From: Geosiphon pyriformis uo1
Lineage: Eukaryota; Fungi; Glomeromycota
Direction of reading: 5' to 3'
DNA: 64,000 bases
Assembly (NCBI GenBank): GCA_016748015.1
Contig: JAAOMT010000620.1
Span: 36,940 to 100,939, forward strand
Shown here: in pieces, positions 1 to 64,000 of the stretch
Layout of the letters: each line of letters starts with the position of its first letter
Numbering within the stretch: the stretch's first letter is position 1
The notes under the pieces: model-generated
What the model saw: only the letters and a program-made list of their open reading frames with translations
Database searches by the model: none
What the model was told of the DNA's origin: nothing
Made by a program: the position numbers and the translations under genes

Positions 1-250
1 TGGAGTTGTTTTCTAATAAATTCGAAATGTCTAATTTTACTTCCTTCTTATTTTATTTCAAAATCGAAAAGCTTTTTTAATCGAAATTAAAATTCCTGAT
101 ATTCAAAAAAAAGCAATCAAACTATATTTTAAATATTATATTTTTTTTGTTTCCTCAAGATTTTCAGTTCGCATTTTAAAAAATTAAATATTTTCATCCA
201 ATTTAAATGATAAAAGTTCTCAAAACCTGGAGATTGTTTAATTAAAACAA
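1..250. repeat. Dispersed ~250-bp repeat, copy 1 (related to 38779-39006)
   Basis: Colinear matches by eye: tggagttgttttctaataaattcgaaat / tggagtttttttctaataaactcgaaat; aaattaaaattcctgatattcaaaaaa / aaattaaaattcctaatattcaaaaaa; gttctcaaaacctgga / gttctcaaaacttgaa; both end in ttaattaaaacaat. Confidence 0.75.
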
Positions 251-289
251 TCAGTTTTATCATTTATTGCAAATTGCACTCAAAAAAAA

Positions 290-3200
290 GAAAACCTTTA
301 TTTTAATGACCAAGTTAAAATTATAAATACAATAACTGTTAGAATAATTTGTAACTTTGAATAAAATTGAAATACACTTAAGAGTTAGAGCAATAGTTTA
401 TATTTTAGCCAAAATTAAAGACAACAATTCATTAATTTCTATATCTGTATACAAACTCAGATCAGAAAAGTAGGTAGTTATATTATTTATAACACCAAAA
501 AGCCAAAGTTTTTAACTAAACTATCAGTGTAAATTGAGATTTCAAGCAAAGATACATTTCTTAAATTAGAATAAACAATACCAAAGTTATATGTATTAAT
601 CACACTTATCTTGAAAAAGTGTTCAAAAACAGATAAAAGATCTTAAACTAAATCAAATCTGTATAAACCAAGAAGAAATTAAACTTTAAAATCCAATTAT
701 TTTTATTGACAAAAATTTTTCAAACAAAATATTCTCTATAACTATTCAAAAATTGGCTAGTAAAAATAATGTCAAGGCATTTTAAAAATTTATAAATTCG
801 AAAATAATCTATCTAATTCAGAATATTCAAAATAGAAATGTTATGTTTAAGATAAAAAGCATGAAGTAAATTAATAAATAAAAATATATTATTGTGCAAA
901 AAAATCTTAGTAATATTAGCCAAAAAATTGTTTATAGAATTGATTTTTAACTTGATAGAAAACCGAAAAAATTTTTGAGAAATTCAATTTATGATCTGCA
1001 AATTTAATAATTTGTATTTAAAAAGCCAGCCAAAAATATTTTTAATTATTAATGCTATTTTTTTTTTGTTTAAACTTGATTAAAAGACTTTAAATTATAT
1101 AAAAATAAATAATATTTAGCTTTATTAAAAAAGTCTTTAGAGAAACTGGCTTTAGACTTTAATATCTTTTTAGTTAAACAATCTTACTTATTACACATAC
1201 TTTTACTAATAAAACTAAACTGTATTTTGTATTCAAAAATAGACTGTAAAACAGCTAAAACCAAATAAAAAAATTGTTTGTCTAATATAGCTTTGTGTAA
1301 AATCATGAATAAAAAATACTTTATATCTAAATTTGCTTTTTTCAAATTTAAGCCAAAAAAACTTTTAGTTAATAAAAAAATACTTAAATACTAATAAGCT
1401 TTGCCAGTTTTTGCAATTGAAATAAAAGACTTACTTATACTTAAAAAAACATTATTGGTTCTTAAATTGATTAAAATAAACACTGTTTTGTTTATATTTA
1501 TTGAAATATTCATAATATCAAAGAATTTACTAGCAATATTTAAGATATTTTGTATTGTTGTTTTACAACTACCAATTTAAATTGTATTATTTATAAAAGC
1601 ACCAGTTACCAAATAAAAAATTAAACTAGCATTAAATTTAATTTTGCTAGTTCTAGTAACAAATCTAAATTTTATTTAATATCTAACAAAAATTCATTTT
1701 TTTTTATTTTGCATGAGAAAAAATTGTAAAAAATTCTCTGAAAAAGAGACAAAAAAACTTTATTCTAATCAAGTTTATCATAAATTTTATAATTCTTAAA
1801 CAAACTAAAATTTGTTATAACTTTATTTATATAATTATTGTGAATATGACCAAAAAATTTCATAAATTTGTTACATATTTTTATTTAATTGAAACTGTTT
1901 TTCAGATGTAATTAACTTATTGAATTATAAGCTTTGCTCATGTTTTAAAGCACCAACCAGATTTTTCTACTTTTTTTCAAAGTATTTTTAATAACAAATC
2001 TAATAGCAAAAATAAAAAACTGAATTGAAATGCTCTTTAAAACTAAAAAATTGTTTTTATATAAAATTTTGTATTTGTTATAAATTTTAAAAATACAATT
2101 AAACAAAATTTTTGAAAAAATTTTTCTTGTAATTTTAATAAAAACAATAAGTCTGTTATTTATTAAAATGTTTTTTTATTTATATGATTTTGGAATCATA
2201 AATATCCAGATTTTTTTAAAATATCAAAAATTAATTTAAATACTAAACACAAATTAAGTAAATATAATAAACAATTCAAAACAAATTTGTAACTATGTTT
2301 TTACATTTTATTAGAAACACCAGACAATTTAGTAACTTTACTATTAAAAAATTTTTTGATTATTAATAAAAACTTATTAAAACTAATTTACAATATTATA
2401 CTAAAAAATATATTATTATCAATATACTTAAAAAGTGCAAATTATTTCTGCTAATAAAAAAAATAGTAGCTTTAACTATATATTTTTTGGTTTAATTTTT
2501 TATAATTAAATCAATTTTATACTTGACCAAATTGGATTTTAAACTAGTCTATTATTATCAACTAAATAATTTAATATAATTTTTTTGAAAATTTTTTTTA
2601 ATACATTTCTTATTATTTAATTTTTATTATTAGCAAAAGCTTTTATGTATTAAGTAATAACAATTTTAATATAAAAATTCTTAGTAGTTTTAGATTTTAA
2701 TATCTTATAAGACTTATAAATTTTTTTAGAACAAGTCAATAATTATTTAATTAAAACTTTACCATAATTATTATTCAAAATTTTTTTGAATTTTACTGTT
2801 TAATTAGAATCTAAAAAAATTCACTTGTTGACTAAAACTTAAAGTTTTTTTAAATTTTTCAACCAGTATAGTTTTAAGATTCTTAATACCAGTAATTCTA
2901 GTCTGTAAAACTTAGAAAATACAGCACTTTTGGCCACTTTATTATTTTAATACTATGTTTTTAAAAAAGCAGTATTAACTATAAAGCACACTATTCTACT
3001 AAGCAGCTGCTATATTCTATTAAAGTTAGCTTTTTTTTTGTAATTATCAAAGTTTTTAGCAATAGTCAAAGCAACAGCCAACAACAAATTTTTAAACTTC
3101 TTCTAAATTTTGTTATTAATCTTACAGATTTTGTATTTCTATCTATTTTTAGTGAGTTGTTTATGTATTAAATTAAATTAAGAACTAAAAAATTTTTCTA

Positions 3201-5900
3201 AACTAATGTTTATTAATATAATATAATAATTAATATTAAAAATTTATTTGAATAGTAAACTTGTTAATTAAAAAACAAACTTTAAATACTATTATTAATT
3301 AAAACAAAGTTTATGTACTTTTTAATTTTTTTAAAATAAACTATATAAAAAGCCTATACAATGAAAAACTATTAAGAAAATCAAATAAATTTATATTTAA
3401 AAATTTTCTAAAACTTATATTGTAACCAGAATTATTTTTATTAAAATTACTACTAAAAACTATATATATACTACTATTTAAAGCTTTAACTATTATAGAA
3501 TTAATATTGCTAATCTTGTAGAGTATATTAGTCAGCTAGCTAAAAAGTTAAATATATTTATGTCAATAGTTTTTTAGTTTAACTCTGAATGTTAGTTGTT
3601 AATAATTTCTTTATTACAAAATTAAAGAATGAATATAGTGATGAATAAAAGTTCAAATATAGTTATTAACAATAAAACTATTATTAAAGCAGTGTTTTTA
3701 AATTTATTAAGTTTTTTGAAATTGAAAAATAATATAAAAAAATTGTTGGATATAATTTTAAGACTTTTGGCCAAAGTAAACAATTTTGATTTGGTTTTAG
3801 GCTTTTGCTTTTTTCAATAACCAGTTTTATTTGAAAAATTACTATATATAATATTAAAAAGATGAACAATTCTATTGAATAAAAGAATATTATTTGCTAA
3901 CATAAAAATAAGAGCAATTTTATATCTATTATTATAAAAACAAAACTTAAATATAAGATTTGTCCTTAAATTATAAGTAAATTTAAAGAGATTAAAGTTT
4001 TTACTTTAAAAGTCAACTTTAATTATTTAAGTTTTGGTGTTGTAGTAATAATTAACAATAATATTGCTAAATATATATGCAAAATATTAAAGATTATTGG
4101 TTGATTTTTGTCAATATATTTGTTATTTAAGAATTGTTTTTTGATTTTTATTTTGGGTTTATATATTAGTGCTACTTTAAAAAAAATTAATTCAGTTTTA
4201 TAAAACTGTGTTCAAAAATAGTAAACTTATTATTTATTTTTAATATAATTAGTAAAAAAGACTTTATTCTATAGAAAAACCAATTTTTGAAGACTTATTA
4301 TACAGAAAAAAAGAGAGAAATAAGAAACTACCAACAACTTTTGCTTAGAAAACTCTACTAAAAGATATTAGATAAACAATAGAAGCTAAATATTTAGTGT
4401 AAATAATAGCAAGCCTGTTTTTATTTGTTTTTTAAAAGAATTTTATAAGAAAATTTACCTAAAAAGACTTTTTTATCATTAGCATAATTAATTAATATAT
4501 GATCTAATTTTTTATACTTAGCATATTTGGTTATATTCAAATAAAACCAGTACAAATTACACTACTTAGAACTGGTATGATATTTATGATAGCATTTAAT
4601 GAATTAGCAAAATTAAAACAAACTATTATATACTTGGCTTAAATATATATAACAGAATAATAATTAATTACACATGTTTTCTTATCCATAAATTTAATAA
4701 AGTCTTAAATATTATGTGTATTTGTTTTTATTAACAATATATAAAGCAGTATTCTATTATAATTCTTTGTAGTTTATGTTTTTTTGTTCATATTAGTTTT
4801 AATAATTCTTATAAAATCTTTTCTAATTAGGATAGATTATTTTGTTATAGTCAAATTAACATAATTAGATTGCTTAAATTCAATTATAGTCTTCTATTAT
4901 ATTCTTATCAATTATATTTTAATTGACACAATTATTCTAAATTTAGATTGCATAGTTTTAACTAATATTCTAATTAATATTTTCTTAATTATTATAGTTT
5001 AATTTAAATACTTAGCAAATTTTCTGAGATTGGTATTTATTAAGATGTTTATAGTTCTTGTCTTTTTTATTGCTTATGCTAAGTTTAATTTAGAAGTAAA
5101 TAATATATAAATAATTTTAGCAAATTTTAAGAAAATAGAAATTTTTTCAAAATCATTGATTTAAAAAACAAATTTCTAATTATTTTTAACTTTTTTTAAG
5201 AAGACTTTCTTATTATAGCATCTAAACTAATATTTAAAATAAAAATTTCTCTAACAGACACATTAATTAGATTTTTAAAAAAAAACAAAATTACAGAAAT
5301 ATTCAAAAAAATATTATTTTTATTTTTACTTATAAACTTGATTTTTTTTAAAAATGTGTTTAATGCTTTTTTGATTACTAATTTAAGTTTTTTAGATGTC
5401 AGATTTAGGTTGTTTTTATTTAAAATATTTTTTTGTTGTAATTTATACTGGTTTTTTTCATTAAAAATTCTTTTTTTATATTAATACTATTAAATTTAAT
5501 AGTATTATTGGTCTTAAAATCCTAAAAACAATCAATTATTTTCTTGGCAAACAACTTTTTATTAATAATATTAATTTCTAAAACATTATATTTTTTCTTT
5601 TTTCTAGAAAAAACATTCTTGTTAACAATATTAAAACCAGAGTTTTTGGCAAATTTTTTTATAATAGCAATATTAAAACCAATAATAGTCTTGTAATTAA
5701 ATAGTATATAATAACAACTAAAAACTTTTTTATTAAAATTAAAACTTTTTGATAATTATTGAAATAAATAAAAGAAAAAATTAATAAATTTAAATAAAAA
5801 AATATATTATAAACAGTATAAATATTAATTAAATACTTATTTAAAAACAAATTAAACAAAAAAACAAAAAATTAAATTCAATAAAATTTAAATTATTTTT
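290..5900 (-). mobile_element. Heavily AT-degraded LINE of the same family as 52044-58806, 3'-truncated within RNase H, with an internal inversion at 3510-4200
   Basis: Minus-strand translations line up in order with the intact copy: SRKKRK (~5600), NVSVREIFILNI (~5250), RILLYIL (~4740), SKFYRLELLVLRI (~2900), WIFMIPKSYK (~2195), WLVL*NMSKAYNS (~1945), GAFINNTI*IG (FVDD motif, ~1585), SIYTDSL (RNase H, ~525). Boundaries are approximate. Confidence 0.85.
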
Positions 5901-6769
5901 GTTGTGTTTTAAACAATATTTTTTTGATTATGTATTAAATATAAATAATTATTTATATAATAAAAAAAATTTTTGACTATTTTATAAAAAAAACTACTTT
6001 TTTATTATAAATTTAAGTAAATAAATAACAAAAAAAATTATTAAAAATAATTAAAATAATAATAAAATAATATTGTTATTATTATTTTTTTACTGATTAT
6101 TAAAAATAAATACCAAAATTTTTTTAAATTAAAAGTATTATTATTATTATTTTGTTGTTTAAAAATTCACAAAACTATAATATATATTTTTTATAATAAA
6201 AATAATAAATTAATAATTTTGTAAAAAATATAAAATATTAATATAAAAGTTATTAAACTTAAATATATAGATATGCTTAAAATAAAAAATTAAATAAGCA
6301 TTTAAATAAAAACTTGTTAAATACTTAAATAAAATAAAAACAAATAGTTTTTTTAATTTATATTGCTTAATATAAGTTTAAATTATTAGTTATATATAAA
6401 AAATATGTAAGTAATATTTTTGTTACATATTTTAAGTTTTAATTAAATTATATTTAATTAAAAATAACATTATTAAATTTGTTTTATTTTTAAATTAAAT
6501 ATATAAACTTATTTAACAAGTTTAAAATTAATATAAAGTTACATAGATATATGCAAAAAAATATATTTAATACTGGTTTAATTTTTTCTAATTTTAAAAC
6601 TTACAGTTATTTTTTTTTTAAAATAATAAAACGAATTTTATTCAATATTAAAATATAATAATCTTAATTTAACAAAACAAAAATAATTTAATGAATATTG
6701 CATAATACAATAATTATTAAAAAAACAAATATATTATAGAGTAAAAACTCTTGTAATTTAACAAAGATG

Positions 6770-8819
6770 GATTTGTTACCTAAATAGTAAATTTATACTG
6801 ATAAATCAAAGATCTGAAACATCATTGACATGAACTAAACATATATTAGGCCATATCTTCCCAAACTATAACAAACACAAAACATCATGTCTGAAAATAT
6901 TAAATGTGAATTAAAATACGTTAAAACCCATATGGGAGATGTATAGAAAAGCTATATAGATTAGAAAAGTTGAAGAAGAATCTGAGAGAAAAGGAGAATA
7001 TAGACGAAAAGCAAAAAAAAAAGTGGATAGAAGAAAAGGAAGAGTTGCAAGAAGAAGTGAAAGAGCTAAAAAAGAGTAAAGATAGATAGAAGTTACAGAT
7101 TGAAAAATTACAAGATCACTTTATAAAAACTAATAAGACAAGTAACAACTTCGTAACTTGAGATATAGATTAGAGCTTAACAAATTTGTAAATCAGTTTT
7201 CCATCCATAACTATTCATTTATTTTGTAATTACATGCGTTTTATGGAAGGAATGTCCATTTTTAAGAGAATATTTGGTGTATAATGCCTATTTTTTTCTA
7301 TTTTCTATGATTATTCTAAAACACTTTGTGAAGTGTGTTAGACTTGACATCCCTGACAACACCTTATCATTTTTACAACTTTTCTGTTCTTCCTTCAATA
7401 AACCAATCACATGCAGCAATCTTGAACACTGTTTTACCTCAGTGTTACTTCAAAAATTGCCAGCTATATCCCATCTTTGCCGGAACTATGGGAATTATCT
7501 TGTATCTATAGATTCAGATCCTCTCTACAATGTTCCTAGATTGTTAGCAATTGTTACTATTATTTTCAGTAAGTCCTTTACCGAAAGTTCTTGACAAGAA
7601 CAACGAACTGCAGATGGTATCAATAATCACATTTTGGACATGATTACACTGTTAAAACAATGTTTCACAACTCCATCACTAAACTGGAAATGTAATGAAA
7701 AAATAAATGATACAAGTACTATTACAGATAAAAGCATTTAGCCAGATATCACAGTTTATTGCAACGACTTGCTTGTAATAATTAGTGAAGAAAAAGATAT
7801 TAAGAAAAACATATTAAATGCAGCAGAACAACTGAATGGTTATTTTAAATTTTGGAATCCACTTGCCTTTGGTAACTTACCATTTGTTCTAGCCCTTGTA
7901 GTGAAAGGTACACATTTGCAATTTTACTATTACTATGTGGATAATACAACGGGCTTGACACTAAGACATGAGACAATTGGCAAATCTCTAATCCTTGATG
8001 GTCTAAACCAAGTATACAATTATCAAGTGCTTCAATACACAATCAATTTTTTTTGGATTCTTCGAACCTTGTGTCAAAATCAGTATATCACAGCTCCAAT
8101 ATTGAGGTTATACAATAATATCCAATGGTCACATTGTGTTGTTACAATATTCCCCCACAAGAATGTAAAAAAATAGATAGATCAAATATTGTTGATTTAG
8201 ATTTCCATAAAGAATTTTACCAAAATATACTTCCAGACTTAAGGCCAATCAGAGTTCTTGACTATTACCTTACAAATCACTCAGTAGTAGTATATTTGGC
8301 TCTAGTTGGCTTTAAGACATTTCTTGAATGTGAACCCGAGCTGCGAGATGCTATACGGCATGTACTTGTAATGCTAGAAAAACTTCATAAGATGAACGTT
8401 ATTCATTAGAATATTTGCTGGGATAATGTTTTAAAACTCTTGGATGATAGTTGGATGTTAATTGATTTTGAAGAAGCTGCTCCCTTAGGAGCTTCAAGAT
8501 ACAATGATAAAAAAATTTCGACTTATGGTTAGACATGTTTGCTAATTGTTGCTATTTACTTTACAAAGAGATTCATTGGCTATTGGAGCTCCAGAATATG
8601 GGGGAAAACTTTTGTAGTACTGCAGGCAATATATAGATGGTTGGAAATCTTTTCAAACATACCAGAATTTACAACCATATTTTACTTTCTTCATCTGCTC
8701 AACAGTTTAGGGAAAAATTGATGAACAAAAATTCTAATAGTCGACTGACTGCAAATGATGCTCTAAAAGATGAATGGTTTAATTTGCCAGAGGAGCAATT
8801 ATCTATAATACAAGCTTAG
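6770..8819 (+). pseudogene. Crinkler-like protein: coiled-coil N-terminus, PD-(D/E)xK REase-like region and protein kinase domain; disrupted
   Basis: EK-rich coiled coil at 6960-7140, then an apparent intron (GT at ~7142). PDITVYCNDLLVIISEEK resembles a PD..ExK motif. Kinase motifs LEKLHKMNVIH*NICWDN, LIDFEEA, GAPEY, NI*MVGNL and RLTANDALKDEWF. Several in-frame stops and frameshifts. Confidence 0.75.
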
Positions 8820-9399
8820 ATTTTTAAACACATATTAAATGTACTGATGTACAATTATATTATACAAGTTTTATTATTTGTCTTAATTTTTAAATTTGTC
8901 TTTGTTTTTTTATATTTTCAGAATTAAAAAAGTATTTTATTTTTTTAGCTGTTAATAACTGTATTTTTTATTTTAGATTTTTTAAATAATACATTATTTT
9001 TTGTATAAAAAATATGTGATGCTTATTTTAATTTGTAATAATTTTAAGTTTAAAATATTAATATTAACAATTTTATAAAAAAACCAAATTTGATTATGTT
9101 TTGTTTGTATGTAACCAGTTATCTAAATTAGTTAAAACAATATTATATTTTAAATAAAATATATTCTGGCTAATTTATTATATATATTACTAATTAAAAA
9201 TGGAAAAAAAAATTTATATTATTAATTAAACTTAAATAATTAAAAAATTGCAATTTTCTTTTTTAATTTAATATTATTAAACTTGTTATTTTTGGTATAA
9301 TTAAATTTATTTTTTAAATTATATTAACTTTAAAAACTTTTTTTTGTATATAATATTATTTAAATAAAAAAATAACAAAATAACAAAATTAATTAATTT

Positions 9400-12300
9400 T
9401 TTATTTTTATGTTTAATAAATACAGTTCAACCATTACTTAATATACAAAAACAAACTAAGTAAATCTAACTAAATATGATTCACATGTTTACTATATGTG
9501 ATCAGTTACTTGAACCAATTATAACTTTTATTATAAAGTTTTGTTCTAATTTTAACTAATAGTCTTTTATAGATTGCTTTTATTAAATATATGCCAAAAA
9601 CAGCTGCAGTTTTGTTAGTAAACTTTGAAAATATGTAAAAGTTTAAATATCAAACTACAGTCATACTAGTTTAGTTTATAGTTTAATAGATATTATTAAC
9701 AAAGTAATAAGTATTTTTTAATATAACTTAACTATTAATTACAATAAACTTCTTGTAAATTTCAGCAAAAAAAATAAGACAAAACTGTATTATATACAAA
9801 AACATTAGCTTTATTATTATTTATATCTTTTAAATAACTTTTAATTTTTACTTATTTAATAAAAATATTTTTTAATTTAACTAAATTAGCCATATAATAT
9901 TTTTTTATTTAATACTTGTTCCAAAAATTAAACAAATAAAATCTAAACTCTAAAACACATATATTTATAATAGCTTAACTATTTATATACAAAATTATTA
10001 AGCAGAAAAAAAAATATTTTATTACTAAGACAATTATTTGTAATTTCAATATTATTAAAAATAACAATTCATGTACTTTTATATCTATATCTATTTTACT
10101 ATTAGAAAAATAAGTTATTACTTTACTAACCACCTTTACAATACTTAAATACTTTAAAAAATTATTAGTATAAACATTAAAAATATCTGTTTATAATCTA
10201 TATAAATATTTTCAAATATCCAAAAAAAATTTTAAACACAAAAAATTTAACCAACCAAAAATAAGAGCAATCTTATTAAGTTTAGTAAAAAATTATTTAT
10301 AAAAACTGAAGTTTTTTTAAATTACAATAGTACTAAGTCTTTAAGACTTAATTTTTTTTAATATAAAAAGTCTTTTAATTTATAACTAATTTGTATTTAT
10401 CTAATAACTTGTCTCTAAAAATAATATTAAAATGTTTTAAAGAGTAAATTATCTTAAAATAATAAAAATATTCTAAAATTCTAGACATTAAAAAGTAGTA
10501 AAAACCACAAAATATGCTGGGCAAGTTGTTGATAAAAGAAATCTGATTATTCAAAAAATTTTCATAATGTTCATTAAATAATTATTTATAAGACTAACTT
10601 TTAGCTTAACTAAATACTATAATAAGTTTATAAGTATTTATTCTAAAACTTACAAATTCAAAAAATAGTGTTTAAATAATTGGACAAAGATTTTAATTGT
10701 ATTAGAGAATTAAATTACTAAAGCTATTTTGCTTTTTGTTTGTATCTGTTTAAAAAACTTTAATTTATATAAAAATAAATAGTATAAAGTTTGATTAGAA
10801 AAATTTCTAAGCAAATTGGTTTTAAATTTAAACTTTTTTTTAATCATAATATTTTATTTTTAACATATACTTTTAAATATATAATTAAATTGTATTATAT
10901 AATTTACTATAAGTTAAAAAATTGCTAAGACCAAATAAAAAACTGTTTATTTAACAATACTTTTTTAAAAATTAAATTCAAAAAAAAACTTAATATTTAA
11001 ATATGCCTTAACAAAACTTAACTTAGACATATTTTCTGTTGACAAAAAAATTCCAAGTACCTATAAGATTTTCTATACTTAACAATAAAAATTGGTTAAT
11101 TATTAATGTACAAAAAATATTTACAATTTTTTAATTAATGAAAATTACTATTGTCTTATTATTATTAATAGAAATATTATTAATCCTAAAAAACTTATTA
11201 ATAATATCCAAAATATGCTGTCTTAAAGCTTATCTAAATTGTATTATCAATAAAAACACTAATTGCAAAAAAAGAAAATTTTTCTATTGATCTTTACTTT
11301 ATTTATTTTTGCTACAAAATTAGTGTTAATTTTATATTTACATAAATGTTTATATCTTTTTATTTTACATAATAATAGGTCATAAAAAATCTTTTAAAAA
11401 AACAGAGAAAATATTTTACTTTAGTTAAACCTATCTTATACTTTGTAATTATCTAAAAGACCTAAATTAGTCATTAATTTGTTGATTTTATTTATATATA
11501 TATATTTTTAAAAAACTTAATAAACTTATTGTATATCTTAATATACTTTAAACTAGCTTCTAAATAATATTAATTAACTAAATTATATGTTTTGCACATA
11601 TTTTGCAGAACTAATAAAAACTTTTGGCTTTTTTTCAAAATATTTTCTACTATTAAACCAATAGCAAACCCAAGAGATTGGATTAAAATATCTTTCAAAA
11701 CCAAGAAATTGGTATTTTAAAAAACATTATATTTATTATGACAAAAAAATACAATTCAAAAAAATTTTGTTAAAAATTTTTTTAGTCATCTTAATAAATA
11801 CAATAGATTATATATTTATAAAAATACTATTCTAATAATAAAGCTTGAAAATTATTAAAACTTATACTCTTTTTTAAAAAACTAAAACATTGTCAAAAAT
11901 TAAACAAAACTTTAATAGATTTAAAAAACATCTTATTATCATGTTATTATAATGTTTTTAAAGTTTATTTAATATTTTAAACAAACTGACAACTTTGTTA
12001 TCAAACAGACTATTTATAACTAAAACTAATTTATTTATTCAGATCTTATTTATTATACCAAAAAATATTTTTTTTTTTAGTATATACTAGTAAAATCACA
12101 AATTAGACAGCACTATAAGTACTTTTTACTTTTTTATCTAGCTTATTATAATTTTATTAACTTTAAGTTTTATTTTATTTGGTTTTAGAACCAATTTTTT
12201 CTTAACTACCAAATAGTTTAAAATTATTTTTTAAAAGATTATTTTAAAATACTTTTTATTATGTTCTCTTTATTAAAACTAAAACTTTTTATTTGTTTCT

Positions 12301-12560
12301 TAATTATTTTTTAACAGCTATATTTTTGGTTATTTTTAATTCATAATATTTAGATTTCTTATATTTATTCTTGATTATTGACAAGTAGCTAATAGTATTT
12401 ATTAATTTTGCACTATTTCAAAACATATTTCTAACTTTGAAAGATTTTTTATCATTAATAGTAGACTATTTTTTAATAAAATAATTACATTTAAGTCTGC
12501 TGTTTAAGCTTAATTTTTTTATAATCTTAGCAATTAGCAATTTTAACCTAATATAATTAA
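9400..12560 (-). mobile_element. Degraded, 5'-truncated LINE (part of ORF2: RT and RNase H, plus 3' UTR) with ~600 bp deleted after RNase H
   Basis: Minus-strand remnants RLKLLIAKII (~12530), LVLQNMCKTYN (~11605), FFAISVFIDNTI (~11255), QHILDIINKFFRINNISINNNKTIVI (~11180) and RNase H-like *VKIKSY (~9845). The 3' UTR at 9470-9520 matches 52100-52155. Confidence 0.8.
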
Positions 12561-13065
12561 TTTATATTTCATGAAATTGCTTCATTAAAATAAAGATTTT
12601 TTCATGATAAAATTCATTAAACAGTTTCTAAACAATATTTAATTAAATTGGTGTATTAATACACCAAAATTTAAGATAAAATTTATATCAATAGGAGCCA
12701 AAAAAATTACTTTAAGCTTGTTATTAAAGCCTATCAATAATAAAATAGAGTGATATATCTTTTTTTAATATTAAGAATTTTTTTTGGAAGCTGTATTTCG
12801 ATTGTTACATGAAAAAATCTTATTTAAATTAAAATAACAATAAAACAATAACATTTGAATTTTCAGATGATTTTTACCCATTTAATCAATCTGGCTAAGA
12901 GGTTGTGTGTTTTCAAAACTTTCTAATGTTTCTAATTTCTTCAAGGCTTAGTCTTTTTAGAAATGTAATTAGGGATTAAAATCTTTATTTATTAGTAAAA
13001 CAAACTCTTTTTTTACCCATACAAAATATTCAAGACTTAATAATCTACTTGTTTTAGTTAAAATT

Positions 13066-15445
13066 ATGTCTTCAAATTCATTTACTAAAAATGCAACTTC
13101 AACTTTTGACTGGCTTAAAGAAACATTGATTGTTATTAAAGAAAATTTGGCCATTTTTTCAGCTATTGAATATTCAAAAGTTGCTGAATTAGTGAAAAAA
13201 TATCTTGTATGCAATCAGAAAACACCTGAAAATTTGTTTGATTGCTTAAATAAGAAAAATCTAAAGCATTTAATAGACAATATTTTATTTGGCTTTTTTT
13301 TAGAACATGAGATTGAAACTATTTCTAATTTAACAAAAACATTTTTAAAATATCAGAAAGCAGCAAATACAAAAAATTTTCTTGAACAATTTTTTTTAAA
13401 ACATTGTTATAATACTGAAACTAGTAGTTCTTAAGATTAAGAAAAAGCATATAAATTCTATTTAAAAGCTACAGAAGTGAAAAATTTAAATACATAATAC
13501 AATCTTGCATTTTTTTATACTAATGGAGAAAAAATGACAAGAAATTCAGAAAAAGCATTTGAACTTTATTTAAAAGCAGCAGAGGTGGGACATTTAAATG
13601 CACAATACAATCTTGCACTTTATTATAATAATAGAGAAAAACAACAAAAAATTCAGAAAAAGCATTTGAACTTTATTCAAAAGCAGCAAAAGTAGGACAT
13701 TTACTTGGACAAATTACTCTTAAAACATATTATCAAAATTGATTAGAAACAATAGAAAATTCAGAAAAAGTAATAAATTCAAATTTACAAACCAGTATTG
13801 GAATATATTATCAAAAGAAATGGGAAATAGTAAAAAATTTAGAAGAAACATTTCAATTCTATTTAAAAACAACAAAAGTAGAAAATTAAAATACACAATA
13901 TAACCTTGAATAGTGTTATCAAAATAGATAAAAAACTACAAAAAACTTCCAAAAAGCATTTAAACTCTATTTAAAAGCAGCAAAAGCAAATAGCTTATGT
14001 TATCAAAGTGATTTTCTTGATTTGAATGTTTATGATCTTTTTTTAAAGAACCAAGACAATCTGAAATATATTATTTTATGATTTCAAAATTGAGACTTTA
14101 AATACTGCAATAATTTGAAAGAAGAATTTTTAAATTTTGAAGTTTTCTTTGACTAGTTTTCAAATAAATTCAAGTGTTTTAAATGTGACAACTTGGATAT
14201 AATTATTAATAAATCTTCTATATGTCCATTTTGTAATATTAATAAAAAGAATAATATTTTTAAAGTCGAATTGCCAAAATGTTGGTGTAAATTTTGTGAA
14301 AATTCACAATTTTACAAAATTTGAAGAACATAGAATAGTGAAAATGATAATATTAATTATTATATCACATATATACAATGCTTTTCTGAAAATTGCAGAG
14401 GTCATCTAAAATAGATTTCTCCTAATGAGATCAAGTTATTAGATAAGATAAAAGAGGAAAAATTTGGTATTATTAAAAAAAGTAGTTGAAAGAAAGGCAA
14501 AATTCTATTTTGGAAAAAAAAAATTAAATGTATGAACAAACTGAAGTTACAAAAATTGCTTTAAAGTATTTTAAAAATAGCCAGAATATAAAATATATTA
14601 ATGCAGATATGGTATTTTATTTTAAGAATCTATGTTATTTTTATTATTTTTTTCTAAATATAAAACTATATTTGTGTAGTTTATTGCACATCATTAAAGT
14701 GCTACTTGCAAATATATTTTTGAATGTTATGAAATCACAAAAAACATTACAACCAATGAATATGTTATGGTTTTACTATTTGTAAAACATAAAGATCTTG
14801 GAGTTTTTCTCAAGTTAAATAAAAATATTTTTATTTGAAACATATTTTTTTGTATTCTTTTTTAAATTGCTGGTAGTCTATAATTTATTTATAAATTAAA
14901 ACTAGTGCATGAGAATTTGCATCCTGGAAATATCTTTGTTTTAAAAACAAACTTCTTAAAAGTTGTTATTTTTGATCTTGAACTCTGTTGTTCTACAGAT
15001 TACATTCCACAGTCTAGAAAAATTTATGGTGTTCTTAAGTATTTTGCATCTGAAATTTGCAAGGAGAGTTATCATATTAAGTATAGTAATATATACAGCT
15101 TTGCTATTATTTCATGTAAAATTATATTGAGAGAAAAATCTTTGAATAATACACATCCTATTCATGTATGCTTTGACATAATTGATGAAAAACATTCTAT
15201 AATCAAACAATATACACTTCAATGTATTTGGGAAATAATTGAAAAAAATTGGGAATATGATCTGTATTGTTGTGATAATGCAGAACAGTTTCAACAAAGT
15301 GTTATTGCTGCTTATAATTATTGTAACTTAAATCAACTTATATGTGAAAAAATACTTCAATTTAAAGAGACACAAGATGTTATTTAAGATAATACAAAAT
15401 ATAGAAGCTTGTTAATTTCAAAACCTAAATTTTCTACAAATAGTA
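13066..15445 (+). pseudogene. Sel1-like repeat plus tyrosine-kinase-like (TKL) kinase gene; disrupted
   Basis: ORF 13066-13434 is followed by Sel1 repeats (KAFELYLKAAEVGHLNAQYNLALYY; KAFELYSKAAKVGH). Kinase N-lobe KIKEEKFGIIKK, a likely intron at ~14612-14679, then HENLHPGNI, IFDLELC, IYGVLKYFASE and NIYSFAII. Many stops, and catalytic residues are decayed. Confidence 0.8.
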
Positions 15446-17454
15446 AGTGTTTTATTTATTATATTTATTATTTAAAAACTTGAGTCTAAACATCTTTTTT
15501 TAAAGTTGGATTTGGATTTGGAAATTGATTAAATTAGCAATGATAAATTAATACGTTTGTGTTTTTATTAAACCAATAAAATCAGTAAGTATTTTAATAA
15601 TGAAACAAATAAAAATTTTGAAGGAGAATTGGTTCTTTATTTATATTTAGCTTTATATATAGTATAGACTATCGTATATAGTTTTATTTTTAAAAAAAGT
15701 TTTACTTTTATTTTCAAATGTGAGGATTATTAATTATAAAGCATTTTTTTTAAAATATTTTATGTATAAACATGTTTAATAGAAAATTTAATATTTCGGA
15801 TAAACTAATAGATTTTGTTTCTGTAAATTTCAATCTATAAATTTTATTTTTCAAAATATTTGTAAACTTATAACATTATGCTTTTACTCATAAAGTTGGG
15901 AATATTTTTATTATTGATTAAATAAATAAGAATGAATGTGAACTTTATCATATTTTTATGGTTAAATCTTTTACTTTTTAGCTTTTTATTATTTACTTAA
16001 CTATAGTTAGTCATATGTATTAGCCACTAATGTTCTTAATTAGCCACCTTATTTTTAGAAATAGTCATTAACTTAATTATTGACTTGATTATTGACCAAA
16101 TTATTGATGTGATTATTGATATAAGCAAGACTTTACAAAGTTATAGAAAAGACATTTATACTCGAATCTACACTTTCAGATTAATACAACAATATCAATT
16201 CTTTATTTCTTTTTTACTATTTTTTTTCCTTTTTTTTTTCTTGATTTGTATAATTATTAGTTTCTGTGAAGTATATTGAATAAAACATTTACTAAAAAGT
16301 ACAATTAATATCTAATATTGAATTCCAAAAGTGCTGATATAAAACATAGAATTATATCAGTGTGTTATCTTTTGTTAACAGTACAAACTATTCAAATTTT
16401 TTTGTTACTTTTGGAAAGAATAGCAACTGAGATATTTATAAGACTAATCTCATATATTGAATTCTTACTAATTTAATTCACTTATTAAAGTTGAATTACA
16501 CTTTTATTAATTTCATTTCCATACAATATTGTTCTTCCTTACTATCTGTTAGTGTATTAAATCTAATCATAACAATATGATGATTAAGGATTGGTCTAGT
16601 CTAACTAACAAACCAAATTATTTTGAAATAAGACATAAAATAATTAATATTTTATTCTGATATCATTTTAAAATCTTAAGATTTAATAAATTTCTTAAAA
16701 ACAACACAAATTACATAATATTTATAATATAATTGAATTAATTGATTGATTAATGGCCACTTTCATATTAAAGTATTGTCATGTTAAATATTAAAATGTT
16801 AAAATTAAATAGAAAAAAAAAATGAATATGTTTTTGTTATATTTTTATAATTTATTAAATTTTATTAATTTTATTTAAATAGATACTAAGTAGGATATTT
16901 TATTTTTTAAAATTAATTTTTTTCTTTGTAACAGTCAGATTCAATCGGAATTAAAACACAAAGATAATTGATTCATAAATATTTTTTTAATCCATATTAT
17001 TTTTTTAGTGACCAAATTACTTTAACTGTTATAATTCTTGTCTTTTCATTAAAATATCTTATTTGTTATTTAAAATATCTTATTTGTTACTGAAAACTAT
17101 TTGCTTCTTATTCAAAATATTTGTGGCTTTATATTTTAAAACATCTTTCTGTAGATTCAATGAGCACTCAACCAAATTTGATTAGATAAATTTTGGAATT
17201 AATTAAGTTAAAGTATTTTTTTACATAGAGTTAATTGTCTTTAATCATAAACAAAAAAATTATTTTGTTGTGAATTTCAGAAAAAATAACTTAAAATTTC
17301 TAAATTTAATCTTGGTTATATTTTAATTTAATTTGGAAAGATCTAAAAATTTGAATAATATTAAATTTTAAATGCAGTAACAAATAATATTGAAGCTATT
17401 TAAATAAGAAAGTCTCATTTAATATTTACACTAAAAATGTTTTGATAGTTTAGA

Positions 17455-17760
17455 GCACTTCATTAGATTAAAGGTGGGAAAAAACAAAAGACTTTAGGGA
17501 TTAACCAAAATCTGGCTGAAATCAAATCATGACTCTGAAACAAGATGCCAAAATTGTATAGTTAACAAAAAAAAAATTCATCTAACTGCCACTAATATAC
17601 AATGGGAAATGAAAAAATAGTGTAAACACAATTCAATGATGTTTACTTAAAGGTATAATACTACACTTTCCAAACTTTTTACTCATTGACAAACATAAAA
17701 AAACGTTTGGAGTGGGCTAAAAAATCATAGAAATTTTGACTAAAATTGAGTTGATTAGTA
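17455..17760 (+). mobile_element. Tc1/mariner transposase N-terminal (HTH) relic
   Basis: Fragmentary translation H*IKRWEKTKDF..KSG*NQIMTLKQDAKIV..ATNIQ..VNTIQ*CL..LLIDKHKKRLEWAK resembles Tc1 HTH motifs (SGRP..T; S..TI.R.L; PLL...H...RL.WAK). Confidence 0.6.
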
Positions 17761-19249
17761 TTAGAGTATATTTTATGCTTTCAAATAAAATTTATTTATT
17801 TATTTATCATGTACTAAGGTATAAAGTGTCATTTACTTTTGTGGCAAACTGTAAATGTTATTTCCCAAAAAATAAACTTTTTTAATTTTAACTAATGTTA
17901 AAACTCCTTTTTAAGAAAAATTGTATACTTTTTAGAGTAATATTATATAATTATTCTTTTAAGATCTTTGATTGAAAGGAAACTTAAAAATACATTTTCC
18001 AAAAAATTATAGCTAATAAATTTAGAAATAGCTTTAAATGGCATTTTATTCGAAACACATATATATTAAAAACTTATACATAATTTGAAAAATATTAAAT
18101 TAATAAATTTCATTATCTGTAAGAAGTGAGCTAATCTTTGAAATTAATAAGCATGAATAGCAAAAATATCAAAATATTAATACATTTCATGAAAACAAAA
18201 ATTTAATGCAAAAACAATTTAACACAAACAATTAAAATAAATGAATATATGCATATGTTATACCATTGCCATTGCCTTGAATTTTTCAAAATTAAAAAGT
18301 CACAAGAAATAATAATTTGGGCTTTAAAAAATTTATTCTGAGGTTTATGTAAAAACTAATTTTGTTAAAGAAAAAAAATGGCTTAATATGTTTAATAACC
18401 TTGAATATATTAGAATTGTTCTAAATATCTATGAAATTTTAATCCAAGAATATAATAATCGAAAAACAATATAATTTTGAAGAAAAAAGAATAAAAAATA
18501 TTGATATTAAATTATTCATTTATATTTCATACAACAGAGTAAAAGAATTTAGAAAATACAAAAATAATTTTTTATTACTATAGCTTAAAAATTTAAATGT
18601 ATGAACATAGCATATATAAAATTGCAAACTTCTAAATATATGGATGATATAGTTATTAAAAAGCATTATATTATTAAAATTTATTTCTAAATTTAGTAAA
18701 AAAAAAAAAAAAGTTTTTATGATTATTTGTGATATTTTTTACACATAAGTATAAATTATGAAAATTTTTTTAAATTAAGATAAACACATTGAAAATTCTT
18801 TTTTAATGTGTAAAAATAAGAACTTATTGACTTTAGGCTTTATATGTTTTCTAATAATTAAAAAAAGAAAGGAAATAATTGATTGGAGGATGTAAAATAG
18901 TTTTTGGATAATAACACCACCAAAGAAATGTGTGGTGTTGACAATAATATATCTGGTTTATTAGTAATTAATTGAATTGTCATTAAATTTTTTGGAGAAT
19001 CTAAAATGATTCTTGATAAGTTGTGAATTTGTAGAGATAAAAAACATTGTGGATGTTGATAGTTTTCAATATCTATGATAATAATTTAGACTGCTTTTTA
19101 TGTTAGCTGATAATTTTTATTTGATAATACAACTGTTGAATAATAGAGATTTTATTAATTTTTTAAACATGAGTCATTCGAAACAATTTTGTTTGATACT
19201 TATTACTGTTTTTGAATTCATTGCACTTTTTTAAAGCAAATGCCAAGGT

Positions 19250-20530
19250 TTTTATTTAGGTAACTTTTTCGCAATTGATAAGAGTTGAAAGCCATAGAAA
19301 TGACATTGGAGGTTCAAACTATTTAATCATAATTTTTCAATGAATTCTAAAATAATAGTTCATTAACTTTTGAAAAATTAACATAATAAAAAGCACATAT
19401 TTGAGTTATCAAGCACAAAGTTTTATTTCCAAATCATTAAAAATGTTTATAAACATGAGATATCAGAGCATTTTCACTGGATTAATTTCGTATGTATGCT
19501 TTTTTTCCACAGAGCATGACACAAATGATTTCAAGAGAATTTTTAGAATTTACTAGCTGATTACTAAAATTGAAAATTCTATAAATATTATACTAATGAT
19601 GAAATTTGGAGTTGAAATAATCATTATTAAATAATTGAATATAACAATTTACAATCAAGAAAATATTTTGTCTTTTATGACTAAAAAATAGTTATAAATG
19701 ATAAAGAATTCTGAAACAGTTCAAGAATTTTGATTAATCATAACAATGATATGAAAATTACAAAAGATTGATCAAAAGCTTGTTTCACAATGAATAAATT
19801 AACTTGCGACTGTTGGCAAATTATGTTTAGAATAAATTAAAAGTAAAATATGTGTGTAAAATTTGAAAGATTGAAAACCAAATTAAAATATAAGCTTTAT
19901 TTTATTAATTTTAACTATTGAAAATCAAAAAAGATAAGACCTTAATACTTTTTGTTTGAGATATTTTTTTTTAAAAAGTTTCAACAGAATTTAAAAGCAA
20001 AGTTCATGAAAAAACTAAAGTTTTTGTATATTGGAAACCAAAAGAGATTATGGTGAAGACCTATAATTTACATTTTCAGAATTTCTGAATATTTTAAATT
20101 AAGCAAGTATTTAAAACTTTTTGACTCACTATTCTCATTGTTCTTCCAATAAATTTTTGTAATCTAAATACTGCTTATAAACAATTTTATATTGGGTATT
20201 TATTTACTTTAAAATACTAAGATGGTTATTTAAATGCCTAATATCAAACAATTTTTAGTTTAATGTATATTTATATATTAAAGACAAGTTTAATTTTTGT
20301 TGTTAAAATAAACTTTTAGGTTTCATTCAATTGAAAATATGAAGCAATTGAATTTTGAATTTGGACTTTGTCAAAAGTTGAAAATATTTGACAACAATAT
20401 GAGAATATGTTTTGTAGTCTAATACAGATATACTAGAAATACAATAATTTTTGAATTAAAAGAATTCCAAAATTTTATGATAAAACTCAAAGTATTCAAA
20501 AAATAGAAGCTGTTAGATTTACTTTTAATT
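19250..20530 (+). pseudogene. Degraded coding remnant of unknown family
   Basis: A long quasi-open frame (YQSIFTGLISYVCFFSTEHDTNDFKRIFRIY*LITKIENS...LATVGKLCLE) whose stops could derive from single C>T/G>A changes. No recognisable motif. Confidence 0.3.
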
Positions 20531-23220
20531 GAACTTTATTCTTTATTAAGAATGTGATAATTACAATAAAAGCATTATGAAATTTTTTTCTACAATAAAA
20601 ATTTAACAATTAAAAAACTTAAATTGAATTAATTGGTTTTCTTTTGAGATAATTTCTCAAATTGATAAAAAATAAACATTATCTATTTATGTCAGATATT
20701 TGATTTTCTTTAATTTTGTTTATGTTATCTATAATTTCATTAGATATAAAATATTAATTTTTAAAGAATTTGAATTAACACTTTAAATACATTCTTGATC
20801 TCATTAAAAAAAAAAAAAATTTTTTTGGTGTTCAAATTAAACAAAGTTTTCAAATGAATTCAAATGACAATTAAAATATAAATCTTTATATATGTTTGAT
20901 TGTTTATTAACTAAAAATAGAAAACAAAGAACATAAAATAAATTGTAATAAGTGATACAATATTTTAAACAACAATTTTGTTTGTACTTTACCTAGAACA
21001 ATTAATGTTAAAACAAATTTTCCCAAAAGAATTAAGAATAAGAAACGTTTTTTGGTATATTTTGCATGATTGCATCTCATTATTATGAGACAGAAATTTT
21101 GATTGGGGCTATAATTAATCTAATTCTATTGAATTCTGTAGGAACTGGACAAAGTGTAATTTATTAATTTTCAAAAATGACATAATGGAACAATCTATTT
21201 TTTAGAGCTCTTGGGCCACTATTATTTGTAAATAAACTTAAATCTTATTTTTACTAACTTTAAAAATTCAAAGCAACTCATTTAAATTTATAACATAATG
21301 AAATAAAACATTGATTAAGTTGCTATTGTAATATGCACAAGCAATTAAAAAATATAATAATAAATTGAATTTAAGTTCACACATTCAAGAAAACCATAAA
21401 AATGTTTTTATATAAATGAAAATAACTTCATAAATTTGATTTGATTTTTGATAAACAAATATGAAAACCCAAATATAAATAAAATATTTTCTTTTTCAAT
21501 ATCTTAATGAGAGTAATTGTCTTAATAAAAATTTTTTATTTTGGAATTTCTGATTTTTCATTCTTGAAATCATTTAAATCATATAAATTAAAATTAAATA
21601 AAAAAATATTAAAAAAAACAATACATAGTATTTGATTAAAATTATATCATAATAACCAGTAATAATAATATAAACATCCAAATTAAAACACAATTATTAA
21701 TAATAATATTAAATTAAATTTTAATTAAATATTATTTAATAGATAAATAATCTTAGATTACAATAAAAACGATTTTACAAATATAAAAATTTATGTAAAA
21801 AAATTCAAAACAGTAATCAAAAATTAAAATAATAATGCATATTTTAAAAAACATCAATAATATAATTCAACAATTAATTTAAAGTTTATAACAATTAAAT
21901 TTAAAAATAATAATTAATAGTTTCAAAATAATAATATATATAAAAAAAGCAGTAAAAAGCCCAAAAGTAAAAAAACATAATATTAAATCTTATATTATTA
22001 CTTTTAAATATAGCAATAAGTATATTAACAAAATTACTAAAAAATTAGAAGTAATATTAGACAATACATTAATAATAAAAGAAGTAAAATTAATAAAATT
22101 AATATTAAAAATATTTGAAAACTTAAAAGCAAAATTTTCAATTAATTATTGTTATTATTAGCTTGAAAAACATTTGAGTATACAAATATTATACTCAAAA
22201 GACTTAATTAAAGTATTTAACAAAACAACAATATAACAATTAAAAAGTTTTTTTGAAAAAACCAATAGTATATTTTATTTAGAAACAGCTTATAGAATTT
22301 TTAAAGCAGTTGAAAACTGTTATAAAGTATTATTAAATACAATAATAAACATAATAAATGTTAATAATATTAGATAATTTACCAATTTATAATTTTAAAA
22401 ATTATAATAACAAATTAATAACATAGTATAAAACTATTATAGTAATATAAAATTTAATAATAAATTAACTTTGCTTTCAATAAAGCTCAATCTTAAAAAG
22501 AGAAAATAATATTATGATTCAAAAATCTAATAAAAAATTACAAAAATAATATATATTATTTTATTATAATATAGCATAATAATAATTTTAAAAAAATAAT
22601 AATTAACATAATAATAAGTACTAACTTATAATGATAGCAATAAAGTTTCAAATGAATTAAATTAACTCTTTTTAATTTGGTACTTAACTTATAAAAATTG
22701 AGTTTAAGTTATAAATATTTTGACTTGAAATAATATAAGTCAAAATCTAATAATTTAACTTAATTAGTCAAATTTTTTATATAAGTAGATTAAACAAATA
22801 ATTAGCATAATATATTTGTTTCTAAAAATAATATGTTTAATAATAATATTGAAGTAAATAATATAGTTATTATAACTAAAAAAAAAAGCAAACATGAGTT
22901 TGAAATTTTTATAAGTAACTTAGCAATAAAAAAGCTAAATATAGCTTTTATAAGTAAGTATTTTTAATTATAAAAATAACTTTTTATTAATTAATTGTTA
23001 CTTTGCTAAAAATTGTAAATAAACAATATTTATATAAAATATCAATAAATTTGATTTTTTATTTAAAAAAAATAATATTTAATATAAAATTTGATAATTA
23101 AAACATAAAATAATGTTTATATTATTTGTAATATTTAATGTTTACCGAATTATTTCTCAATTTTCAAAATATTAAAACACAATTTACATGAAATTTAATG
23201 ATATTTTTAATTATTTTAAT

Positions 23221-23248
23221 TAATAATAATAATAATAATAATAATAAT
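23221..23248. repeat. (TAA)n microsatellite
   Basis: Direct reading. Confidence 0.9.
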
Positions 23249-23251
23249 TAA

Positions 23252-23285
23252 TGGGTGGCTGGTTATGTGTAATAAGTGCATATTT
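23252..23285 (+). mobile_element. Isolated, degraded LINE 3'-UTR motif
   Basis: tgggtggctggttatgtgtaataagtgcat matches tgggtggctgatcacatgtgattaagcat at 39301. Confidence 0.45.
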
Positions 23286-23929
23286 ATTCCTATAATAATA
23301 CTTATGTATTATGTAGATAGGTAATAATTGGATTAAATTTTAATTATATTTTTTTCAAATATTAAAAAATTTAGGATAATTAAATAAAAGTTAAAGCACT
23401 TTACTTAAAGTATATTTGAAATGTATTATTTTTATTTGGAGAATAATACTTTTTCGTTATTGTTTGAATATAAATGTGGATTTTAAATATTATAAATTAT
23501 ATTATTAACAAAAATTTAAGTTCAAGTTGTTTTTTAAGTAAAACTTTAAATATAAAACTAAGAATAATATTAATAAGCTTAATAAATATTGTTATTGAAT
23601 TATGTTAAAAATACTATCTTATAATAAACGATGTTAAATCAAAAAATTCTAGTGTATTAACCTTTTTATTATTAGATCAATTTTATTAAAAAGAAACTTA
23701 AATAATCAAAATATCATGTCCACCGATCATTTTTTAGAGTCATCTAAATAAAACACCGGGAAAAAAGCGTTAACAAGAGCGCATAATCATATTAAACCTT
23801 TCTTTAGCTTCTTACCTTCAGGGATATAAATAGGTTCTTGTTAATTAGAATTCATAGGTGAAAATAAAACAAGTTAAAAATATAATCTAAACCAAAATTG
23901 AATTAAATAAATTAATCAATCAATGAACA

Positions 23930-24160
23930 AACCATTTGATCCTTCAATCATTTGCAAAGTTAAAAGGCGACTTGTATAAACTGCGTTTGTTTGAATTTTC
24001 ATTAAAGTCTTTTTTGTTTCATCGCTTTCTGCAGTTTCTTTTATGTTCTTTTCTGATGATTGTTTAAAATTAATTCTATCAAGTCCTTTAATAATATTTT
24101 TTGTTGTCGATTTTAAAATATCGATTAAAAGACTTTGAAAAATTGATTTGATGATTAAAT
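23930..24160 (-). pseudogene. C-terminal tail fragment of an AMF-type TKL kinase
   Basis: Minus translation ...IQTNAVYTSRLLTLQMIEGSN followed by a GT donor. A(I/V)YTSRLL is a typical tail motif of this family. Confidence 0.4.
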
Positions 24161-25924
24161 GCTATTTTAGTAACGAATCTTTAATTTTTTGTGTTTTTAA
24201 AAACTCCCGAATTAGTAAACTTGAGAGGTTCTAAAATTTAGAAGTTTAAAGAATTTCTTAACAACAAAAAAAATTATTTATAATCTAATTGAATTGCTTA
24301 GTTAATAAAATAAATGCAGCATAAAAGATTGATCTATACTTGGCTAACAAGCTATTTTTAATTGTTATTGTTGTGAGGGGAAGGTTTTGAAAAAAGATAT
24401 TCATTCTGCTATTAGATGCTGCGACCCAGCTAAATCAAAAAATTATTATTTTTTAGAAAAAATTATTTAAAAAATATATAGAACATGAAAAGTATGTATT
24501 ATAACCCTTGCATTAAAATAATTCAAGTATATTAATTTCTTCTTTATTGTAAGGCTCCAATGGGGTTCGATTTTTCGGGCCCATAGAAGAGTAAAGCAAC
24601 AGTTTTCAAACGGAAAATTTAATGTCGACAACCAATATATACCGAATGAGTTTTTCGCCATCAGCGATTAATTTACCTTTGTTTAAATTTTGAAATTATT
24701 GAATAAAAAAAATGGAAAAAGTGCAGTTTGAAACGTGAGGAATAGTCGAGAGAAATAGTCATAATAAACAGTATAATGTATTTAAACAATTCCAACTCAG
24801 GATACACAGGTATTCTTCTCTATAATTATTAATTACCAGAAAAAATACTACTTTGTTGTTTATTATCAGAATTTTTATGTTTTGAAATGACCCCAAGAAG
24901 CTTATAAATATAGGTACGGTACAATTTTTTCAAATTCAAAAATGGTACTAAAAATCAATCGAGTAATCTGGTATAATACTAGCTATCATTTGACCAAATA
25001 TTATACAGTATCCAATTTCAGTATGAATACATTCTTGAAGAAGACTCAGAGACATCAATACTTTTGGGAAGGTGTTTACTTGAGTAATGGCAATGGCAAT
25101 GACATTGATTTCAATTGGATCCAGTTATATTGTAATTTTAATTTGAGAATCATGGTTAATTGAATTTTCATTTACCTTATTATACAACGTGGTCAATACG
25201 ATGATGATGAATAGAAAGAGAATATGTTTGAAAATCTTTATTAAAAACATTTATTGCATAAACACAATAAATTATTTTTATTAATATTTATGCTTTCTCT
25301 AGATAGAAAGTTATTTAACGCTTAATTTGGAGTGATATAACTATTGAAAACAACAAAAAACTCAGTATATATTATAATGCCTATAAACGGTTCACCAAAT
25401 AATCTCGTATGTGTATAAGCATCATGATCGGCGAATTCACATTGCCCCCCCCCCCCTCGAATACAGATTTATAGGATCTTTTAATGCAACTCTACTAAAA
25501 TGCTAAATATTCATGTAAAATATTCAAAATAAGATATCCAATTATTTGCATTAATTATGGTAGGACAAATTGCATATTTGGCGATTTGAATGAAAGCGCG
25601 AACCAGTAGGAGCTGTTCAAATTAACCACAAATGCTATTTTTGGAAATTTCTACAAACCTGCCTGGGGGAGTCATGAAGATGTAAAAGGTAGGAAGAATT
25701 TTTGTTTGAAAAAAATTTGCGAAAAAGGATATGTATATGTATACATTATTTAGTGAAATAAATCTGTGACCAATACATATATCACTTTTACATGATGTAA
25801 ATAAAAAATTTAAGGGAATATGAGAAAAATAAAACAAGAGAAATGAAATTATCAGAATCAATAAAACAACTTTGAATGAAGAAAAAAACTCAAGCTAAGC
25901 TTATTCTAAACCATTTAAAAATTC

Positions 25925-26392
25925 TTATGGTAACAAACGAGCCACTGAACAGAATAATGGAGCATTGGTGGATTTTTCTACAATTCTAACACTAAGAGCG
26001 GTACCAATGATAGAGTGTGGCGCCTTTACATGGGTTGTTATTGTGAATTTTATTCCTGATCCAACCGGACAACTTTGTCCTCCTCGCAAATGACTGCAAA
26101 AACTTTTACTAACAGAACCTATATCATCATTTCGAGCATTAGAAAATCCAGCAAAAATCGTGGCTGAGTCGATAGTTTTAGCTGCTATTCCAGTAGCAGT
26201 AATTTTTATTATTTCTCCAGCGGCAAAAGCTGCAGGTTCGATTGTTACAGCGATAAAATCGGGCTGAGGAACAGCATTGCATGGTACAAATAAAGGAGTA
26301 AAAGATTTTGAGGTAGAAGAATTTTGTGGAATAGCATTGATCATTGAGATCGTAACTAATAAAACAACAACAAAATAAAAATTTCGTTTCAT
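25925..26392 (-). CDS. Secreted ML (MD-2-related lipid-recognition)-like protein, 155 aa
   Basis: Intact ORF with signal peptide MKRNFYFVVVLLVTISMINA-IP and four Cys in ML-like spacing (FVPC; FC..7..CPV..G..F; LFC). CpGs are retained. Confidence 0.8.
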   Translation of the reverse strand: MKRNFYFVVVLLVTISMINAIPQNSSTSKSFTPLFVPCNAVPQPDFIAVTIEPAAFAAGEIIKITATGIAAKTIDSATIFAGFSNARNDDIGSVSKSFCSHLRGGQSCPVGSGIKFTITTHVKAPHSIIGTALSVRIVEKSTNAPLFCSVARLLP

Positions 26393-26579
26393 GGTTTCTT
26401 TTATCCTTTGAAGTTAACGATAATTTGAAATTTATCAGAGTAAAACATGACCTCTTTTTATGAGAAAAAAAATGTGGCTGCAGTCCTCCAAAAAAAATTT
26501 AGGCCGGCGTTCATATTATAATTTCTTTTTGAATGAATTCACAGCCACATCTGATGATCCCGGAAAACTTGTTGCTGAA

Positions 26580-26705
26580 ACGTGTATATCAGCCTTGAGC
26601 TCAGCATCTCAACCTCAATCCCTTAAATTTATCAACTTCTTCTTGTTAAGTTCAGGAATTTTGGCATTCTCGGCTTCAAATAATTCAAGCCCCGATTTCA
26701 TGATT
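26580..26705 (-). pseudogene. Short coiled-coil N-terminal fragment of a common Glomeromycota family
   Basis: MKSGLELFEAENAKIPELNKK...DAELKA, interrupted by stops. Confidence 0.35.
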
Positions 26706-26759
26706 GAATAACACTAAATATTCGAAAAAGAAATCACAATTTGTAAAGCCCGAAAACTT

Positions 26760-27075
26760 TTTTCAAGAAATTTTTTTATCAATACAATGCTCCCACCTAG
26801 CTGTTTCGATACCTGTTACTTTTTGATAACCCAAAAATTACCCTTTTCACGTTACTTAAAGGTAATTCAGGATTTTCTTTGACTGCGGATTTCGTGAGAT
26901 TAATTTGGTACTCGCTACCACTTGTAGAGTTATACCATCTGGCGTTTACATGATAAAATACCACTTCGTACCTGTGGATACAATACCATAAATGTAGTCG
27001 AAATAATCGTTTCCAAATTCTTGATCTGCAGTTCATTTTTTCTTATTCGCTTGGTATGTACTTCCAAGTTGCGCC
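26760..27075 (-). pseudogene. C-terminal fragment of a common Glomeromycota Crinkler/REase-like family
   Basis: QLGSTYQANKKK*TADQEFGNDYFDYIYGIVSTGTKWYFIM*TPDGI, a frameshift, then STSGSEYQINLTKSAVKENPEL. DYIYGIV.TG..W.F is the family motif as I recall it. Confidence 0.6.
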
Positions 27076-27189
27076 AGATTCTAAGAAATAAAATCCGTTA
27101 ATAATTTTAGTTATTTTAAAAAAGCACGAACGTGAGTAGTAGATTTACCTGTGCATAATAGAGCTGTCGGAAAAAGGGTTTCGTCATTG

Positions 27190-27448
27190 GTAAAAGGGTT
27201 TTCCATAATTTATTATTCTGAGGATTAGAATGAGAATTTTTTGACAGAAATTTTCGCATATCTCCACATTCAGCAAACTCCATCACAACCCCATACTCGA
27301 GTGTTTCACTATTTTGAGTAATCACTATTATTAGAGGCATATGAAGAATTTCCCAACCTCAATAAACATAACTCTTTGTATATTTATATGTTAAAAGTGA
27401 AAAAATAGTTAATTAAATAATATATATAATAGCTAATAATAATAGCTA

Positions 27449-27510
<62 letters not shown>

Positions 27511-27700
27511 CTCTTTAAAGAGTTCTTCATTCTTCTGTAAAGATGTGTTTATAAACTTTATTGATACCTCCTTCTCTTTTGTAAATTTATAATCCATTTC
27601 GCCATGATGTTTAATACTATTTAAATGGATTAATCCATCAATCCATTTTGCTTTATAAATAACACGAAATTCTCCCTTTGCAATTTTATTGATATCCTTT
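27190..27700 (-). pseudogene. TKL kinase N-lobe fragment with a microsatellite-containing intron
   Basis: KIAKGEFRVIYKAKWIDG...EVSIKFI...ELFKE, then a GT donor at 27510, then ITQNSETLEYGVVMEFAECGDMRKFL. No C-lobe found. Confidence 0.7.
27436..27509. repeat. (TAA)n microsatellite at the 5' end of the kinase-fragment intron
   Basis: About 20 consecutive TAA units with an interrupted left edge. Confidence 0.9.
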
Positions 27701-27813
27701 TTTAAAATACTATTCTCAATTTAACAAAGAATTTAAAAATGAAAATATAGTTAGGGAATATCAAAATTCTAATTTTTAGTTCTAGTCGATGTTAGATTTA
27801 ATTTTTTTATTTA

Positions 27814-27901
27814 CCGTAAAGTCCCTGAAAATAAGCGACCCTCCAAAATTCGGTGCAAGATTAATGAAATAGAGGGTTGCTTATTTTTAAAAACTTTACG
27901 G
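27814..27901. mobile_element. 88-bp Tc1/mariner(pogo)-type MITE with 30-bp TIRs and TA target duplication
   Basis: TA|CCGTAAAGTCCCTGAAAATAAGCGACCCTC ... GAGGGTTGCTTATTTTTAAAAACTTTACGG|TA. The TIRs are 25/30 identical and all mismatches are transitions. Confidence 0.8.
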
Positions 27902-29217
27902 TAGCTGTTTTCTCTATTAGATGGACAATATCTTCCTTTAATTTGACAAGTTTGTGGTCTTGGTTTTTGATTTTCTATGGCTTTATTTATACTAATTTCT
28001 GCCTTGGTTCGTCGCCCTCGACTATTTCTTCCCTTATTAAATAATTGCTAAAAAAAAATAGCTTGCGTATTTGTATTTATTTGACTGTTTCTTTTGTGTC
28101 GTTGGCTTTTCGATTTAGAATTGCGTACTTTTAGTAATTTCGGTGGTTGGTATAAGAAAACTTGGCTAATTAGGAAGTATTTAAAGCCTTTGCAATAACA
28201 GTGTTTTTTCTAATAAAAAAAAATAAAAAAAAAGTTAATTTCTTTTCAGCTTTTCTGCGTTGTTAAATATGACTGATTTGTTATATTGCATTGTTCATTC
28301 CTTTTCTAACTTTAACGCTTGTTAAGGCTATTTTTAATCGTCTAATGGCGGCTTTGATGGTCCTAATACTTGATATTCTGTAGAATATTGGTAATTGCCG
28401 AACTTGTTTAGCTCGGTTTTTTCTCCTGTATGGCTTTATAGTTTTTAATCATGATTTTATTTATTACCTTCCTTTTCTTTTTTTGCCTTCTTTAATAATA
28501 AAGAATATATCAACTAAAAGGCATATGCTTATAGTAATCAACTTCTCACAGCTTCTATTCACTAAATAATAAATGATTGCTAATAATAAAACGTTTCGAT
28601 CATGACTAAAATATCAAAACTATTATTTTTTATTGTTGTGATAAATTTATATTTTAATCTTTGCTGCGTTTTTATATTAATCAAGAATATTTAAAACATT
28701 TAATATTGATTATTTTGATTTAGGCAGAGATCTCTAAAAAAATAAGAAAATAATTGATTTAGGTTTTTAAAATTGTGAAGCAGTTTTTATTATGCTATAT
28801 TTACTTTATCATAACTCAATTAAATAGAAAAAACAACAATAAGACAAAATCAATATCAAAAGAAATTGATTTAAGAATTACACTAAATTTTTAATTAACT
28901 GAATTCGATAAAAAATTAATTATTTAATTTTATATCTTAACTAACAAAGTTTACAGTTATAAAATATTAAATTATTTAATTAATAATAATTTCTGAGAAA
29001 GTGAATTAGAAAAATATCTCTCAATAATTTTAACTATTTATTTTTTGTAAATATATGAAAGTATGTGTAAATGAGTTAATAATAGATATTAAAAAGTAAT
29101 TTCATGATAATTTTTGGTTTCAATTTCAATTAATAACATCACCAAAAATTTTTATTAATTGATTAATTCAAGAATTTTATCAATTTTAATAGCTAATAAG
29201 TTATAAAATGTTTATGA

Positions 29218-29385
29218 CATGGGTTTGGAATTTGATCCGACCCGATTTCAACCCGTTCTGACCTGACCTTAGAGAAAGACAAGCTTCGTAAGTATTTTTA
29301 CTTGAAGTCAAAAAAAAATTAGTATATTTTCGAATCCGTATCTGACCCGAGTATATTAATTGGATTGTAGGTCGTGTCGGGTTGG
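29218..29385. mobile_element. Possible hAT-like non-autonomous relic with GACCCG subterminal motifs
   Basis: Clustered (G)ACCCG/CGGGT motifs in both orientations (gatccgacccga, aacccg, tgacccga, gtcgggtt) in AT-rich context. TIR and TSD not resolved. Confidence 0.35.
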
Positions 29386-29964
29386 CAATTTGAAAAAATT
29401 AAACAATTAAAATTAAATTCAGTTAATATGGTCACATAATTGGTATGCGTATAGAATTCTTTATTCAATTTCTGGTCTAGAATGAGTCAATTTTTTGGTT
29501 TGTTCTGTTAAATTTTAAGTAATGGTGAAAGATTTTCTTTACTAACGAAACCGGTAGTTGTAAGAAAATCTGATAGAAAGATTTTGAGAAAAAAGAATTT
29601 GTGGTTCTTGACAAGTTTTAATTTAATAACAACAAATTTATCAGATCTTTGGTAAAATTAATTACATTATGTAAAACAAGTCGAAATTTAAAAATTTTAG
29701 ATGAATAATTAAATACAAGATTATTATCTATATAATTTGGTTGCGAATAGTCACGATAGGTTTAACTTTGAGTTCATTATTAATGGCTAGTTAATGATTT
29801 AAAGAGTTCAATTTGGATGTCAACTAATTTGAATAAAGTCCTGACGTTTTCCTGAGATTTTGATCAGAAACTTTCACGAATTTCGATTCGGTGAAAAGTT
29901 TACGCACAAAGAATAATGGCGGTGTCAAGAAAAGTGACTTCTCAATAACAATACTCTACAAATT

Positions 29965-30096
29965 TTACATAATAGAGCATTGTCCGGTACCGCTACCATC
30001 GTCTGGGTCACCGGTTGGTCCTTTAATAGAGCCGTTTCCAGGAGCAATTATTGATAAAGGATTGAATGAAGATTGATTGTTGGTTGTTGGTTGCAT
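29965..30096 (-). CDS. 43-aa CaaX-terminated peptide, candidate a-factor-like lipopeptide pheromone precursor (MQPTTNNQSSFNPLSIIAPGNGSIKGPTGDPDDGSGTGQCSIM)
   Basis: Manually translated intact ORF (ATG 30096, TAA 29965) with an A-rich start context (aaagaaaATG), C-terminal CSIM, upstream TATAAAA and five retained CpGs. Ungapped similarity to S. cerevisiae Mfa1. Confidence 0.7.
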   Translation of the reverse strand: MQPTTNNQSSFNPLSIIAPGNGSIKGPTGDPDDGSGTGQCSIM

Positions 30097-30216
30097 TTTC
30101 TTTAAGTTTTTTGATTGATTTACTTTGAATGTTGTTATAGTTTTTTTCTTTTCTTTTCTTTTCTTTTAGTTGTTTTAGTTTGATTGAATGAAAAGAAATT
30201 GGGAGAGCACAACCAA

Positions 30217-30223
30217 TTTTATA
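30217..30223 (-). promoter_or_regulatory. TATA box (TATAAAA) of the CaaX peptide gene
   Basis: TATAAAA ~120 nt upstream of the ATG, followed by a pyrimidine-rich then A-rich 5'-UTR-like tract. Confidence 0.5.
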
Positions 30224-30264
30224 GAAAAAATTCATAGCCTTCATATTAACACCTGTCATTAAAC

Positions 30265-30622
30265 ACAATGTAAATTGAAACAGAATGTTAAAAACCAAGA
30301 TTTTTGACAATAACCGATATAATTTATTGTTCTATTTTAATTAATAATTCGGCAGACCCCCATTGTTAAGCTATCCAAACAATGTCTAAAATGCAAATAA
30401 TATTCAAAATTTAATTTAATTTAATCATTATCAGTGGAATAGAGCAGACGGAGCATTGTTTTTTGATATCATCTTAACTAGTACATTCATTTTCAAATTC
30501 AGCCATTAAGGAGATTTATTAAGTGTTTATGGGGTATCTGTGAATTAATTAACAATGCTAAAAACAGGTTTTTTTTAAGCATGTGGGACATTGTTGTACG
30601 AAGAATATATATACGAACAATG
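30265..30622. promoter_or_regulatory. Cluster of HMG-box-type sites (AACAATG/CATTGTT x6) plus one TGAAACA (Ste12 PRE consensus)
   Basis: CATTGTT at 30361, 30454, 30589; AACAATG at 30378, 30551, 30616; ACAATG at 30265; ATTGTT at 30326; TGAAACA at 30276. Confidence 0.55.
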
Positions 30623-30689
30623 CTAAAAAGTATTACTCTAAAGTTACGATTATCCAATTTCTGTTAATAATTGTGCTATGGACAAATAT

Positions 30690-30716
30690 TTCATGATTCA
30701 TGATTCATGATTCATG
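30690..30716. repeat. (TTCATGA) x ~4 tandem heptamer
   Basis: Direct reading. Confidence 0.85.
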
Positions 30717-31459
30717 TTCCAAGGTTTATAATAGGGTATTGTTTTGAAGCAATACCTTTTATGCAAACTCATCGATTTTTGAGCTAGCCAATAAAATATT
30801 TCTAAGAAAATTTTTAAAAAATTAAATGAGGTTTGAAATTTCGATCTAATGAAAAACCTTAATAAATCACTCTATTGATTCAAGAAAAATTTTCTACATA
30901 ATTATTTTCCACTACTATGGGTAATTTTTTAAGTATGTTTGTAATAGTATTTTATTTTATATTTGACTACCACTTTGTGCTTGAATATCTGTTTTAGTTT
31001 GAAATAATTATTGGTAATTCTTAGCTATTTTTGGTTGCAAATGAGAATTGACTATAGTAAATAGAGCAAGCTCGGGAATATCCAAAGTTCAATTTACAGT
31101 TTATCAATTCCAAAGATATGTTTGCCTTGTTTATCCCTTAGAGGTTGCATAAAAATTACCAAGTTTTGAAACGTAATTTTGGTACACCCCATAAAGACCA
31201 AGGGCTTTTTTTGAATTATTTTGGTAAATCAAAGATTTTATTTATAAGATATTTTAATTAATCTGTTTCAAGTTTGCTACATTTGAAAATTAAAGAAACA
31301 ACTGAATATCTTTCTACATTAGTATTAAAAGATTTAAATATTGTGTCACTATTTTTATATACAATTAATTACTATTGAATAGTTTGAAGTTATGTCAACT
31401 TGAATTACAACTTAATTCCAGTTTGTCTGACTAAATAAATAATAAATTTTTAACTTTAC

Positions 31460-31570
31460 AATTTTTATCTCACTCTGGTTTTAGGACCAGGTAAACACCT
31501 TTACTGAACGTCGTAATTTTTATCCCACTTTAGTTTTAGAACCAAGGTAAACCACCTTCACTGAACGTCG
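31460..31570. repeat. Two-copy ~55-57-bp tandem duplication overlapping the 3' end of the 59-aa ORF
   Basis: aatttttatctcactctggttttaggaccaggtaaacacctttactgaacgtcg / aatttttatcccactttagttttagaaccaaggtaaaccaccttcactgaacgtcg. Confidence 0.85.
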
Positions 31571-31715
31571 ATAATTGGCTTTGGTTCGTTTCATTTGGAG
31601 TATTCATTTGATAAGTTTGCGAAGGTTTTAATGGCTTCCTAGTATTTTCTCTTCCTTCAAACGTTTTGAAGATCAAAGCGGTTTGATTTCTTAAAGTGGT
31701 ATTGATTTGATGCAT
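31536..31715 (-). CDS. 59-aa small ORF (MHQINTTLRNQTALIFKTFEGRENTRKPLKPSQTYQMNTPNETNQSQLSTFSEGGLPWF), function unknown
   Basis: Intact ORF with aatcaaaATG context, TATAAAA at 31819-31825, six retained CpGs and four AACAATG/CATTGTT sites upstream. Confidence 0.45.
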   Translation of the reverse strand: MHQINTTLRNQTALIFKTFEGRENTRKPLKPSQTYQMNTPNETNQSQLSTFSEGGLPWF

Positions 31716-31818
31716 TTTGATTCTTAGTTTTTCGATAAAGTGAACTCAGATTGCGATTTTTGTCTTTGAGAGATGAGAGGTGTTGAAATTTAAAAAAGTG
31801 GCAAAGACCTCAGGTGAG

Positions 31819-32434
31819 TTTTATAAAGAAAATAACAATTGTAAAATATTTTTCTATTTTCCAGAAATAAAAAGTAAAGCTTTCATTGTTCTTCTATAGA
31901 TATAATGGTAAACTAAATACAGTGTTACAAATTGTATTATAGCTTTCAATTTAATCTTGATATTTGTAAATTTCATTTTTTAGTGTGACAATTTTCGATT
32001 TTGAATGGCTCATCATGTCCAACTGAAAAAAAAATGGTTTCTACAATTTTTACATTTTATTTTTAATGAAAACCTTATTTTAAACAATGATTCCACTTTT
32101 AATCTTGATTTGAATTTAAAAGCTTGTTAAAAACAAAAAAAACTTTCAGAAATCTAAAGTAGAATGTGCAACATAGATTTCAAACTAGGCATTGTTCTTC
32201 AGGGACCTTAATATTATATCATGTTCTTGTGACGCTATGTCTAACGTGCCACTTGTATACTAAAGAAATTTTCAAAGGATATGAGAGTTCGATAAATTTT
32301 TAAATGTAGTTTTAAGGCATGCAATTGAAAACCCATTAAACGTATTGTGTTATCTAGTAGTCAGCTTTATTTCCTATTGTGTCTATTCATTAGAAGCTTC
32401 AAAATATTTGCCTTTATTATTTTAATTAACAATG
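31819..32434 (-). promoter_or_regulatory. TATA box and HMG-box-type sites upstream of the 59-aa ORF
   Basis: TATAAAA at 31825-31819 (minus); CATTGTT at 31884 and 32190; AACAATG at 32083 and 32428. Confidence 0.4.
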
Positions 32435-32476
32435 TGTCCCACTCTGAAATTTAAGAATGGCATATTTTTAATTGGC

Positions 32477-32477
<1 letters not shown>

Positions 32478-32513
<36 letters not shown>
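32478..32513. repeat. (TAA)n microsatellite
   Basis: Direct reading. Confidence 0.9.
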
Positions 32514-35500
32514 TTTAGGCCTTTGTCACAAAATAAAGACCTAAAATGCTTGCAAGCGAGATTCGAGAAGGGGATTTTGAAATCTTTATAGTCAGACCTT
32601 AATGACTAGCCTCGTATTAAAATTGCTTTTTAATCTTTAAAGTTTGATTATTGCAAAAATATTTTTGTAGTTACTGTGTGTGTGAAAAAAATTAACGAAC
32701 AACAGGCAAAAATTACCACACATAAAGCTTTTTCCTTTTTATCCAATCTAGATACATGTAAAAGCCCTATGTCATAGACTTCATTTTCATTATTTCAAGA
32801 TAGAAAAGCTTAATTTGAATGAAGATTTGGTAAGCTTTCAAAATTTTGCTCGTGCATCCATATATTTTTTAATTCAAATCTAAATTTCAATTCTGCTATT
32901 ACTTTCTGTATTTTACAATCATTGATGGAGTGGCGACAATGAAATAGATAACCCTTTATTGTAGAGTATATTTGCAGCAGTTAATAGACTACATTTAAAC
33001 CTAAATTGTTGACAATTTTTTGCTTTACATACCAGCAAATATTTTTGTGGTTGCTAAAAATCTGTGGTCTTTAGAACATGATAATTTTTCATTTCTCTAT
33101 TTTTTTGATACTTGTTAATTAAGCAGCATGTTGTTGTGAAATTACATCCAAGCATTTTTGCGATTTAGCAGGATTTATGGTTTTCAAGTATGTCAAAATC
33201 TTCCCTTTTTTAAGTAGGTGTCATTTTTTTACACAAAAATATTATTATGTTGAAGAGTCATAGAAAGTAACCCAAATTTCAAGTTTATTTCTCAAAAAAG
33301 TGAGAAAACTTGATATCTTAAAAGTGATTACACATGCAAATTACATTTTAGTTTTTGTGAGTACTGTAGATAAAACTTTTTAGATTTTCCGAGAAATGAA
33401 AGATTAATTTTATTAGTAGGTTTGTAAAATTTAACATATTTCACTATGTATATAATTTCATAATGGATAAATAGCATAATGTTTTTCTAAAATAAATTTT
33501 GTCAAATATTTTATTTTATACATTAAAATGCTGTAAAAAATTTAAAAAAAGGTATTTAATTTGGAAATTGTAAAAATATTTAGTTACCTTTTCTTTAATT
33601 ATTCAATTAGTTTGACCAAATGTTGAGACGAATCATCCCATCAAATGTTAGGCGGTTTAATTGAAAAAAGATAATCTAACATGGGTTTGAAGCGATTACT
33701 CTAATTTCGAAGATTGTTCTAGACTAAATTTTTAATTTATCCCTTTTTGAGTTAGACACAATAAATTTGTTTATTTTTTATCCCAGATTTAAAGAATTAA
33801 TGAAAATAATAATAAAATAGTATAAAATTCTAATATTTTTAAGAAAATTGATACATTGGCTAATGTAAATATATAAATTAAAGTCATAAAGTTTTCGAAT
33901 AGACTTGGAATTATGGTTTACCAAAGCGGTTTGAACAGATATTATTTCATTGAATAAGATTTTCAGTATAATTAATTTACAAAACTAGAATTAATACTTT
34001 TTATAGCCTCATGATTAATATGTTTTGTTTTGAATTCTACTAACTTTTGCTTCGTATCAACTAGTTTTTTTGTAAATAATTAATTTTATCATTCCGAGTT
34101 TGACTAAGAAAGATCAATTTATTTCTAGACCTGAAGAACTTTTTATTTAAAATGCTTCGACTTAAATGTTCTATACCTTTTCATATAAAGAGATAGCAGA
34201 ATTTATTGTTTCAAAATGAATTATAACAGAAATTGTGCATAACGTTATGGCATTTTTAAATGAAAAGAAATTTTCAAACTTCAAGATCAAAATCAAAAAT
34301 TTTGAACCAAGCTCCTCTCATATTTCAGAACTTGAATGTTAATAAACTTGGTGGAAATTATATTCTACGCTTCGATATACTTAATTCTTTGTTCGAGTAA
34401 ATTTTACTGGTTGTTTTATTAACTGTTTTAAATATATAAAAAATAAATGTAATTCAATAAAAATTAATAAAATATATTTTTTAAATAAAAAACAAGACTT
34501 TTGTATTTATATCACCTTTATAAATTATTTAAAAGATTTAAAGTTTAGAATCTCTCCTTAAACAATAAAAAAAATAAATTCAACAGTGAAAATATTTAGT
34601 TATAATTATTAAAAAACTTATTTATAAATATATTAAGCTTCATTTATAACATAGTATATTTTTTTTATATAAATATAAAAAACTATTTTAGCTTTACAAA
34701 TTTACAAAATTTATTTAAGCTCTTTAATTTAGCTTTTTGGAGTTTTTTAATAAAGTTATAATATATTTAAGCCACTTTAACATTAAAATAAATTAATACG
34801 AAGAATAATAAAAATACATATAAGAATTATACTGTGATTTAGTTTATATAAAATTTGTAATATATGCAATATAAACCCTTAAAATTTTTAACAGCTTGGC
34901 TTTTTTTAATTATTAAGTAAAAAAAGTTGTAAGATTTTTAATGTTTTTTGTAAAAATATACAGCATTTAATGCATGATTATTACAAACAGGCTGCTATAA
35001 TGTTTGGATATTAAGAAACATTAGAAATATAAATTGAAATAAGTATGGTGTTGATTAAAATTCCAGAAATATAGATTAATTCTTTTAACACTAAATTTTC
35101 TAAAAAAAAGAATTCATAATTTTTAAAAATGTTGGTAAATTTAATAAAAAAGTTAATTAAAATTCAGAAAATATGAACAGTTAGAATAATTTATAACAGT
35201 AAGTACTAATTATTGTATAATAAATGCTAAAATTTTTTTAAGCTTCAATACTGATAGACTACTTAAATAGCTTTGTTTATAGAATTATAAATAGAAAATT
35301 AATAGAACTTTATAACTATAAGAAAAGATTTTCTAATACTTTTGCTATTATATTGAAAATTAAGATAATTTTGGCTATAATTTCATAATAACAACAATTT
35401 ATTAATTTATGTTTTTAATAAATAATAAAAGATTATAAAGATTGTGAATACACTATTTTCTAACCATTACACAAGTCTTTAAAAAAATGTGTTTTGCCAA

Positions 35501-35944
35501 AAAACTCAAAACCTAAAAAGATATATCTTAGTGTTTAATGTGTTCTAATAACTATAATTATATAAAAATAGAAAAATAACACAGATAATATGATTTTATT
35601 GTTATTAAATTTGTTATCTTAACTATAGTTTATTATAACCAAACTGTAAATTAAAATTTATTTCATATAACAGACTTTCTTTCTTAGTCTTTGAATTTTT
35701 TCAAATAAAAAATTTTTAAGTTTTTATAAATATATGTTCGAAACTTTTATATATAAGATGAAAAAAACTTTATTTATATCTAACAATTTTTATATATCTA
35801 TTTACTATTGATTTTAATATTTGAAAAGTTATATAGTATTATATCTAATATAAATCAATTTTTTATTATTGTTGTTTTATTTTTTTCATATTATTTTTTA
35901 TTATTCAAATATTTTAAAAAGGATAAAACTTTTTGGTTTAAAAA

Positions 35945-37525
35945 ATACTCCTTAGTATCTAATAAAACTTTAAGTGTTTAGTGTATTCTATGCTAATATG
36001 TTTTTTAACAAAATAACTTAATATTATTTTACTTTCATATAAGTTTTTATTCTATAAACACTTATAGTCAATACTTGAAAAAAGACTTCTTAACATTTAA
36101 TAATACTTGCTGTATTTTATGCTAAAATGTTTTTTATTAGAATAACTCAATATTATTTTATCTCTATATAAGTTTCTATTCTATGAATATTTATAACAGA
36201 TGCTTACAAAAAGATTTGTTAATACTTAATAAGATATTTTAATACTTGAGAAAAGACTTCTTAGCATCTAATAATACTTGCTGTATTTCATGTTAAACAT
36301 TTTTTATTAGAATAATTTGATGTTATTTTATTTTTATATAAGTTTCTATTTTATAAATACCTATAGCTGATGTTTAAAAAAATTTGTTAATACTTAATAG
36401 AACGTGTTAATGTTTGTTGTATTTTATGCTGAAGCGTTTTTTACCAAAATAACTCAATATTATCCTACTTTCATATAAGTCTCTATTTTATAGATATTTA
36501 TAATTAATACTTGAAAAAAAATTTTTTAGCACTTAATAAAATTTTTAATGCTTTTTATATTCTATGCTAATACATATTTTACTAAAATAACTCGATGTTA
36601 TTTTATCTCTATATAAGTTTTTATTTTATGAATATCTATAATCAATGCTTAGAAAAAAACTTTTTAGCACTTAATTACATTTGCTGTATTTTATACTAAG
36701 ACGCTTTTTACCAAAATAAATTGATATTATCTTATTTTTATATAAGTTTCTATTCTATAAATACCTATAATTAATGCTTAAAAAGAGATTTGTTAGCATT
36801 TAACAGAATATTTTAATGTTTGCTATGTTCTAATTAAGGTGTTTTTTATTAAAATAACTTAATGTTATTCTATAAATACTAATAGCCAATGCTTAAAAAG
36901 AGACTTTTTAGCATTTAACAACATTTGCTGTATTTAATACTAGCATGTTTTTTATCAAAACAACTTGATATTATATTATTTTTATATAAGTTTCTATTCT
37001 ATAGATATTTATAACCAATGTTTAGAAAAAAACTGATAGTAATTACTGTATTTAAGCTAAAACACTTTTTATTTATTCTTATACAAGTTTCTATTTTATA
37101 GATATTTATGGCCAATACTTAGAAAAAGATTTGTTAATATCTAACAAAACGGTTTAAAGCACTTTTTAATAGAATAACTTAATGTTATTCTACTCTTATA
37201 TAAGTTTCTATTCAATAAATACCTATGACTAATGCTTAAAAAGAGATTTATTAACACTTAACAAGAAGTTTTAGCATTTGTTGTATTTTATGTTAAAATG
37301 TTCTTTACTAGAATAATTTAATGTTATTTACTTTCATATAAGTCTTTATTCTATAAATACTTATGATCAATGCTTAAAAAAAGACTTATTAGTACTTTAT
37401 AAGATATTCTAACACTTACTATATTTTTAAGTTAGTATGTTTAATATTAAAATGACTCAATATTATTCTATAATCATATAAACTTTTATATTCTATTTAT
37501 TATCTATAATTGATGCTTAGAAAGT
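35945..37525. repeat. Degenerate tandem array of ~12 units of 129/138-139 bp
   Basis: The anchor ataagtttctattctat recurs at ~36038, 36168, 36338, 36475, 36613, 36742, 36986, 37083, 37200, 37338 and 37478. Confidence 0.9.
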
Positions 37526-37884
37526 ATTTTTAATAATTTTGTTTTTTAATTTTTATCAATTATAAATGAAGTCTCACTAACTTGAAAAACAAAATATACA
37601 ATACTTCTATAAAAACTGCTCTTGGAAATTGATCATATAAATCTTCTTTTTGACCACTTATAGTAAATGCTTGGAAAATAATTCTAATAATTTGGTCGTT
37701 AATTTTTTATCAATTACAATTTATGTTTCACTAACTTTAAATCTTGCATAATTTTTGATTGATTAAAAAACCAAATATACAATACTTTTATGAGAACTGC
37801 TTTTGGAAATTTACCACAAACACTATATAAAAGTTTTTTTTTCTAATACAAACTATAAGATTGTAAAAAAGTGTGAGAATCTTA

Positions 37885-38651
37885 CCTGAAACTCTATATG
37901 AAGATTTTTAATATTATTATTTTGTATTGAGTAGTCATCAAAAGTTTGTAGACATTCAGCCATTATAATTAAATATTGATTCAAAGCCTCTTTAATTGCA
38001 TAATATAAACAGCTAAATAATTAGATTCAAGAAAAAGCCGAAAATACTTCTTTTGGACATCAACTTGAAAATAAGTTTAAATTATTACTTCAATGCAGTT
38101 GAGACAGATTCACTCCAGATGATTTTCATTGATTATATGATAATAAAGAAGCTACAATAAAAGGAATTAAAGTAGAAAAAGCCTGCTAGCTTATTGGCAG
38201 ATATAACCCACAATTGTGAGACTTTAAAGATAATTGGTTGGATAAAAAAAGAAGTTTTATTTTTTCTCTTAGAAATGGCAAAACCAAAAATGCTAGACTT
38301 AGCAATTTTGTTGGTGAAAATGGACTTTAGAATAAACAAAATTGTAAACTCTCTTTTGGAAGAATATCTTATTGTCTGGCAGATTTAAATTTCTTCCAGG
38401 GTGCTGTTGTTTAAGAGAAAAGATTATAAGCCTGCCATATTGCTTGGCCCAGAATATCAGCAGGTGAATTTCTTTGCCAAGAAGTATGAAGTTTTTTATA
38501 TCAAAAATAGATAAATTTAATTTTATTTAATTCAATCATACATTTCTCAAAAAGTAATACCCTATTCTGGAAATTTTCATTGGCAGAATATTCTATAGCC
38601 TACTTTATGCCAGATAATAAAGTTGCAATATATGATCGTGTTTCACCTCGC
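37885..38651 (-). pseudogene. Multi-exon hypothetical gene remnant, possibly continuing into the tandem array
   Basis: After ttag: RGETRSYIATLLSGIK*AIEYSANENFQNRVLLFEK|gt. Next exon LHTSWQRNSPADILGQAIWQAYNLFS*...NLHIEFQ|GTAAG holds one frame for ~600 bp with scattered stops. Confidence 0.55.
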
Positions 38652-38778
38652 TAATTAAAATGAAAATTTTAGAAAATGTTTGGTTTTTTACAGGCAGTGA
38701 AATAAAAATACACTAAAATCAATATTCAATAAGGTAACTTTGAATAAAATAGATGTTTTCTATGCAGTATTTTTTAAA

Positions 38779-39006
38779 ATGGAGTTTTTTTTCTAATAAA
38801 CTCGAAATACCTAATTTTGTTCCTTTATTTTTATTGAAAATTAAAATTCCTAATATTCAAAAAAATGCAATTAAAAATTCTTTTATAACTATCTGTTTTC
38901 TCAAAACTTCAGTTTGCATTTCAAAAAATGAATTTTGTAATTCAAATTTAACTGATAAATGTTCTCAAAACTTGAAGGTTATTGAATATATTGTTAATTA
39001 AAACAA
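38779..39006. repeat. Dispersed ~230-bp repeat, copy 2 (related to 1-250)
   Basis: Same colinear matches as listed for copy 1. Confidence 0.75.
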
Positions 39007-39009
39007 TTT

Positions 39010-39357
39010 ATTTGCGGATTGGTTTCCTGAATCTGTTTATAAGTTTGGTCAGGTTGACGTTGCTGCTCTACATATCATTGATCTTGTTCGAGGTTAGGTC
39101 GTGGCCCACAGGGATCTGATCTGGCGAAGTGTAAGAAGAGGGGTCTAATTTATGATGCTGGTTTTGTAATTTCTGATGTTAGAGGTTTGGCTTTTTTGCT
39201 CAATGATGTAGCATTTCATAAGATTAATTTTGAATTTTGGTTTTGTTAAGGGCTTATTCTTAATCTCGGATTTGTGTCGGTCCCCAGAGTATGGCTGGCT
39301 TGGGTGGCTGATCACATGTGATTAAGCATGAGCCTTCGTTATTACATAATAAAAAAA
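39010..39357 (+). mobile_element. 5'-truncated LINE 3' end (ORF2 tail, 3' UTR, short A-tail)
   Basis: FADWFPESVYKFGQVDVAALHIIDLVRG*VVAHRDLIW aligns with FNEWFCKAVSVFHNPKIAVLEIVKFVHSLGLAFREDVW of the intact LINE. The 3'-UTR motif gggtggctgatcacatgt and a terminal A-run follow. Confidence 0.75.
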
Positions 39358-41539
39358 GATATATTATAAAATTTGAATTTTTTAATAAAAAGTTAGCGTA
39401 ATATTAAACAAATTTTTAACAAATTTAAATTAATAACAGAAAATAATTTAAATTTTAAAAATATAATATTTAATATTTAAAATAACAAAATAATGTATAA
39501 ACAAAAATTATTTAATAAACATAGTAAACTTATATTATATTTCAAAAAATATTTATTTAAATAAAGTTTGTAACCTTTATTGAAAAATATGTTTTATTCA
39601 AACTGTTAGAAAAGGCATAAACAATTTATTATTACATTTTTTCTAGTTAAATAAATGATTTATGCATTTTATATTACATAAAAAAATTTATATTGGGAAA
39701 AATACTTGGATTCTCAAATTTCTACTGCAAAACGTGGGAATTAATTAAATAAAAAAAAAAGTGGTGACAAATCTTTTTGCAATTAAATTATATTAATTTT
39801 ATTTATATTAATATCTGATTAGTCATAGTTTATATATAATAAGAAATATAAATTAATAAGTATTTATTAATATTTTGTAAAGACCAGTTTTAAAAAATGA
39901 AAATAAACAGTTTTAAATTTAAATTTTTCTATATATTTATTACTCTATTTATTAAAAAGTAATTTCTTAACTATGCTGAAGATAAACATAATTTTACTTA
40001 TCATTACAAAAAAATAAAATTGAACTATAATCAAATATTTCCAGCTAAAATGGGCTAATACTGAAAACTTATTTTTATGTTTTGTCTAACATAACCAAAA
40101 ATTAATGATAATCTCAATTGGAATATTTTTATTCTGAAGGGATAGAAAAAACAAGAGGAACATTAATTAGAAAAATTATTTATTAAAAAAAATGTCAAAA
40201 TTTACTAATAACTATTCGTTTTAGAAAGATAAATTTATGAATTAACTTGATCCTCTTAGCACCTATGCATTGTGGTTTTAATTTTTCTCTACTTGTAATA
40301 TTCAAAATTAAAGAATAAGATCCAACTTTCATGATCGAAAAAGTTATAAGCTCTATTATTTGATACTTCCTAAATAAAAATATAAATAAAACTTGGTTCC
40401 CTTTCAATTTTATAAATTAAGATCCAATAAATTATGACGTAAAATTTTAGGGATTATAAATTTATTAAAAATTATATGGTTATTTTGTTTTATTTATAAA
40501 TTAATTAGAAAGCTATAATATCATTTCATTCTTCAAACTTTGCTTAGCCTGATTTGGAGAAAAGATCTAGCGTATGTTAAAAAAAATAAAACTCTTGATT
40601 ACCTTACCAGTAAGCAATCAAAGGCATTTTTATCAAATGTAGTGGAGTTGAGAAAAGGAATTAGAATCTTTTAGGTTAACTTGATTATTTAAACAAATTA
40701 ATTTACCTTGTTAATTATTTAAGCTTTTCAAAAAGTTAGATGAATACCACAATAGAAGAAAATAAAAAATAATTAAAAACAAAATTAATTAGCAATTATT
40801 TTTTTCAAGTAATTGTTTTTTCGAAAATGTATTAATGATTTATTTGTGTAATATTAAAATCCAGTTTTTTAATTGGTTATTACAATTAGAGTTCAATATT
40901 ATAAATCGATTTATAATAATAATTTATTATAGTAACAAATTTTAATATTCCAGAATATTATAAATAAAAATTTGTTAGCTAAAAAAATTTTCATATATAA
41001 AATTTTTATTACTTAAAATAATATTTATTAATATTTATATAAATTAAAAATTTGTTTATATAATTCATATATATATAATATTATTGAAAAATTAATTAAA
41101 AATAAAAGTAGAATTATTGTAATACATACATAAATCATCTATATTAATATTAATTTGATGTGTTTTTTAAAATGTACCCATTGATAAAATGTAAAATATA
41201 ACATTTGATGTATTAAACCAAAAGAAAAAAAATTATTTTAAGTTTAAGTAAGCTTGGTCAATTGAAATGTTAATTTAGGTAGATATTACAAATATGTATA
41301 AATAATGTTTCAAAAGAATAAGGTTTTCAAAACGTGTTTGTGCATAAATAAAATTGATAAGCAAACGCCTTATATTTAATAACTTTTGTTCAAAAAGTTT
41401 CTCTTAAAAGAGATATGAAAGTATATATATGCTAATAAATTATATTTTGAAGAACCGATTCCTCTCTCAATTCTTGATTTTCATATCATCAATAAAGGTC
41501 TTTAGATTAAAAGCTTTTTGAATATAATAAATGAAAGGC

Positions 41540-41900
41540 TTACCATTTGTAGAAAATCCAGGTTTTGAGATTATTGAATTTTATATCTTGCCATATTATG
41601 ACATGCTAGCATCTTGTATCTTTTCTTTTTTCATAAACAAATTCATTCACTTTGCATCTGATAATTTTTTTTGAGATGCATACTTTTCTATTATAGAAAA
41701 CTTTCCATCGATCACATCTGAAATAGTTTTCTAGTAAATGATGACAAAACCATAGATATCCTTATTCTTAGTATTAGAGGCCCCGTTACAAATCTTAGGT
41801 GCTAAATATTCAATAACTACATAAATTTTGGCTGACTGTGGATAATAATTTACCGAATAAAAGAGTTCAAGATCAGAAATACAACTTTTAAGGATTATCC
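41540..41900 (-). pseudogene. Kinase C-lobe fragment paralogous to 14905-15445
   Basis: ISDLELFYSVNYYPQSAKIYVVIEYLAPKICNG..KDIYGFVII versus IFDLELCCSTDYIPQSRKIYGVLKYFASEICKE..NIYSFAII. Both end in ISKP.FSTN followed by gtaag. Confidence 0.7.
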
Positions 41901-43671
41901 ATAATTATTAAGAATTTTATGTTGTGCCTAATTTTTTTGACTAACTTATCTAAGCGGACTTAGTTTAAAGCCAATAAATGTTCAAGAGTCTCATAAAAAT
42001 TTACTATTATGTCCACTTTTGGTGAATATCGAGGTTCAAATGCAAAAGCCCAGTAATGGTAGCTTAAAATCAACAAAAACATTTATTATGTATTTTATTT
42101 AGCTGGTAATTGTTTAAAAAATTTCTAATAGAATAAACAATTAATGTTCTTGCCTGCATTAATTTTTTCTCATAGGATATTATTTGGTTTAGGCTTAGTG
42201 ATTTAATAAATAGAAATATTAGTATAGTTATTTTTAGATTATGAGACTTTATTGGAATAAGTTCTATTTATTTCATGCAATCTTAATGAAATTATTGTGT
42301 TATAATGAGGGGAAGTAATATAGAAAATCACTATTAAGTCTAATTACCTTTAATAATCTCTTGTAAAGTTAACCAAGAACTTTTTGAAAAACTAGTCTGT
42401 TTAAGTGTATTAAATCAATCACCCAGTAAGCCTGTTTAAGTAGATTAAATCAAGTGAATTAAATCAATTGCCTATCTAAAAATGTAAATATTTACTGACA
42501 TTCGAACTTTCTGTTATGTGGGTTGAGGCAGGAATTCATTTAAAATAATACGCTCAATTTTATTCAGGTCTTTAAATTAGATAGTTAATTATTTATTAAT
42601 TGTTAATACTTTTCCAATTCTTTGTTATTTGTTGCCCATTGCCAAATCTCTATTTTTTTTAGTATCTCATGTTGAAACTAGACTGAAAATGTAATCTTGA
42701 TCGAGATATGATAATGATGAACACTAAACTTGTTTTGAAATCTTTTGAATGTTTGGAGGCTGTGTTTTAAGTAAAGAGTCATGTTTTCAGATCTCGTGTT
42801 ACAACAGGGAGTACGCGTATTGACAACACCCGGTGGTTTTCCATTTTTTTTACATTATTCAGTCTAGTATATTAATTTTTTTTTCGGATACGAGATATGG
42901 ATGTCATTGTTCTTAATGACTAATCCATCTGTAACCATTTATATTGTTTTCTTAGACAAAGAAAAGAGTTAAATTAAATCCCACGGTTTTAAGGAAGATG
43001 TAAATTTAATTTTCATACTGATTGTAATTAGTCATTTTAGGATAAAAGAGTCAAAAAAAATGAGTCATGAGGATCTGCTTAATATTAAATTAATCATGAG
43101 GATCTGCGTAATAAAAAATTTTCAGAAAGTACCAAGGTTTCAAAAAGTGACGCTTTGTTTTTAATCACTACATATTAGTTAACCCAACCCTTGTATTCTT
43201 GTTTTTGCATTTTTGTGTGAAAAACAAACACATAATTTTTGATCTCAAAATCAACAACTTAGAGGCAGTAACATATATAAAGAGGTGTTCAGCAAAATTT
43301 TATCCTATATGAGATTACTCTTATCTTTATCAGTGACAAATTACTGGTGTCTACCAACTCACGAACCCAACAGCTATAACCAGTATGACTAATAACTCAT
43401 CATTCACAACTCACGAATTCAAAGAACACTAAAAAAATTTAAGAAGTTCATTCTCATCCCCAGTCATACCAATAACAGCAACAGGTCTCAAAGGTTAAAA
43501 GCCTCTAGTTGATGAAACAATTCAGATAAGGGTGTTGATGTATCTCTTCTAGCTCTAAGTGTTGGGTGAGGAAGGGGGGCATCCTTTACCAGAAAGAACC
43601 CCAACCTTAACTGAAGAAACTCAACCAAGCATGGGGTTTTCAACTTCTTTATATCGCCAAATATGGTGTTC

Positions 43672-43945
43672 TCTAACCACTGTGCATGCACCCATTCTGC
43701 CGAATGTCTGTTTTTACTTATGGTCTATGACATGAATTGTTATACCTCTGTGCATGTACCCATTCTGTCGAATGTCTGCTTCCACTGATGGTCAATAACA
43801 TGAATTGTTATACCTCTGTGCATGTATCCATTCTGCTGAATGTCTGCTTCCACTTACGGTCAATGACATAAATTGTTATTTAACCTCTGTGCTTACCGCA
43901 TTCTAGCTAAATGTCTGTTTCCACTTATGGTTATTGATGTGCATC
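43672..43945. repeat. 68-bp minisatellite, 4 copies
   Basis: The anchor ctgtgc occurs at 43680, 43748, 43816 and 43887. Confidence 0.9.
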
Positions 43946-44017
43946 ATGAGTTAAACTATTCCTATCTACTATCTAGTGAAACCACAGCCAACAGAATGGG
44001 CTTGACATTGACGGATA

Positions 44018-44420
44018 ACCACTGTCCACCAATAATTCGCGAATTCAAAATTTGAATAACCACCACCCACCAATAGTTCACAACTCAAAATTTGAATAAC
44101 CACCAGCCATCAAAAATGCGCAAATTCAACATTCAAATAACCATCACCCACCAATAATTTGCAATTCAACATTTGAATATAACCACCCACCAATATTTTG
44201 CGACTCAACATTCGAATAACTACCAGCCATCAAAAATGCACAAATTCAACATTCAAATATAACCACTACCCACCAATAATTTAACTCAACATTCAAATAA
44301 CCATCACCCACCAATAATTCACAACTCAACATTCGAATAACCATCATCCACCAATAATTCACATCTCAACATTTAAATTACCATGCTTACCAGTAATTCG
44401 CAATTCAACATTCGAATAGC
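44018..44420. repeat. ~40-bp minisatellite, ~10 copies, with 120-bp higher-order periodicity
   Basis: Unit ccaccaataattcgcaactcaacattcgaataaccatcac; the variant cagccatcaaaaatgc occurs at 44104 and 44224. Confidence 0.9.
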
Positions 44421-44531
44421 CAATGAATACGAAATAGAAATTCATGAACAATTGATCATCAAATAACTGAATTAAATTTTAGGATTAGGTGGTGAGGAAT
44501 TGATAATTGTTAGTCTGTTATTTATGCCTTG

Positions 44532-44642
44532 CAAGAATAAAGAGTGGGAGGGGGGTAGTTTAAGATTTCTTACAAGAGTGAAAAGCGGGAGGGGGTAGTT
44601 TTAGTTTAAGATTTCTTACAAGAGTAAAGAGCGGGAGGAGGT
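44532..44642. repeat. Three ~40-45-bp copies ending in G-rich purine tracts
   Basis: caagagt.aaaagcgggagggggtagttt(aagatttctta) repeated. Confidence 0.8.
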
Positions 44643-46113
44643 AACCACATTTGTCAATTATCTTTTCTATATCCATCTAGTCTATAGAAAAATTGTTCAT
44701 CCGTTGCCAATTTTGATAAACTCTTGTTATTTACTGTTTATTGTTTAAGCCTATTGAAATTTAATTCAGAAATTTGAAATGATCGATATAAAATATTTAA
44801 GAAACCTAATGTATAATATACTATTGTAATTAATATATGTATTTTTAAATGATAATAGTTTGGTAATAACTTTAAGAATTGCTAATATTGGCTTAAGTCC
44901 AAGCAATAATAACTTTATTTTTAAACCACTGGTTAAATATCCTTGAAACCTTTTTTATGCAAGTTCGGATTTAAATATTAAAATTTAGGCAATATTGAGC
45001 ATACTTAATATACTTTTTCACCGTGTAAAATGAAAACCCTTTACCCTTGCTATCAAAATGTATTAATTTGACCAACTATGAATGAAAAATTTAGCATTTT
45101 CAAAAAAAAACGATGAGTAAATGTACTTGCTAAAAATCATGTTCAGTCTGGTCATTCAATACATTCTTATCGTAAATATGTGAAAATCTTGATTTATTAC
45201 TTGGGAGTTATCGATGCTCAAAATGACTTTGATATATCTTATGATATATTTTCAAAACTGATCACACGCAATAATTCTTGGGTCAAATAGACGAGAGTTT
45301 TATTATTATATAAAATCTAATATCTAAATCTTTTAAATTAAGTTTCGTTTCAATTAATTATGGATTTTATTTATTTATGCAAAAGTGATTTTTTTAATGC
45401 TCAAATTATTTTTGGTACTTTCTAAATTTGATGAAAGAAATATATTCAAAATTTCGGGGGGTATAATAATTCTGAGATTAATATTATAAACTCGTGATAT
45501 AGTAATTTTTTGCATAAAAGTTTTATATTTAAAACAGTTTTGAAAACAAATAATTTTTATTATCATTTAGTATTTAGTATTTAAAAATTTGATCATTGGT
45601 TCATATTAGTTTAATGCATTTATTTTATTAATTTTTTAGTAGAAATTAATAAAAACAAACTTAATATATATATTTTATTTATCTTTTTTATTCTATAATA
45701 AGCTTTTTTAGTAAACGGTTAAAAGCAACCACCAGGCTTTTGTACTATTATTTAAATATTAAATTCTATTATATTCAAAAAACAATTATTATTTTAAAAG
45801 TGATTTGTGGTTTTCATTCTTTAATCACTTTTGGTTGCAAAAGATGGCTTCATTCATAACTGTCTAAAGTAGCTTTTAAATTCGTTTCAATGATAGAGAT
45901 ATAAAAGAATATTAAAGTGAGAGCATTTATAAGTTTTTCAAATGAGCTTTGTATTAGAAAACAGGAAAAACTCATGTTTCAAATATCTCATGCAACCTTG
46001 GCATTAAGTTTTGCATCAAAATTATTCAATATTCAGCTTTGGATTATTTTTCAGAAATGGTAATTTATAGATTAAATATTGATTTACAAATGATTCTGAA
46101 TTTTTCATTACAT

Positions 46114-47300
46114 TTACATATTACAAACAGTCATGAAATGACCAAAATAAGAACCCAAATGAAACATCATAGCTGTGTCCATATCTCCATGAGCATCTGC
46201 ATTACAACTCTTCAAATTAGAATTTTTTTTTAATATACAATTCAACTTCTCGGACAAAAATGATTTTCAAATTCTACCGGTGATTCTAGCCTATATCCTT
46301 CTGTCATCAAAGGTTCTGGATATTCATATACATTTGGTTGTGGTTCACTTCAACGACCTGGACAATCACATGGCGCTCTATCGCCCGGGCATGATGTAAA
46401 AACTCATTGCCGAAATGCAATTTTTAATATTTTGGAACAAAGTCATTGTAGTTTGTCATACAAAATATTTTTCCTTTGGAGTTTTATGTTGACATAGTGA
46501 GAAAACATCAAATTTTCAATCCGTGGTTGCTTGTATGTATAAACATCGATATCTAGCCTCCATTGTTTGCCCCATATAAATCGAGATTGAAAATATAATC
46601 CAGCAAAAACTGCATAGACTTTATAAAAAATTCTAATGAGTTTTTTCAGAAAACTCAAACGTTCCATCATGCAAAATGTTAATGTCAATTCCATTATCCC
46701 CACCAAAACTCCATGCCTAGTAAATACAAGCCTCTTATATTTTCAACGTTTGAGAACCTTATCAATCCTTTTTTCCAATTACGAACGTCCAGCAGAGAAC
46801 TCTTGGTAAAATTCTTCATCAACCATTGAACCTTTAATCTTTTCGTCATATGGAATTTGTGATCTTTCATTTTGAGCAAACTCAATTGTTAAAAATCTTC
46901 TTTTAAAGGAAACTTGAAACTCTTTGTTTAGCCTAACTTTTTCGATTTTCACTGATATTCAAAAATTGTTTCAATTTAAGTTTGATTAGGATGCTTTAGA
47001 AACTTACCATATATGTTTGGGGTTAATTTGTAATTTTCTTCAAAGCAAGAAGCTCTTTGTGAAACAAAAGCATATAATTCAAATTTTGTATTATGATGAT
47101 TAGTTTTGGATAACCATATTTTGTCATTAAGAGATCCTAAACGAACAATATTTGTTGGTGGTGATGAGGAATATCATTGCAAATCATTGCTTATTGTCTT
47201 AAATTTAAAAATCCCTAAAAAAGGAATAAACTTTAAAAACATCCAGACCCATTTTGGAATAAAAAATTTTTCCTTCTAATCGCTCTTCAAATGTTCTGTG
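46114..47300 (-). pseudogene. Class 3 lipase-like gene; disrupted
   Basis: SMVDEEFYQEF, a decayed nucleophile region followed by VYAVFAGL, VYTYKQPRIENLMFSHYVN (TYGQPRIGN motif), GKIFCMTNYNDFVP, LHFGNEF, CDCPG and terminal FHLGSYFGHFMTVCNM*. Frameshifts and stops present. The 5' boundary is approximate. Confidence 0.75.
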
Positions 47301-49179
47301 CTTCCACCTTTAGCATAGCAATCTATGTTTTAAATTATTCGATTTTTACTCTTATATTAGCTGTAAAGAAAATTAAAGATTAGTAATCACATCTTTTGTC
47401 ATAGCACATTTCTATCCGGTCTTTTGTTTTGGAAGTAGAGCAATTTATTAAATTTACATGACTTTTTTGATGTCTTTGTCTGGTTGTAAATAAAATAAAG
47501 GTAAGTTTTGTATCATATTTGTATTAATTCAAATTATTAATTTTCCTTTTATTGTTGATTTTTGTTTGTTCTATGACGATTCATTCCGTGCTCTATCTCA
47601 CAATTATTTGCGATGGAAAATGGTGAAATTTGTATTTTAATTCCCATTTTAAAATTTTGCGTCGCATTCCAAAATGGTCTAAATCCTAACTTGCTCTAGA
47701 ACATATATTTCCAACCAGGCAAATGAAAATCGAAATTTAGAAGATCGAGAAAAATAGTTAAAAACCATAAATTTATTGCAAATCTGCATTACCCTCCAAA
47801 AAGTAACTCCTAATTCGAAATTAAACACAAAAATTCAGTATTTTTCCGATTTACTTTCTTTTTAACAAATAAAGTCTCATATAAAAATATCTAATTGCAA
47901 CACAAACTAAATAATCTGGGATTAGAAAAAGAGCAAAGTCTTAAGAAATACAGATAAAACATAATAACAAAATATTATTATAATATTTTAAACTCATGGC
48001 TTAATTCTAAAAGAAATTAGAACTTAAAAATATATATAATTATTCTAATTCCTTTTAGTGAAAATGTTCTATAATATCTAAAAAATACTTTGTCTTACCC
48101 AACAACTTTTCACACTTCTTGTTTTCTTAACAAACATGGTCTTGGTTTTTTTACCCGTTTTTTTGATTCCAATTTCCACAGTAAGTAGGGAATTCGCAAA
48201 AAAAACTTGTGTTATTTGCTTCCTAAATTTTAGACCGTGCAAAAGGATTAAAAATATTTAAACTTTTAAATGGTTTCAATTAATAGCATTTAAAAAAGAG
48301 AAGTTAACAATGTTCCTCAAGATATGGATGGTTCTCAAACTGGTAATAATTTGTCTGCAAAGATTCTTCACTTCTACCTCAACCTCAATCTTCAACTCGA
48401 AACAATGGAGATTCCATTATAAAAATTAATAGTTCACCTTTAAATTCTAATAGCATTACACGTGTAAATGATTATAGTGCAAATTTACGCTAAAGAAACG
48501 GTATTAAAAATCATTTAAATAAAACTTATATCTTTTATCACAATCAAAAACATTTCTTATATTATATTTTCTATTAATTTTTGTAATTAAGTGTGCCTTT
48601 TATATGATGTTAACTCGTTTTCATTTATTGCTAAATATAATGTTGTCTTTGACAATTAACAAACTCAATTATCAGAACCATTAAGTTTTTTGATATCTAA
48701 GAAATATACAAAAATAAATATTTATACATTATTATATTTTTATTAATTGTTTAACTTAAAAATAAATAAATTTAAATTTTTACATAAAACATAATTTTTT
48801 TAAATTATAAAAGAATAGCCAAAATTGGTTGCAACTCTTCAAAATATGGCTTTAATACGAAAATCAAAAATATATTTTTTTATTGTAAAGAAATACAGTA
48901 TAGCCTATATATACATATACATACAAAAAATAATTTATAAACAAAAGATTTTTGTAAAAAGTTTAAAGACATGTTGAAATCAAAGTAATAAAATAACAAC
49001 TACTATCTAATACTTCTTTTATATTGCTTATTTCCCTTTCCCAATTCCTTATCTTCAAGTATCTGAACATCTGTAGATAAAAGATTATTTATTGGCATTC
49101 ATATATCTTATCTTTTCCTCTTCTTGATTTGTATTGTTAATTAGCCTAAAAAGTGATTGCTTGCTTTTGTGATTCATTG

Positions 49180-50473
49180 AATAAAAAAAATGATTGAAAA
49201 GCACAGCAATACCTGTTATTGATTCTAAGAATTGTTGAGTGAGGCATAGAATAATAACAGCAGTGTTATTTTGTTGACAATTACGAACTATTTTTTTACC
49301 TTCAGATTTCTCAGAAAAGATTAAACGACTGTGATTTTGAGACTCATCATGCACATTGAATCCTTACAAATTCAATTTGTTTCTTTGATTGAATTTCCCC
49401 TTTGATCATTTCTATCACTTTCAATAGTCTTTTTATTTGCTATTTATTAGCTTGTTACTCCAACCCGTAACAATATCATCAAAATGAATACACTTTTTCA
49501 AGAATATTCAATCTATTATTGCGAGAATATTGATTGTTTAAATAGTCAATTAACATTATAAAAAAGATTTTATATCTTTCTATTAACTTCTTTGAATATT
49601 TAGCTCTTTTAATAATATTTTTAATCGATTGAATAGAGAATCAACTTTTTAATTGATTAGGAAAATACCAACCCAATCTCCTATTTCAGATTAGGTTTAA
49701 TTATTGTGCTTTTAAATATCTAACAATAAAAAACTTTTTACTCCAGAAAATTATTGATTACAAAAACATCACTTAGAAATATAAAATTTATTTAACTACT
49801 CAAGATTATTTTAAATAGGTCAAAATTTAAGTATTATAAAAAATAGAAATCAATCTGAAATAAATTTTTAAAATTAACGAGAGAATTTTGGTAGCTAGTT
49901 GAATTACAAATCTTTTTTTGACATTTAATAAGATATTATTTTAGATTTATTAAGCTAGCTTGATTGCTTATGTTAATAAATTAAGGGCTTCTGTTTTATC
50001 ATATCTCTAAAAGTTAAGGATTTAATGGTAAATACATGTAACGAGGATGGTATGATTGATTTTGTTGGAAAAAATAATATTCCATTTTTTTATTAATAAA
50101 AAAATAATAAAAATAGTGATAGATTTCCTTTAGCTAAAAATAAGATAATTCCTTTGACACTTTAAGCATTATTTCTACAATTCATGAAAAATAAAGATTG
50201 AAATTTAGAGAAAACAGAAATAATAAGATTTTATTTATAAAATCATTAAAACTGAGGCAAAGTATCTCTGCAAAGAATTCTTATGTAGAGCTAAATAATA
50301 GAACTATTAAAGTGGATGTTTTTGAAAGCATATTTAATCAAAAATATAAAAATTATTTTGTTGTCATCGATAATAATTTTGTGAAAGATCCACAATATAA
50401 TGAAGTCATCAAGGAAATTCGTAGAAATTTAAAACAGGTAGGTCTTTCATTCATTCAATTAAAAAAATGCTAA
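49180..50473 (+). pseudogene. Fragment of a large Glomeromycota membrane-protein family
   Basis: LRQSISA...TIKVDVFESIFNQKYKNYFVVIDNNFVKDPQYNE resembles the recurring STFNQP...Y.V.IDNNFVKD..Y.EP motif I recall from AMF proteins. The upstream part is decayed. Confidence 0.45.
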
Positions 50474-52164
50474 AGTAATAAGTAGTTTTAGTTTTGGCAA
50501 GTCAGTAATTCAAACCATAAAATTTAAATCGCTAAAAATATTTTGCAAAACATAATTTTTAATATTATAAGTTTGGTTTTAAATCTTATTAAAGAGCAAT
50601 GTAGAAAAAAAAATGTCCAAATATTTGAATAATTCATATAATTTATGAAAAAAGAGTGACAAAGTATCTTAATGAAAAGATAGCGCAAATTTGTGATAAA
50701 AATTAATCTAAAGAAAATATCTTATTAAAAATATTCAAATAAAAACTTTAATTTTCATTTAATTTATGTTTACACTATTAAAATGTAAATTAATTGTTTT
50801 TGTACTTATTAAAAATTCTAAAGTAAAACTCTCAACTTTATAGATGTTGATTAAAATTGGAATAACAATTTTTAAATAAAGAATATATTTTTATCAACAG
50901 ATTTAATATTCCCAATTTTTTGGTTGAAATAGTCGTGTTTAAAAAATTGTTTCAATTTAATTTTGGTTTCAGTCTTAATTTTTTATGATCCACAAAACAA
51001 AAAAAAGACTTCAAATAATTTTTTATTCATAAAATGCTTTTAAAATAGATATTATATGTTTTTTAATTATAGAATTATTTATTAAACAAACAGTTTAAGA
51101 TGTTAGAATATGTTTACCATATAAAGAATTTAAAAATTTTAAAGCTGAATCTGGATTTAAGATGATAATTCAGAATGTTTTTATCGGATTTTCTTAGGAC
51201 AAGTTTTTATGATCAACATCCTATATAAGAGTGACTTGCACTATTTGATTTTATTTAAATTTTTTGGGAATGCAATACTTGTAAACAAATAAATCAATTC
51301 AAAAAGCATCTTCTTGGTTTTAAGAATATTATTGCGTTCATTATAGTTTATAGTTTGGAAAAAAACATGAAATTGCAAAAGTTCATAAACGAATAATATT
51401 TAGGAAAAAAAGTCAAGCCAAAATTTGCACAAAACTCTTAAAATAATTTAAACATGTGATTAGACAGAACATTGCTTCAGAAAATATTTTTTCTTAGGCA
51501 TTTTTAAATCTTTAAATTTAAACTTAAAATAAAATATTAATAAAATATTTTATTTACAAAACTTTTAATAACTTTTCTTGCCTAAATTTGGTAAACTTTA
51601 AATTTTAAAATTATTTTTAACACTCTAAAAATTCCAAAAAAAGGAATATAATTTAAGTTTACAAAGTTTTTTACTAAATTTTTTAACAATTAACATTAAG
51701 AAATTGAGAATATACTTTCAAAGAACTTTTGATAAAAAATATATTAAATTTTATGATTTCTATAAATCAATATTCAATACCAAGTAAAAGTAAGAACTTT
51801 TTAAATTAATATCAATTATAAAAAGATTATTATTCTTAATTATATTGTTAATACTGTATTTTAATCTTATTAAAAAATTTAATACATCTAAGATTACAAA
51901 TTAGCTTATATAATACAATATTTCTGTAAATTTTTTCATATCTTAAAAAATCTGTTGAATATAAAATTATTTTGAAATAATTTGAATTAGTTCAGACAAA
52001 AATAGTCATTTTTGCTATAAGTAGATTCTTTTTTTTTTTTTTTATTGCTTAACGAGTGAGGTCCAAACACTACCTAGTATTATACATCAAGGAATTGATC
52101 TAAACTAGGCATGAATCATGCACTTTTTACATGTGATCAACCACTCGGGCCAATCAGAACAATA

Positions 52165-55100
52165 CTATGCAGCTATATAAACTAACACCGATTCATTTAT
52201 ACCTAAAAAGAACAAGCAAGACTTACGAAAACCAAAATGAACACCTAAAGCATTAGTAATGCCAAGTAATCTAACCACCCCTGCAGAGAACCTTGAAGCC
52301 AAACCATGAACCAAGATGATGGCTGAACCATCTAACAAGATCAGTCTATTCTTCTCCATATACGCATGATACTTAGCACGAACTGACCAGACATCCTCCC
52401 TGAAAGCAAGACCAAGAGAGTGCACAAACTTGACAATCTCCAAAACAGCAATCTTGGGGTTGTGAAAGACGGAAACAGCTTTGCAAAACCACTCATTGAA
52501 AACAAAGTCCTTAAAAAGAGCCATGAACACAGAGAAATCAGAAACACTGAATGATAACAGTTGCAATATACCCAAAGAAGAATGAAAGGAACCAGAAAGT
52601 GCCTTCCAGAACTCTACATAAGAATCCAACAGCTGACGTTAAACAGACTCATCAACCTTGCAAGAGAACATATGATTTGACACCTCCACCTCACCACAAT
52701 ACAAGCACAACACACTAGGATAACGTCTATTATAGAGGCACTTTTGAACCACAACTGGCAGCTGATGGTGTAAAGACTTTATAAAGTAAGTATGCATACT
52801 GGACAAAGACCTGCTGGTAAAATCTGCAGCCATGTGTAAATCAGGATGCCATATCAATAATAAGCAGAGCCAATCAACCTCAGAAGACAAGCTGTCCACC
52901 AAAACTCCAGAACCAGAACCAACCTCCCATTGTACATGACAAATAGAATGATAAATATTATGAACAAAATGTCTCAAATTTCCAGAAACAATACCACCAT
53001 CAGCTGACAAGAAGTGCTCACTCAAGTAAGGGGGAAGATACCAATTGGAGAAAGAAACGGCATCAGCGATCATGTCAGCATGCTTGTTTCCTGAAACACC
53101 AGAATGACCTTTCACCTTGTGAAAGCTAACCCTCAACTTCTTATTGCAAATCATGTTGACAATATGACAACGTTCGACCCAACACTGATTATGATAATTG
53201 GGATACACTAGATCCAACTCCGACCTGCAAGCATTCAAAGCCAATTGACTATCTAAGAACAAACAAACAAAGCTTGATGAGGGAACACACTCTAGAGCCA
53301 AGGCAACAGCCTGCAATTCCACCAAAGTAAACAACATCAAACCCAATATACTAACCCCCAAACCCAAACCAATGTCCTCAAAAAAAACAGCAGTGCCAGC
53401 TTTACAGCCAACCATGCCAAGATTACTAAGAGACCCATCCGTATATACTGACAGGCTGCTAGCACCAGTTGCCAAGAGATGATCACAAACAAACACAAAT
53501 TCACCAGACTTAAGAATGTTTGAAGGACCACCATCACCCAAAACTAAAGACTGAGTGTGAGAAAATCCCACACTATTGAGAAACAAAACAGAATGTTTGA
53601 ACCACTCAGGAACTGGGCCACGGGGGTCCAATTTCTTCCACTGCTTGAAAATGTACCAATCATAGACAGCACTATGACAGTCACGAAGTTGATCCACAAA
53701 GGCAATACTATACTGCCAAAGAGAAGGGAGAAACCTGAGAAACCTTGACTCGCCCAGAATCTTAAACATAGGCACTTCACCATGAGACCAAAAAGAACTA
53801 ACTAAAGAGCCACCCAGAGACACATTGCAATCAAGAAAAACACAAACCATGTCTGTCAGAAAATTATTAGATGCACTGACATGAATACAAACAGGAGAAC
53901 TCAATAGATGAACAGGGCACCAACACAGAACTTGCAAGTCATGAGACCTGTAGAAAAACAAACGACTCAAGATACCACCAGAGTTTGCAAAACTGACAAA
54001 GGAAGCAATCTTGTTCTCAGATTGAACTTGAAAAAATGACTTTAAACCATAAAACGAAGGGTAATAAATTGCATCATTAGGGAAATCAAGCAGCAAACCA
54101 GACTTGAGCTTCAAACCTTTATGAATCAAAGCATCCCACTTGTTGTACATGCCAACAGAAATAAAACTGAACTGAGTTCTATAGCTGACTATTGGATGCA
54201 GAACTGCTAATACCAAATACAAGAACTGCTTATCTGTGACTGTCTTCTTCAACACCAGATTGGTGAAAAAGCGAATGTCCGAATGTGCCTTAACCAAGCT
54301 AGACTTCGAAAAATTTTTAGTCAATAGAAAGATGCCCAGATATCGGTGAGATTCCTCCTTTTTGGCAATAGAAATGGGTAAATCACTGATAGAAAGAAAG
54401 GGATTGCTAACTCTGCTATTGATAGGAATGACTACCGTTTTGTCATTATTAATAGAGATGTCATTGACACAAAAAAATTTACTAGTGACATTGAGAATAT
54501 GTTGAGTAGCCGTCTGACTGCTGCCAACCCAAATCGTATCATCAACAAAAACACCAGTGGCAAAAAAAGAAGAAAACCCAGCCTGGGATTTGGAACAATC
54601 ATTCTTGGAAACAAAGTGAGAATTCAATCTATACCTACATACACTCTCCTGTCTTTTGACTTCACACAAAAGAGAGTCATAAAATATGCGTCAGAGAAGA
54701 GAAGAGAAGACCTCTTCCTGGTCCAAACTATCATGCACATGATAACCACTTGTCAATCCAAAATCAGTCATGACTTGATTGGTACAATCCCTATAAATAC
54801 TGCCAAAAAACCGAATAAATTTGCTACATATCTTAATCCTGACCAAATTCTTTTCGAGATGCTCCCAGCCAACCGAGTTATACGCCTTTTACATGTTCTG
54901 TAGAACCAGCCAGAGCTTCTTGTTTTTTTCCAAAGCATCTTCGACTACCGAACCAATTGCAAAAATAGGAGACTGGATTGTTGTACTTTTCAGAACCAAA
55001 AAATTGGCCCCCCGAAGCACATCAAAAGTACTGCATGCCAAAGAAATCCTGTCAGAAAGGATCTTAGAAAGAATCTTGTGAGCCGTTTTGATTAAAGCAA

Positions 55101-56853
55101 TAGGACGTGTGTTCGTCAAAACACCTTCCCACTTATAAGGTTTGGGAATCATTGAGACCTATGCTTCCTTCCAAGAGCTGGGCACTAATTCACTAAACAA
55201 ACAAGAGTTCAAGAGCACCAACAACATATCTAAAACTGACCTATCACAATGTTTCCAAAGCTCATTTGAAATACCTGACAAACCAGCCGCTTTACCATCC
55301 GGAAGATCAGAAACCACTTCAAAGAACTTATCATACTCAATCAAACACATGACACCAGAAAAAGCTTCATCAAAAACATACTCTAGCAGCCAATATTGAA
55401 GGCGCCAATCATCCGAGACATTATCAATTACCCAACGTTTCCTAGTCCAACTTTTTATGATCGCATCCACTTTGGACTTGACCTGCTCAGGTTCTAAAAT
55501 CAAATTATCATCAACTACCAAATAATCCAGCACAACCTTACAAAATGGGTGCTCCAACACACTTCTTATTGTATGATCTTTATCTACTTCAAAGCTTTCC
55601 ATTCTCTTGTCTATTGCAGACTTGATGTTAGCATCTTTAGTACTCTGAAATTCAATGAGCTTGAATGCCCGATAAGATTTTCTGACACCAAAAAGAGCAG
55701 AACAAACATAATCAGATTCTACACCAGAGTCCACCAGATCCTGAATGACCAAAGCACTGACACTGTCCAGAGAAGCCCAACACTTCATGAAAGAAGCAAA
55801 ATCTACAGCACACCTTACACGAAATGCCTTAATAATTTTTGAAACCAGAAGCTCCAACTTGTGAAACCTTGAAAACTCTTTGGTAAAGACATCATTAAAT
55901 TTCTTGAACCACTTTTTCTTGAACACTTTATTAGCCGAAAGAACCATTATCTTGCAAACAACATCCCACATTACATCCAAATCCGAAAACCCCACAGAAA
56001 CAGTAAACTCATCTGAGAACATTGTTGCATTAGCCAACGTGGCACACTTAAAATTGATCCATATACTCTCATCTGTACTCTTGAAATTGAACTTCCATCT
56101 GTCTCTGTTTGCTTGTTTGCGAAAAAAGTTCAATTGCATATCCAAAAGTCTACCTAGACTCAAAGACACCAAAACAGCTTGATGATCTGTGTCAAAATGC
56201 TCACTAACACCCGAAACATTATGATGTACCATCACATTGACCAGATTTGGAGAGACAAACACGTAATCAATCATCCTCTTGACATCTCTAGAATTCTCCC
56301 AAGTGGGCATTTTCACAGCCAGGCTTCCAACCAAAGAATTAATCAATCTCAAATCAAGGCACTTCTTGAAACTCGCACACTTACGAGAGCCGTTTTTATT
56401 AAAATCGCCGCTGAGGATAACAAAGGAAGACTCGTTAACAGCTTTTGCAATGATAGAGTTGATTTTGCCTGCCTGAAAGAACCAGACTGCTGAAGAAGCA
56501 CCAGCGTAAAGTTCCAAAATTGACACAGATAGCTTATTCTTAAAAAGTAACTTGATAGACATGAGCCAACCTGGCACCTCAGACACCTTGCACATATGTT
56601 TCGCCAAAAAAAAGTTCATAACTACCACCACACCAGCACCCAGATACCCAGAATCCAAGCCAGTAGTAAACACCCAAACTCCATCAAACTTGTTAATAAT
56701 TCAGGGTCAAACCTTATCCTTTAACTTAATTTCAGTAAAAATAGAGATTGAATTGTCTATGTTCTTATGCCAATGAATGACATCACTCTGCTTCACAGGG
56801 TTGTTTATTCTCCTAACATTGCATATAGCAACTTTCCATATTAATTCACTCAT
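52165..56853 (-). pseudogene. LINE ORF2 (1562 codons, one frame, six in-frame stops)
   Basis: The ATG overlaps the ORF1 stop (ATGA). APE: CNVR, TE.K, GDFN, IDYVF, TDH. RT: PIAL, QNM*KAYNS, LDQEEVFS, FVDD, YLG. RNase H: YTDGS, ELQA, DSQ, KVKGHSG..GN..AD. C-terminal CLYCGEVEVSNHMFSC. The four track ORFs share one frame. Confidence 0.93.
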
Positions 56854-58748
56854 TGGGAGAGGGATTGGAAGTTCGCACTACTAGCCAAAACCAGACTATT
56901 GAAACAAGTGGACAAGCTCAACACAGATTTGGAGAGGCCTTCCAACATATTTTCTAACTTGACAACATGGGGGGATGTAGACAAGTCCACAATTGTGGCA
57001 GACTTATGGCCATTGGCCATACTCAAGTCCATTTTCACTGTCACATTACTTTCCAAATTCTGTGGTGGGAAAGTCACTGGCAGCTGGCATCCATGACCAG
57101 GCTGGGGAACCACCAGCACGAGCAACTTTAATCTCTTAGTCAACTTATCAATTTGTCCTGCAAGACTGACAAGACCATTCTCAATATTAACCAATCTCTT
57201 TTTTAGATCTTTTGCAACAGGAGGGGTAGATTTACCATCAATGACGAAACCAAAATGTGTCTTACTACCAGAAAGGGAGAGAGCAGAGGAAGCACCAATC
57301 ACTGACACCCAAATTTTACCACCAAAAGCCAAAGGACGAGAAATAGGCACAGATTTCTTTGCATAAATTTTCGCCAATCTGGATTGGTCCTGAACCGAAA
57401 AGGAAGCCTTTCTGCCTCCTGCAATCCCAGCATCTTTGACTGATCTACAACTAAGTGAAGTATGACCAAAATTCTTACAAACCACACATGAAGCCAAAAA
57501 AAGATAAGACCAACAGAGACCAAAGCCTTTTATAACTGGGGTTGTTGCCATTGTATTAACTAATTCCACTTCTGAGCTAAAACACACAGTGGCACAGCAG
57601 GTGCGAGAATAACTGATGGGATTGCAATCAATGAAGCAGGTTTTTCCACCAATAGAACCAATAAAATCTCACAAATCATAAGCAGTGGTTCCCATAGGGA
57701 GAGTATATAACAAAGCTCTAAAATTATCCCTGGCATCCCATGATTGTTTGTTGATGTTAGTCCTGACTACCCGAACCATGTCTTTTCCAATAAGGATAGA
57801 CTACTTAGAGGCTAAAAAATCAGCCTGGTCTTGATCTTCTAATTCAATGATCACTTTTTGCCATAAACCCACCAACTGCATTTTGATCGACTTAATGATG
57901 CCAAATTCAGCCACAGTTGCACACACAGCCTCCAAAGATGTTTCCACAGGAATTTCTTTTAGCACAATTGCTCGATTTGTACAATTGTTGACAGGGCGCT
58001 TAAGATTGGTGTTTACTACAATACCATGGTCATTAGCCAGATTCACCACAGTCATCATCACCTCTTCAGAAGTGAACATAGTCCAAATAATTCCACCAAA
58101 TTTTGAGGGAGTAGAAACCCCCCCAAAACCATTCACACCAGAGAAAAGTTTTCTGACAAAATGTAGTTTTTCCTGTGATGATTTTCCAGAAACAGCCACA
58201 AGATCAATATCCAAAGCAAAGGATTTACGAACAGAAATTTGAACAGAAGATTTAAGCAGGAGAGGTGGTAGAAGGAGGATAGAATCATCTAAAACATCAT
58301 TATCATCATTGCTTTTTCTGCCGAAATTAATAGTATCTAGAGGCTTTCCAAGAACACGCTTGGTAACAATTCTCTTGGGACCTTTGGGTGTTGCCTCAGT
58401 GTTATCACCTCCAGACTCTCCTTTACTTTCAAGCTGAAAACTTGTTTTTTCAATCAGATATTCTTCCTCCATATCAACACTTTCTGACTCAGTAGTATTT
58501 CCACTCTCATGCCCAACCAAATTGCCAAAGATGCCACCTGTAGAGACACCAACCATCTTGACAGGTTTTTTCAACAACCCACTCTTGCGTTTCTTCTTGG
58601 AAGAGGAATCGACTACAGCTGTACCAAAAAGCAATTTTTTCTTGGACCCCTTCATAACAGAAATGCCACCGCTGACAGCAGCTTTGTATTCAAACAAAAA
58701 CAGTTTTGAAGTATCTAACTGAATAGTGACAAAAAATACGAGAAACAA
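56850..58748 (-). pseudogene. LINE ORF1 (gag-like, CCHC zinc knuckle, coiled coil) with two in-frame stops
   Basis: ORFs 57801-58748 and 56850-57587 are in the same frame. CVVCKNFGHTSLSC is C-X2-C-X4-H-X4-C. Basic KKKRK patch. The true start may be the ATG at ~58655. Confidence 0.88.
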
Positions 58749-60089
58749 AAAACTTCTTTCAAAATATGCACTTTTTCAGGACTTTGGGAAATAGGAGAAA
58801 AAGAAGTTTTTTTTTTTTTTTGTAATTTTGATTCTTAATAAATGTGTATTTTGAAAAATGGCTTAAAAAAATATAAAATCCATAAGACAAGAATCGAAAA
58901 TTTATTTGTCAGATTTATGAGTATAATTTTTGGTAATTTAAAAAGATATATTTAGTTATAAAGAATACTTGTTTTAGGAATACAATTTTTGTAAATAAAA
59001 AAATAATACCAAGATACTTTTAATTCTTGACTAATATTTTGTTCAATAGCTAGATGGCTTTTAGTTAAATTAATAGAATAAAACAATTAGTATTTTGTTA
59101 AGATATTTTTTACAATAGAAATTATATTTATCAAGAAGATATTGACACCTTTTTTTGAAACTTATTAAAAAAATCTGATAAAATTTATCAATTAAATGTT
59201 CCAGAAAGTATTTTTTATTTAAAATTACAAATAAGCACCTTTTTTCTTAATAAGATGCCAAAAATTTAGCATTTCATAAATAATGCATTAAAATAAATGC
59301 TATTATCCAAATAATGTCTTTTAAATATAAGAATTAATAGGTTTATTGCATTGAATTAGAAATTTAATGGTCTAATTACTTATTTTTATAATCTTAAAAT
59401 CTATCATTTCTCAGAATTCAATTAATTTGAAGTCTCTCATTTTCTATCTTGTTCAACAATTCAAGAAAACTATCTATTTCGAATTTACATTAATCTTAAT
59501 ATTCAAAGTCTTTGATTATTGCTATCTTTATTCTTTTACATATTAATAGCATTTAATCTTGATGAATATTATTCAGTATCTGAAAAATATCTATACCAAA
59601 AAGCCTAATTAAAAATTATTGTCTCTTTCAAGAGAAAGTAGTAGGTAAAAGTATAATATTTATGAATTTAAATAATTTTCTTATGATAGTTAATGCATTT
59701 TTAAAAACTGCAAATCTTAATAATTAATAAGCAACAACCTAATAAAATAAACAAAGAGTTTTCTAAGCATATTCCATTTGAAATCCTTGAAAAAAATTTT
59801 AAATTAATTGACATTCCCATCTTATTTTCATGCCTACTCATAAATTATTAATGGTTTTGTGAGATTTTTAAAAATTTTTGGGCATCATCTTTTCTTGAGA
59901 GTCTTGCATAAGCTAATTTTCTAAACTCTCTTAAAAAACTCTATTAAATAAAGAAATTTTCATATTGTTCAACATTAAAAAAACCATTTTTGTATATTCT
60001 TCTTTCCTCTAATATTTATACTTTGGAGCTGTACAATTGTTAATTAATGTCTTTTTATTCTCAACAAAACTGTGTTGACAAAAGACCAA

Positions 60090-61139
60090 AGAGTTAAAGT
60101 TTCAATTGTTTTGTGTGAAATTATTAGCCTGATTTTTCAAACTTCTAAGACACTGAATGAATTGCTTTTTAAAGTCTTTACAACACAAGTGTGAGAATTT
60201 CCAGGATCACAAAATGCTTTAGAAAATATTATGAAATTTCATTTCTGAGAAGACTATTATAATTCTAGTTCTGGTTATCATTAAAAAGAAAATGCCAGCA
60301 AATTATTCATTTTATTTTTGATAAAGCTTCCATATTAGGACATGAAAAAAAACAAAAAGATATCGCTAATTTTATCCAGGGCTCAGAAATGACTCATGCA
60401 TCTTCAACTTCACAATTGTAACAAATTACTTAACACTATGATGGTTGCTCTGTCATCTTGGTTCCATTTTCTTAGGACTCTGAGCTTTAACAAAATGGAT
60501 TTTACATCAATGAATGCAGATGGCATAAAAGGATTAAAAGCTTGTGTTAACTCAGAAGCCTTAGATCTGGTTTATTGTAGAAACTGTGATACTGTTCCTC
60601 TGTTTGAGACTGCTAAATTATTCCATCAACTTCGATATTTCTTTTATCTGTTCACACAAAGAACCATTCCAGTAGAATTAGTAAAAACTGTTTTAATTGT
60701 GAGCAATAATCATCTCGAGTTTTTTTCATTGAATTCGTTATTCTGTACAATGTTTCTTCACCCTTCAATTAGTGAAACTTTTCTTTATAACACCCAAAAA
60801 GGCAAGTTCTTTGAATTACCTAGATTAAGCTATAGACAAGTGTCTCAGATTCTCACTGTGTGCTCAAATTTGAAAGACTTTATATTTTTGGTAATGTTGT
60901 ACCTCCCTTTTTTGGAGAATATTGAACAAGCCGCACCAGACAGCTTTCGACATCTGAATATCAATGTTAATGGAGCTCAAAGATTTACTGTACTGGCTCC
61001 ACAATTATTTTTCGAAAGTGAAAAAATTAGTCTGAAATCTTTTCATATTGGTCCACTTTTTAATGACCGAATTCTAGATTGTGTAAAAGAACATGGGATT
61101 GCTGATGTTTATCCTAGGAAAAAAGTTGAATGTAAGTGA
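60090..61139 (+). pseudogene. RNI-like leucine-rich-repeat (F-box/LRR family) protein; 5' part disrupted
   Basis: EFPGSQNALENI, IANFIQ, LMHLQLHNC, LRTLSFNKMDF, GLKACVNSEALDLVYC and ILTVCSNLKDFIF show the AMF F-box/LRR pattern. Upstream stops and a frameshift; GTAAG donor near 61132. Confidence 0.6.
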
Positions 61140-61604
61140 AGCTTTACAAATAATTTATGACTTCTATAAATGGGAATTTTAAAACAAATCTTTTTGATAT
61201 TTTGGTCTTTTTAGATTACCATAGAAGTTACATTCCAGATTTTGGTATCAGAGACTTGAGATATACGCCCATTTTTGAAGAATTTTTTGAGACATAATAT
61301 TGAAAATGTTTTACATTTGGAACCACAAATTATTATTGTTTGAAGATTATAGATTTTTTTCTTCAATTAATCCGACTTTCCAGCTAAAAATTAAAGAAAA
61401 TTTTATTGTTTCATTTATCCATTTTTGAAATCATAAATGGTAAAATCATTATAAATCATAAATTCAAATAATAATATACTTTATCTGTTTATAAACTTCT
61501 CTTTTGCTCTATTAATTTTTGTATTTTTATATCACAAATTAAATGAGTTTTAACATAAAATTATTGGTTTATGGATAGCTACAAGCTATTTCTTGACGAG
61601 ATCT

Positions 61605-61633
61605 GGGTGGCTGATCACGTGTAGAAAGCACGT
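61605..61633 (+). mobile_element. Isolated LINE 3'-UTR motif with CpGs intact
   Basis: gggtggctgatcacgtgtagaaagcacgt matches the motif at 39302 and, in reverse complement, at 52110-52150. Confidence 0.55.
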
Positions 61634-63859
61634 CTCATTTTTTTTCAAAGATTTTCAATTTAATTTAAATCTGAAATTACAAATAATTTGTTTAAAGTTG
61701 AGAAATGTTTTTTTTTAATATATTCTATAGCAATAAATTGTATTAATATAAATTAAATTTGCTGTATTTTGATCAAAATATAGCCTATTTTCTTACAAAA
61801 GATTCCTAATTTCCACCTATCATTTTTTGTTTTAAACATATTCATTAATTTATTAATATCAGAAAAACTAAATTAAGTCCACAAAATTATTCTGCATCCA
61901 ACCTGTCAAAACATACTGAAATCAACTATTTGTTGTAATTAATCCTAAATTTTATTTTGAATTGGAAAAAATTTTATTTGCTAACCATAAATCAAAAACT
62001 TAAAATAAACATAGTGTTCAATCATAATTTGATTCAAGTTTTAATTTTTTATATTTTTTAATTATATATTTTTATATAATACAAATCTATAAAGTTATAT
62101 AAAAATTCAAAAAATTTTGTTCAAATTCATAAAAATTTTTTTTTTGATGTTTTTGACAAATATAATAAAAATTAAATTTAATATAATTTATAATGATAAA
62201 ATCGGCAAGAAAATTAATAACTGTATATATCAGATCAAATTTTTCAGAATTTTATTTTTTGATAAAATATTTTTAATATATATTTTTTTAATATATATTA
62301 TAAATTTAGTTTTTAATCAAGTATTACTTTGGTATACATTATTTTATTGATGAATAAAGCTCAAGTAGCTAAATAATTTTTCAATATTATCCTAAACATT
62401 TTTTAATACCAAGAAAAAAATAAAGCAAGTTTAAAAGTTTTTTGAAAATAAGTAATTTGAAATTCAACTCATAATAATTAACAGAAAAAACTTTTAACAG
62501 AAAAACTCTTAACAAAAAAATAAAAATAAAAATACAATCTATTTATTAAAAAATCAATTCAATTATATGAATAAAAGTAAAACAAATATTATAATATTAA
62601 TTTATAATAATAAATAAGTATATATTTACTTGCTTTTTTTAAATTAGTCTTAATTATTATATTTGTTTTGAAACAAATCTAAATTTTATAATTCGAAGTT
62701 TTCTAAATTTATTTTACTTTAAACAAAATTTATGCTTTTTAAAAACAATCAACCAAAAAATAATTAATATTATAACAAAATAATAATAAATCTTGACAAA
62801 AGTAGTTAAAAATAAAAATAATTTAATTTAAAACATAAATTAAAGCAAAATTTTAAAAAATAAAAGAAAAACTTGTGGTTTTACTGTTTCAACAAAATGA
62901 AAAACCTTTAACTACAAATGCTTTTTTTAATTGAACTTAGATATGAAATTAGATGACATATATAAAACTTTACATTTATTATAAGAGTAATTAAAAATAT
63001 TTATATTTATATATGCAAAATAAATAAAAAAGAGTATTATTTTAAAATATAATAATTTTATTTAATTTAAATCTAGTTTAATTTTTATTTATATGATATT
63101 ATTATTGAAACTCTAAATTTCTGTCACAATAATAAAAAGATTTTATAATATCATTTTTTAGAACATACTCATAAGCGCTAAACTCTTGAAAATCAAACAT
63201 TAAGTGCGAATCATTTTCAATTTTCAATTTAATAAAGAAAATTGGTTTAGAATCAATTTAATTCTTGACTAAATTCCAATTTTTCCAAAGGTTAAACTAC
63301 ATTAAATAAACACTTAAAATATTACAGCTTATTTGACAAGTGCCAGTTTTTTATTTTAACATTAATAATGCTATTTACAGTTGCTTGTAATATTTAATTT
63401 TAAAAATCAAATGATTTTTAAGACATATTTCCACTTCGTTAAGAACTTCATCTTTTATAAAAAAGATTTATTTTGGCCATGCCTTTCTAATTTTTCTGGG
63501 TAAACACAATAACTCTGAAGTTTGGATATATGCAGACACGACTAACTCGCTTTTTAGAAAAGATTTAATGCAATTTATCTCCTCTTCATTTGAAATTCCA
63601 CTTAAATGATTTTGAAGAATTTTATTGTGAATTAATTACAGTTTTAAGCAAGAATGTAAATCATTATCTGAGGTTACAAACAATAAGATAGATGTTCTCA
63701 CACTAAAAATTGACTATTTATATTGATTAAATTTAAATTGAGAAATTCTTTTCCCGATGACTGAAAGATTGGTATCAATTATCTATGTGTAAACGAGATA
63801 ATTATAATTTCTATTTCCATTAAATAAATAGACTCCACGGAATAATATTCTTGAAAAGT

Positions 63860-64000
63860 TCAATAAATATATTTGTAGTGTCTCTTTACATTGAAACCAC
63901 CATTAATTATACCAGTGGAAAATTCACCATTTTGCTGGTTACCAATTGCATCCGAATTATACCCGTTCCTACCACTATTATCGTTAAAGCCTCCGTTAAT
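63860..64000 (-). CDS. Partial Gly/Asn-rich coding segment entering from the window edge
   Basis: INGGFNDNSGRNGYNSDAIGNQQNGEFSTGIINGGFNVKRHYKYIY*; INGGFN occurs twice and CpGs are retained. Confidence 0.4.
   Translation of the reverse strand: MNGGFNDNSGRNGYNSDAIGNQQNGEFSTGIINGGFNVKRHYKYIY

Follow-up and report, generated by a model that had tools for sequence, protein, structure and literature searches.

A multicopy family of short, purifying-selected CaaX peptides in Geosiphon pyriformis, probable precursors of a farnesylated a-factor-type signal

A 43-codon open reading frame (ORF) of Geosiphon pyriformis, a fungus of the Glomeromycota (Archaeosporales), is a real gene under strong purifying selection over its full length, its C-terminal CaaX box included. 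It is probably, and this is said with moderate confidence, a functional member of a multicopy family that encodes the precursor of a farnesylated signalling peptide of the a-factor type. CaaX lipopeptide pheromone precursors are well known in Dikarya. Fungi of the arbuscular mycorrhizal (AM) type have meiosis genes, a MAT-like locus, STE3 and STE6, and no sexual stage has been observed in them. A 2013 survey (Halary et al.) reported STE3 and STE6 in AM fungi, and no pheromone gene could be found (PMC3834313). In the literature searched for the present analysis there was no report of a CaaX pheromone in Glomeromycota or in any other non-Dikarya fungus.

The gene lies in a stretch of 64,000 nucleotides (the window; C778:36940-100939 of the assembly), and its features are collected in Table 1. 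An earlier note on this DNA had described an intact 43-codon ORF without stating its strand. Translation of the minus strand, from the ATG at 30096 to the last sense codon at 29968-29970, gives exactly the 43-residue peptide quoted there, and the plus strand of the same interval translates into a sequence full of stops. The peptide is polar at its N-terminus, lacks a hydrophobic signal sequence and has the C-terminal residues Cys-Ser-Ile-Met. The TATA box that the note had put about 120 nt upstream was recovered at 127 nt from the ATG. The claim that the ORF has kept CpGs lost from its surroundings did not survive: the ORF carries 5 CpGs, with an observed/expected ratio of 0.88 compared with 0.83 in the surrounding 10 kb, and 12% of GC-matched 132-nt windows are as high. 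Over the whole window this ratio is 0.49. When all family units were compared with the window by blastn, a single copy was found in it.

Table 1. Features of the family copy in the window (positions are those of the 64,000-nt stretch)
Feature	Position	Strand	Remarks
43-codon gene with TAA stop	29965..30096	-	canonical family peptide, no signal peptide, CSIM end
CaaX box codons Cys40-Ser41-Ile42-Met43	29968..29979	-	stop 29965-29967 directly after
TATA box TATAAAA	30217..30223	-	starts 127 nt upstream of ATG
Leader and core-promoter interval	30097..30216	-	conserved blocks in paralogue profile/consensus; A-rich context just before ATG; (AAAAG)n-like run 30133-30177
Inverted pair CATTGTT-N10-AACAATG (SOX/HMG-box consensus)	30361..30384	-	-288 to -265 from ATG; predicted site
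Six AACAATG sites upstream of gene	30361..30622	.	cluster, both strands
3' flank, candidate 3' UTR	29731..29964	-	alignable among paralogues
Whole paralogue-homologous unit (promoter, ORF, 3' flank)	29658..30662	-	~1 kb; blastn of family units vs window

A six-frame search of the Geosiphon assembly (128 Mb in 792 contigs; locus tags G9A89) with the peptide returned 37 matches, which comprised 33 intact 43-codon ORFs and 4 degenerate ones. Most copies sit in arrays at a spacing of 2-4 kb, two on C729 and others on C578, C551 and C622; C657 holds a divergent pair, and the window copy is a singleton. Its closest relative, on C469, is 93.7% identical across 3 kb, and in a tree of 0.7-kb units these two form a deep lineage of their own, one of about six. 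The same peptide is encoded by 24 copies through 21 distinct coding sequences. Among these 24 there are 33 variable sites, and all are synonymous (32 third positions and one first position of a Leu codon); between the window copy and the remaining canonical copies there are 13-18 differences in 132 nt, none of which changes an amino acid. Some 77% of random changes (99.5 of 129 sites) would change the protein sequence, and by our own arithmetic the probability that 33 of 33 changes are silent under neutrality is below 1e-20. Across all 33 intact copies pS was 0.39 and pN 0.017 (pN/pS 0.044). The number of intact paralogues and the purely synonymous differences within the 24 place the ORF of the earlier note well above chance. 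Gene conversion was considered as the cause of the uniform peptide and was ruled out, because conversion would have erased the silent differences too, and these survive.

The selected region coincides with the ORF. Per-column identity among copies rises from about 0.63 just before the ATG, which is invariant, to 0.95 over the opening 20 nt of the reading frame and drops again after the invariant stop, so that the conservation peak is the ORF itself. In all 33 intact copies CSIM is the last tetrapeptide before the stop, and the degenerate copies have CSIM or CLIM. Codons 40, 41 and 42 (Cys, Ser and Ile) vary silently at their third positions while the residues stay unchanged, which indicates that the CaaX box is both translated and selected.

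These patterns bear on the view that the ORF is no independent gene but either arose by chance inside a repeat or transposon or serves longer proteins as their first or last exon. It is true that at least 37 repeats with alignable flanks exist, and that the public annotation fuses the ORF to downstream exons or genes. All public models begin at the same ATG, splice out near the end of the ORF into downstream exons or neighbouring genes, and give products of 50-792 residues. However, the fused partners vary with the copy (class 3 lipases, a kelch protein, a membrane protein of about 750 residues) and several models remove the selected CaaX codons; because the partners are unrelated and selected codons are deleted, the spliced and fused models are regarded as prediction artefacts. 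Substitutions that are synonymous only can be explained by nothing but translation in the frame of the ORF, and this extends to the CaaX codons that the models splice out. The stop position is invariant in the 33 Geosiphon copies and in six copies from a second genus described below, and the paralogue unit of about 1 kb contains neither a transposase nor any other ORF. The earlier note had raised the possibility that the ORF is the last exon of a longer prenylated protein. This is excluded by the invariant ATG, by the jump in conservation at that point, by the sharing of this ATG among the public models and by in-frame stops, which lie 1-8 codons upstream of the ATG in most copies (open frames of 44-51 residues). 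That the ORF is no gene of its own is therefore scarcely credible.

One public sequencing run, of uncertain kind and guessed to be DNA, contained a contig of 444 nt that covers 29731-30132 and reaches about 42 nt beyond this, into the low-complexity leader. At all nine positions where it departs from the window it has the bases of the C469 copy, and the contig thus derives from that sister copy. It was the sole matching contig among those of the public runs, and none was found for the window copy. The window and C469 are about 94% alike over the surrounding 3 kb, yet the run holds only this transcript-sized piece, without a joint. The contig would fit an unspliced small mRNA, though assembly breaks at the flanking low-complexity DNA could look identical.

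Relatives were found in one further genus. A profile built from the eight distinct Geosiphon peptides and searched against 1.84 billion representative proteins returned four models of Ambispora besides those of Geosiphon. When the genomic DNA was read unspliced, five clustered ORFs were found on contig CAJVPS010001016.1 of Ambispora leptoticha and one ORF in Ambispora gerdemannii. These six ORFs are 39-43 codons long; five end in CVIM-stop, and the sixth, which has an internal deletion, ends in CIIW-stop. The Ambispora peptides are 59-74% identical to the window peptide along the whole length. Across both genera 15 columns are invariant, including N21, G26-P27-T28, D30, Q39, C40 and I42, and the C-terminal half is the most conserved portion. 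Values of pN/pS were 0.03-0.16 within A. leptoticha and 0.2-0.3 between the genera, where pS is near saturation. The CaaX that the earlier note expected relatives to keep is present as CSIM-stop across the same genome and as CVIM-stop in Ambispora. Sequence comparison shows that selection on the family dates back to before the split of Geosiphon and Ambispora.

Beyond these two genera no convincing relative was found, either in a single-sequence search or in profile searches of 1.84 and 5.8 billion proteins. The larger profile search and a scan of JGI metagenome contigs added a few further Ambispora models and nothing outside the two genera; the scan gave 216 pattern matches of which none was confirmed. 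That the protein and metagenome searches found no relatives outside the Archaeosporales is a point against the pheromone reading. Small genes of this size are seldom annotated, and empty protein searches do not prove absence. In addition, the public annotation of both Geosiphon and Ambispora mis-models these genes, so that proteome-based searches will miss or distort them. Two long repeat proteins (P0013 and P0019) matched the profile through their Gly/Pro/Asp-rich repeats only and are unrelated. Four family members had no match to any Pfam family at E-values up to 10, and the sequences of solved structures contained no match to the family peptide. Curated pheromone families are lineage-specific, and the lack of a Pfam match therefore limits the claim of homology rather than that of mechanism. 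The gene downstream of the copy on C704 is homologous to the gene downstream of one Ambispora copy; however, its family has at least 30 members in Geosiphon, and orthology of the two loci is not established by this apparent synteny.

The pattern of variation within the peptide also bears on a resemblance to the MSDIN peptides of Amanita, in which a prolyl oligopeptidase would excise the hydrophobic residues 14-19 as a cyclic or otherwise processed ribosomal peptide and the CaaX-like end would be a recognition tail. A multicopy family of ORFs of about 40 residues agrees with such a scheme, as does the fact that residues 14-19, which follow Pro13 and end with Pro19, vary more than any other part in both genera. 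MSDIN cores are hypervariable, though, and the candidate core here is identical in 24 copies with only conservative changes in the others. Moreover, conservation is highest in the C-terminal half, and the Cys at -4 before the stop is kept across genera in CSIM and CVIM while its codons change silently, which a mere tail would not need. An MSDIN-like peptide is thus considered very improbable.

The promoter, with its TATA box and predicted HMG-consensus sites, is conserved in both genera. In 31 of the 33 Geosiphon copies the TATA box lies at -103 to -147; the range in the A. leptoticha copies is -114 to -138. Over the 400 nt that precede each of the 33 copies, the strongest over-representation among hexamers was that of CAATGC, ACAATG and AACAAT. 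SOX/MATA-type HMG-box proteins have AACAATG as their consensus site, and this heptamer was counted 2.1 times per copy in these 400 nt and 0 times in the 400 nt downstream, against a window background of 0.125 per 400 bp. Its total in the window (20 sites) is as in shuffles, and 6 of the 20 are packed into the 262 bp just upstream of the gene, against an expectation of about 0.08. Likewise, in the 16-kb locus of A. leptoticha 7 of 10 sites lie no more than 320 bp upstream of a copy (about 0.8 expected), counted over the four copies whose upstream sequence is available. The inverted pair listed in Table 1 occurs in its exact form in 18 of 33 Geosiphon copies, and 26 of 33 have it when up to two mismatches or a spacer of 9-11 nt are allowed. 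It was seen in all deep lineages of the family and is missing from copies with drifted peptides (L032 and L033). An HMG-box factor probably binds this predicted element. Pheromone genes are driven by HMG-box factors in Ustilago maydis (Prf1), Cryptococcus neoformans (Mat2) and Schizosaccharomyces pombe (Ste11), and in Rhizophagus HMG-box genes are induced when different isolates meet (review, PMC7490403).

In the pheromone promoters of these three Dikarya fungi, sites for HMG-box factors have been described (PMC7490403), to which the conserved AACAATG pair of the Geosiphon family is a parallel. The described elements are of the ACAAAG type, however, whereas the predicted Geosiphon site is the SOX-type AACAATG. 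As in S. pombe (mfm1-3), U. maydis (mfa1/2) and C. neoformans (MFalpha/MFa), several genes would yield one CaaX lipopeptide, but the copy number in Geosiphon is tenfold theirs. To our knowledge there is no precedent for more than 30 near-identical copies of a pheromone gene, which counts against the pheromone reading. Pheromone genes in these three species are mating-type specific, and in basidiomycetes they are linked to the receptor gene in the P/R locus; in contrast, 0 of the 37 Geosiphon matches lie on the contig that carries the STE3 gene.

The likeness to a-factor itself lies in architecture, together with a short and suggestive similarity of sequence. The earlier note had counted 11 identities in an ungapped alignment with Saccharomyces cerevisiae Mfa1, and the count is correct (11 in 36 positions). 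Shuffles of residues 2-39 of the peptide gave a mean of 3.2 identities, with 11 or more in 2 of 100,000, which corresponds to p = 2e-5 at the fixed offset and to p = 1.2e-4 when any offset is allowed; both p-values refer to a single comparator that was picked in retrospect. In its residue numbers (A8, P10, Y22 and C33) the quoted Mfa1 agrees with a published description in which Y22 is the first residue of mature a-factor (PMC2134810). Of the identities, those at N21, I24-K25-G26 and D30-P31 sit on family columns that are invariant or nearly so. The similarity to Mfa1 is suggestive of shared ancestry or of shared processing constraints.

Like Mfa1 and Mfa2, the Geosiphon precursor is short and cytosolic, lacks a signal peptide and has a CaaX directly before the stop. 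Like Mfa1, it starts with MQP and has IKG and DP at equal ungapped positions, and N21 aligns to the residue that precedes the mature N-terminus Y22. The distance from the DP pair to the Cys is 7 residues greater than in Mfa1, and the predicted mature part is hydrophilic and rich in Gly and Asp rather than hydrophobic as in a-factor. S. cerevisiae also has 2 genes where Geosiphon has at least 33 copies, and Geosiphon is without a known mating type or sexual cycle. Pheromone precursors of Dikarya are usually fast-evolving, whereas the precursor shared by Geosiphon and Ambispora is conserved along its whole length at about 70% between genera. This conservation, unusually high for a pheromone, and the lack of a match to a Pfam pheromone family are points against the pheromone reading.

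The signal would require machinery, and receptor and processing genes were sought in the genome and judged exon by exon in six frames, with no joined models. A Ste3-type receptor gene, of which the earlier note had seen none in the window, is present elsewhere in the genome at a single locus (C642:334886-335808), where two adjacent exons score 148 and 75 bits and the first exon is open and begins at an ATG. No STE2-type receptor matched in the genome, in a search run without a positive control. The note had also called for a search for orthologues of STE14, STE24 and RAM1. The genome has ICMT at two loci (98 bits), the Ste24 N-domain (156 bits) and prenyltransferase beta subunits at three loci, in line with a set of FTase, GGTase-I and RabGGTase. 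Among the transporters, several full-size ABC_membrane genes are candidate STE6-type exporters, and STE6 has been reported in Rhizophagus (PMC3834313). The six-frame search gave no match for Rce1 (PF02517), a target that is short or may be broken by introns, nor for the middle domain of M16A proteases of the Axl1/Ste23 type (PF16187), whose gene could be hidden by introns or by the looseness of this search. In yeast, Ste24 alone suffices for a-factor according to one report (PMC2148179). CSIM is the farnesylated motif of prelamin A, which carries this identical tetrapeptide and is farnesylated, trimmed and methylated in dependence on a Ste24-family protease, ZMPSTE24 (PMC7431821). Prelamin A is, however, a large nuclear protein that is not exported, and the resemblance is one of modification signal only. 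As in S. cerevisiae, the genome that encodes the peptide also holds Ste24, ICMT, farnesyltransferase-type beta subunits and a STE3 receptor.

From sequence we infer the following course of events. The gene would be transcribed from its TATA promoter, probably under the control of an HMG-box factor acting at CATTGTT-N10-AACAATG. The 43-residue precursor would be made in the cytosol, as the evident lack of a signal peptide suggests, farnesylated on Cys40 of CSIM, relieved of its last three residues by Ste24 and methylated at the new C-terminus by ICMT. N-terminal trimming may then occur, perhaps after the invariant N21. The lipopeptide would leave the cell through an ABCB-type pump and be perceived by the single STE3-type receptor encoded on C642. 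It may serve in mate recognition, or else in signalling between conspecifics or during hyphal fusion. Given a single dominant peptide and a single receptor gene, the signalling may be autocrine or act at the level of the population rather than in a system of two mating types. The pheromone reading of the earlier note stands in part: the CaaX-stop is selected and receptor and processing genes are present, but the CpG argument has fallen and no curated Pfam pheromone family matched. A pheromone precursor agrees with all features of the family that were open to testing.

None of the 37 family matches lies on C642, although the assembly is fragmented into 792 contigs and distant linkage is possible, and no AACAATG was found within 1.4 kb upstream of STE3. 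Both observations are points against the pheromone reading. They are in keeping with its main rival, a prenylated micro-protein that stays inside the cell, where the farnesyl tail would anchor a conserved 39-residue peptide to membranes for a structural or regulatory role and the product would be neither exported nor sensed. Selection acts strongly on the entire peptide and not just on a short mature part, conservation between the genera is high, STE3 is neither linked nor sharing the promoter element, and the export step of the pheromone reading is itself a deduction. However, known intracellular CaaX proteins consist of folded domains with a CaaX tail, and no free-standing CaaX family of 43 residues rich in Gly, Pro and Asp is known to have such a role. 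Tandem arrays and more than 30 copies suggest a high demand for a consumable product, the HMG-site promoter is typical of pheromone genes, and the genome holds an orphan STE3 receptor (cf. PMC3834313). An intracellular role is, on this evidence, considered unlikely.

The copy number would suit any mass-produced secreted product, and hence also an exported lipopeptide that is not aimed at the fungus's own STE3 but acts as a signal or effector towards a partner (Nostoc for Geosiphon, plant roots for Ambispora) or towards competing microbes. Every sequence feature used for the pheromone reading fits this possibility as well, and in the searches run the family is known from two symbiotic genera of one order only. 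The partners of Geosiphon and Ambispora are nevertheless very different and the peptide is still about 70% identical, we know of no lipopeptide effector that leaves the cell by the CaaX route, and the simplest target is the orphan STE3 receptor. A partner-directed function is accordingly judged improbable.

For the preferred reading, an a-factor-type signal, a more far-reaching version can be offered only tentatively, and it may well prove wrong: the family could be the missing ligand of the glomeromycotan STE3, CaaX-lipopeptide signalling would predate Dikarya, the MQP, IKG and DP matches would reflect true homology, and the genes would have multiplied in Archaeosporales to more than 30 copies under HMG-box control for conspecific recognition in cryptic sex or hyphal fusion, in fungi that have long been held to be asexual. 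Another candidate class of peptide signals for Glomeromycota has been described in Rhizophagus irregularis, where Kex2-processed repeat peptides resemble alpha-factor (PMC6339444). Unlike the Geosiphon precursors, these have signal peptides and Kex2/Ste13 repeats, pass through the secretory pathway and would match a STE2-type receptor, whereas the Geosiphon family belongs to the CaaX class that fits STE3. A conserved and selected CaaX peptide family provides a defined candidate ligand for synthesis and for assays on STE3, and makes testable both whether partners are recognised in these fungi and whether lipopeptide pheromones are older than Dikarya.

A homeodomain gene lies 21 kb from the pair of copies on C657, a proximity with a chance probability of about 0.06 by our own estimate. 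It is highly conserved in Ambispora, Paraglomus and Endogonales, which argues against a fast-evolving MAT gene, and it looks like an ordinary developmental homeobox gene.

Public gene models matched by the profile of the peptide family (Geosiphon G9A89_ models P0001-P0012 and P0015; Ambispora models P0014, P0016-P0018, P0020 and P0021) were compared with the open reading frames. In all of them the splice exits the ORF close to its end, so that the CaaX motif or the stop codon is lost, and several models join the peptide ORF to unrelated neighbours such as a class 3 lipase or a kelch protein. The annotated Geosiphon copies are a minority of the 33 intact ones.

The most divergent of these intact copies, L033, is followed by a membrane protein gene that has a homolog 3' of one Ambispora leptoticha copy. 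The two membrane proteins share 30% identity across 576 residues (E 1e-59), and there is a weak match to the Ig-like domain Big_5. Since Geosiphon encodes at least 30 proteins of this membrane protein family, conservation of the peptide gene-membrane protein gene pair between Geosiphon and Ambispora is only a possibility.

On contig C657, 21 kb separate a homeodomain gene from the two divergently arranged peptide genes. This homeodomain gene shows high conservation across Ambispora, Paraglomus, and Endogonales, which makes it look like a common homeobox gene and not a MAT gene.

Coordinates of the features discussed (G000, whole Geosiphon assembly; L046, excerpt from contig C657; L045, A. leptoticha locus)
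Feature	Location	Strand	Description
Protein-kinase domain fragment	window 14905-15387	plus	Pkinase / PK_Tyr_Ser-Thr
ML (MD-2-related lipid-recognition) domain ORF	window 25925-26392	minus	intact, 155 residues, Pfam 26.4 bits
Long simple-sequence tract	window 27384-27597		poly-Tyr and poly-Leu pseudo-ORFs
Four AACAATG sites, looser second group	window 31884-32434		1.8-2.3 kb upstream of peptide gene
Homeodomain gene	G000 C657:364671-366485 (= L046:2671-4485)	minus	604 residues, single exon
Membrane protein gene	G000 C704:509481-510774	same as L033	~750 residues, 3' of L033
Membrane protein gene	L045:4804-10253	same as Ambispora copy	~750 residues, 3' of that copy
ABC_membrane matches	G000 C141:4960-11749		small contig

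Within the window, the ML-domain ORF, which has a signal-like segment at the N-terminus of its product, is found 3.6 kb 3' of the peptide gene, and GC content drops to ~15% in the simple-sequence tract. The region of the second AACAATG group contained no sequence related to the peptide family and no evident ORF. The kinase fragment probably represents a single exon of a kinase gene or what is left of such a gene. Elsewhere in the assembly, the ABC_membrane matches on C141 are in very long intron-free open frames of up to 2850 residues, and this contig could be bacterial or cyanobacterial DNA.

Follow-up and report, generated by a model that had tools for sequence, protein, structure and literature searches.

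A dense cluster of AACAATG/CATTGTT words precedes a small CaaX peptide gene of Geosiphon pyriformis, and with a probability of about 0.65 it represents the upstream activating region of this gene, made up of conserved sites at which a sequence-specific HMG-box protein (MATA-HMG/SOX type) would bind. It is very likely that the words function as cis-elements for the CaaX peptide genes, with HMG-box proteins as their most probable binders. That such a protein activates the gene by binding to them, and that the peptide serves as a pheromone, are inferences. The initial annotation had read the cluster as regulatory sites of the CaaX gene together with a Ste12 element, and of this interpretation the cis-elements could be retained whereas the Ste12 element had to be given up.

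The gene is located at 29965–30096 on the minus strand of the window, as we call the whole stretch of 64,000 nucleotides analysed here, and its translation gives a CaaX peptide of 43 codons (stop included) ending with CSIM. Copies of it are annotated at NCBI as Geosiphon pyriformis hypothetical proteins. A TATAAA box on the same strand (30218–30223) lies at −127 to −122 from the ATG and is found at the same place in 32 of 33 promoters of the gene family described below. The neighbours of the gene in the window are an ML-domain protein, kinase fragments and a LINE-like element, and an HMG-box gene is present neither within the 64 kb nor beside the CaaX genes of Ambispora. No RNA family was found in an Rfam search of 29000–33000. 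Further upstream we noticed a 55-bp unit repeated 2.1 times (31460–31576, 1.4 kb upstream of the CaaX gene) and a (TAA)12 tract (32477–32513), both of which suggest no function. The contigs of the only public run containing this stretch (X1) span just 29731–30132, which corresponds to the coding sequence, a part of the leader and a trailer of about 230 nt, with no coverage of the promoter, and the contigs of paralogues part from each other immediately 3' of the stop codon. These contigs look like transcripts, and as the RNA nature of the run is a guess they hint only weakly at an expression of the CaaX gene. The neighbourhood of the gene (28233–32793) has a 96.7% identical twin of 4.5 kb on contig C469 (L026, G000:C469:43000–47554), being either a recent segmental duplication or the second haplotype that was assembled apart.

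By direct word search of the window we found the six exact 7-mers that had been claimed, with CATTGTT starting at 30361, 30454 and 30589 and AACAATG at 30378, 30551 and 30616. The words at 30361 and 30378 form the described inverted pair CATTGTT-N10-AACAATG, and the near-sites ACAATG at 30265 and ATTGTT at 30326 as well as a TGAAACA word at 30276 could also be located. All six exact words match the HMG-type core WWCAAWG / AACAAT(G). The cluster lies about 265–526 bp upstream of the ATG (30096, minus strand), and its six sites, at −271 to −526, about 140–400 bp upstream of the TATAAA box. They are all kept in the C469 twin, which is uninformative because of the high identity of the two regions. 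Four additional AACAATG/CATTGTT words at 31884–32434, 1.8–2.3 kb upstream of the CaaX gene, were rejected as part of the element, since two of them (32083 and 32190) are mutated even in this twin, and they are probably unconstrained.

Over the whole 64-kb window 20 AACAATG/CATTGTT words were counted and 19.6 are expected from dinucleotide shuffles, so the word is of ordinary frequency in the window and yet strongly clustered at 30361–30622. This lack of an overall enrichment is what one would expect if the cluster were a chance product of AT-rich intergenic DNA, an explanation that is refuted by statistics and recurrence and is left with practically no probability. The expectation per 262 bp (λ) is 0.082, near the value of ~0.06 estimated in the initial annotation, and the local probability of finding at least six words is 3.9 × 10−10, so that only ~0.001 chance clusters of such density are expected in the 128-Mb genome. 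The maximum per 262 bp was 1–4 words when the window was simulated 300 times with a first-order Markov model, and furthermore the cluster is met again in paralogues and in a second genus.

A DNA search of the genome yielded 38 CaaX-gene matches beyond the locus in the window, many of them in arrays on the contigs C729, C578, C551 and C622, and 33 intact copies were extracted as family sample (family size at least 33). As the gene family is this large, the promoter becomes a natural experiment: among the 33 copies the peptide is nearly invariant and third codon positions are variable. AACAATG/CATTGTT occurs at −400 to −100 in 28 of the 33 promoters, and with 70 sites in the 9.9 kb of this zone it is the commonest 7-mer there, ranking above A/T runs. 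The mean number of words per promoter is 2.12 in this zone, 0.12 at −1200 to −900 and 0.00 downstream, and across the 266 kb of sequence that we examined the density is 4.0/kb up to 600 bp upstream of the genes versus 0.49/kb elsewhere. In total the family carries 80 sites with an invariant core, which are mostly located 50–200 bp upstream of the TATA box, and the conserved half-site extends to CTWAACAATG.

The family also allowed us to follow the ancestry of each site. The near-site ACAATG at 30265–30270 is the homologue of the family's most conserved proximal ATTGTTT site, whose consensus AATATTGTTTC shows 0–2 parsimony changes per column, and the C469 twin has an exact AACAATG in its place. 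The inverted pair (30361–30384) is the core conserved element throughout the family, and 18 of 33 copies have it in exact form (CATTGTT-N10/N11-AACAATG), located at −176 to −290; across the copies its spacer varies at most positions with both heptamers intact, and its right half-site again shows 0–2 parsimony changes per column. Within the sub-family nearest to the window copy the pair is retained in 11/11 copies, in two of them in the TATTGTT form. The single site at 30454–30460 (−364), reading AACAATG in gene orientation, is homologous to the distal site of the family at about −300 and is kept in the C469, C700 and C788 copies and, as AGAACAATGAC, in array copies; the C551 copies show variants such as AATAATG. 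For the site at 30551–30557 (−461) the homologue is the CATTGT(A) site of the family at about −340, with the flank CCTGTTT..G-CATTGT being common across the family and the core CATTGT present in most copies. Of the two outermost sites, the one at 30589–30595 (−499) is lineage-specific, being shared by no copies other than that of the window and the C469 twin, and the one at 30616–30622 (−526) appears as CATTGTT in 6/11 sub-family copies (C778, C469, C700, two on C551, and C657).

In the alignment of the 33 copies the mean pairwise identity is 0.84 for the motif columns versus 0.65 for the remaining columns of the promoter upstream of TATA (window permutation p = 0.005), with third codon positions scoring 0.73. 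Counting parsimony changes on a FastTree topology gave 2.24 per column for the motif, 4.18 for the other promoter columns (p = 0.012) and 3.44 for third codon positions. Moreover, both copies with a decayed peptide (6 and 8 replacements) are devoid of sites (Fisher p = 0.019). The strength of these conservation tests is moderate, and common ancestry of the paralogues and possible gene conversion in the arrays may inflate the apparent conservation.

An exhaustive protein search led to mis-annotated relatives from two species of Ambispora, A. leptoticha and A. gerdemannii, whose contigs (L048, L049) hold five intact genes of 39–43 codons ending with CVIM or CIIW. In the public annotation these peptide genes are spliced beyond the CaaX stop or fused into a 790-aa model. 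Coding sequences of the two genera are 71–78% identical and their promoters align just in short, weak patches. Conservation in related promoters had been proposed as a check of the cluster, and an unbiased word count in the five Ambispora promoters (−350 to −100) indeed put AACAATG on top of 914 7-mers and ACAATG on top of the 6-mers. The 7-mer occurs 8 times in these 1250 bp versus 6 times in the remaining 35 kb (p = 1.5 × 10−10) and is present in 5/5 promoters, lying 59–194 bp before a TATAAA box whose own position is −114 to −138 in 5/5, as in Geosiphon. Between the genera, word and zone are conserved but not a fixed architecture, as the arrangement of the sites differs. One longer sequence, AATTAATATTGTTT, is common to the A. 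gerdemannii promoter (L049:8120–8140) and the Geosiphon consensus at about −150 (window 30260–30275), and its distance from the TATA box is similar in A. gerdemannii and in the Geosiphon family. Its AATTAAT part looks like a homeodomain-type word adjoining the HMG-type word. The distance to the TATA box, the two column tests and the Ambispora promoters together place the words in the promoter with a conservation beyond the neutral level, and the claim that they are selected cis-elements of the CaaX gene is supported by the recurrence in 28/33 promoters, the slower change and the enrichment in Ambispora.

How frequent such clusters are in the background was assessed by pattern censuses and in the 266 kb of sequence. 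The inverted-pair pattern is found at 34 places genome-wide versus 5 for the reversed control, and of these pairs the CaaX family accounts for 19 and a single dispersed repeat family for 14, which leaves 1 orphan. This only pair outside the two families (L047:2031–2055, G000:C541:49431) lies about 640 bp 3' of an HMG-box gene (L047:2697–3563, 288 aa, motif IPNAYIIYR), which is part of a cluster of about ten HMG-box hits (C541:19–86 kb). Mixed-orientation triples (AACAATG, CATTGTT, AACAATG with gaps of 2–32) occur 11 times versus 0 in the control, 5 of them in or beside CaaX arrays (4 in promoters of intact copies, 1 orphan on C551) and 6 in the repeat family. The C551 orphan is a triple of exact sites between array members (L016:592–647, G000:C551:51592–51647), with neither a CaaX ORF nor another evident small gene beside it. 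Triples in the same orientation showed no enrichment (63 versus 50 in the control) and derive mostly from Asn-rich coding repeats; such runs are encoded by Asn/Gly-rich repeats (AAC AAT GGT ...), for example at C568:669285–669642 and C580:221121–308862. We therefore discarded a ranking by plain AACAATG density as uninformative; applied naively it would have such Asn/Gly-rich runs at its top and would mislead, because a transposon-like family and Asn-rich coding repeats carry clusters too.

The repeat family (L033–L046) shares at least 2.3 kb of homology, possesses a gag-like CCHC ORF (L033:889–1227) and contains 40-bp tandem units of the form CATTGCT-N3-CATTGCT-G-AGCAATG (e.g. L033:1880–2110), variants of which yield up to five exact AACAATG/CATTGTT words in 130 bp. 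It might be exploiting the same or a related factor. According to the initial annotation the regulatory reading would fall if similar clusters were common in random intergenic or transposon-derived DNA, and this is partly the case, as similar clusters exist in this one family and in the Asn-rich coding repeats; they are periodic there, however, whereas the cluster of the CaaX promoter is aperiodic and is not explained by them. An origin as a relic of repeat or transposon DNA, copied together with the gene and without regulatory function, would agree with the related words in the L033–L046 family, which supplies 14 of the 34 genome-wide pairs, and with the spacer of two array copies, which reads ATTGCT as in this repeat. 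We nevertheless regard such an origin as very improbable, as no tandem or dispersed repeat was found under the cluster (30100–30750), where periodic units are missing and to which L033–L046 is a separate sequence. Furthermore, conservation of the sites exceeds the neutral proxy and their spacers diverge, the sites are limited to a zone 50–200 bp upstream of the TATA box, and AACAATG is enriched before Ambispora genes with unalignable promoters.

The TGAAACA word at 30276–30282 (plus strand) had been taken as a Ste12 pheromone response element. It is present in just 4/33 family promoters, and the family consensus at this position is TGAAGCA within the box AACATTCTGCTTCA, from which the word in the window is one substitution away. 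In Ambispora TGAAACA occurs in 3/5 promoters, which with p = 5.8 × 10−4, uncorrected for 914 words, is not significant. Since the family does not conserve the word, a Ste12/Tec1-type reading of CATTCTGTTTCA (30276–30290) was rejected, and we judge the Ste12-like word to be nonfunctional as such.

Concerning possible binders, the Geosiphon genome contains at least 121 HMG-box hits (PF00505) above the Pfam cut-off, many of them in tandem clusters. One HMG-box gene that we inspected encodes the motif IPNAYIIYR, and the Asn in motifs of this type is as in sequence-specific HMG boxes. A search of PDB sequences with one Geosiphon HMG-box protein gave only weak hits to SSRP1/HMGB. The HMG identity of the presumed binder is read solely from the AACAATG word. 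The words might also be selected but bound by a non-HMG factor, or jointly with a homeodomain protein at AATTAAT-type words, and this we consider unlikely, though clearly less so than an origin from repeats. The evidence from conservation is silent on the identity of the binder, the conserved half-site CTWAACAATG is longer than the core, and AATTAAT precedes the proximal site both in the family consensus and in A. gerdemannii. On the other hand AACAATG is the textbook core of SRY, SOX and MATA-HMG proteins, fitting WWCAAWG exactly, and we know of no other factor family with this specificity; the flanks of the sites also lack a match to the forkhead core TAAACA. The tolerated variants AACAATA and CATTGTA also fit the degeneracy of the Schizosaccharomyces pombe M-box (PMC1693924).

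Returning to an HMG-box factor as the preferred binder, the sites 50–400 bp upstream of the TATA box would act as the upstream activating region of the CaaX gene. Its core would be the inverted pair CATTGTT-N10-AACAATG with a start-to-start distance of 17 bp or ~1.6 helical turns, a spacing at which two HMG domains or a dimer could bind and bend the DNA. The flanking single sites would add occupancy in a billboard fashion, as number, spacing and orientation of the sites vary between copies and genera.

AMF and their relatives possess a Ste3-type receptor, a Ste6-type exporter and a hugely expanded HMG-box family. By Halary et al. no pheromone gene was found in this group (PMC3834313). A tentative and rather doubtful extension of our model is that the Archaeosporales (Geosiphon, Ambispora) keep a Dikarya-like mating circuit, in which one MATA-HMG protein, or a few out of the many, would turn on dozens of genes for lipopeptide pheromones through AACAATG sites, depending on mating type or partner. 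If this were true, the logic leading from HMG protein to CaaX pheromone would predate the split of Glomeromycotina and Dikarya, and a DNA target would for the first time be at hand for the expanded HMG family of this lineage, in which sex has never been observed. The CaaX promoters tie a candidate pheromone family to a candidate class of regulators by a short and defined word, and therefore the proposed link is directly testable. In addition, a mixed-orientation pair located before a TATA box can serve as a search key for other genes of the same regulon.

Several known systems resemble the one proposed here. As for SOX and SRY proteins, AACAATG fits the WWCAAWG consensus, and inverted paired sites suggest cooperative or dimeric binding. 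SoxE dimers bind palindromes with opposite facing sites and a spacer of 3–4 bp, whereas the Geosiphon pair CATTGTT-N10/11-AACAATG has the other orientation and a longer spacer. Closest in context is S. pombe, where the HMG protein Mat1-Mc binds to the M-box ACAAT(G/A) in front of the M-factor genes mfm1-3 and other M-specific genes; the box is found 130–190 bp upstream of the ATG (−133 to −192 in mfm2 and mfm3) and reads AAACAATGGG in mfm2 (PMC1693924). The likeness consists in the ACAAT(G/A) core being located upstream of farnesylated CaaX pheromone genes there and of a CaaX peptide gene here, which is a putative lipopeptide pheromone gene. Spacing is similar too, with paired sites ~1.5 helical turns apart in S. 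pombe (PMC1693924) and ~1.6 in the Geosiphon pair. The composition of the element differs, as S. pombe combines one M-box with an adjacent weak Ste11 TR-box AACAAAG(A) and Geosiphon has two to six AACAATG-type sites including the N10 pair. The Ste11/TCF-type word AACAAAG is found in 0/33 promoters at −400 to −100 and is absent from 30200–30700, and no Ste11 box AACAAAG(A) follows 14–26 bp downstream of the M-box-like sites; thus the two-factor composite of S. pombe is not reproduced. In the Saccharomycotina including Candida albicans the HMG protein Mata2 directly binds to and activates each a-specific gene, which is regarded as the ancestral scheme (bioRxiv 10.1101/565234). The similarity to the scheme proposed here would be that of an HMG-domain mating regulator acting directly on the regulatory region of its target gene, although in a very distant lineage, and the Candida-type a2 site is a composite with an Mcm1 site. 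In a full-text literature search we found no DNA target described for HMG-box proteins of AMF. Among the AMF themselves, SexM-like HMG genes of Rhizophagus rise when two isolates meet (PMC7490403), and the tandem HMG-box clusters of Geosiphon resemble those reported for Rhizophagus; the cluster upstream of the CaaX gene is a candidate target of the expanded AMF MATA-HMG family.
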